A stretch of DNA of 57,397 nucleotides, the filler included, from Basidioascus undulatus (lineage: Eukaryota): NCBI GenBank assembly GCA_000826855.1. It is 5 parts of 5 records of this genome, joined end to end, with 100 filler letters (N's around TTAATTAATTAA, not from the genome) between each part and the next. Parts side by side here need not be neighbours in the genome. Positions count along the whole stretch, not along the records: positions 34,524 to 45,919 come from JTLS01001014.1; 4 more parts are not named here. One strand, given 5' to 3'. Every line of letters begins with the position of its first letter. Position 1 is the stretch's first letter. The notes below the pieces were generated by a model. That model was not told the DNA's origin. It ran no database searches and saw only the letters and a list, made by a program, of their open reading frames with translations. A program made the position numbers and the translations under genes. Of the stretch, positions 1-57,397 are shown one piece after another.

Positions 1-1310
1 CCCGCCGCTCCGGCCCCAGCCGCAGCGAAGCAGCGCCCACGTCTTTCTACGTCTGCAGTAGGAGCACGTCCCTCCGGCCAGACTGCCCAGAAGCGGGTCG
101 TCTCGAACCCTTCCGACGCAACGCCAACATCCAAGTCGACACTGGCGAAGCCCCCACCAGGCAGGTCATCCGCCTCGTCCTCCTCGGCGGTCCGTCGGCC
201 GCGCGCAAGCCTCTCGTCCAACCCGTCCGCTTCGGCCTCATCCACGCCCCGCGCCCCGTCTCGTCCACGCAGCCGCGTACAGTCTGTCGCGCGCACGGAG
301 TCGCCGCGCAGCATGGGCCCGACGTCGCCTGCGCGCACGCCCCGGCGTACCTCTTTCACCAGCAGCACGTCCGGCGCGTCGCCCCGGCAGCACAGTGCCA
401 GCCGCATCCCCGCGCCGGTCCGGAGGAACGCGTACCGCCCGAACCCGCGTAGCAAGTTGGACGGTGCGTTCATCTTCACATCCCCTCCTCATGCTTGCGC
501 TCTTGATACTGACGCGTTTGCACGCCATCCAGTTGCTGTCGGCCGAGTCGTCAACTCGTTGCCAGTCGACATCGACATTCAGCCGGCCTCTGCCCGCTCG
601 CCGAAGTGGGACGACCCGTCCGGCAAATATTGGATCGGAGCACCCGACCCGAAGATGTGCTTCTGCCGGTGCGTCGCCTTGTTGTACTGTGTTCGTGCAG
701 CAGGTCACTGATGCGAGAGATTGTCGGCAGGATCCTCCGCTCGAACACTGTCATGGTTCGCGTTGGTGGTGGCTGGCAGGAACTGTCCAAGTAGGCTCTC
801 GTTCTTGCCATCAATATGTTCCTCATTGCTGACTACGAGCATCTCTTGTCCAGGTTCCTCTTCACCCACTTCTCGCACTTCTTCACAATGCAGTCACCGG
901 TGCTCTCGCGCGTCGGTAGCGAAGAGCCCCGCTGGATCTCCTCCGCGACGCTGCTCTCCCCGTCGTCCGCCGCCAGCCCCTCCTCCCCTGCCTCGCAAGG
1001 ACGCGCAACTACCCTTCCTCTTCCCGCCAGCCCCAGTGGCAGCGTTCGCTCAGCGCGCTCCGCTATTGCGGGACTGGGCATCATCGGCACGCCCACCAGC
1101 TCCCCGTCCTCCGCAGTCCTCTTCCCGCGCAGCCCCGGCTCCCCCGAAGACGTCCTCATGCCGCTCTTCATGCGCCCCGCGGTCGACTCGCCTCCGTCGA
1201 CGACCGCCGCATCCCCCGCTGCGGCGGCCACGAGGAAGAAGCCTCCGTCCTTGTCGAGCTCGACGACGAGCGGGAGTGGACCACAAAAACGGCAGCCGTG
1301 GAGATACTGA
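1..1310 (+). CDS. GAS2 (GAR) microtubule-binding domain protein, 5' end outside window
   Basis: Splicing introns 464-532, 669-730 and 791-853 gives YRPNPRSKLDVAVGRVVNSL...GKYWIGAPDPKMCFCRILRSNTVMVRVGGGWQELSKFL, the GAS2 signature (RILRS..VMVRVGGGW). Ser/Pro-rich tail; stop TGA 1308-1310. Confidence 0.9.
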
Positions 1311-1573
1311 TACCCATCTTGATTTACCCTTCTCGCATTTCGTTCCATTTTTTTCGTTGGCCTGCTTGTATTACGAACTTTACCTTCTTGATTCCTTCCG
1401 AACGCTACGTACTTTCTCGGCCCTGATGTCCCACTTACGATACCTACGCACCTGCATCGCAACGTCCACACTACCCTTTGCAGTCGACGAGTCATACATG
1501 AACCTTTGAGGTCGATGAGCGTTGGCAGCATGCGTGTATCCGATTCGAACAGGATTGACAGTCACAGTCACAC

Positions 1574-4500
1574 TCATGCATGGCGAGCGCGATCCTCTCC
1601 CCAACACATCTCGTCTTCCTCGTCGATATCCAACTCATCTTCGTGCGTCCTGTGCTCGTAGTCTCGAGCTGCAGGCGGGCCACGCGAGGCGCCCTTTCGA
1701 GGGCGCAGCTCTAACGTACGCCGCAAACGCTTGAAAGCGGCGGTCGAGGAAGCGGCGGTCGAGGGCGTCGTGGACAGGTTGCCATATACCTTCGTGTCAG
1801 AACCGGCTTCTTCGTCCGAGCTGAGCGTGCTCTGCGTGAAATATGAAGAACTGTTGTTCTCGGGATAATCGTGCAGGCTACGGGGCTGACAGTGAGCAGG
1901 CGAGACGCTGACAGGAGAAAGAGGGGGTCCTACTGCTCATTCTCGAGTCGAACTGCGGACATCGTCGAGCTGTGAGCTTGCAATATCAAGCACAGTCTCG
2001 GTTGAGACTCACAGAAGTTCCATTGTAGACCTCGGAACATTTCAAGCATGGCGAGAAGGAAGCCCTTCGCCTGTCCTGTGAGAGGTCCTACCGGGATGTA
2101 TGCGACCCAAGAGAGGCGTAGCCCGAGATCGGTAACCTGTGCGCGATGGTGAGCTGTAGCAGAAAGGCAGATTTCATCGAAATTTACCATGGCAAAGTAG
2201 TAAATCTGCTCGGCTACGGATCAGTACTGCTGGGCACCCGAAAGATGGCGAACAGCGTGCGCGCACCGGTACGCAGGACAGCGCAAGGTTCGGCCGCAGG
2301 AACGGATGTCGGCTGCGTTGTTGAGAGAGGCTCCAGTCCATCACAACGTCCTAACCAAATAAAGGCTCAGCAAAATAGCCGCTTGAAAACGAAGCATTGC
2401 GTACCCAGGTGAAGAAAAAGACGCTGTTGATGCTCGCCAAGAAAATCCAGAAGGCGAACCACCCCGAGTCCGCACCTAGGGAAAATGTTAGACACGGTGG
2501 ACAGAGCATCTGGATGGCCGTGTACCCTGTAGTAGGCGCACGTAAAACACGCTGAACAATAATCCAGGCAAGCGTCAGTCGCAAAGGAAACAAGAGGTCG
2601 CTCTGAACGTAACGGACATCTGAGCCAGAATACTGATGAGATATTTTGAAGCCTGTGATACTTCCTGGGTTAAGCTAGAACTCTGGAGAACACTGTTAGC
2701 TGCGGACGAAGACTTACGTTCACCAGGTGGACACTCTCCGAGTAGTCGGACGCTCGATAGCGACGCAAGCACTGGACGAGTCGTATACCGGACGGCGAAG
2801 CCCCAAGAAGTAGTGCCGCCCAATTTGTCGTCGTCGCACATGAGCTGAAGGTGTCTGGCGGCCAATGTGCGTTGTTCGCACAGCCGAAGACATATAGTCC
2901 CGACAGAGCGTAGGCGAGAGAGTCGAGCTTGTCAGCGAGAACTGTAATGTCTGAGGGGTGAGAACAAATTTCGAACCCCCAGGACACTTTACAAGCCCTA
3001 CAGAAATCGCGGAACTTCAAAGTATGTGTCAGTTCCAAGAAAGGCGACATCCCGGGTACACCGCAGCGCACCTCCACGGGCCACACGAAACAGAACACCG
3101 TGCGTATCAGGCTGCGTACCAGCCAGTACCGAGCGGAGCGGAACAACAGCGGTAAAGGGTTAATGAAGATTATAACGACCGAGACGGCCCACAGTGTAGG
3201 CCAAAGTGTGGGAGAGATTTCTGCGAACGTCGTCAAGATAATTTGAGCCCTCCAAGGGGAGTGGAGACTGACTGCTAGACCAAGTCAAGGAGAACGATAG
3301 ATAGAAGGCCTGTACAGTGTACCTTCAGCAAGACTTTCAAAATGTGGAGTGAAACGCTATGCTTACAATGGCAAGAAGAAGCGTTAACAAGGCGGGGATA
3401 ACGGCGAGTTGGCGCAGATCGTGCGAAGTCGTTGTATCCCTGCAGTGAGAGTTTTCAATAGCCGGGCTAGGCGAAAAAGCTCGCAAGACACACAGTCCAA
3501 AACGAGTCTTCCAGTCGATCTTGAACTTTTCCCAAAGTGCCATGTTGATGCAGAAGAAGAGAGCGGACAGGACTGGGAGAGCGCAGACGCCGTAGACTTG
3601 GAGCAGCGCTGCGTGCGAAGGGATGCGGGATCGGTTGTAGGGAAGGGTAGCTGTTGTGATGTTGAAATTATTAACACAACTCAGGTCGGAACCAGCATTC
3701 GTGACGCTCACAGTTGATACAGCCGGACACAAGAGCTGCAAGGGAGAGTCCGAGGGAGAGACCGATCACCAACATGCTTTCGTCTATGACGGGCATCAGT
3801 CTCGTCTACAGCGGCCGGCCGTCTCAAAACAACGTACGATATGTGCTTCGGTGTACCCTCCTCAGGTCGTGTCGGGCTGCTGAAGAGCTGCTAGGTGCAA
3901 AAGCCTTTGCGTATGCTCGCTCCGTATCTGGCGGCACGGTGACCTGAGCGCTTGGGCTAAAGCGTAGTTGTGAAACCATACGTACCCGATAACAGCTCAG
4001 AAACTCGGGATGAGAAGGTCAGACTGTCCCGTAACCCCTCCTGACACGCTGCGGAGAGGTCCGCCTGTGAAGCTGGCCGAGGTTGGATGTGAGTCCTTAG
4101 AAGGAAGTTGAGACTCGGCACTGACCGGACAGGTACCGACGATCTTCTGGAGGAGGAGCCCGAGGCTACGGCGTGCTCGAATCTGTTGAGCAAGTTCAGA
4201 AAGCGTAACCCGATCAGCTGCTGAAACGACTGTGGACTCACTTCAAAGTCCTGGAGCTCAAGCAGAATCCGATAATGCTCCATGCATTCGCGTCGCAGCC
4301 TGCGAGCTCGGATCTGTTGTATGCGAACTCGATCCATTTCCGCTTTTCCCTCAGGGACGAGATTTTCTGACCCCTCCCCCTCTGCTCGTCTGCGGAAGAG
4401 CCTCGCAAAGATCATGTCCAGGACAGTGACTTCGCCTCGACATGGCCGCGGGCGAGAGAACTGTTGCGGGACGCCATAAGCACACGAACTCCTCAATCAA

Positions 4501-4976
4501 CGTGCAAAGGATACCGTACGTTCTCTTGGAGACAACTCGATAGTCGCGACGCGAGGAGACGAGAACGAGTTTCGGCACTGTCCAGCTGCACGGACAGGAA
4601 GGCGTGGAGTCGAGAGAGCTCATCCCGAAAAGACGAGAGAAGTCTGTCCTGTAGGGCTTGCCAGGCCAGACTTTCAGGGTCTTCAGCACGGGTGTTTCGA
4701 GTTCAGCATGAGGTGACGCATGGTTGAAAGGTAATGTAACTCGCACCGTCCAAGCATTTCTTTCGACCCGCCTCTGTTACGCAAAGCGTATCCTCCGAGC
4801 CCCGTCGCCGAACGCGCTGGGCGCGAATCAGGGCAAGAAGCTCTCTTTCGAGGCGATCGAAGTCGAAGGGCGTTAGCAGGGCAGGCGGACTGTGGGCAGA
4901 TAGATGTGTAAGTCGTGCGAGCGCGACGGCGCTCACGTATTAACAGTTCGAAGGCTCGCCTAAAGGAAACCATCAT
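1574..4976 (-). CDS. SPX-EXS phosphate exporter family protein (SYG1/XPR1-like), divergent
   Basis: EXS motifs after splicing: PVEFRDFFLADKLDSL, IRLVQCLRRY, HLVNASKY, INSVFFFTW, LRLSW, LEMFRGLQWNF, RLENEH. N-terminal SPX-like helix RLRRECMEHYRILLELQDF. Stop 1574-1576; start and middle exons approximate. Confidence 0.85.
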
Positions 4977-5923
4977 TCCATCCCTTATTCAAGAGTGTTG
5001 GAGAGTGGTCAAAGGCTCTTAAGGTTGTAAATATCGTCAATGTCGTCAATGTCGTTACTGGAGTGAGAGGAAGTCGGAGAAAGGAACGCTGTGTGAGTCG
5101 TCGAGCTCGAGCTCGACCCCGCCGCGATTATCGGCAGAACTACAAAGCGTGAGCGTCACCGCGGAGTTGCTATGGTTAGCTGTACAGAATTAGTCGCAAA
5201 TATGTCCGAGCTTTGTCACACGACCTGTGAAGGAGGGGAGTGCTTGATAGGGGCAATAAAGGCCAATTAGCTAGAGCGGCGTAGTGTGGCTGGACGGCCG
5301 GGCGCTACGGGTGCACACCCGGAGGTGGTGCAGGTGCTCTCCCCAAAGGATGTGCGATTTGAGCCGTAGTGTCCCATAAAATAGGGCAGGAAAGTGCTGG
5401 AGGCATTGCTTTTCTTTCGAGCCAAAGCGGGGTGGCACTCCTCACATTGTGGTCGCCACCACGAGCCGCGAAGTTTGTATGGACTTCGGAAAATGAAGTT
5501 GGTGTTGGCCTGTTACGTTAGGTTTACTTTGGCGAGCCAGGAACGAACGACTAGAGATGTTTTGTGATCACAGAAGTACACGCGCTCCACACAGGAGCAC
5601 AAGCAGGAGGCACCCCTGCTGCTCAAGACCGTTCGCCTACATAATTCACTGACGCGATCAGCGTTCCGATCCCATTGCGTACTATAGGGATTGCAAGACG
5701 GCCGTTGTTCCTGGGTCTTTACATGTTAGATAGGTCGAGGGTTCATGTTTGGCGAGCAGGAGGAGCATGTCAATAGGCGATAGGGAGAGTGCCGTGGGTT
5801 CAGTCACACGGCCGCGATTCATCAAAGGAATCCATGCTCCCTATGCTTCAGCTTTTCACAATTGCTTAAAAAACAGAAAGTGAGCCGGAAGCGTCCCACT
5901 CGACGAAAGGGACCCACATCCAC

Positions 5924-6706
5924 CTACCTACTCTCCCAGCTCCCACAGCGTTCCATGATGATACGATCGACGGAAAGTCGCGGCGTACGCGCCATGAAGT
6001 GTACCTTGACTTGGAAAAAATCATGTAACGCGTTTATTATCCAAGGGGGAAATCCGTCTCGCCATTGCGTGCGAGCGCATTGTGTGCATCGTTGACACGA
6101 AGCTGAGGATGAGCTTGCGCAGCGTCCGCGCGCGCTGGCCACGAACCGCGAGAAGCCGTTCAGGTATTGCGCGTCATGATGAGCGTCAATTTGGATAGCG
6201 AGATGAGTCAAGCAAGGCATTGAGAGCAGCATGTCCACCTCGCCTGCCAGCTCGAAAGAGACCTCCCACAGCGCAAGGCGTTTGGGTGTCTTCCATGGCA
6301 TCTATGAGAGCCTGGAAAGTTCATGGTACGGCATCGAACACTCTTCCAGAACGAGCGAAGGGCCGTAGATGTGAGGCGGTACTGAATCAATGTAGAGGCT
6401 CCGCAAGTTCTGCATCCTCGAAAAAAGATCAGGAGACGGGGCGTAGGATGTGAGAAGCGAGCGGTTCAGAGCGAGTAGTCGTGGGTTGGATTCGGCGGTG
6501 TCTGCGAGCCTCGAGATCTGCTTGGGGGTTGAGAGGGTGATGGACGAATAGAGCAGGCCCTATGCCACCGCGTTAACGGAGCGCGACACCAGGCAGAGGG
6601 AAGCGAGGGTGGCAGAATTTCTAGTGTAGGCGAGTGGGTGCGAGAGTGCGCCAGCTTCGGTTATGATGAGCCCGTGGATCGCAGGGAGGAGTTGCTGAAG
6701 GACCAT
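5924..6706 (-). pseudogene. F-box-like/LRR-type accessory protein remnant
   Basis: MVLQQLLPAIHGLII...NSATLASLCLVSRSVNAVA*GLLYSSITL resembles the basidiomycete F-box-like pattern (LCLVSR...PLLY). In-frame TAG at 6560-6562 and further breaks; downstream LRR-like piece LLSMPCLTHLAI. Confidence 0.55.
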
Positions 6707-8461
6707 TCTGTAGGTATTCTGTGGTGTCCAAGGTTCGGGGGACAAACGACGGTACGGGGAGGCTGTGCAATTGTTAGCGTTCTCGCGAAGGCCTGTAGTG
6801 ACTGGGTGGCACTTCGCTGAGAAAAATATCGAACAGACAGCGCGGTCCTTCCTCGTTGGACCTTCCCACTTCAGAACCGTTGCGCGGCAAGCCGCAGGTT
6901 CCCAACCTTGGCCTTTCAAGCAAAGCGTTTTTAAGCGAGTCCATGTAGTACCAATTTAATCACCAGTGCCCTACGCTCTTCTGATCAGATTGACACAGTG
7001 CAAAGATGAGATGTGACAGCCTCCAGCGCCGGCGCTCCTCCACAGGTTTGGAAGTAAGTACTAGGCACATCAGTCGTCGCAGGTTTCCACAACAGGACAA
7101 CCTCATAGCTTGCCTACAGTTGCCACACACGTTCATTCCCTACCTGAGAAATGTGGGCCACCACACAAGGCCTTTCAGACTAGATCCATAAGCTGGTTGC
7201 ATGATGCCCATCATGATAAGCACCTCCCCCTGAGGCACCGTCGCCCAAGCCCTTCCCCGACCCCATTACCGCTCTGGCGCTCCGGGACGTCAGCCCTATG
7301 CACTGATTCCATTCAACTGGTTCAATCAGTGTCCAGACATTAAGCATGGTGACCATTCTTGCGAGGCGTGAAGAGTAAGAGCAAACGTGCGAAACCAAAG
7401 TGATTGACTCGCGGTCACCTCCTGGAGTCAAGCTGCCCCCACGAAGCGGTAGCAAAGAGCCTTTCGGCCTCCATATCGGTCAAATGATTTCTAGCACCAA
7501 ATCCTGACATTACCCACCCCGGAACCCTCCATTGTTCCAAGGTCGGGAATTTGTGCAGACGTGCGGTCATTGTGCCCAGGGGTTATCGGCGTTCTCGAAT
7601 TCGTAAGATGGCAACTATTCCCCAACATTTGACTAATTATCCAGGCCAATTACCTTCAGGATGTCAGGTTCGTCGGGTACCAATACAGACTTGGGATGCA
7701 ATGATTACGAGTTGGTGAGTCTAATGATGCCGGCGTGGACAATGAAACTTTGTAATCTTGGAAGGCTCATAAGGAACGTCAGCATGCCCGCCAGGAGAGG
7801 GTCATGACCCCACGGGCTTGGTCTCGCGAGCTGGTCGTTCTGTTCCGGTTGGCACAGGACAAGCAAGCCTGCGAAGCCCCTCGGAATCAGTGAAAACGGC
7901 TCCAATGTGCGTGCTTTAACTAAGAGATGGTTCATCTTGTTTTGGTAGTTATGTTCCGTTGCGTCGAGCATACGGAGTCGAAGGAACGATTATGCATGTC
8001 GCGGTCTGGAGCCCGGCTGTGCAACGCCGCGATTAAGCTCTTCTTGATCGTTTGTATGGCGGTGAGCGCATCATGGCCCAACTGAGATCTTTCGCTCATG
8101 ATTTACGCGCTTGCTTGTGTTCTGGCGCGGTCCGGAACACACTGCCGGAACTTATACAGCCTTTGGGCGCACTGACTCCTTCGAGACCGGTTCCGTCCGT
8201 GGACACTGCCACCTTTGCAGGTACAATGCTGCAAGACGGTCCCTCCCATCTTTAGGAGTACCGGGAGACCTTCGCTGATGCTTTTTAGTTCCGGACAGGG
8301 TGAGAAAGGTCATGCTCCATCGACAGTCATCATAACTAGGACGCATGCAGGCACTGCCCAAGAACAATATATAAACCCCACCGGCCAGCAGTGCTTTCCC
8401 CCCCCAGTTCTCTATCGCTGTCGACTTTTGCACGCTCAACTCTCATACCCCCATAACTACA

Positions 8462-9545
8462 ATGAAGCTCTCCACCACCGTTTCTGCTGCTCTCGTTGCT
8501 TTCGCTGCCTTGTTGGCTTTACCACCGCCGCCCCGGCATCCTCGCCTGCCTGCGAAACTGGCCTCGAGGTGCGCATGCTTCATGTTTTGTAGCTCGTTGA
8601 ATATCCTCCACTATTCCCTCCCCACTCAACAAGCCCTTTCATGCAGGCTCGCCGAGAACCGGTCCCATTCCTAGAGGGCTTCTTTATCGCTGTGGAGATT
8701 GCCGACCGCATCATTGATGGTATCGAGAAGGACAACCAGGTGCGTCTTTTTTGGGTTGTAATGAAGGCAGACGCAGAATCTGAGGTTCTTTCGGGTGGAT
8801 AGCACTCAGAAACGCGAAAACTGGACCAAGACTGCGATCGACGAGCTTCGCAAGACCTACCCGAGCTTCAACGTCGTCGTCATCTGCCATGTCAAGCACG
8901 ACTATGCCTGGGACGGCGAGCGTGACGTCGACTGGTTCCACCAGCACCACAAGCTGGACATCAAGATTGGCTGGACCATCGGTACAGTTCGTTCAAACTT
9001 TCGCTCTCGCTTTCTTCTTCCTCTTGCACTCTGAAAGCTCTTATCGCGTCCTTTCCATCTCCAGCTATGATATCTACTTTGCCAAGTCGGGCAAGTTCTT
9101 CCGCCAGGACGACGGCGGGTTGATAAACGTGAGCCATGACACACTCCTTGGTTCGGATTCGTTGCGCATACTTACAGATCCAGATGGCAGCGCGGAGTGG
9201 CAGATGCGCGTAGGGGGCATCTGGATATCATACGGGCCCGTATAGCGGGCCGTCATCTCCTCGCGGACCTTGGGTGCAGTGGCTCCGAGCGAGCTGGCCA
9301 GGCTACCCCACCGTAAGGCCGCTGCGAGACTTGCCCTACAGTACCTGAGCGCCTACTACGGGGTGTCCCTGAGCGAGGCAGAGCTCTCCTCACTAGCTGC
9401 ACTGCTTGCGTACGAGCCGTCGAGGTCTCTCGCATTCCGGCGTGAGGCTCACAATAGTGCCTTTTAATGATAGTGGGCCTACGCTGGCAACGTCGTTTCC
9501 AAGGAGAACAAGGACAAGGACATCACCTTTGGGGTCATCGGCTGA
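8462..9545 (+). pseudogene. Small secreted protein (GDGGxxNW-type fungal family), frameshifted as assembled
   Basis: Signal peptide MKLSTTVSAALVAFAA. Exons give ...IEKDNQ|KRENWTKTAIDELRKTYPSFNVVVICHVKH...HHKLDIKIGWTI(G)|YDIYFAKSGKFFRQDDGGLIN|WAYAGNVVSKENKDKDITFGVIG*. Needs a +1 nt correction near 8510 and another at the donor near 8981. TATA-like TATATAAA near 8368. Confidence 0.65.
9170..9430. mobile_element. Candidate 261-bp insertion in the last intron of the secreted-protein gene
   Basis: Intron 9129-9473 is 345 nt, while most introns here are ~50-90 nt. CGCAT direct repeat at 9165-9169 and 9431-9435; removing the insert plus one copy leaves a 79-nt intron. Confidence 0.35.
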
Positions 9546-11141
9546 TTCCGTCGGGCCATCGAGGCCCTTTCTCCCGGGCCGGCATCGTTTGAGAGTTGAT
9601 ACGTAGCCCTATGTAACGAATGTGATCGTAACGAAATAACTCAGATCGTGGGTGATTGTCCTTTGTTTGCACAAAGCTGGCATGAAGGGCATCGTGCAAC
9701 GCGGTGCTTGAGGTCCTCTGCGACTGGTCTCTCAAATCTGGAATTCCACGTGAACAAAAATAATTCTGAAAATTTACAAGACCATGCAGAGGAGGCAGCC
9801 ACCATGCGATACGTTGTACCGAGGGCCCGCGCCGCAGACAGCACAATGGAAAAGTGTTCGGTCGCGCTGGACTTCCATCTAAAACGTGTGCAGCCCTCCT
9901 CAAGATCATTTGAAACCTCTAGGTCTGGCCTCCGGGTGAACCGCCCTGACTGTGATACCCGCGAGAGGAAGCAGCGGGTACGCTGTCGAGGAGCAAGTCG
10001 CCCTGCACATACTTGAAAGCGTGAATGCCTGTATCTCTTGCGAAACGTTCAAGAACAACCATAAAATGGATGTACTCGCATAAATGGTCTCGTTCCCGTC
10101 AAAGTGGCTTACCAATTCCCGGCAATCGGTTTTAGAGCAAAGACGGTCCACGTTTGGGTACGCCACGTGGCAATCTCTCAAAATCAAGGACAGAGTGAGT
10201 GTTCTTCAAGCGCAGTCCGACATGCTGCACGTCTTTTACACGTTTCAACGTACAACATACACCACGGTCGGACTGGTTTGATGTGGACTCAACGAACTGC
10301 TGCGCGGAGCGTTCGAACTTCGTTGCGCAAGCGAGCCCACGCCCCAGACTCTCTCGACGCCTTCTGCCACCCCTCGCCACTCACGCGCATCACCGACGCC
10401 TCAACGAGTATTCTCAACGAGTATTCTCTCGCAGCCGCGAGGCCCATAAAGGAAAAGAGCGAAGAACCGATCGAGCTTGCCGCACGTTCCGAGCGCACGC
10501 GAAGACGTCGAGGTGTCGATCCAGGTAGAGGGCGAACAAGAATGTCCGAGTGGGTCAGGCCCTCGCTATCATCCGGAGACGGAGCCACAATCGGAGTACC
10601 TAAGCGACCGGTCCCTGATCACTCACCCGAGGAAACGGCAAAGGATGAGGCTGCCTCCCGGAATGCGCTCTGTGGGGTCCCCAGAAGACACAATACGGTG
10701 AGAAGCGTTCATCGGGTAGGTGGACAGTCTGATGTGAGTTCACGCTCGAAGCGTGAGGGCGAGGGAAGCTAAAAGGTGAGTGGTGCGCGCTGATAGATGC
10801 ATATTAAGGCCGAGCGGTAAATGGTGCGAGTTGATAGATGCGCATCTAGGCCGAAGACTGCGAGCGATGGTTTGAAGTGTCGAAAGACAGGAAGGTTGTT
10901 GGGGGGGGGGGGTTCTCGAAAGAGCCATCCTGGCCGACGCACGCCAGGGAGGGACCGCCAGTCTATGAGCACCTTCTTGCGCCGACGAATGCGGGGGGTC
11001 GATCGATACGTGAGATAGGGTTGAAGATCGATACGACGACAGGGTGAGTGCTGCCTCGAGAAAACGAAGTCCGAATCTACCGCCAACGGCCAAATGCGTG
11101 CTCACTCATCCATGCCCCTCCCTCCCTCCCAGCACCCCCCT

Positions 11142-11314
11142 TCACTTCTTTCCCTGGCCCATCATCATCTCCATCGCCCTCCTCGGGTCCAATTCAATCC
11201 CTGCCTTCTTGAGCTCATCAAACACGCGCTGCGACGCCGCGCGGAAGTCGGCGTCCGCGGCGATCTTCATCAGCGTCATGAGCGACGGCTTTTGCTGGGT
11301 AGTCATGTCGAAGC
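11142..11314 (-). CDS. Last exon of a small hypothetical protein; rest lost at contig end
   Basis: After a CAG acceptor: GFDMTTQQKPSLMTLMKIAADADFRAASQRVFDELKKAGIELDPRRAMEMMMGQGKK*, with strong GC3 codon bias. Confidence 0.7.
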
Positions 11315-11419
11315 CTGTGTGGGTTGAGTTGTCAGTTCGGGGAAGGAGGGAGAAGGGAGGGAGAAGGGAGGGAGAGGGGAGTGTCGCGTCGGTTCGGTGT
11401 CGTCGTCGTCGTTGTCGTA

Positions 11420-11519
11420 NNNNNNNNNNNNNNNNNNNNNNNNNNNNNNNNNNNNNNNNNNNNTTAATTAATTAANNNNNNNNNNNNNNNNNNNNNNNNN
11501 NNNNNNNNNNNNNNNNNNN
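11420..11519. other. Artificial contig linker
   Basis: N44-TTAATTAATTAA-N44, 100 nt, with stop codons in all six frames. Confidence 0.98.
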
Positions 11520-13284
11520 TGTTCCCCCACACGTTAGTATCACCTCCTCTCCCTCATTTCAATCAGAACAAATCAAGACTAACCGTCGCCGCCGTCGTCG
11601 TAGGCGTTTCAACCGGCTCGTCGTCCTCATCTTCCTCCTCCTGATCCTCTTCCTCCTCCCCATCGTCCTCCTCGCCACTGCGCACATACCCGTCCTCTTC
11701 CTCGATCCCCGTCCACTGCTGTTCATGCTCGTGCTCCGCTCCCCCGCCCTCGCTCCCAAACAGCATTTGCTTCTCGCGCTTCATCTCGCGCTCGACCTCG
11801 CGCTGGAACTCGCGCGCGAGGTGCGCCTCCTCCTCCGCCTCCGGGTCGCTGTCGTCCGACGCGAGCAAGCGCTCGAGGTCCTCCGAGTTGTACTTTCCCG
11901 AGCCGCCGGAAATACCGTCCGCGTCGGACGAGGAGGATGAGGTGCTCGAGGAGGTGTGCGCGCGCGATCGCGATATGGGCGGGCGCGCGGATGGCGCGGC
12001 GGGGAGGGTCGCTTTCGCTTTGGAGGGAGAACTGGGCTTGGTGTCTTTAATGGGGGAGGAGGTGGATGCGGAGGGCTTGGGATTTCGGTCGCGCTTCTTC
12101 TTGGCGGATGTAGGAGTGGGGAGACGGCTGGGGAGGAGGGCGAGGTCGTCATCGCAGGAGTCGGAAGAGCTGGAGGATGAACTGGACGAGGCGATCGCGG
12201 GGTCGTCCTCCGGCAAGTCGGACAGGGACGAGCTGTCGGCGCCGGGACTGGAGATGAGCGAGCGGACGGCGATCGCAAGCGGCTCGTCCTCGCTTGAACT
12301 CCTGCTGCTGCTGCTGTCATCGATCTCGACGACGGGCGCCGGCGACGGGCGCGGCGGCAGCTTGAGCTTGACGAGGAACTTGCCCGCGCCCTTCTTGGGT
12401 GTCTGTGCGGCAACAGCAGACGGAGCGGGCGAAGCGGGCGGGCGCGGGATATTTGACGGAGGGGGAGGGGAAGGGGAAGGGCTGAGGCTGATGGGCCGCG
12501 CGACGCTGCCCTTGCCGCAGGTGCATGCGCCCACGCAGACGGGACAGATGTCGTCGTCTAGGTCCGAGTCGAGGTCGACTATCGCCGGCAGCGGCTTGCG
12601 CGGGCTGGGCACGGGCACGGGCGCGGGCGCGGGCGCCGGTGCGGGTGCAGGTGCGGGTGCAGGCGTTGCGATGGGCTTAGAAACGGGGCGGGGCTTCAGT
12701 TTGGGCTTGGAGGTGGATAGCCCGCTGAGGGTGGAAGCGATAAGGGCGGAGGCGGAGGTAGAGGCGGAAGGCTGGGGAGCGGGCGAGGGAGATGGGCGCG
12801 GGGTCGAATATGACTTTATATAGGAGTGCGAATGGAAGTGAGAGTGAGAATGAGAACTGGAGGCGTGCGATTGCGGGTGGGAGTGCGAGTGCGAGTGGGT
12901 GTGAGAGTGCGAGCAGGAGTTCGAGGACGTGCTCGGCTTGGGCTTGGGAGCCGAGCTCGGTACGGGGGAGTGGGAGGGCGTGCGGAAGGATACGGGAGTG
13001 GTTGAGCGAGAGCGACTGGCGTTGTTGTTTCCGAAAGAGAAGGGGAACGAGGCTGCCAGCAACGGAGAAAGTAGTGTCAGCGCAAGAAATCAAGGAGGGA
13101 ACGTACTGCTGCCGCCCGAGCTTCCTGCTCATCTAGAGTACACCTCAGGACGCAGTCCACCATACCCCCAACCACCAATACCTCTCGTCCAAAACACTCA
13201 TCCCCCAAACCTAAGCCCAGCAGGAAGGAGCGACTCACCCTGGCCCCCGACCGCCTTTCTCTGAGGACCCGTAGTCTTTGCCAT
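11520..13284 (-). CDS. Low-complexity Ser/Pro/His-rich and acidic protein with CxxCxxxCxC motif; 3' end lost
   Basis: 499-codon exon 11563-13062 with GC3 bias, containing DDDICPVCVGACTCG, basic NLS-like stretches and an acidic tract. Probable first exon MAKTTGPQRKAVGGQ at 13284; phase of the small 5' exons not resolved. Donor GTTAGT near 11583. Confidence 0.7.
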
Positions 13285-13859
13285 CCTATCTAGCGTCTAC
13301 GACGAGAGTCCAAAGAGAATGCGAAAAAAAAACTAGGTCCGAAGGGTATGCGCCTATGATCAAGTCAAGGCGCGGCCGCGCAGGCGCTCTCGGGGCCGCT
13401 GCCGGGGAGGTCGAGGAGGGGAAGGCGAAGGCGAAGCAGGGGGAGGGGGGAAGACGGATTCGATTCTGAGACTGGTGTGCCTGCGCTGGTCATGCTTGTT
13501 GAGAGGCAACGGCGCGGGGAGGATTGAGTCCTCTGCGCGAGCGGAGGTGAGCTAGTTGTTGTCGTGCGCGGCGCCGTCGGCGTCGTTGGCGGTGGCGAGG
13601 AGGAATAAAGGAGCAGCGGACGCTGAACGCAGTGGGACGCAAGTTGAGAACGATGCCAGGGTGCCGCCGCCGGGGCCGGAGACTCTGCCGCGCGCTGTAC
13701 CTACTTCAAACTAGTATCGGCCAACCTTTCAAGACTGGCCCTGGTTTCATTCAAAATTTGTTAGTGCACGTGTAGGCTGCTGCTTGCAGCCAACTCCTTT
13801 TCACATATTTTCTTGTTTTGCGGATGATGATTTTCACCACGCGGTCTGCAGGCGAAAGT

Positions 13860-15997
13860 GATATTGACAGTGGTCGTATTTTCTCAGGCGAGAAAAAATT
13901 CAAAGGACGCATCATCGAGGACGTGCCGACCCTGACTGACAGAAATGTTCTCGTTCTCATTTGCATCCCATTATTACTTGAGCAAGGTTTCTTCGCCGGT
14001 TCAGATTTTCAAAAGCAGGAATAAGGGTCGCTCTGTTTCGGAGTCGCCACAAAGCGAGGGTGGGTATCGACGTTGGCAGATACTTTCAGTCGAGTGTCTC
14101 TTGAGCACGACCACCCACCGACAAGCAGCTCGTACCAAGCGTGACACAAGCTCATAAGGTTCATGTCTATATTTAATATAATCACACTGAAAACACTAAA
14201 AACATATACAAAGGGGACGCAATGTTCAGAACAGAACCCGGGGAGCAAGTGGTCACTTCCGGGCCGTCAGCTTGATCGGCAGCGAGCCCATTGATCGAGC
14301 GCGGGCAGCCGGCTCAAGTCTTGTACGGACGGAATGCCGATTTGGTGTTCGGGGAGCTTCTCCAGTTCTGAACGGAGAAGAAGTAGCTCGGCGGGGTGGG
14401 CCACGAGAGACCTGGGAAGAGAATGGCTGCAGTGAGTTCGGATGGCTTTTGCCACGGTTTCAGAGCATAAACCAAGGCAAGGCGCCCAGGACGTAGCTGT
14501 CCGAAAGGCCCCAAAAAGGTCAGGATAGAAGATTGCGATGGAGTGGCGGGTTACGTTGTGCCGGATCCTGTTCAACATTCTATGTATAGCCTGTACGTGT
14601 GAGAAGAATTCCATCTTCAGGTAAGAAACCCAAATCGATCCAAGACGTCCGCTGCAACAGCGACAAACCCGTCTTTGACGGCGTCGCCCGTCGTAAGGCG
14701 CAACCCACTGCTGTCGTCTTCTTGTAGCTGCCCAGCGAGACAAAATCAACAATGGGGAGCTGCCAACAGAACTCGAAAGGAATGTAAGACTTGCCAGCCA
14801 GTAGAACAGGTCACGGGGCACGCCCAGCTGTTTCTTGTTCTTCAACATGCGCCTGGCAGTTCCTCAGCAGCCGGGTCACGCCGTTGTCACCTTGAGGCAG
14901 CGCCTGCAGCGCCCAAGTGAGCCACGGAAGCTGGCCGATGGCGTTGACTGTGGGGAAGGTCGTGGGGACAAGCCAAACCTGCACCAGACATTCCAAAAAC
15001 AAGGATCTGTACCCAAATTCAGCCCTCGTTCAAGATCGTCGAGACGACCTTTGTTATCTCCTAACGATACCATGCCTCCTTTACGATATTACGCGGGTGG
15101 AAGGGTTGGAAATATACGGACCCTCTTTCATCAGCTCAGAGCCACCTCCAAAAGCAAGATCCGCAGCGATGTCATATGCAAAGCACTTGAAAGCGTGCCC
15201 AATGTCAACGATGCCGGCAGCCGACGCGGTCCTCTGCTGTTCCAGCAGATCCAAAAGCTGCTGCACTCGGCGCAGCTGCATAGGTACGTATTCGGCCAGA
15301 GCGGAGGACGTAAACGCTGTAGAGGTAGTCAGACGTTAGGGGCATCGCTACGATTTTGGAAACGGTTCCGTTTACCTTTGTTCCAGACTGTGCGACGCTG
15401 CGCATACGTGCCATGGTCGGGCTCCGTCGACAAGTTGTGACCATTCGAATCGACGCGTAACATGTTGTAGACTGCCATTTGGCTACATCAGCAAGGTGAT
15501 GACGCGCCCGTAACGCAGTTGTCTAGACCTACACTTGGACTTGTCCCAGCGGTTGGAGTAGACCACTTTGGTCGCATCGGCATCCACAGCGCACAATCGA
15601 CGACGCACCGATCCGCACCGCGGCCACATAGCGCTTGTGCAGTCGCGTGAGGACGTGGTGCCTCTTGCCCGAGAGCGTCGCTCGGAAGTGTCACCGGCCT
15701 GTGATTCGGGCCAGCCGGGGGCCTGGGTAGGCGGCCGTTGGATGGAACGGCGAGAATCGGTAAGCGATAATGCTTGCTGAGAGGGAGGCGAGGTAGAGGG
15801 CTGCGGCCTTCAGGTTTAGAACGGTGGCCGAAAGAAGAGTGATTTGGGTGTGGGTGATGAGGATGGCTGCATGAACCGCGGTGCCAAAGATAAGGATGCC
15901 AGAAAAGGCGAAGAGGGAGGGCTCATATTTGTGGAAGAGTAGGTGCGAGAAGATAGCGAGAGACAGTCGTGGCGGGACTGAAGGGGGATGCAGACAT
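13860..15997 (-). pseudogene. Cytochrome P450 pseudogene
   Basis: Membrane anchor plus YRFSPFHPTAAYPGPRLARIT, HKRYVAAVRIG, FAYDIAADLAFGGG, GQLPWL, RDLFYWL, LVAHPAELLLLRSEL...LSRLPAL and NFFSPEKIRP (PERF-like), spread over shifting frames with stops. No intact FxxGxxxCxG found. Confidence 0.8.
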
Positions 15998-16767
15998 CTT
16001 GAGGGCGGATGTGGACGGTGACGGCGGTTGGTAAAAGAGAGGGGGAACAGATATTTCACCTTGCATTATATAAGTATTCAGGCCAGGTGGTGTTTGGACG
16101 TGAAAACCCTGCTGACACTTGGCGTTCCGCAAGCCCGGCATGCCATCCCACAACGAACCGAGCACGCGAACAAGGGACGAGCAACGAGGGAAGCGCACAG
16201 GTACAACAAAGGTGAAAAATAAGCCTTGCTGAACAGCTGTTTTACGCCCCATCGACAGGTCCGAGAGGCTCAAGGCGCACGTTTGGAGCGGGCGACCTCT
16301 GCTGCCATGCTTGCTCTACTACTAGACGTCAGTGTCAACGCCGCATAATATTTCGGCTACTTTTTACGTTCATTAGGTTGTAGGCAGGATGCCGTTGTGA
16401 TTAGCAGCTGGGTTGACTGGTCGCTTGACTGAAAGCCGGTGCAGTCAGCGCTAGTGACACGACCTGCAGCTGCAGTGCAATATGATACCCTGATATTCGC
16501 TTTTCATGACCGTCTGGTAACGGTTGCATACCCATTTCTACAAGAAAGCTACCCAGATTTTCAGCAATACTCGCCCTTCCGTGAAACGACTGCGGAAGGT
16601 GGAAGATAAAGTCACGTGTGCCAAGCCAGGCAGTTTCTAGTGTCACTGAATGGAAGGAAGGATCGGCTTGATCCCGCACGCCTCGTCGAGGCCGAGCCGC
16701 CTGCATTATGCATCTTGGACAGTTCCACATAGCTCTCTGACCGCATAACGCATAGAATCTGAAGCTC

Positions 16768-18682
16768 ATGGCTTCCCAGCGCACATACGCAGCGCAACCG
16801 CCAGGGCAATGGACGCCCACACCCGCGCAGGGATCGTCGGCCCCGACGTCGCCTGCAGCTTACGCGCCCTTGTCCCCTCCGCCGCCGTTCAACGCTCCAC
16901 TATTACCACAACCTCCCCCTCGACGGACGCCTCCTCTCCATGCTCCCGCCTCAACGCCTCTCTGTCTCCACCCTCCCCCACCGCGTCATCCGCAGACCCG
17001 CCCGTCGACCCCGGGATCGTTCGACGAGCTATCGAAATCCCGGGGATGGGGCAAGTCGAACTCAGATAACTGGCTGTCACGCCTGGGGAAAGAAGATACC
17101 TGGAGGGAAGGTATGGGGTCTGTGAAGGTCGGTGCTGGGAAAGCGAAAGAGGTGGGTTGCCGCTGCGCTTTTCGAGGGAGCATGACGCTGGCTGACCTGA
17201 GACTTTGGGTGATAGGGCTTCGATTCCGGATGGAGAGGCCTGGGAAAGGTCGGGCAGGTGCTGAATATGGGCGCTGTGAAGCTCGGGGCGAGTGAGGTGT
17301 GGCCGATGGACTTGGGCAGCGAGGCGGAGAAGGCTGCGAGGATCTTGCGGACGTTCACGCGTGAGTGCATTGGACTGTGGGACCTGGATCGAAGGCTAAA
17401 TTTCTGGATATACAGACGACGGCATCGAGGTTCCTGATAACTTGAATCAGGAAGTGAATAAGAATGTACGTACCGGAGGTACTGACCTCGGGTCATGAAA
17501 GCTGCCCGCTGACTCTCGCACTCCGAACAGGTCACCGCGCAGACTTCGCGCACCAAAAAAATTCCTCACGAGGCGCGTTGAACTGTTGTTGTACCTGCTC
17601 ATGAAGTACTGACTCCTCTCCGCTCTTCAGGTTCTCGCACAAGCTCATGGTGTCGTGATTTTTTCGAACTTCCGCGTCGGCTGGGGGTGCGTCATTGTTA
17701 TCCTGATCTCGTCAACTTATGTCTGAGCACCCATTCCCGTCCCTCAGTCTTGGCGGAGGCTCTGGCGGCGCCGGCGTCGTTCTGGCTCGTCGTCCTGAGG
17801 GCGGCTGGTCAGCGCCCAGCGGCCTTCTACTCACTACGGTCGGCATCGGTCTAGGCGCGGGACTCGATGTGATCGAGTGTGTACTTCAGATATTCTTTAA
17901 CCCAAATCACATCAAGCTGACTCATGTGCTCGATTAGCGTCGTCCTGGTGCTACGTACTCGCGATGCGCTGCTCGCGTTCACCCGCCCGCGCGTCTCTCT
18001 CGTTGGCGAGCTGTCCATCGGTATGTTGAAGATATAAGAAAACCCAAGATTCTGTACTGAAAATTTCCCGCAGCTGCAGGCCCCCTCGGAGCCTCGGGCA
18101 TGCTTGATCCGGTGTCGGGCGCGATGTCAGTCTTCGCCTACACAAAGTCGCGTGGTCAGTTTCCCCTTGTCTTGAGCCTGATCGAGTTCAAAAGAGTGGA
18201 TAGTTGAACTAAGATTGCTGGTTCGCATTACTTCCAGGATTCTACGCCCAAGCTAGCTTTGACGGGAACATCATTCTGGAGCGGTCTGACGAGAATGCGT
18301 GCGTCACCTACAACCCTCCTCCATCCACCTACGTTTCCTTCTGAAATTCTCCCCCCTTCTTCTCACGATCAGTCGCTTCTACAACAAGCCCGGCATCACA
18401 GCGAAGGAGATCCTTACGGGCGGCATCGAGGTCCCCCCAGCGGCGACGCTCCTCCTGCACACGCTGGAGGAGGCCGAGCGCGTGTTCGGACTCCCACCGC
18501 CCTTGCCCCCTGCCGGAAGCCGCTCGCCGTCCCCCGGGTACGCGGTGCGTCGGTCGCCCGCGCGGCCGGGCCATGGGACGTCGCAGGCCGGCGGGGCGTG
18601 GACGTGGACGCATGATGGGGGAGCTTATGAGGAGGGAGTATACGGGCCGTATGGGCCGGATAGAAAGGCGGTTGGTAGATGA
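16768..18682 (+). CDS. SYLF/Ysc84 (DUF500) domain protein without SH3
   Basis: Spliced: EAEKAARILRTF...KKIPHEVLAQAHGVVIF...GGSGGAGVVLARRPEGGWSAPSG...AAGPLG...VFAYTKSRGFYAQASFDGNIILERSDENARFY. Pro-rich N-terminus; stop 18680-18682. Confidence 0.9.
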
Positions 18683-18979
18683 CATTGATCCCTGCGCAGT
18701 CTTCTGAAGTGCGGCGGTGCAGCGGCTTGATCTATCATTCGAGATGCATGCTCGCTGTCTGCTATCCCAAGCTGCGGCGACTATGATCCGTGAAATCCTG
18801 CACGATCGTGGTGTTTCGAGTTTAGACACTAAGGCCGGGAACATTTGTCGCAGACTCTTGCCGGCAGACGCAAATTGCGCATGCACATTACAGCGTAAGA
18901 TCAAAGTTATTATCGTACAAGTCTACATTCTATATCAAGTGGAAAAGTACAGAGGGGAATGAACACTGCTTCTTCATCA

Positions 18980-19350
18980 TCAAAAGTCGAAGTCCCCGTT
19001 CATGATTTTCTCGTCCTTCTTGTGCTCCTTGTCGATCCACGCCTTGGGCCATTTACTGATATCCCAGCCTCGGCCCTCAAACTCGCCCGGAACGACCTCC
19101 GCGAGCTCCTTGAGCGCGCGCGGGTGCTCGAACTCCTTCGCGACCTCCTTCACGTCGTCGTCGTCGGGCAAGGTCGACTTCTTTTGCTTCCGCGGCGGCT
19201 CCGCCTCCTCTTCCTCCTCCTCCTCGTCCTCGCCGTCCGGATCGGGCAGTGCGGAGAGCATGACGTCGCTCTTCGGCTCGCAGGGGAGGTTGTTGCGCTC
19301 GAGGATGCGGAGCAGCGCCGGGCCCCAATGGTTCATGTCGGCGAAGTCAT
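18980..19350 (-). pseudogene. Orphan 3' coding exon of an unidentified acidic protein
   Basis: DDFADMNHWGPALLRILERNNLPCEPK...WDISKWPKAWIDKEHKKDEKIMNGDFDF*, with very high GC3. Its upstream sequence is an unrelated MFS gene in another frame. Confidence 0.6.
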
Positions 19351-19957
19351 CAGACCCCAAAACAGCTCGAGCCCTGGTAGCCAGTACGAGGGCCGAACCC
19401 GCGTCATGACTAGTTGGGATGGGATCAGGAAGACCGCGTAGCCTATGGTGCTCTTATCAGCAGGAGATCCAGCATTCCGCGAACGTGGGCTCACGCACCG
19501 ACGCGGTAGGTTGTGTCCATGTAGTTCAGCTCATTCCTGTCGTCGAAGCAGGAGTCAGGGCTGCCCAGCTTCGAAGTTTCGCAGTAGCTTACCCCGTGAG
19601 ATTCAACTAGGTTGGCAAGTCAGCATCAATAAATCAGCATCAATAAATCAGCATCAATAGACTGTTGATGCTTCTGAACCTCTTCCTTCATCCCAGACGC
19701 GAAAGCAGTCTTGTAGTTGGATGAGTCGATTTGCTTGATGAGGTACGCTAGCCATGCCCACGTACTATTTTATACAAACTCAGCAAGAGACTCTATCCGC
19801 CGATACCAGCCGAGTGGGAGGAAGGGACTCACATCAAGCAGATATCCAATCGCCAGAGGAAGGCGCGCTCTGCCTCGCGCGCCTTCTCCTCCTCCGCTGC
19901 CGTTACAACAGAGGAAGCAGATGAAGACAGTTTCGGTTCGTAATCCGATTCGTCCAT
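19333..19957 (-). pseudogene. Truncated MFS transporter (Fen2/Liz1/Seo1-like, allantoate permease family), TM1-TM3 only
   Basis: Clean GT-AG splicing gives MDESDYEPK...ERAFLWRLDICLITWAWLAYLIKQIDSSNYKTAFASGMKEELNLTGNELNYMDTTYRVGYAVFLIPSQLVMTRVRPSYWLPGLELFWGLMTSPT*. Confidence 0.8.
19620..19659. repeat. 14-nt tandem repeat (TCAGCATCAATAAA x~3) inside an MFS intron
   Basis: Units start at 19620, 19634 and 19648 (last one partial). Confidence 0.9.
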
Positions 19958-22921
19958 AGTAAAAGTGAAAGTGCGGGGCGATGGATGTAGGTGGGACGAA
20001 GAGCGTCAGGGCACGATGGTCAGGACGAACCGGTCGTCGCGCTCCAGCAGCTTTGCGACGTGGCACCGCTCACATCATTGCTTATGTAACGCATCAATAG
20101 TATGATACCAGGACCGTGTAAGTGAAAAAAATGTTGAGGAGGGTAAATGCAGGGGGTAGGTTGGAGCGGATGAGGTGTGAGGTGTGGGCGAGCCACCAGA
20201 TGTGGATGCTGCCAGGTCGCAGGAAACTGCGACTGAGTTGCCCCGAGGAGCTTAAAGAGGGGATCTCAGGGATCAGCAGCGCAGACGTCTTCAAACTTAC
20301 CTCTTGTGATGCTACAAAGGGGGACTGCGAACGATAAACGAACGATGTTAAAAGCTGGTGTGCAGAGGACTGTCCAGAGAAACTGCGCACACGACCCTTC
20401 CTGAGCTCAATTCAGCTGGGCCCGACTTGGGGTGCGTCCTAGGCCGACACATGGGATACTTCAGATATCTAACATACAGAGCTTCATGTCTAGGAGTGAG
20501 AAAGACACTCAATAACATGGGACAGGCGGAGGGGAAGAAGGAGCTTGAAAGCGCGGTCAAATGTCCCGCCGACTCGCAGCGAGAGGCGAGGCGACAGCCC
20601 CTCGCAACCTGCGCGCCTTTTTCGCTGTCAGGCGACAGCCGGCCGCCTCCCCCCGATTATTAACCCCCGCCCTGATCGCTGCACCACGATACTTGTGAGG
20701 ATGGGCTTTTATCCTCACAGATCTGCATTCTCTTATGGATACAGTTAGATGAAATCACGGCTCACCCTGACCTGTCAAAGGTGCAGGCAGTTCCGAGTGA
20801 AAACTGCGGACACGCCTGGGATTCCTCTGCCAACACTTGAGCAGACAGTCAATGGCCGCCACTGGCAGCCATGTTATCGGTGAGCTATGGGAATACCTTT
20901 CTTTCCTTTTTCCTTGATCGGAAAAAGGGCGTCCCCGACAGTTGAGATGAACTGATTGTCCGTCAGTGGCCATGGTCTGCATCTCACCAGCGCATCAGCA
21001 ACCACACACCGTTGGAATTTCGCGCGGGAAGACATTGATTCGACTGAAATTTGTTAAGCTTATCTTCTGAAGTTACAATTACTCTTGAAATTTCAGCACA
21101 CTTCTTACCATCTTCTCGCTAGTGCTCACTTCACGTTGTGGATTGCCCGCGCAAGAAGAGCAGCAGCAGCGCGATGTGCCGTTACGACAGAAGGGGAAAT
21201 GTGAACTTGGAACACTGTCTTTCTGTCTCACAGAAACTGATAGGATAAGGGAAATATTTTTTGGAAACATCAGTCGAAGACAGCAAGGGTTGAAGGGGAA
21301 GGCAGGAAGGGGAAGGGGAAGGGGATGCTAAGGCAACAGGCTCTCGTAAGTTGTCGTAGCGCCGGTAATGTTCTGGTCTTGAAATACTTTGAATGTGGTT
21401 CACTATTCCTGTGAACTGTAAAAATGAACTGATTCATAGTCCGATAGACTTGGGTTGAATGAAAGGTTACGCAACGAAGCTCCAGCAATAGAGTCAACGT
21501 TGCCCGAGCTCCCGAGTGTCTCTGCGTCTGCCGAAGCTTCGCGCAGCGCAGTATTTGTTGACCCCCACATGCCTGACAAGTTCGAAGAATAGGCTGAGCC
21601 TTTCCTTGGTTGTTGGATACTCGAGGCGGCCCAGTGCAAAAAACCCGCTCATAGGTTGATCTTGTGCGAGTCGAGTCGTCCTCATCCGCGCTCGGGGCAA
21701 CACCACGTCCCGTGCGACTTGGGAGAATTCATGGACATTTCTCCAGAGCAAGCATCCAGAGCTTCCTCTACTATTTCCGAGAAATACCGAGCCGGACTTC
21801 CTTTGTTCGTGATGTAGCGAAGGCAAGGACGGCACCGCGACTGGCCGAACTGAGGCTGCGTCTTGAATATTTCTCACATTCGCCCTGTTTCGTTCCAGCT
21901 TGAGCGTCACTGAGCATTACAGCACACAACCAGTCCTGCCCGATGTCCTGTGCACAAAAGATCAAATATTGAAGGCACAAGATGGTAGAAGTCGAGAAGA
22001 CTCGAAGCGTGACGTCCCAGAAACTCAGGGCGTCGGATAAAAGGGGCAAGGAAAGCGGAGCCACGTGCGAGGCGTCGTGCATGCACGCGAGAAAGACGAA
22101 CTCAAACGTCGATCGCGCTGCTTTGGCTTTCTTTCACGTTGGCCCATTCTTCGCTTCTTCATCTGCCAACAGACGGCTGGAAGTGCGCATTGACAATATT
22201 GGGCAAGGTTGTGGCCATTGCTGAAGTGATTTTTGTGAGGAATGACGGACTGGGGAGGCGCGGGCGCTGAGCACTGGTATGGTATGATGGCTGGCAGTCT
22301 GTCGATGCTGCGCGCACTATGCTGAAAGTGGTTTATTACAGAGTTGGGATGCGCATTTGCAAGCCTTCTGGAGAGGGATTCGAGTTAAATGATTGAATGC
22401 CAGCTTTAACCACGACGTTTATTGTTGCAGATCACTCTTCTGCTCGTGGCGTGGTTTGCAGGGGTGCAGGGGATAGACATGCAGATTGACATCGAGCGTG
22501 TGCGGATATTAGAATACTGTCTGACGTGAACGGGACTGCTACACAATGTACGGTGTTTTTCAGCTGTGTCCCCTGGGCGAACACTCGGAGGCAAGGGTAA
22601 CTCGCGTGCGCCTGGCCGGACCGACGCAGGCTTGTGCTGGCGTGGTCCTTGAAGCGGTGAATGTCCGAGGCAGTAACAGGGGCATAGTCGGGGAGGTTAG
22701 TGCAGAGTATAGTGCAGTGCTATGGAATACGAAATATGGAGTATTCGATTGTGGATGTGGGTGTGTGACGAACCCTTCTAGTCGTCGGACCGACAACAGT
22801 CGGGCTAGCGGACCGAGGGGGTTTGCGTTTCGACGCGCCCAAGCTGCCGGCGCTCGTCAGTTCGCGCGTGCCGGGCTAGCGACCTGCCTCGCCTCGGTTG
22901 CTTCTCTACTGTGAACTGTGC

Positions 22922-23021
22922 NNNNNNNNNNNNNNNNNNNNNNNNNNNNNNNNNNNNNNNNNNNNTTAATTAATTAANNNNNNNNNNNNNNNNNNNNNNN
23001 NNNNNNNNNNNNNNNNNNNNN
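22922..23021. other. Artificial contig linker
   Basis: N44-TTAATTAATTAA-N44. Confidence 0.98.
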
Positions 23022-25686
23022 CGTTCACATGGTGCGCTTGGCGTTTTGAGGGCGTCGACAATTCTTCAAATGGGGGGGTGGAGGTGCCGTTGATGCTGCC
23101 TGAGGACTGGCTGCAGTGCGCGAGGGGGGACGGGGGGGAGGATACGCATTTCGGGATGGGTGTAAGGCGGAGAGTGACCGTCGCTCAGTGGATAGTTTGT
23201 TTATCTTTTGATGAGAAGAAACAGCGGCGGTGTTGGTCTCAAAGAGGGAGGGACGATGGACGGAATGCAAGATGAGGAGGGGGGGGGTGTGACCTTGCAG
23301 GGTGCGTGACCTTGCATACCGGCGCGTCATCTCGCTGGGAATCGAAAACAAAGTTTCGACGGTGCACTGTCTGGGAGCTTCGGGTTACTTTCCGTGCTTC
23401 AAGATAAAGAAAGGGTTTCTTGCGGGCTTTGGCCCCCTTCAGACGGTGACGGAGGCGGACATGCAGATGCTGCGACGCTGTGGGGGCTGCTGGAAACTCG
23501 CTGCTTGGTCATGGACCTTGAGGTACGATGGATGGGAGATGCTGCCAATAATGTCTAGGTGAACATTCTCACATGCCTTGAGAGCAATCACTTGCAGTAT
23601 TTTCACTAGAGAAGGCACCTGGAGACACCCCAAAGCCTTTGCGGGAAGTGCGAGAGCGACTCCTGGGATGTCTGTCGACCAAGACTTTAAGGCTGAACTG
23701 CCTCCCGAGGACCCCAACCGCGATTGAGATCAGCCAGATGAACAGAGTGAAGAGGGCGAACCAACCTTGAGCTTCTGTTGCAGAGCGGATGAAGTCCGCG
23801 CACCACCTGGGAAGAGCACGACCTGTATCCCAGATGTATTTGAGCGCACTTGAAGCACGACACCCGCCCAGCACATTCCCCAAGAACTACATAAAGCACC
23901 GGATGTTCTGCCTCTCAGCCCTTCTCCTGCACCTCCAGCCCGCTCTTGAAGCCTGTCCGCCCCTTCAACCTCTCCCTCGTCCCGTCCAGTCAATTCAGCT
24001 CAGACACAACGTTATCCCATTGCGCGGGCATAGGTTCTGCTATGTAAGATGTTATATGACAGTTCCCAGGCATTTTGTGCTTCAGCAGGCCGTGAGGCGA
24101 GAGACGCAGGCAAAGCAAACGGTCCAACAGCACGACCAGCGTTTCTTTCATGTGGACAACGTGAAACCACCAAGAACGGCATCGAGCCCGTTCACTTCCC
24201 GCCAGCGTCCCCCTCCTTCCCCTCCATTCCCTCCACGCGTATCGGTCCCGATTGCTCTCCCTGATCTCTGGCGTGAGGGAGTTCCTCGCCTTCTCGCGCT
24301 CCGCCGCATACCAGCTGCTGAAGATATGCTCGGTCGCGATACGACTCGCCATCTCGCTGCTCTCATGTTTCAACAGCATGTATTTCTAAGTGGGTACTGT
24401 CCTTTGAACTGGTATGTGAGGAGAGATAGGACGCACGGCGCGCTGAACGTCCCGGAGCCGCTTGCTCTCGAGCTCGATGAGCTGGTCGAGCTGGTCGGCC
24501 TCCGCCTTGGCCTGGGTTTGAACACCTCTTCCTTCATCATTAGAATACCACAAAAATATCATCGGCTCGGTAAGCAACGGATAACTGACAGCCAGCTTGC
24601 CGACCCAAGACGCGAGGCCCACGATAGCAGGGGCGGTAGCTGCCGGAGGGCTGGGGACACCGTATCATCATAATGCGAAGTGTGATAAAAAATTCTTCAA
24701 GGTGTTATGCATGCGTACATGCGAGGGACCAGCCAGGGCGGGGGTGCAGCTATCTCCTGCCTCGGCAGCAGACCAGCAGTTCCTTTGAATCAAGCACCAG
24801 AGTCGTCAGAGTCGTTCTGCCACTTCCAACTCGGGCTGGAGACGAAACTTTTGTGCCTCGTTTTAGTTTGTACATGCGAAAAGTACAAATCTCTAAGGAC
24901 AGCATAAACGTGTCGGAACTGGTGACCGTCTTGCTCGGCATCTTGTAGCAAGACCCGAGAGCGAGCGACGATTGATTACCGTATGAGCACTGTAAAATTA
25001 CAACGCCCAACTATGCAATCAACAGGTATCAATAATGAGGAGACTTGAGCTGCATGGTACGTATTTGCCATTGCAGGCTGCACTTTCGTGCATCTCGAGA
25101 AAGGCTAAAATGATGCCTTCCTAAACCGAGCACACTACAATTAATTACCCAGGAGCGAGGCGTCGACCGAAACGAGAAACGACGGTTTGGAGCTGCAAGC
25201 TGCAAGCGAGAAATAGTCACTGTACAGCCACATCGGGCTCGCAGACACATCGATGCGCATGCGGCATTGCGCAACTCCGACTTCGTGCATATGAACTGCA
25301 GATGCAGAAGCAGTTCAACCGTCGGCAACACCTCCTGCTCCTCAGCCTGCCCAGCCTGGCAGTAACGCGAGCATACGTGCGGATGGGCTTGTGCATCTCG
25401 TGCTGGCGCTGATTTGGGGTCGCGTCCTTTTGGGCCTCTTGCCTGTACCGCCTTACCGCGCTTGAGCGACGCACCGCATGTTCATCGGCGGTCTCCTGTT
25501 TGTAGAAGCGGTCGATATTGGGACCGGAGCAGTGACATCATTATGCTGGAGGTCGACTGAAAATACATTCTTCAAAGCGACCTTCGCACCCTCCTGTCAG
25601 CTATTTAATAGCTGCACTGTGCAGCCTCACCTCTTCTTTCCCATGACCCACCACCACCCCAGTTTACTACCACAGTTATATCTGCA

Positions 25687-26330
25687 ATGCTCTCCACCAC
25701 CACTTTCGCCATCAGATCATTTTCGCTTTGGGACTTGCCCGCGCTGCCCCGGCTCCGGGTGCCAGTACGTCTCGCGTGCCGCTTTCCTACCTGCGGTCTC
25801 ACGTTCTGCCCTTGATACAGTCGAGTTAATATTCGAACACGCCACTTCGGCTGTCGGAGATGGTTTCGACGATGTCCAGTCGCTATGGAACGACGCGAAG
25901 ACCGGCGTCGAGGGCGGAAAGTCGTACTTCAAGAGCGTCGATGGGCCGCGACGTCTGCTGCAAGCAGCGCCTGGAACGTGGCGACGGGCACTGCCGGCAG
26001 TGTTTATGTTCAAGGTACATTAGATTTTACAAATTGAATGGGGGTAATCAAGGAGCGGGTAGTGATTTACTGAAGCATCACTCACGTTCGCACAGCTACC
26101 TCTGCTGCGAAGTCGGCCGTTTCCGCCGCGATCGAGTCGGATGCTGTACAGCTGAGCGCGGTCATGTAGGTCCCATTTAGAGCTTTCTTTCTCCCACCTT
26201 GTTCGGAAGGGGCACCATGCTGACTGAGGGCGACCTCAGCGCGGCGGACCGCACGTCCAGCAGCGCTGCGCCCACCTCTACGTCCGACGACAACAACGCT
26301 GCTCTTCGAAGGTGTTCGGCCCCAACTTAC
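25687..26330 (+). pseudogene. Ala/Ser/Thr-rich secreted or cell-wall protein, frameshifted
   Basis: MLSTTTFA / IIFALGLARAAPAPGA signal peptide split across frames; FEHATSAVGDGFDDVQSLWNDAKTG.../AATSAASSAWNVATGTAGSVY also needs a frame change near 25945. GT-AG introns present; end approximate. Confidence 0.5.
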
Positions 26331-27028
26331 AGACCTTCACTAATGGACTCTCCTCCTTGTTCCGCTCATCGTCTATGCACCATCTCCCTTTGCTTAACGC
26401 CCTTTGATTTTCTTGTAACGCCCAATTCTAACGATATCGTTTGTCATTGAGGAAGCGCAGAAGTATGTGAATGAGAAAGCACTTCTGTGACTGGATTGTT
26501 CCTCGTCTACTAAGTACGACAGACCGGGCTGTAAAATCGAGGAAAAGGGGACGCATGGTTGCAGTCTGAGAACAGGTTTCAGGTACAAGCCACTATTTTA
26601 CAGCAACTATTTTCCCCTAAAGAGACCCTAAAGATTGACTCAAAATCACCTATGCCCAGCGACGGAGAGGTCTAGTCGTTTGCCACCGACCGTCCGGTAG
26701 GCCTTACTTTCCAAGTTATATAGGTGGTGATGGCGGGACTGTGTGTCGTGTAGTCTTTAAGGGTGACTGGACAACTTCCTGAGCGGGCCACCGCCAAACC
26801 GACCGGTACTTGAAGCATCCTCCGCATTTCCTGTTCAGTGCACGGGCCACTAGGACCGAAAATAAGTCATTGAAGAATAAAACTGACTCAAGTCCTTCAG
26901 TCCAACAATCTGCAGAATGAACTGAACGAACTTCGTTGGAAAGGGTGACTCGCTGCCTCGTGCCCACTGCATGACGTCTCCTCTCCTCGGCTTCGCGTGC
27001 CAGCCTGCTCCTCTCCAGTCGAAGAAAC

Positions 27029-29107
<2,079 letters not shown>

Positions 29108-29344
29108 GAACCAGCTGGGCAACCTGTGGGTCAAGTCAATGGGAGCAGCATGATGTGTAGCGATCATAAACTTCGTCTGCTGTCCGAGCACACGCTTTCA
29201 GCACAGTTTGAACGCCTCATGCGCAAGATGCCGAAAGAGAAACTTCAAGTAAAATACGCATGTAAACGAAAAGAGAACCTAGCGACGCCCGACCAGCCCA
29301 CTCCCACTCCTCAACCCTCCCCTCTGATCGCCTCAAACAGCTCT

Positions 29345-32801
<3,457 letters not shown>

Positions 32802-32896
32802 GCGCAGGCCTAAGACAAGAGAAGACACACCCAGCGACAAGCAGCGAACACTGTTTGAAGAGGGCCGTCCGCACATGTGTCCGCGGATCGCCCGCC

Positions 32897-32943
32897 TGAC
32901 TCGAAAATGACTCTGAATGACTCGAAATGCAACAAAATGACTC
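32897..32943. promoter_or_regulatory. Cluster of four TGACTC (Gcn4/Cpc1-type) sites upstream of ProRS
   Basis: TGACTC at 32897, 32908, 32918 and 32938, about 95-140 nt upstream of the first ATG. Confidence 0.6.
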
Positions 32944-33513
32944 GCGAAACCGCAAAACGGGCACACCTCACGTTGATGAATAAAATGCAGGTAATATGCA
33001 CTTTCCAAAGTCCAGTAACCTCGGACATCAAGAGCTCTGAAGGAGCCGTCAAAGGGACAGAGGGGGAGGGAGTGTGCTCAACCCTGAAGGGCCAAACGAC
33101 AACGCATATGATTAAAGAACGGATCGAAGTCAATTCATATATATGATGGATTTGGATGGGAGGAAATGTCGCAGTGGAGTAGCTCAAATGGAGCGAAGGT
33201 TGTGTGCGTCTTCTCTGCGCTCTGTGAGCTTTGGACGGTCCATCCTCAGCTCAGACCCGTGTCAAGACATAGGAAATTCGATCGACACAGTTTCTTGGGT
33301 TCTTGCCTCGTGCTGCGCGAGGACCCACATCTGTTCAACAGCATACGCGCGGAGCCTGCCTGTGTGTCTCGTCCGCCGTTCGAACGTCCACCGGAGGAAT
33401 GAGAACCCTGCACGGCTATCACAGCGTAGTCCACAGTAACTGCAAGTAATATAATACTCTCCATGCACGATGCAATGCACATCTCTCTCTTTCCCCAGGA
33501 ACTGCCCCGCCCC

Positions 33514-34362
33514 TCAGTCTCCGCCCACCTCCACCTCCGCGCCCAGTCTGCGGATGACCTGCAAGATCGCAAAACAGGTATGAGTCTTTGGTAGAGCGGC
33601 ACCGAAATGCGAGAAGGACAGCAGCAGGAGCAGACGATCCGACCCACCTCCTGCAGCATCTCCGGCTTGTCCCTGTACTCGGCCCCGCGGACCGCAACGG
33701 TGTAGCTTGCTGAGGTGTAGTAAGAGCCGAGCGCGGGCATCAGCGAGTGCGGGTGACAGTATCAGGTAGAAAGGCGTGTAGAGGGACGGCGAATATGGAC
33801 GAACCGTCTTCGATCTTCCGCAGCGAAGCCTCCATCACGTCCATCTTCTTCCGGAGGTCCCGGACGTACGGTTGGAGGGGGTCGAACTCTGCTCGGGTGC
33901 CGCAAGCCGTGGTTGAGGTCAGGTCGCTCCGCTCAACGCTGCATGTGTGGATGGAGGCGACGCACCCTCCTTCAACTCCCTCACAAAAGCGCACGCGCTC
34001 CGTGCCGCATCGTGGTCGCCCTTCCCGATAGCGTTGATGGACAGGCGCATAAGCTCGCCTGTCAGGTCGGCCAGGCCGAGGGCGTATGCCGCGGGGGAGA
34101 CGTCGAGGATGGGCTTTGGGGCCGGGGAGGAGGAGGGGGTGGGGGAGGAGGTGAGGAGTTCGCGCAGTTGGGTGAGCGTGAGGAGGGAGGAGGTTTGGAG
34201 GTAGTGCAGGAAGGAGACGGCTTCGATCTGCAGCGGGGTGGCTTGCTCAGTGAGGGGCGCCCTGTTCCGCGCCGCCTCGACAAGAGGGAATGAATAATAG
34301 GAAACACGACTCACGAATTCTTCCAACCCGCCCTGCACAGCCCTCGCATACTTCCACTGCAC
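33514..34362 (-). CDS. TSNAX: Translin-associated factor X (TRAX), 5' part lost at contig end
   Basis: WKYARAVQGGLEEF|IEAVSFLHYL, YALGLADLTGELMR, LRKKMDVMEASLRKIED and YTVAVRGAEY; acidic catalytic residues present. Stop 33514-33516. Confidence 0.9.
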
Positions 34363-34423
34363 CTCGGGCCTCCCCTTACCTTCCTCCCTCTCTCCCTCCC
34401 CCTCCTCCTCCTCCCCCTCCTCC

Positions 34424-34523
34424 NNNNNNNNNNNNNNNNNNNNNNNNNNNNNNNNNNNNNNNNNNNNTTAATTAATTAANNNNNNNNNNNNNNNNNNNNN
34501 NNNNNNNNNNNNNNNNNNNNNNN
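34424..34523. other. Artificial contig linker
   Basis: N44-TTAATTAATTAA-N44. Confidence 0.98.
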
Positions 34524-34614
34524 AGCCCGCGCGGACGCGTCGGCATGCTCTCCAAAGCCATGGCGATCTTACAGAAAGAGCCCCTTGGTTAGAAATGGAC
34601 TATATGCTGGTCTG
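34524..34614. repeat. 91-nt terminal direct repeat, left copy (identical to 45829-45919)
   Basis: AGCCCGCGCGGACGCGTC...ATATGCTGGTCTG is the first 91 nt of contig 4 (44 nt exon plus 47 nt intron of JEN1). Confidence 0.97.
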
Positions 34615-35669
34615 CATGATGCGTACTGCGTTGCCCCCTGTCAAAGCCCGGGGGTCAGCGAAGAACGGCAAGCAAGCGGACGTCGTGCTGGAATGGACGG
34701 ACAGACGCCTCCCATCCCGATGCCGAACAACGCGCGAACAGCGAGGAACTGGCTGTAAGTGCTAGCGAAGGCTGTCGCGACTTGAAGTCCACCGATGAGG
34801 ATCATGTTGACGACCTTCATACACACGTCGAGCTATCAGCGGTCAGGCGTTTCTGAAAGCAATACGCGGTTCCGTACGCACCATCGGCCACTTGCGCCCA
34901 CTGGACAAGGTACGTGAAAGATTTAGGGTTCTCCCGGCGGTCAAAGTGCAAGAATGTTCTATACTTACTACAGGTCGCCGAAGACGCCGAAGATCGCGGC
35001 GCCAACCGAGCGGAAAACTGAGACTGGGGTGTTATAAGTAGAAGCTTTTGTGCCGTAAAGAGGTAATGAACGACGCGCGGAGTGTCAATGTGATGGAGGT
35101 CGTGACGCTGGTGCGGGAGACTGAGGGTGAGAGGAGTATTGTAAGTCCAAGTTAGAGTGTGGGGTTGCTGAGGCACGAACCGTTGTAGAAGACTGCCATG
35201 CGCGAGACCGAGAGGGAGACGCTCTGAACAAGGCGGACAGCTTAGTCGAGGAGGCTGCGAGGGAGAACAGGGGGTGGCTTGCGTGGAAGTCGTAGCCATC
35301 TGGAGTTCGAAACGTGGGTGAGTGTACGACCTCGAGCTACTGAGTGGAATCCCCTCTCACCGACAGTCCAAGCTGTCGCTCAGGGCTGTCAGTCATGCCC
35401 CTTCTCCAGCGCGAAGAATCGATTCTCACCAGCCAGGCCGACAATGAAGAAGATCCAATTCTTGAACGTGAGCTCGCGGAGAAGCGAGATCGGGTTGTGC
35501 AGTGGCTCATAATCTTCAGAACAACCCGAAGGAATGTGAGGCTCGACGTCGAGCGTGGGGCTTCCATCGAATGCGACAGTCACTGACCCGCAAACTTCTC
35601 CTCCAGCTCGCCGTTCTCGTTGACGATCGTGATCTTCTCGCGCGTGAAGAGGCTCTTCACAGCGCCCAT
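34524..35669 (-). CDS. JEN1: JEN1-family carboxylate/H+ symporter (MFS), 5' half
   Basis: ATG 35669: MGAVKSLF...NPISLLRELTFKNWIFFIVGLAAWTVDGYDFH...FRSVGAAIFG...RKWPMV...FLAVRALFGIGMGGVWGNAIAMALESMPTRPRG. Confidence 0.9.
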
Positions 35670-36269
35670 GGTGGGCTTGAAGTTGCAGCAAGCGCCTTAG
35701 AGCAGGAGCGGTGAGCGGTGAAGAAGGTGAGAAGGGTAAAGGAAAGGGAACGCAGACAGACGCAGTCGGTCGTTTTATTGACTGGTCGTCGCCCACAGCC
35801 CGCAGTCCCTGCCAGGCATCAGACTGAGGGCTGGCCGATGAGCTTACCTGACCTTCAGATCGATCGCGAGTAGTAATAGGTGTAACTGATCTAAAACACA
35901 TCGCGGGCTCATCAAAAGGTATTCACGCGTCGAAAACAAAGCTTCTCGGGTTCTGCTGCCGCCGTTTCTGACCCTGGGCGATCTTCAGTATGCCTTTCTG
36001 TAGACTGATTCAATCGGGAAAATGGTTCTAAGGAGTGGGACTTTTTGGCAATTATCTTTGCAGTGTGCGGTTCCTCGGACAGGCTGTGGAGGCAGCACAG
36101 CACGATGTCCGTGAAGAGAAATTTGTGTAACGCCTGGTTCATTCATCGTGTAAGCTCGTTCTACTTCTCTCCGCGTCAAAACACGACCCTGTCTGGCGTC
36201 ACATGCAAAAGTTCAGCCCTCTCAAGCAGCGCCCGGAATGCCCCATTCTCCCGACGCCTATAAATTTAC

Positions 36270-36986
36270 ATTTCTAGCCATGCACTGCTAAGAGAGTGCG
36301 CGTCGGTAGAGCGTACGAACTCGAATCGTTGTATGTGCGCGTTACTTATAAAGCGCTTCAAAGTGAGCAAGGCAGATCGATGTTGATGCGGAAGGTGGAG
36401 ATCGGGACAGAGGCTGTCCACTCCAGCGTGTCGGTCTCGAGGTGTCCGGCAAAGGGATCGCAGACCACCCCCAGATCTTGAGCAGCTCCAGAACGACCTT
36501 ATATATGTCCGCACCGAACCGCGGAGACCGAAAGCGCAGGCGCAACGATGCTGATTCGGGGCGAAGGCCCTCCATGGCACGGCAGAGAGCCCGGGCCTGA
36601 GGGAGTGGACCCAACAGCTCAGACGAGACTTTGAGAGTTTTTACCGCCGAGCATGCACCGAGGATGTCGTTGATGATGTCTGGCTTTGCTTGTACAGAGC
36701 TGTAATGATGACGAGCGTCGATGCTCGCGCCGCGACTCGTCCTTCCGCAGGTAAGCCAAGAACGAGTCGTACTGCGCCCGGTCGATGAGGCGGACGCTGC
36801 ACACGAGATGCTCGAGGGCCCAAGGTGTGATACGCTTGCAAATGAAGAGCGAGGAGAAGGGCGCAGTACCCTGAGCAGGCTCCGATTGCGCTGTTTGAGA
36901 TGCGATGGATGGGGGACCGTCGGCGAAGTAGGCTTCGAAATTATTTGGGAAAGTATCTCGTTCGGGAAATCGAGAATGTGAAGCAT
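36270..36986 (-). pseudogene. F-box-like/LRR accessory protein remnant
   Basis: MLHILDFPNEILSQII (F-box-like start), then ICKRITPWALEHLVCSVRL and DILGACSAVKTLKV in different frames; at least two frameshifts. Confidence 0.55.
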
Positions 36987-37585
36987 GCTTCTGGAAGTAA
37001 GCTTGTTTGGTTCGGTTGGGCGGTAGAGAGGAAGATGGTGATGGCAAGCGAAGAGGGGCCGGAACACCTCAGCCTGATTCAGACCTCGTGTCGAACCGCA
37101 AAACATTCCGCTCATTGCCGCAAACCCGAAGTGCCACGTACGTTAGCCCATCCAGTCTGAATCAGCTCATGCAGCCTTTGTACGCGGATCCGTTGACACT
37201 CAACGACGTTAAGCCGGGCGGGCGGACAGTGGGAGAGAGAAGCGAGTGACGACCCCGCGCATGCGGAACGCCATGCAGTCGACTTTCCGTACGGTCGTGG
37301 CTTCGCGAGCTGAAGGCGTTGTCCTGGAGATGAGAATTTACTTCGGGTATCATTGTCATGGTCATCCGATAATCGAATGCTGGCCAAGCATGAGGCCGCG
37401 ACAGCACGTCGACGAATGTCCAGCCTCGTCACAACGCGGGCGGCGAGCGAGTAGTCGGGTCGAAGACGGCATCGAGGATGATCGTGCCGGAAACAAAGCG
37501 ATCTATGCAACGCGAGAACGGAGCAGATTCAGTCACGAGACGCACAGCGCCCATGGAAGTCTGCGCGGGACGACGCCCTTTCATT

Positions 37586-39827
37586 TCATGTGTCCAACTC
37601 CCTCCCCTCGCCCTTGCCCAGCCCACGCCCCGCCTCCCAACCCTCCAACAGAATCTTAATGCGCGTGACGCTCGACTCCGTGCCCTTCTGCCATCCGGCC
37701 GCACCGCTGTTGGTCGCGTCCCTGAGAGCAACGAGGACCTTCTCCGCCTGGCGGCCGTACACTGCGCGCCAGCGTTCCCCGGCAATGTCGAGGAACGTCG
37801 CGACGAAGAGGGGGACGGGCTCGAAGTTGGGCATGGGCGGGCGGAGCGCGTGCGAGAGCCAGGTCCACCCCGCCGGGAGGCGCATCGCGGGCGTGACTGC
37901 GCCGGGAGGGGACGTGGGCGGGATGGGGAGTGAGGCGGGGAGCGGCGGCGTTTGAAGGATCGCGAAATAGAGGGAGAGGATGCCCGCCATGCGCTCGTTG
38001 TGTTGCACGCTCGTCTCGTCGCCCGCGGTGTGCCCGAGCCGCTTGCGGTAGTCAGCCTGGGACTCGCCCTATTCGGCCAAATAAGCGAACGTCAAGGCTA
38101 AGGGCTCTGGCCTCGCAACGAGACGTACCTCTCGTTGCTTGGGGTAGAACGGCACCACCCATGGGCACTTCTTGACGAGCCGCGCCATGAGCACGTCGCC
38201 GAGCGTCTCGTGGCCGCCCATGATCAGGCCGAGGACGAGACGGCCGAGCGGGTACGCCGTCTCCTGCTTCGCGACGACCTCGGCTTCCGCCTGGCGGATG
38301 AGGCACTTCGACAGGTGGTTGAGAAGCCAAATGTAAGGCGGTGCGGTCGGGCCCAGCGAGCGTGCCAAGGAGAGAATGTCGCCGATCGCAGTTGTCTGGA
38401 GAGGCGAAGCCACTGGGTCAGCGGATGGTACGCAACAGGCTGCGCTTGCAGACGTACAATGCGGGCGATTTCCGAACGCGAGTTAGTGAGCTGGCCGATC
38501 TTCGGCGTGATCTGCCTCTTCAGGGCATAGCATTGCTTGCGCCAATCAGGGTTGGTGGAGACGGCGGGTAGGACGTTATCCTTGATCTCCTGCTCGTTCC
38601 CGCTCTCGTCAGCACGCGAAGGTCCGAACAGGCCCGGCTTCCCTTCCCTGCTTACCTTCATCTTCGCCTGCCACCACTCGTACTCCTTCCCCGCGCCCTT
38701 CAGCCCACCTTCCTCCATCCGCTCCTTATCCCGCGCCTCCTGCTCCTCCCGCGCCTTCTTCTGCTTCTCCTGCGCCTGCCGCTGCGCCTCGGCCTTCTGC
38801 GCCTCCTCCTTCTGCGCAGCCTCGCGCATGGCCTTGGCCTCGCGCTCGGCGGCCTCTTGTCGTACGCGGTTCGCGGCGGCAAGCTCGGCGGCGGCCGCCT
38901 CTTGAGCTTGCTTCTCTGCTGCGAGGATGGATTTCTCGATACTCTGAAGGCGTGCATCCGCTATCAGCAATCGAGAAGCATCGGAAACGACAAGGGAGGG
39001 AGACACTCACATCCCATAGGATCTTATTCCTGCGCTCGAACCCGTCCTTCTCCCGTTGCGCCTCCTCCTGCTTCTGCACGTCCAGCTTCTCGAGCAGCAG
39101 CCGGACCTCGTCCATCTCCTTCTGCGCAGCGGCTCGCCGCGCCTTTTCGGAAGGACTGAGGTAGTCTCCGGCACGGGTGTGGTAGGCGGTGGCGGTTACT
39201 TGGAAGCGGAGCGTGGCGGATTGCTGCGCCCGACCCGTCAGAACTGCATTGAAAATAATCCGCATGAAACTCACCCAGGCAGCTTGCTGCGAGCGCTGGT
39301 TCCATCTCTCCCACTCATCCAAGCATGACGACGCTCTTACAGAGCGGATGAGCTCGGGGTCCGGGCTGGGCGACGCGCGAGATGGAGAGGCGCGTCCAGG
39401 TGAAGGTGCGGCATGCGATGATGAGGGCCGTTTCAGGATGGGTCGAGTGGTTGGCGGTGTTGATCTGCACATCCTCACAACGGTCAGCATCGACGAGAGG
39501 GTGGAGGGACTGTCAGACGCACCGGGTGTAGACGGGCTTCACAGGCCATGCCTCCTCCTCGCTGTCCTCCTCGCTTTCCAACCCCGACCCCAGCTCGATC
39601 TCGTCATCCGACGAGTCCAGGCCGTACACATTCCGCCGGCGTGCAGGATGTACTTTCCTTGGTCCGTTCCTGTTGCAATTCCTCGGTATCAGTAGGCGCG
39701 AACGGCGCGGAGATGGATCTTGAGCGCACCGGGAACGCGTCCGGAGCGGGGATGCGAGGTAGTCGTCCTCCGAGCTCGAGCTGTCGAGGTAGTCCTCTTC
39801 GCCACCACAGGGAGCGCCGAACCGCAT
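37586..39827 (-). CDS. GLE1: mRNA export factor / nucleoporin GLE1
   Basis: Acidic/Ser N-terminus (MRFGAP...), coiled coil, then GLE1 domain: KRQITPKIGQLTNS, YIWLLNHLSKCLIRQAEAEV, AYPLGRLV, LMARLVKKCPWVVP, ERMAGILSLYFAI and YGRQAEK. Confidence 0.9.
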
Positions 39828-40241
39828 GATGGCGCCGGTGAAAGGGGAAGATAAATACGGTGAACGGATGGATGGGGTGAGGTTCAAGCTCAACTTGGCG
39901 GCATCGGACGCCATGTTGCGGGCGTTCCAATTTCCCGCGCTGCAGTGCTTTCGGCAGCATGAACTTGCCAGGACCGATATAGCTTCTGCCCCAAAGCGCC
40001 AAAGAACGGTCCGAGTGCCCGCGAAACACCTTCTTTCAGAAAAGTCAGCTGTTCACGTTCATGTAAGTTTACAATTAATATTCTCGAAATATGTCAGTAG
40101 AACTTAGCCGCAATACGCTTGTTCCTCGGCGACACGACTCACACGAAGCGGCGAACTGACGCGTCCTCGACGCGCGCCGTCCGCCTTCTCTTTCGACCCC
40201 TCTCCCATCCGTCATTCACCGCACTCACACCCTCGACTAAC

Positions 40242-40870
40242 ATGGCTGACTCTGTACGCATACTGACCCACTCATAGACGTTCGATCGCATCGCTCAATG
40301 CTCTTCCAATGCCAGGCCTCGACCACTTCCTCGGGGTGGTTCCGCCTCGTGTCCTCCGACGGCTATCACTTCGTCGTCCCGCGCGAGGTGGCCACGAAAA
40401 GCGGGATGATCGCGGACATCCTCAAGGATGACAGTCAGTCCACTGGACCACTGTTACTGCGCTTTTCCAGGACGCTGATCGTTTTGAGCAGGCGACTTTG
40501 CGGAGGTGGCGAGCAACCAGGTGACCCTAGATTCGATCAGGTCGGTCCGAATATCATGCACGGGACTATCGACTGGGTTGGCTTACGCAAAGGAATGCTC
40601 AGGGGTGCGGTCCTGGAGAAGGTGGTGGAATACCTGCTGTTCAAGCACAAGCACGAGGGCGCCACCGCGAAGGACGTCATCCCCGACTTCCAGGAGCGCA
40701 TTCCGCCCGAGATTGCTCTGGAACTGTGAGTGACTGACACTAGTTTATTCTCTTGTGTACTAAACAATCTCTGGGCAGATTGATGGCGGCGGACTACTTG
40801 CAGAGTACGTCCCGATTGTACTTGACTCCTCCCCATCGTACTGATCTCCGTCGGCCTCTTTCCAGCGTGA
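40242..40870 (+). CDS. ELC1: Elongin C (SKP1/BTB/POZ fold)
   Basis: WFRLVSSDGYHFVVPREVATKSGMI...GAVLEKVVEYL...IPPEIALELLMAADYL. Final 5-nt coding exon CGTGA at 40866-40870. Confidence 0.93.
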
Positions 40871-41729
40871 TTGTGGAAGATTCGATGAACCAGATGCACT
40901 GCATTATACCAATGTCTTTTTCAGCTTATGGATTGCCGTAGAAGTGCGCAGTGCTCGTCTCCGACCATATCTTAATTGAGATGGGAAACGCCACCACGTA
41001 CGTCTGTCGTGCAGTTAGCCCATAGGCTCCTCAAACCTCGAAAGCTGTGAGGTGTTTATGTGCATCAAGACGCACCGGGGGCTTCAGCAGAAGCAGGTAG
41101 GGCTGCTCCTCTCCGAAAGTCCTGTGGGTTCAGGGCTTCCTTCACGCAGTCTGTCTTCTGCTGTTCCAGAAGCGCAGACCGGCTTTCGGGTGGATCGGTT
41201 GCGCTATTAGTGTGTCACCTCTTGTTTTCTTATCAATAATACTAAGATCCTCCCCTTTATAGTCCTATGAAGACGCGGCTGGGCTATTGAGGTGTCATTC
41301 GCGTGTTCATGTTAACCCTGGCCGAATCTGCCGCGATATGCTCCGTTACCATCTCATGCACCTGTTTGCTCACCTTGGTCCCTGTCTGTGTGAATAATGT
41401 CTCTTCAACAGACCTTCAAGTGGTACAGCATTGTTGTATTCTTTGCAAAGAAACCGTAAGCCTTCTCATTCCAGGGATAGGCCTCCACCTCGCCGGGCGC
41501 CACAGCAAGAATGCTAACGTTTTCAATGCAAATTGCCAGAATTGAATGGCTTCGGCCTCGACTTCATCTGATTTTGTACCTTCTTTGGATCAGTTCATGC
41601 CGGAACAGCCGGGTACATGTCCCCGAGCTACCCCTTCGTCCAGCAGGATGTGGCCCCTTCCGACGTTGCACCCCTCATCGCCTCCTTCCCTTTACTCATC
41701 ACTGACATCGACGTCCAAAATTCTTCGCC

Positions 41730-43722
41730 ATGACTAGCCTTGCTACTGATCTTCAAAACATACTCGATCGATTCACGAGCGGCCCCTCTCCGGACCTGCC
41801 CGTGTGCGTTCCGCGACGCCAGTGCACTCTTCTCAGCAAGCTGACCGGTAATGAGCTACAGTGCGGTCGCCCACGTCGCTAGCCTTGATGGCAAGCTGAC
41901 TTTCAAGGGAGCGTCCGGAAAGCTAAAGGAGGGCTCGGATGAACCCGCAAAGCCGGATAGCGTATTCTGGATGTACGCATGTGCTTGAGCTGTGCGTTCT
42001 CGAGGTTGCTGACCAGCTCTGATCGACACCATCAGTGCGTCCTGCACCAAGCTGGTCGTAGTCATCGGCGTCCTCCAGGCCGTTGAGAATGACCTTCTCA
42101 AGCTTGATGAGCCCCTGCCGGAAAAGGTCCAGGCCGTCATCCCGAAGCTCATGTATGTATGGCGTTCACGGTCTCCCCATTGACGCAAGCAATACTGAAT
42201 TGCAGCTTTTCGAAACAGTCTGACAGGCTATGAGGAGGACTCAAAGACTCCAATCCTGGTCTCGACGGAAAATACCCCAACCCTTCGCCAGTGCCTTCTG
42301 CACATCGATGGCAGCGCCCTAATTTTCGACGACCCCATCATTCGCGACTACATCCTTGCTAACAAAGATACTCTCCGAGGTCCGGGCACTCTAGTGCGTG
42401 ATTATACTTCCAATAATCTCTTCATCCCGCCCTTACCGGTGTTTCTGCAGAGCGACGTGCAAAGCCCGCTTCGCGCTGAGCCCGGTCAGCGATGGTGGTA
42501 TGGCCACGGCATCGATTGTGCGGGAAGCTTTTGTCTCCTCTCTTTCATGATGATATACGATCTATGGCTCACATAGGCGCTGCACAGACGCTGGTCTCGC
42601 TGTCGAGGCCGTTACGGGTCAACGGTAAACCGTAGTGGCCCGCTCCTGTGCTGCTTTTCACCAATAACGTACCTTTTTCTCCTCAGTCTGGGCGATTACC
42701 TCCGCCAAAACGTATACGAGCCCCTTGGACTTACCCAAATCAGCCATCGTCCGCTCGAGTACCACGACGCTGTCGACCGCGCGCAACTGCGGGCCCGCAA
42801 GCCGGACGGCAGCTTCGCGCCGCTGCCGCACTTCTTCGAGGAGGTGGAATACGATGCCGGTGGAGCGGGGGTGCGCAATGCTTATACCTTCTCAGTCGCT
42901 CAGAGATACTCTCGCTAAATAGTCGGTTCCTTCAGATTCACGGGTACGCGTTGGAGAACCATCGCCTTTAGGTAGACGCCAGGCTTACGAAGTCACTCCA
43001 TAGGTCTCTCGAGGATTACACGCAGCTCCTGCTCACGCTGCTGGGCAACGGAACACACCCTTCCGGCGTGACGATTCTGGAGCCCGAGACTGTCGAGCTG
43101 CTGCGCTCCCCGGGGCTGACTCTTGAACAAGCTCGCACGCTCGATACCACCATTCCCTGCGTACGTCCGAGGTAGTCGCTGTTCCGGCCGAGTAATTAAC
43201 ATTTCTCCTTATAGTCTTTCCCGGTGTTGTCAAACGAGCACGCTCTTATTCCGGGAACCGAGAAGAACTGGGCACTGGGTAAGTTTCGGCCATAGCGGTA
43301 CACCACTAACAGAATTCTAATATCTATCTTTAGGTGGGTTGGTGACGCCCAGCGGAGGTCCATGCCGCGGCGCAGGGTCTTTGTCGTGGTGCGGCTTGTC
43401 CAACGTGAGCCTGCCCACGACACAGCCGCGAAAAACTGTCTTACTTTTCTTCCCAGATTTACTACGTGGTAGACTGGCAGAAGGGTTACGTCGTGAGTCT
43501 ATCACGTAGGGGACTGGGGGGCTGCCATTCGCTGAGTACGACTTGGAATAGGCAATCGCGGGAACGCGTGAGTACATGCTCCGCAGTGCACTTTGAAGAC
43601 GGACCTCTCTCACTCTCTCTGACCATTGAGCAGAGCTGCTACCCTGCTGGGATGCGAAGTCCCTTCAGTTCTGGAACGAGTTCCTCAAGGTTGTTTTCAC
43701 AGCCGCGAGCAAGACGGAGTGA
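41730..43722 (+). CDS. Beta-lactamase/transpeptidase-like serine hydrolase (LovD/EstB-like esterase)
   Basis: SxxK motif ASCTK, PTLRQCLLH, EPGQRWWYG, LGDYLRQNVYEPLG, GSLSWCGLSN and QLLPCWD. Stop 43720-43722; not every junction verified. Confidence 0.85.
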
Positions 43723-43963
43723 AGAGTCCGTCAAATGCTTCTCTTACGTTCAAAGCTTTCGGGGCGCATTTGTGCGAAGTCATACATTGGTCTACGAGCT
43801 CAGTGCAGAACAACACCAAACTCGACAGCGTGCATACAGAACACGGCGGCAGCGCTCGAGCTTCAAGTACATACAGACATTCACGTCGGAGCAGAACAAC
43901 CGTGACCAAGAACAAAGAAGACATGGGTGGGAGAAGCCAAGAAGAGGAAGGATTTCGTAAAGC

Positions 43964-45919
43964 TCAACGCTTGTTGGTGGCCTCGACGGTCTCGACCTCG
44001 CCCTTCTCGCCCTTGAACGAGCCGCTTTCGAGGTCTTGCGTGTGGTTAGACGGGCCAGGCTGGTGCTCGCCAGGAGCTACCGCTCCAGTCGCGTCTCCTT
44101 CGCCGGCGATGCGAGCGGTTTCTGCAGACGATAGAGTCAGCAAAGGGTCGCTACCTGGGAATGGCGGTGCGAAAGACTGACCGAAGTGGGATCCCCTCGC
44201 TTCTTTCCCGACTGCAGTCCAGATCGCGATACCAGTCGCGATGAGCGCCGTGGCGACGCCTTGCAAGAAGACGTAGCTCAGCGATGCGCAGTCACAGGAT
44301 AAACGTCAAGCTCTCACCCATCGTCGGCCCGTACGCCGGCGCGAGTTTTCCGGTACGGCTCTTGATTAGGTTGCTCTCCGAGATGGCGGTGACGATCTCG
44401 GCGGCGGGCGAGGAGATCCTGCATCGAAGCAGCGTGAGCTAAAGAGCGGGATGTCGGGAAGTGTCCTGACTTGCATGTTCCCGATCTGATACGCAATGCC
44501 TGGATCAAAAGAGACTTAGTCAAGGGGAGCGGTGCTGATGCTTCCACTGCCGGGGCCATACCTGGGAAGGACGACCGGAAAGCCGGGGGCGACAGCTCAC
44601 TGCGGATGGAAGAACGGGTCAGACGTGGAGAAGCAGGACCGATGAAAATGATGTACTTACTTCAGGTGGATTGGGATGACCTACTCAGTGTACTTATGTC
44701 AGCCTCTAGACTCAATATAATTTTAACGACGAAGGCCTACCCCCCACGCTCCCTGTACGAAGAACTGCGAGCGCAACCATCAACGATGTGAGTCTCCCTC
44801 GTATTCTCGAAACTGCAACAGATGTCCTGCTTACTTGAAGCATGAAAGAGCCCGCGGACAGTCCGCCGATGGAGTTGGGGAGAATCCAAGCAGGAATGCT
44901 AAGCTCAGGTCGGGATGGTCGGCGCGGATTTGTAGGCGGATGTCAACGCAAAGAAACCTACAGGCAGGCCGCGAGGATAGCGGAGATGATGATGGCGCGG
45001 CGGCGTCCGATAGACTGGCTCACGTATCCGATCACTGCTCCTCCAACACAAGCTCCAGTCTTGGCGATGCTGCAAACGAGGAGTCAAGGCGCTGGTCGTT
45101 GAAAGAAGGAAATGATGCGCACATGGTCGCAACGCTCGCCTGCTGGCTGCTGTACTCCTTGCCTCTGTTGGAACAATGAAAGTTTTAGTTCCAGGCCGTA
45201 TGGAGCTGAAATAAATGTTAAAAAAATCTCAATGTTGCACGAAGGTGGGGTAGGAGTCTTGCGTAGTGTGGCTTCAAACGGGCGGTGTCAGACAACGTTG
45301 GCGCAACGTTGCCGTGCCAGAGGTGAAGCAGGGGCCCTCACGAGAAGAAGTTGAACAGCGCCATGAGGACGCAAGCGTAGATGCAGCGGCGCCAGCTGGT
45401 TTTTAGGACTTGACCGGCCTCTTTCATGAATTGCTTGGTATGATGTCCTCGCTGACCAGACTTTATTTTGGACTCGCTGGCACCGTCATGTGGCCGACAA
45501 GAAAGCTGTAATTGAAGAAATACTGACAGCCTTGGCCTTAATAAACTGCTCCGACTCTGGACAGAAGCAACGAGCGATGCCGACCAAAACGCTCGCGACC
45601 GCGCCAACGTAGAAGAGCCTGAAAACGGCGGTCAACAGTGGGGAACCATCGCCGCCACGACCAAGACTCACATCTTGAACGACTCGCTGCTCTTCGGTAC
45701 GATGGACAGGTTGAGGACCGCCGCAAGCAAATATCCCAAAGAATAGCTTGAAGTCGCAGAGTCAGTCACGGCGGGGGAGGATCGGATGCCCTGCAGAAGC
45801 TCACCCTTGCTGCAGGATGCCGCTCATGAGCCCGCGCGGACGCGTCGGCATGCTCTCCAAAGCCATGGCGATCTTACAGAAAGAGCCCCTTGGTTAGAAA
45901 TGGACTATATGCTGGTCTG
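43964..45919 (-). CDS. JEN1: JEN1-family carboxylate/H+ symporter (MFS), 3' half
   Basis: ALESMPTRPRGLMSGILQQGYSLGYLLAA, CPESEQF, LMALFNFFS, SQYIGRRRAI, FFVQGAWG, ELSPPAFRSSFPG, AYQIGNM and GKEARGSHF. Stop 43964-43966. Confidence 0.9.
45829..45919. repeat. 91-nt terminal direct repeat, right copy (identical to 34524-34614)
   Basis: Last 91 nt of contig 4 match its first 91 nt exactly. Confidence 0.97.
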
Positions 45920-46019
45920 NNNNNNNNNNNNNNNNNNNNNNNNNNNNNNNNNNNNNNNNNNNNTTAATTAATTAANNNNNNNNNNNNNNNNNNNNNNNNN
46001 NNNNNNNNNNNNNNNNNNN
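45920..46019. other. Artificial contig linker
   Basis: N44-TTAATTAATTAA-N44. Confidence 0.98.
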
Positions 46020-47335
46020 CCTCTCGCGCAGCCCGTGCACTTCCGGCCGACCGTCGCATCCACCGCCTCGTGGATCGAGCCGCGCTGTTGCCCACAGCCG
46101 GGGCTTTCAGCGCTCAGCCCCTCCCGACCGACGACAGGGACGCTGACGAGCTCCCCGACGTCGTCCTTCTCCGGGCTCTCCACCTCGTCCTCGGGCACCG
46201 AGATCTACTCCACACCGCCTTCCTCCCAACCCACATACCTCCCCTCGCCCGATATCGCCTGCGCGAGCTACCCGACCGCGACGCTCCCTCCCGCCGCCAC
46301 GCCCGTCCCTGCAGCCGCTCCTACCCCCGCCTCGGGATCCGCGTCCGGGTCCGACTCGACGGCGACTCCAGCCCCAAAGCAGGAGGGGAAACAGGACAAG
46401 GAGAGCCCCGATGCGCCCAAGAAGGAGAAGCTCCCGCGCGGCGTGGCGGGCGGGCGCGCGACGGCGGCGAAGCGCAAGGCGGAGAAGGACGGACTTCCGC
46501 CGCCTGAGGAGACTGCAGAGAAGCTCGCGCACAAGCGGCGGGTTGCTGAACAGGTACGTCTCTGTTCGTCGGCCTTCTCTGACGGCTAGGCTCTGACGCA
46601 CTGGCCCGGGCTTGCGCAGTCGAAGGATTTCAGAGTTCGCAAGAAGAACTACACCGAGGTGGGTTGGCTTTTTCCGTTGCAGTTGTTCGTCTGCCTTGTT
46701 TCTGGTCGTTAGACTGACCCTAAAGCTTCCTCCCCCTTGAAGCGCCTGCAAAACCACATCAATCAGTTCCACGCGTTCGTGGTGTCGACTTTCGAAAAGA
46801 TTGCGGATGGCGGCCTACCCTACGTGCGTTTTTCTTGTCCCCCCCCGGTCCCTTTTAGCTTCACTTTCTCGGCCTTCCCGGAATCTTATCCGCCTGGACC
46901 GTTTATTAGGATCCCGCTCTGCACGACCCCAAGCTCTTCGCAAAGCCAGCGTGGATCGACGAGGACCAGAAGCCCAAGAAGAAGCAGCGCCGGTCCAAGC
47001 GCGCCCTGGCATCTTCCGCTGCTGGCCCCGCTGCCTCCTCGTTGTCGTCTGCTCCAGCACCGGAGGACCAGCAGGCGCAGCCGCGCTCCCTCCTGACCGC
47101 CGACCCGTTCGAGCTCGGGTCGATCGGCCCGCTGGAGGAGCAGGAGCGTCGTCTGTGGGAGGAGCGGATGGTGAGTCGTTCCATAGCCAACTTTGGGCAT
47201 TTGATCGCGGCCGCTCATGTAGCTGTCGGTGGCCTTCAGGCCCTCCGGGAGGACTTGGTGCGGACGCAAGCCCGCGCGCAGGTGACGCTGCAGAACCTGC
47301 ACTTGCACATAGGCGGGACGTCCGGGTCGGGTTGA
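46020..47335 (+). CDS. bZIP-like protein with non-canonical basic region, 5' end lost
   Basis: Introns 46554-46619 and 46659-46742 join EKLAHKRRVAEQ|SKDFRVRKKNYTE|RLQNHINQF. NLS-like KPKKKQRRSKR; stop 47333-47335. Confidence 0.6.
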
Positions 47336-48222
47336 AGTTTCTTTAGATACGCGCGGGTTACTTTTTTTGGGACGCTGGATTTTCTCTTGGGATTTCGGGA
47401 AAATGGGCTTGCCTGCCTGTTGTGCACGCTGCTACGCTGTTTGTTGTCTGTCCGCTTGTCATGTACCCGCTGTCTTCGTTAGGCGTTTTTCTAGTCACAC
47501 TGTACGATACCCCTTGCAACCCTGCTCGATACCCTTTTTGAAACTTTCCAATGACTTTGTGCATACATCCCCTGCCTATGCCCGTACTCGTGTGAAGATT
47601 TGATCGACAGTCGCCCGCACTGCTCCTCGCTGGTCTGGGTGGCCCAACACTTCCCGCAGTACAGACGCACAATGCAGTATACCAACTCAATATTAATAAC
47701 ATTTAATGTGGAACTTTGATAACATCGAATGTGGGAGGGTTCGTCGTGGGACATGCAAGGGGAACACTGGAAGAGTCGCTGGACTGAAGTAGATGCTACC
47801 ACTCAAGCCATGCTCCGCCCCACTTTCAGACCCTCCACCAGATTAAAAGGCTCTGCTAGATGTCTTTACGCATTATAACGAAGAACATACTGTCTTAGAG
47901 AAATGAGGCGGAGGAGGTAAGCGTTTATTTGGCGGACCACGAAGGGCGCGTTTACGGGAATCTAACCTAAAGGGGACACCCAACGAGAAAAGATTCGCCT
48001 CGTCGAGTGGACTTCGCGCTGCGAGCTTGCCTTACCCTCACCGCCCCTTCGTAAGACTAACTTGCTGCACGATCTGCGCATATTTTTCGTAGCTGACGCT
48101 CAGTCTCTCGTGTCCATCGTCTTCCCCGCCCCCGCCGCTTTCCGCCGATACCGAATACCCCACGACCCCCGTCCACGCCCTTGCTGTCCTCCGCCCGCTC
48201 TCCTAGCAGTTCAAGATCCAAG

Positions 48223-49383
48223 ATGGCCGACACCGGTGTCCAGGTCGAGCGCGCTTTCCAGAAGCAGCCCATCTTCCACAACACCAAGGCTCGTGGTGGC
48301 AAGAAGGTCTCCACCAAGGAGAAGCGGTGGTACAAGGTGAGGCGCGAGCCCGAGAGCTGGCGGAGCGCAGTCCGGGAGAGGTGGGCTGGGAGCTAGGAGT
48401 ATAGGCGGGCATGGGCTCCGGAGCGGTATGGCAGTCGGGCGGGATGGTTGAGGCGGTTGGCGGGATGGACCGGGCGCGTGGCAGGATTTCCAGTGCGTAT
48501 TCCGGGATGGGCTGCTGACTGGCTGGACGCGGCGGGCAGGACGTCGGTCTTGGCTTCAAGACCCCGACCGAGGCCATCAACGGCACTTACATCGGTACGT
48601 GCCCTTTTTTGGGAGTAAAGGGGTGTCGGAGGTGATGCTGACGAGCTTCGTTTGCCGTTCCCTCCTCCCCCTACGACCGTTCCCACCCTCACGCGACCTC
48701 TTCCTTCGACCGCTTTCTCCTCATGCCTTTTCACGACCCACCGCCCATCGCGTTTTCACGCCCTCCCCGTCCTCACCACCACCTCCTCGCACCTCTTTGC
48801 ATGACCGGCTCCTCCAGACAAGAAGTGCCCGTGGACCGGTGACGTCTCCATCCGTGGCCGCATCCTCACCGGCAAGGTCGTCTCGACCAAGATGACCCGC
48901 ACAATCATCATGTGCGTTTTCTCTTGCCTACGGAGGGATCAAGGCTTGGTGCTGATTTGCACGATCCGGGTCTCTTCAGCCGCCGGGACTACCTCCACTA
49001 CATCCCCAAGTACAACCGTTACGAGAAGCGGTGAGTGCGCGCGCTGGTGGGCTGGTTGGCTGTCGGGGCGCTGAATGGTTGCCCGCGTACAGCCACAAGA
49101 ACCTCGCGGTCCACGCTTCTCCGGCGTTCCGCGTGCGTCCATTCCCGTTCTCCTTGCGTCAACTCGCATATTCGTCCTGACCTTCCCTTCGCACCGGACA
49201 GATTGAGGTTGGTGACTCAGTTATCGTCGGCCAGTGCCGCCCGCTCTCCAAGACGGTCCGCTTCAACGTCCTCCGTGTCGTGAAGAACCGTGCTGCCGCC
49301 AAGGTCCGGTATCCCACCCTCCCCTACCTTCTCCGACTGACCACCATGCTTCTTGTCTTTGACAGGCCTTCGCCAAGTTCTGA
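48223..49383 (+). CDS. RPS11: 40S ribosomal protein S11 (uS17)
   Basis: [16 protein letters not shown]...[14 protein letters not shown]...[21 protein letters not shown]...[11 protein letters not shown]...[15 protein letters not shown]...AFAKF*. Probable 5'UTR intron 48051-48206 or 48051-48209. Confidence 0.97.
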
Positions 49384-51494
49384 GCGTGCCTGGTGCCGGT
49401 CGGGGCTTCGGGTCATTGGGGGCTCGCAGGGGTTGTATGCATATGGGCGCGCGCTTGTACCCAGCCGCGTGATCTTCCAAGTCTCTCTTTATGACTACAA
49501 GACGTAGATGCGCCGTTCCGCGCCCGTCTCGTGCTACTAATGTAAGCTTCACGCCTACGCTCGTGCAATGCGGGATTGCTTCACCTCGTTCAGAGGTTCT
49601 TCGATCGCGATACAGCCACACAGAGCGCCTTACTCTTCTCGTTCGTCAAACCCTCGTCGTCGGCAATTTTCACACTGTACCAGGGCGCCGTTTTGCACGG
49701 TGCAGAAGCAACAGCCACTTCGCGCATTCAGAACTTTTTAATCTCGGCATCGAACATGACCGCAAGCTTCATTGACGGAGATCATCCTAGGCAGGCTGAT
49801 GAAGAGAGATTGAGAGTGGACATCACACCGTCCGTACGGAGGCACAGCTTTGTGCTCGAGGCGGTCGGAGAGTATCGACCTCCGGTTTGCCTCCAGTAGT
49901 CGCTCTTGCTTCGGATTCACGGAGGTAGGCTCACTTGTTGCTTGCCGATGTCCACTACGCCAACCCAGCTTATGCGGTGTGGTTTATACTGTGTAGAAAA
50001 TCCATTCGTGGTTATGTCTGATGTGCGGGTGGCTCTGAATGAGGTCAAGATATGGAAGAGGAGGTGCGCGGCCGTGTGTTGTTGCTGCCTCATGCCGGAA
50101 GAAAATCGCCTGTGCGCTCCTGAGAGTAGTGGTGGGTTTGGCTTGGTATGTCAGGATCGAGGTTGTGACAGGAAACAATCAAGTGTGCGGGTACGCCTGT
50201 TCACCAGCAAGGGGATAGTAAGTGCGGCAGCTTCATCGTGTCAGTAGGCAGTGGCAGAACTGACCCGACGACTGCGAGTATGGGGGAGCGTTGTTGGTCA
50301 GGTTCATTCGCTTCTAAAATAATCGATTCACCTGGGGCGGGAAGAGTCATGCCTGAGTGAAACGTTGGGAACGACACTTCAAGAAAGCCGATTCCAAACC
50401 CCACCGTCCCTGTGAGGGGAATGCGAAGATATACCGAATCCATAGAACTAACTCCGATGTCTTCTGACTGTGCTCTTGCAAACCATGTCAGGTGCTTCCA
50501 TATCCATCTTCTCCCCATCCTCCCACTCTGTCATGCCGTTCGTAGTCGCCTGTGGACCATAGACTGCTTCGCCCCCCGAAGCCCCCCGAAGGTCTCGCGG
50601 TCTCAGCGTGGCAACATGTGTGACTTTCTCTCATAGTGAATGGGGTCATTCTAGAGATAATAAACCGTACAGGTTTGAAGCTTTCGGTGGGAGCAGGACC
50701 AGGTCCTGCGCCGGAGTACAGGCGTTTCATTGCTTTGAGTTGGTGTTGCGCTCTATCCAAGATCCCTCGAGTGACAGCCTGAAACGCTGCAGATCGGGTT
50801 TGCCTGAAAAGAAACATGCCAAGCTGACCGCCATGTATGGGACAGGCACAGATGCCTTCAGGTACCGTGTTTGACCGTGTGCGGTCAAAGTGCTGCCATC
50901 GTGCTACCGGCAGTACCTACACCGTTCAGGACGCGATATGGCACCCCCCTTTCTGTGATCTATCGCAAATCCTTGCTTGTTCTGTGACTTCTGTGAATGC
51001 CGAATCGTCAAGTTGCTACAGTACTGCTCGTGTGCATACTCAACGCGGCAGAGTTCTGGTTCGCATACACACAGATTATTGGAAGTTACACACGCCCATT
51101 AATTTTACTAGAAAGAATACTGGAGAAGATCTTACAGCAGAAAAAGTTGTTACTCAATGCTAATCCTAAAGGTGAGTTTGGTCTGTGCGTCGACGGTTGT
51201 GGCAGGACATGGTTTTGGGACGCCCTCTGCCTTGGCTTCCCGGGCCTGCGGGACGCCGTTGTCTTTCATTTTCCTGCAGAATAGTCCCTGACCATCTCTT
51301 GTACAGCAGCTACTTTTTCCCGAGTGTCTCGCTGACTGTCAGGGGTAGTCGGGGTCGCTATGAAGCAACGAGCCGTGCCCGTCCGTCCTTCACTTCCACG
51401 CCCTTCAACCCTCCTTCACTCCTCCACGCCGGGGTCTATTACCCCTCTGACATACCATACACACACACATTTACACCATACTACTTCAATCGGT

Positions 51495-53916
51495 ATGCTA
51501 TTTGGAAAGGCATCAAAGCCTTTGCTGCCTCTTCTTCTCGCTCTTCCGGGCTCGCTGGCTGGGCGCTCCCTTCGCACGAGTGAGACTGGCATGGCGACAG
51601 TCAAGACGGAGTGCCTTTCGGGCTTGGCCTACACGTTCGACGACGTACGTGGTAACTTGTTCATTCAAACTCCTCATAATCCATCTCTTGACGAAACCAG
51701 AAGCGTGTAGGGTCCGTACAAGTGGGAAGACGAAATCTCCGACTCATTTGCCAGGGTCGATGGTCACACTATAAGTAACTGGAAGTTGTAGCCCACGGGG
51801 ATGTGAAGCTAATTTTTCATACTTTCCAGACATACTTCATCAATGGGAAGAACTGGGTGAGCCTTCCGGCTCTTATGGTACAGCAGTGACTCTGCCGGGA
51901 GTCTTCACTCATTCATTGTGTCGTGGCAGGGATGCATTTATGATGATGTGAACGTCAAGCGGACAAAAAAGGCTTTCGCTCAAGGTCACCAAGTGAGCTT
52001 CATATATCATATTTTAGAGAAAGGCAATGGGCTGAAGAACCCGTGTTTCCGAACCAGCTCGCGCACCATACTTGGTCGTAAGTTTCCAGTCTCTCTTGGA
52101 TTCACGCAGTTTGGCTAGAGCATGGGAGACTAGGCACCCCCATTTGACTCAGATCAGCGATGAGGACCTCGATCGCGAAATTACCCAGGTGCGTCCGCCT
52201 ACCTAAGGGTGTCTGCACAAGCTGATCGGGAACGCACCACGGAAAAGCTCGACGAGGCTCTCGTCAAAATTCTGGGCGTCAAACTCAACTTCATCAGGTT
52301 TGCATTCTTAAAAACTGTTTCTTGCCCTGCACTCGGGTTGAACAGGTTGGTAAAGGCCCCCCTTCGGGGATGTAGACGACCGCGTTGCGAAGCGTCTTCA
52401 AGAAGTGAGGATGTCCCTCGTTTACTGATTACAGGGTTTCTAACTAAATCATTCTCTTACAGGTGCACGGGAAGACCGTCGTTCTATGGACCGAGGACTC
52501 GCTCGATAGCCGTGAATGGGCCAACCTCAGCACCACCGTTGACTTCTACCAAGGCATTGCGGACAATGCGGCTTCGACCAAGTGAGTCACCGTATAAAGA
52601 TTGAAATACTTTCTATTGACCCAGCTAATGCGATCCTCCCCGCAGCTGGGCTCCGCTTATGACCTTGTACGCTGCAGCTGGGGAGCTTTACTGACTTCAC
52701 ACTCATGAGCGCCTCTCCCACAGGTCTCACGAGGTTCACGAAGCGGCCTTTCTCGGGGTGGGTTCATCCGTCAAGGCCCTGTCCCAGGCGCGGTACAAAC
52801 TAGTTACAGTCGCCGAGTGCACCGGCCTTCCGGCTTACCAGGTTGTAGGCCAGCCCCAGCAGCGCGATGAGACGTGCGTCGCATACGTACGACCGTGCAA
52901 CGTCAAGGTTATTACTCACTTTGATCATTCAGGTGGACCTGTGCTGGGAGAAGGGAGGCTGTTGAGATTCAGCCAGTATCGCGGACGTGCCCTGGGACCC
53001 ATGTCGTTGCTGCGGGTGAGTTTTTCACTGTCCATTGTCGCTATCATTGCTCAACGAGGTTGGTGTATAGGGGACACTTGCTGGGATATTGCCAGTGCTT
53101 CAGGAATTTCCGTATCTCTATAATATTCTCCTCGGTTGTGAATCCTGACACGGAGACTGACACAGCTGTGTACCAGGTCGAGGAACTGCAATTTCTCAAT
53201 CCGAATATGAAGTGTGAGGCACTCTACATCGGGGACTCGCTGTGAACTTTTACCAGTACGTTCGTGTTTATATAAAGGACTTTTAAATGTGTATCTCACT
53301 TTTGATATATTCGGTACAGCCTCACCAAGCCCTGGCGCCGGCAGTCCGCCGAACAAGGGCGGTGGCGGTTCCACTACCACGTGCGTGACGTACAAAGTCC
53401 AGAGTGGTAACGTGGAAATCTTGCACTTACTGTTCGAACATGAACCACTAACCTGTTCCCTTCCAGGCGACACCTGCTGGGCGATCAGCCAGCAGGCCGG
53501 TCTTGAGCTGCAGGACTTCTACACCCTGAACCCCGGCATCAAGTGCGACCAGCTGGCTGTTAACCAGCCGGTTTGCGTGGGTGCCGGTAAGCCAATTTTC
53601 TCTCCTGAACTCGGCAATTTTCATCGGGCCTTGTAAGCTGACAACTGGGCTGCTGGAACAGGCGCTTCCACGGCGGATCCAGCGACCACGTACGTTGTCA
53701 TCGCTGACCATTCGTGGATTCTCTGGAATTTACACTGATACCATGCCCTTTATCTGCAGGAGTCTCTCCAACGCTTCTGTAACTGCCCTTGAAATAGTTT
53801 TGTTGGACACAACTGACTCCCGTCCTTGCAGCCCCTCCTTCATCGCCGCCGCCGTGGCCCGCTCCATCGTCGCCTCGGAGCACCCACTCCGCAGCCGCTT
53901 CATCTTGCCCGGGTAA
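51495..53916 (+). CDS. Secreted chitin deacetylase (CE4/NodB) with two C-terminal LysM (CBM50) domains
   Basis: Signal peptide MLFGKASKPLLPLLLALPGSLA. CE4 motifs TFDD|GP, HHTW.HP, IR|PPFG, DSLD and L|SHE. LysM repeats GDTCWDIA...NPNMKCEALYIGDSL and YKVQSGDTCWAIS...NPGIKCDQLAVNQPVCV. The junction after LysM1 and the 3' end are unresolved. Confidence 0.85.
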
Positions 53917-54802
53917 ATTGAAGGCGAGGTAACCTTTATGTTCCCATCATCACAGTGTGTTTTCACTAAAAGAAAACTTTTCAAAGGGACAGGATCTGGC
54001 ATTCGACGAGTTTCTGCTTAGCGCTCTCTTGGTTATAGTGTCATGTCTACATTCTTTAATAAAGGCAATAGCAATTCATTGAGGTCATCTTCAAGTCATC
54101 TTCAATTCCCAATACGGCGAGATATCTTTGCGAGAGAGAGCCAAAATCTGTAAAGTACATCACAGCTCAATGTGTACGAATGTCGTACTCTCACTGCTGG
54201 ACATCCTAAGCCAAAGTGAAATTTATTATGTAACTATACCCTATTATTCCCTGTTATATATCAAGGGATGATAAAGAGGCATACTCAAATTAGTGTGCGA
54301 GTTGCTGCACGTCTTTGAGAAGCAGGTGGACGTGTGTGGGCGGCGTCGGTACCACCCGGGCATGTACCCCAGACTAGGAAGCCTTATTCCAGTCCGCCAG
54401 GAATTTCTACAACTTTTTTGGCCTCTTTGGAAAAATAGCTACGTCGGTTGCGATTGGCCGACAGGAAGCTCATCGACCGACTTTCTGATGTGTTCGCCAT
54501 ATTTGACCGCACCCGCTTGCAAGTGATCTAGGTTCAAAAATACAAAGCATGGTTTACAGCACTTTATCTTAAAATATACTGATTGACACAAGGCATTCGC
54601 TGTACATCTGTGTGATAAGCGCTGCATTGTGCCGCTCAATAAGTGCGCAGACGTTCTTTGATGCCAGAATGACTGTCTTTCTCGCTCGTCTGGCACAATT
54701 CCAGGGCGGAGTTCCGAATATCTGGATCGAGTTCCTCATCGAATATTACCAGCTCCCCCCTCGTATGGGGACCTGGCCAGATCTCTTCTAAGGGACTGCA
54801 GG

Positions 54803-55687
54803 ATGGAGCACTCTCACGCCGACCTCGCGGCACGTCTTGTAGAGATCTGGATGCAGCACGTCAGCTTAGAGGTCATGCCGAGGATCATGACCCTGGCAAG
54901 CCTGGCGGAAGTAATCTTACACCCTTCCAAGCAAGCTGCATTCTGCGAGGTATGTGGAGCGAAGGCTACACAGGTGTGCCAGGCTTGCAGAGGAAGTGTA
55001 CTGCTGCGTGGAACATCAGCTGAAGGACTGGTCCATGCAGCTAGAAATCTTTTGCTGACTCGGCTCTTATCATACCAGTGGTGCAAGGCGAAACCGCCTT
55101 CCGTGAAGAGAGCTGTTAAATAGGCAAGGGACCGTGGAGTTAAATCTAAACCGATATTCATCGGACGTCCAAAGAAAATCTGGTTGATGTGTGCACTGTA
55201 GACAATCACCCTCGGAGCTGTTCATCTAAGTTCGAAAGGCGAAGAACCCGCCGGCGGGAGTTGGGCACCCTCCTTACAGCCGCTGTTGGCAAACCTCCAG
55301 CCAACGCCTTCGCTCCGAGTTGGCTGCACAAGAATTAGACGAAGCGGCAGCCATCGCTCGGAAGATCGGAGAAAATTTATGGCGGCAGTACTCCCAATGA
55401 CCTCCCAAGCGCTCACCCGCACCGCATGCACTTTTCAAGTCTGTATCGACTGCGGAGCAGAAGAGAAACTCTTCCCATTCATTTCAGACACCGACCTCCT
55501 CGCAGACCATTCCCCATCCGACGTTCCTGTCAATGAGCACACAGCGCGAGCCACGAAAGAAGCCAAGCAGCGAGCGGCGGGAGAGGGTAACTTTGTGCGG
55601 GGTGAAGACGATGCAACCTTGCACGTTGAGCGAGCGAGTTGCGGTGTGTGTGTGCAAGAAGGATGCCGCAAGATGGAAAGGATTTGA
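54803..55687 (+). pseudogene. MYND zinc-finger protein remnant
   Basis: FCEVCGAKATQVCQACR, then after a frame change VYCCVEHQLKDW, the MYND pattern. The final His/Cys ligands are not clearly retained; extent approximate. Confidence 0.6.
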
Positions 55688-55999
55688 ACAAGAAAGAGAC
55701 CGGCCGGTGCGCGTTGCGGTTGATAGCTATGCGAGCAAGGGGTGTGTGTCACTGGAACAATACAGTTGTTTGCGAAGGCGAGTGCAATGTGTTTTGTGTG
55801 TTGCGATGCTAGTTGCGTTGCGAGTTGCGAGTGCGGATGCGGATGCGCGTGGAGTGTGCTTGTGTGTGTGATGTGTGCGAACGAGCAAATGTGGGGATGA
55901 AGAACAAGACTGATAAAAGTGATAATTGAGTGGAAGTCAAGGGTATTGAAGTGTTCTGAAAATGAAATCAAGCAGCAGCGGTAGCAGCAGCCGAGGGCC

Positions 56000-57397
56000 T
56001 CAACCCATTACTCCCCTAAAGTGCACGAGGTCCGAGGATAAGCATGCGCCCTGTAAGAACGAAGAGGGACTAGGAGTAGACGTACCACCCGCACCCCTCG
56101 CCTTCTTCCGCGTCGGCGCACGCCGCTTCGTCCCCTCCGCCCGCGCGTACAGCCGCCCGTCCGGCCCGGCCATCGCGAGCGCCTTCTCCGCGCAGGGAGC
56201 GTTCGTGTGCCAGTGCCTGTGCACGCACACACCCACTGCTTGATCAGCGTCTGCTCGCCCACGGTGACGCAGAGAGAGGAAGGGGGTAGGGGGAAGGCAG
56301 ACCTGCGCAGCGCGTCGGAGCGCGGGAACGCCGCGGGGCAGTTGGGGCAGACGTACGGCCTGTTCAATATGGGAGAGTCAGCGGGGCGATGAGAAAGGGC
56401 GAGGAATGTAGGCGGACAAACGGACTTCTCGTTTGTGTGCGTGCGCGAGTGCCGCTCCTGGTCGTGCTTCCTCGCGAACGCGCGCGGGCAGTGCGCGCAT
56501 CTGAACGGGCGCGGCGCGGGCGGTGCCGGGCTCGGGTGCGGGTTCGGCGGCGGAGCGGGGTCGCGTAGGAGTTGGGGAGCCTTTGGGGAGGGTAAAAGGG
56601 AGAAGGAGGGGAAAGAGAAGGGGGAAGGAAATGCAGTGAGGTCTTGCGCTTGCTAGGTAGTGGTTGGGGCGGGGGAGAAGGATGATTGACTTGAGCTTGA
56701 AGATCCTGCGCGGCGATGGAGCACGGTGGGGCGGAAAGAGGGGGAAAGTTGATTAGCGGCCCGATCATGACGAAGTGAGGTGAGGAAGAGTGGGGAGAGG
56801 GTAAACGCAGACGACGCACGGGGTACGGTGCATATGCGGAGTGGGCGCTGCTCGGGTAGAAAAAGTCGCCGGATGAGATGGGAGTGCAGATGCTGGTGTG
56901 AGGCAAGGGGTAGGCGGAGAGGGCGTCTTCTGGGATGGAAGGGAAGGGTGAAGGGGAGAGAGAGAAGGACGTGGTGGTGAGAGGGGAGAGCGAGCGGGGG
57001 GATGCAACTGCGGGGAAAAGAACGTTCAGTCCCAGGGTCCTCCAGGAAGGATGGGAATGAAGAGGGACAGAGACGGTGGAGAGGAGATGGAGAGGAACGG
57101 GGAGGAGGAGGCTGGAAGGGGATGAAAGGGGACTGCGCGCCTGATCGGGGAGAAGCCGCCCCAGCCCACTTGGCGCTCGCAAAGCTCAGCATCAACGGCG
57201 CAGGCGAGGCGGGACCCGGGCTTGTCGAGAACCACGGGTTTTGTGCGGACGTGGGCGTGAGCGGCGAGATGGGCGACGCGAAGCCCGAGCCCGAGCAGGA
57301 CGACATGGGGGACATGGACGACAGCGGGGGAGCGCTGCTGCCGAGGCTGCTGCTGCGATGGTGGTTGTTGGGGTGGTGCTGGGGGTGGGGCTGAGGG
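56000..57397 (-). CDS. C2H2 zinc-finger transcription factor, 5' end outside window
   Basis: RPFRCAHCPRAFARKHDQERHSRTHTNEK|PYVCPNCPAAFPRSDALR|RHWHTNAPC with a Ser/Pro-rich N-terminal region. Stop 56000-56002. Confidence 0.9.

Follow-up and report, generated by a model that had tools for sequence, protein, structure and literature searches.

A self-closing 11.4-kb basidiomycete contig carrying a Jen-family carboxylate transporter gene: a probable sign of repeated or circular DNA

Introduction

Chromosomal rDNA arrays are described as coming out of assemblers as circular contigs: this happened with Shovill at 493x (PMC8620147) and likewise with Flye (bioRxiv 10.1101/2022.03.26.485928). Matching contig ends are also used as a circularity criterion by plasmid and virus pipelines (Platon; PMC8530359). 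In yeast, nutrient transporters are amplified as arrays or circles (PMC8150848, PMC11879418), and the HXT6/7 and GAP1 amplifications arise when direct repeats or paralogues recombine (PMC11879418, PMC8150848). As for a precedent involving JEN1, this gene features in PMC8150848 only as a deletion background. Members of the Jen family share a motif in the seventh transmembrane segment (TM7), NXX(S/T)HX(S/T)QDXXXT (PMC4335979).

Here, we analyze a basidiomycete contig with identical ends, across which a Jen-family transporter gene is continuous. This self-closure is probably the mark of a DNA segment that is repeated or circular.

Results

The window, that is, the whole stretch of DNA analyzed (57,397 nt), consists of five contigs of 11,378–11,419 nt each, joined via N44-TTAATTAATTAA-N44 spacers. 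The first 91 nt of contig 4 (34524–45919, 11,396 nt) recur as its last 91 nt with 100% identity and a spacing of 11,305 nt, leaving a non-redundant unit of 11,305 nt at 34524–45828. The two copies of the overlap are as follows.

34524..34614, no strand: left copy of the 91-nt terminal overlap, exact prefix equal to the suffix (repeat family D1, 100% identity)
45829..45919, no strand: right copy of the 91-nt terminal overlap, redundant with 34524–34614

Spliced alignment and direct reading placed the 91-mer, on the minus strand, over 44 nt of exon (34524–34567) and the 47-nt 3′ end of the preceding intron (34568–34614). When all five contigs were compared, contig 4 was the only one (1/5) whose prefix equals its suffix, and no 25-mer was common to different contigs. 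The initial annotation had reported the identical ends, the 11,305-bp unit, the 47 nt of intron within the overlap, and the uniqueness of such ends in the window, all of which we recovered. An exact match of 91 nt cannot be due to chance.

Contig 4 terminates on both sides in complex, unique coding and intron sequence; among the other four contigs, several termini fall in low-complexity tracts such as CCTCC, GGGAGG, and GTC/GGT runs. Tetranucleotide usage in contig 4 resembled that of the other contigs (r 0.856–0.923), and a megablast search with the complete contig as query returned no plasmid or vector match among 72,556 plasmid records, so contig 4 is nuclear DNA of the same organism. A cloning vector or plasmid origin, which had been considered, was rejected on the same search.

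We also looked for features that could have mediated a rearrangement. tRNA genes, which are candidate recombination sites, were absent from the whole 57,397-nt stretch. The tandem repeats were limited to eight short rows with periods of 12–21 nt, mostly within GLE1 and none relevant to the closure, and the composition profile held no abrupt break marking a junction. Inside the unit, no recombination-mediating repeat was found, the sole other direct repeat being 30 nt long at 80% identity. As a closed cycle would retain any such repeat in a single copy, this absence is weak evidence against amplification.

When the two ends of contig 4 were joined, a single minus-strand gene for a Jen-family carboxylate transporter resulted, with about 25 exons (~24 introns). 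The gene was modeled by tblastn and spliced alignment to a 520-aa homologue (P0001) carrying PF00083 and PF07690; five GC donors in the model are doubtful, as are its exons upstream of 35505. Its parts on the contig are listed below.

34524..35663, minus strand: 5′ part of the Jen gene, with about 11 short exons, micro-exons of 11–19 nt among them; the model is unreliable at the start codon and in its exons upstream of 35505
34627..34637, minus strand: 11-nt micro-exon encoding WGNA with a split codon, between introns of 65 and 59 nt (spliced alignment, direct reading)
43964..45828, minus strand: 3′ part of the Jen gene in about 14 exons, including the TM7 motif and a stop codon at 43964–43966

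The rejoined gene was colinear with the homologue over residues 14–518 (224 of the 487 aligned columns identical, 46%), and both tblastn and spliced alignment showed that no residue is doubled or lost at the join. The micro-exon encoding WGNA is preceded by ...GIGMGGV, and the junction exon, which runs on from the 91-mer at 45828–45805, reads IAMALESMPTRPRGLMSGILQQG. The peptide that the initial annotation had read across the join was thereby reproduced in one continuous frame. That annotation had placed the 5′ half of the gene at the left end and the 3′ half at the right; the gene is indeed split across the ends, but the left portion is closer to the 5′ third, reaching homologue residue ~154 of 520.

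Membership in the Jen family follows from MFS homology over the whole length and from the TM7 motif, which reads NFFS|HTTQDSYPT in the spliced model and is split by the intron at 45272–45341. The name JEN1 given previously, as a choice between the mono- and dicarboxylate subfamilies (lactate/pyruvate for Jen1, dicarboxylates for Jen2), goes beyond the evidence. The closest protein to the Jen exon ORF in a word-indexed protein search had 62% identity (one match among 31 candidates), and a PDB search with P0001 returned distant MFS transporters only and no Jen structure. No second Jen copy was found on the other four contigs, which cover ~46 kb of the genome: 5/5 tblastn HSPs at E ≤ 1e-3 fell on contig 4.

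The contig breaks in mid-gene, within complex unique sequence, as expected for a cycle opened arbitrarily, and the gene is thus intact in the DNA under every reading considered here. An intact gene "only when circularised", as had been proposed, is consequently true of the contig but not of the biology: the split is an artefact of the point at which the assembler opened the cycle. By the same token, reads joining 45828 to 34615 would be no proof of circularity, since that join is simply what the intact gene looks like.

The remainder of the unit contains the following features.

36345..37142, minus strand: ORF of 266 codons stop-to-stop, initially described as an F-box remnant, without Pfam match
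37589..39006, minus strand: domain of the mRNA-export factor GLE1 on three exon ORFs (PF07817, E 1.5e-20, 5.6e-27, and 3.4e-10)
40250..40726, plus strand: elongin C (ELC1), Skp1_POZ E 1.5e-9, with PDB elongin-C matches
40727..41705, no strand: longest gene-free spacer of the unit and its lowest G+C (about 0.50) in the composition profile
41706..43172, plus strand: beta-lactamase-fold esterase/transesterase (LovD-like), several exons, PF00144 on two of them and a PDB transesterase match

The three GLE1 ORFs scored 74, 95.1, and 40.1 bits against a PF07817 cut-off of 24 and covered profile positions 4–248 of 250; N-terminal exons probably extend to about 39950. The closest GLE1 in the word-indexed search came from Violaceomyces palustris (45% identity, one match among 8,000 scored candidates). 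In the protein Atlas, the GLE1 ORF gave a hint at phylum level only. ELC1, transcribed divergently from GLE1, matched PF03931 with 38.3 bits (cut-off 21.9), and all 20 of its 20 PDB matches were elongin C (E ≤ 6e-4).

For the esterase, PF00144 matched two exons below the cut-off (profile positions 53–80 and 163–218), and the PDB transesterase 4lcl/4lcm matched at E about 3e-5 over chain residues 118–218. Its predicted sequence has the look of a complete protein, with an N-terminal Met, an SxxK exon, and a C-terminal region; no protein relatives of the ORF were found among the 127 candidates of the word-indexed search. Across the word-indexed searches with the Jen, GLE1, and esterase ORFs, no relative emerged that was near enough for counting paralogues or comparing gene order. 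Profile and PDB matches thus bear out all three genes named in the initial annotation, GLE1, ELC1, and the esterase. The F-box remnant did not fare as well, as neither the F-box nor the truncation could be substantiated: no Pfam family, F-box included, matched the ORF at E ≤ 1, and the two weak HMMER matches among 1.84 billion representatives (E 2.5e-7 and 1e-5) are uninformative on truncation.

Candidate arrangements of the DNA were then compared by de Bruijn simulation at k = 91. An isolated cycle yielded a contig of exactly 11,396 nt with identical ends, 11,396 being 11,305 + 91. Simulating a two-copy duplication, or a circle together with a chromosomal copy, gave four unitigs whose ends differ and which are cut at the unit boundary. 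With ten copies and pruning at 0.2x of the maximum coverage, the isolated cycle was obtained again. Since the two-copy and circle-plus-chromosome cases print no such contig, the flanks must have been pruned (for example, because the unit is several-fold deeper) or be absent. The assembler's k was probably 91. Among the three readings put forward initially, a closed cycle is therefore the best supported, while its simple versions, a two-copy tandem or a circle plus a chromosomal copy, fail in simulation.

Discussion

The explanation that we favor, and that we consider evenly poised between true and false, is that the 11.3-kb unit is multi-copy and head-to-tail, whether arranged as a tandem array or present as an abundant circle. 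Several copies of a unit made of the Jen transporter, the ORF at 36345–37142, GLE1, elongin C, and the esterase would follow one another head to tail, and the assembly graph would contain a cycle, opened at an arbitrary k-mer that is then printed at both ends. A cycle of nuclear genes of the single-copy type would stand alone only if the links to its flanks were dropped or had never been present. Whether in an array or with a circle, single-copy flank edges would drop below the assembler's relative-coverage cut-off. The copy number, the topology, and any benefit of extra transporter dosage are what we infer from this scheme.

As for the form that amplification would take, a chromosomal tandem array of the 11.3-kb unit is a tentative possibility. 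Protein-coding genes are not often found in natural multi-copy arrays of 11-kb units. Speaking against amplification in general, each of the unit's five genes looks complete, which would confine a real head-to-tail junction to the ~27% of the unit estimated to be intergenic; two random breakpoints both sparing genes would be a minority outcome, about 7% by our own estimate. The gene-free spacer at 40727–41705 would be a candidate place for the true junction.

The same graph evidence, namely the 91-nt ends and the simulation at k = 91, is shared by a high-copy free circle of the 11.3-kb unit in the sequenced culture, similar to the yeast GAP1 or HXT6/7 circles. Transporter-bearing circles have precedents in yeast (PMC11879418), and gene-bearing eccDNAs are described in a filamentous fungus (PMC9694575). 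From sequence alone such a circle is inseparable from an array, but a circle accompanied by a chromosomal copy closed the contig in simulation only if it greatly outnumbered the chromosome. Stable high-copy circles in unselected cultures are, moreover, rarer than arrays, and we regard this explanation as unlikely. More unlikely still would be a free, stably maintained multi-copy circle bearing the Jen transporter along with the housekeeping genes GLE1 and elongin C; in the most extreme version, chromosomal flanks would truly be lacking and the sole copies of these genes would lie on a small circular chromosome.

Other explanations dispense with amplification. Two Jen paralogues diverged by about 4–10%, in the same orientation and 11.3 kb apart on a linear chromosome, could share one exact 91-nt run. 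The contig would then span from this run in copy A through the four other genes to the run in copy B, and the "restored" gene would be a chimaera. No junction is needed in this case, which fits the five complete genes, and Jen genes are often multi-copy in fungi, with six in Yarrowia as an example (PMC4335979). At 5% divergence, about 1.5 runs of at least 91 nt are expected per 3.2 kb, with a probability of exactly one of about 0.33, and when a shared 91-nt run was imposed at k = 91, the exact contig was produced in 16/100, 78/100, and 93/100 simulations at 5%, 8%, and 12% divergence, respectively. However, if k is 91, the length of the shared run has to equal k, which has a probability of about 0.002–0.017 over 5–10% divergence, and the run takes in 47 nt of intron, normally the fastest-diverging part of a gene. 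The other four contigs (~46 kb), on which no tblastn HSP fell, also supplied no second Jen gene. We consider such a pair rather unlikely.

Two very young JEN1 copies flanking the segment, as suggested in the initial annotation, would account for an exact shared stretch that includes intron sequence. Near-identical copies would nevertheless collapse along their whole length, and the contig would break at the outer gene edges rather than after 91 nt. With 6–13 exact runs of at least 91 nt expected per 3.2 kb at divergences of up to 3%, and with none of the 100 pairs simulated at 2% giving the contig, this suggestion is extremely improbable. A k far above 91, with which it could still be reconciled, is at odds with the 91-nt overlap. 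The closure could also have been introduced by the assembler or by post-processing, for instance by joining falsely across a short repeat, by clipping tips where coverage has gaps, or by extending contigs, in which case neither a junction nor a second copy would exist. The assembly is fragmented, with 11-kb contigs, several of which end in low complexity, as such an origin would have it. A false join, on the other hand, is not expected to rebuild a 25-exon gene colinear with its homologue to the single residue, and the length arithmetic matches a clean cycle. An artefact of this kind is, in our view, quite improbable.

If read depth bears out the amplification that we favor, contig 4 would represent a natural multi-copy amplicon, array or circle, in which a wild basidiomycete has amplified a carboxylate transporter. 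The mechanism is known chiefly from yeast in the laboratory (HXT6/7, GAP1, CUP1), and it would thereby reach a lineage not sampled before and a transporter class new to it. Should contig 4 instead prove to be single-copy in depth, the finding shrinks to a pair of paralogues or a quirk of the assembly. Whatever read depth shows, the locus should be annotated as one intact Jen-family gene and not as two fragments.

Among the known systems, rDNA and other tandem arrays resemble contig 4 in that a head-to-tail unit of about 8–11 kb would give one cycle and hence a self-closing contig. The rDNA cases were identified by their high depth; the contig 4 unit holds five protein-coding nuclear genes and no rRNA. 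The terminal-overlap tests used for plasmids and viruses expect plasmid or virus genes, while contig 4 consists of intron-rich nuclear genes with no plasmid match. The yeast HXT6/7 and GAP1 loci share with contig 4 a nutrient transporter on an amplifiable unit. Unlike them, contig 4 shows no flanking LTRs or paralogues, its host is a poorly sampled basidiomycete and not Saccharomyces, and its unit also carries GLE1, a gene that is essential in yeast. Finally, like the carboxylate/H+ symporters of the Jen family (Jen1/Jen2/Jen3), the contig 4 gene encodes an MFS transporter with the TM7 motif, but it is interrupted by ~24 introns, in contrast to the intron-poor Jen genes of yeast.

Contig 4 closes on itself

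The five contigs of the window are of near-equal size (11,419; 11,402; 11,402; 11,396 and 11,378 nt) and are separated by spacers of the form N44-TTAATTAATTAA-N44. Contig 4 (JTLS01001014.1, 34524-45919) begins and ends with the same 91 nt, as the initial annotation had reported, leaving a non-redundant unit of 11,305 nt (34524-45828); 47 nt of the 91-nt run are intron. The overlap is also peculiar to this contig, as had been claimed: prefix matched suffix in 0/4 of the other contigs, and no 25-mer was common to any two of the five. Within the unit, repeat detection otherwise gave only a direct pair of 30 nt at 80% and an inverted pair of 20 nt at 85%, both at chance level.

G+C was 0.559-0.581 across all five contigs, and tetranucleotide usage of contig 4 correlated with that of the other four at r = 0.856-0.923, compared with 0.840-0.922 among those four themselves. 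Contig 4 thus falls within the range of the others and is ordinary DNA of the same organism; a plasmid source was rejected, megablast against 72,556 plasmid records giving no match. At several of their ends (11310-11419, 11520-11630, 34314-34423 and 57288-57397), the other four contigs run into low-complexity tracts of purine/pyrimidine or triplet type (GGGAGG..., GTC runs, CCTCC..., GGTGG/GCTGCT), typical breaks of short-read assembly. The ends of contig 4, unlike these, are complex unique sequence.

A Jen-family gene runs across the join

A conserved exon ORF of the transporter gene had a sole match in the protein search (1/31 candidates), P0001, a 520-aa MFS transporter of Rhodocollybia butyracea, with 62% identity over the exon. 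When this homologue was compared by tblastn with the unit rotated so that 45828 connects to 34524, the HSPs were colinear:

34814-34704, minus strand: P0001 residues 113-149
34564 through the join to 45804, minus strand: P0001 residues 155-176
45748-45335, minus strand: P0001 residues 176-285
ending at ~43982, minus strand: remainder of P0001 to the C-terminus, order kept

No second Jen-like sequence was found on the other four contigs, all HSPs at E<=1e-3 (5/5) lying on contig 4.

Spliced alignment, allowing only GT/GC...AG introns and barring in-frame stops, gave 25 exons against P0001 residues 14-518; identity was 46.0% (224 of 487 aligned columns), and there were 20 gap columns. The 24 modelled introns measure 46-119 nt (46-74 nt in 23 of them) and have 19 GT and 5 GC donors; their uniform spacing indicates genuine introns, not frameshift decay. 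The model is of low reliability at its start codon, at the five GC donors and for all exons upstream of 35505. The 68-nt junction exon (34567..34524, then 45828..45805) has on its 5′ side a 59-nt intron (34568-34626) and then an 11-nt micro-exon (34627-34637). The residue number at the join is equal in homologue and model (WGLAASIALENLP vs WGNAIAMALESMP), with no loss and no doubling, and the model motif NFFS|HTTQDSYPT matches the Jen-family TM7 motif NXX(S/T)HX(S/T)QDXXXT (PMC4335979). Judged from its sequence, the gene across the join encodes a Jen-family carboxylate transporter. Of the earlier name JEN1, the family stands; the choice of JEN1 over Jen2/3 is without support from this analysis.

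The gene (43964-45828 plus 34524-35663, minus strand) is extremely intron-dense, with ~25 exons per ~500 codons and micro-exons of 11, 12, 17, 19, 20, 24 and 25 nt. Exons of the adjoining GLE1 are long, one ORF reaching 260 codons.

Other genes of the unit

A Pfam scan covered the 123 stop-to-stop ORFs of the unit of at least 55 codons each. Together with PDB matches, it bore out three annotated genes:

three ORFs, minus strand: GLE1, Pfam profile positions 4-248/250
40250-40726, plus strand: elongin C (Skp1_POZ protein by Pfam; PDB matches elongin C in 20/20)
~41730 (plausible N-terminal Met) to ~43170, plus strand: beta-lactamase-fold esterase, exon ORFs including an SxxK exon

For the esterase, the match is to LovD-type transesterases (chain residues 118-218), and its gene looks complete. 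The supposed F-box remnant (ORF 36345-37142, minus strand, 266 codons) was not confirmed, having no Pfam match at E<=1. Among 1.84 billion representatives it drew 2 weak matches; the alignment to one, a protein of 706 aa, falls into 9 short stretches, which suggests similarity of a low-complexity kind.

The closest GLE1 relative found was from Violaceomyces palustris (45% identity); as with the Jen exon, relatives are remote, and the source appears to be a basidiomycete lineage for which a close proteome was not found in the protein collection searched. GLE1 (minus) and elongin C (plus) lie head-to-head over ~300 nt (39950-40250), a layout that suggests a possible shared bidirectional promoter. 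The N-terminal part of GLE1 (38700-39160) is Glu/Ala/Lys/Arg-rich and coiled-coil-like, and this stretch gives rise to several short rows of tandem repeats and, on either strand, to long open frames; the opposite-strand ORFs were rejected as genes.

Origin of the closed contig

The assembly was simulated with an error-free, single-strand de Bruijn graph (k=91) of the real unit and random flanks:

Case A, circle alone: one isolated cycle of 11,396 nt, first k = last k, exactly the observed length
Case B, two-copy tandem duplication: four unitigs (11,306; 6,091; 6,090 and 181 nt), none with identical ends
Case C, chromosome copy plus free circle: as case B
Case E, ten tandem copies, edges below 0.2x maximum coverage removed: an isolated cycle again

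The unit contig of case B begins at the duplication boundary. The break in contig 4 is mid-gene, in complex unique sequence; the contig thus behaves like a cycle that was opened arbitrarily, and unlike one that starts where a rearrangement does. The transporter gene is hence intact in the DNA. That it is intact only when circularised, as had been stated, is true of the file and untrue of the organism. Reads that link 45828 with 34615 are expected whenever the gene is whole and are therefore no proof of a circle.

The chances are about even that contig 4 is a real multi-copy head-to-tail unit; a tandem array is a tentative possibility, and a free circle is unlikely. Amplification is supported by the clean length arithmetic, the arbitrary cut point and the documented tendency of tandem arrays to come out of assembly as circles. 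Counting against it, all five genes look complete, which would confine the true junction to the ~27% of the unit estimated as intergenic. A moderately diverged Jen paralogue pair flanking the sequence is doubtful. With randomly mutated second copies of both Jen parts on either side and the shared run fixed at exactly 91 nt, a contig identical to contig 4 was recovered from 0/100 pairs at 2% divergence, 16/100 at 5%, 78/100 at 8% and 93/100 at 12%. Paralogues 4-10% apart are possible. Such a pair requires that run length equal k by coincidence, or that the assembler keep the full shared run on both flanking contigs, and the intron within the run is mildly against it.

Assuming uniform divergence across 3.2 kb, the expected number of exact runs of at least 91 nt is ~6-13 at 1-3% divergence, 1.5 at 5% and 0.13 at 8%; the probability of exactly one such run is highest, near 0.33, at 5%, and that of a single run of exactly 91 with none besides is at most ~0.017. 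Simulation and run-length expectation together effectively exclude the two very young JEN1 copies that the initial annotation had offered as its alternative, while its amplified closed unit is in part supported. An artefact is very unlikely; very young copies and unlisted causes jointly take up the rest.

Comparison with known systems

Contig-end overlap is a standard circularity test in plasmid and virus pipelines (Platon). An rDNA array is described as a circle in a Shovill assembly at 493x (PMC8620147), and Flye circular contigs holding two or three rDNA units are also on record (bioRxiv 10.1101/2022.03.26.485928). Yeast under nutrient limitation amplifies HXT6/7, GAP1, SUL1, DUR3 and DAL4 (PMC8150848); circles of HXT6/7, CUP1 and ENA arise by paralogue recombination, and that of GAP1 by LTR recombination (PMC11879418). 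In a non-exhaustive search for JEN1 amplification, the relevant passage of PMC8150848 has JEN1 only as a deleted gene, in an experiment duplicating ADY2. Magnaporthe oryzae is reported to have eccDNAs that carry genes (PMC9694575). Amplification of contig 4, if real, would be a further case of an already known kind of event.
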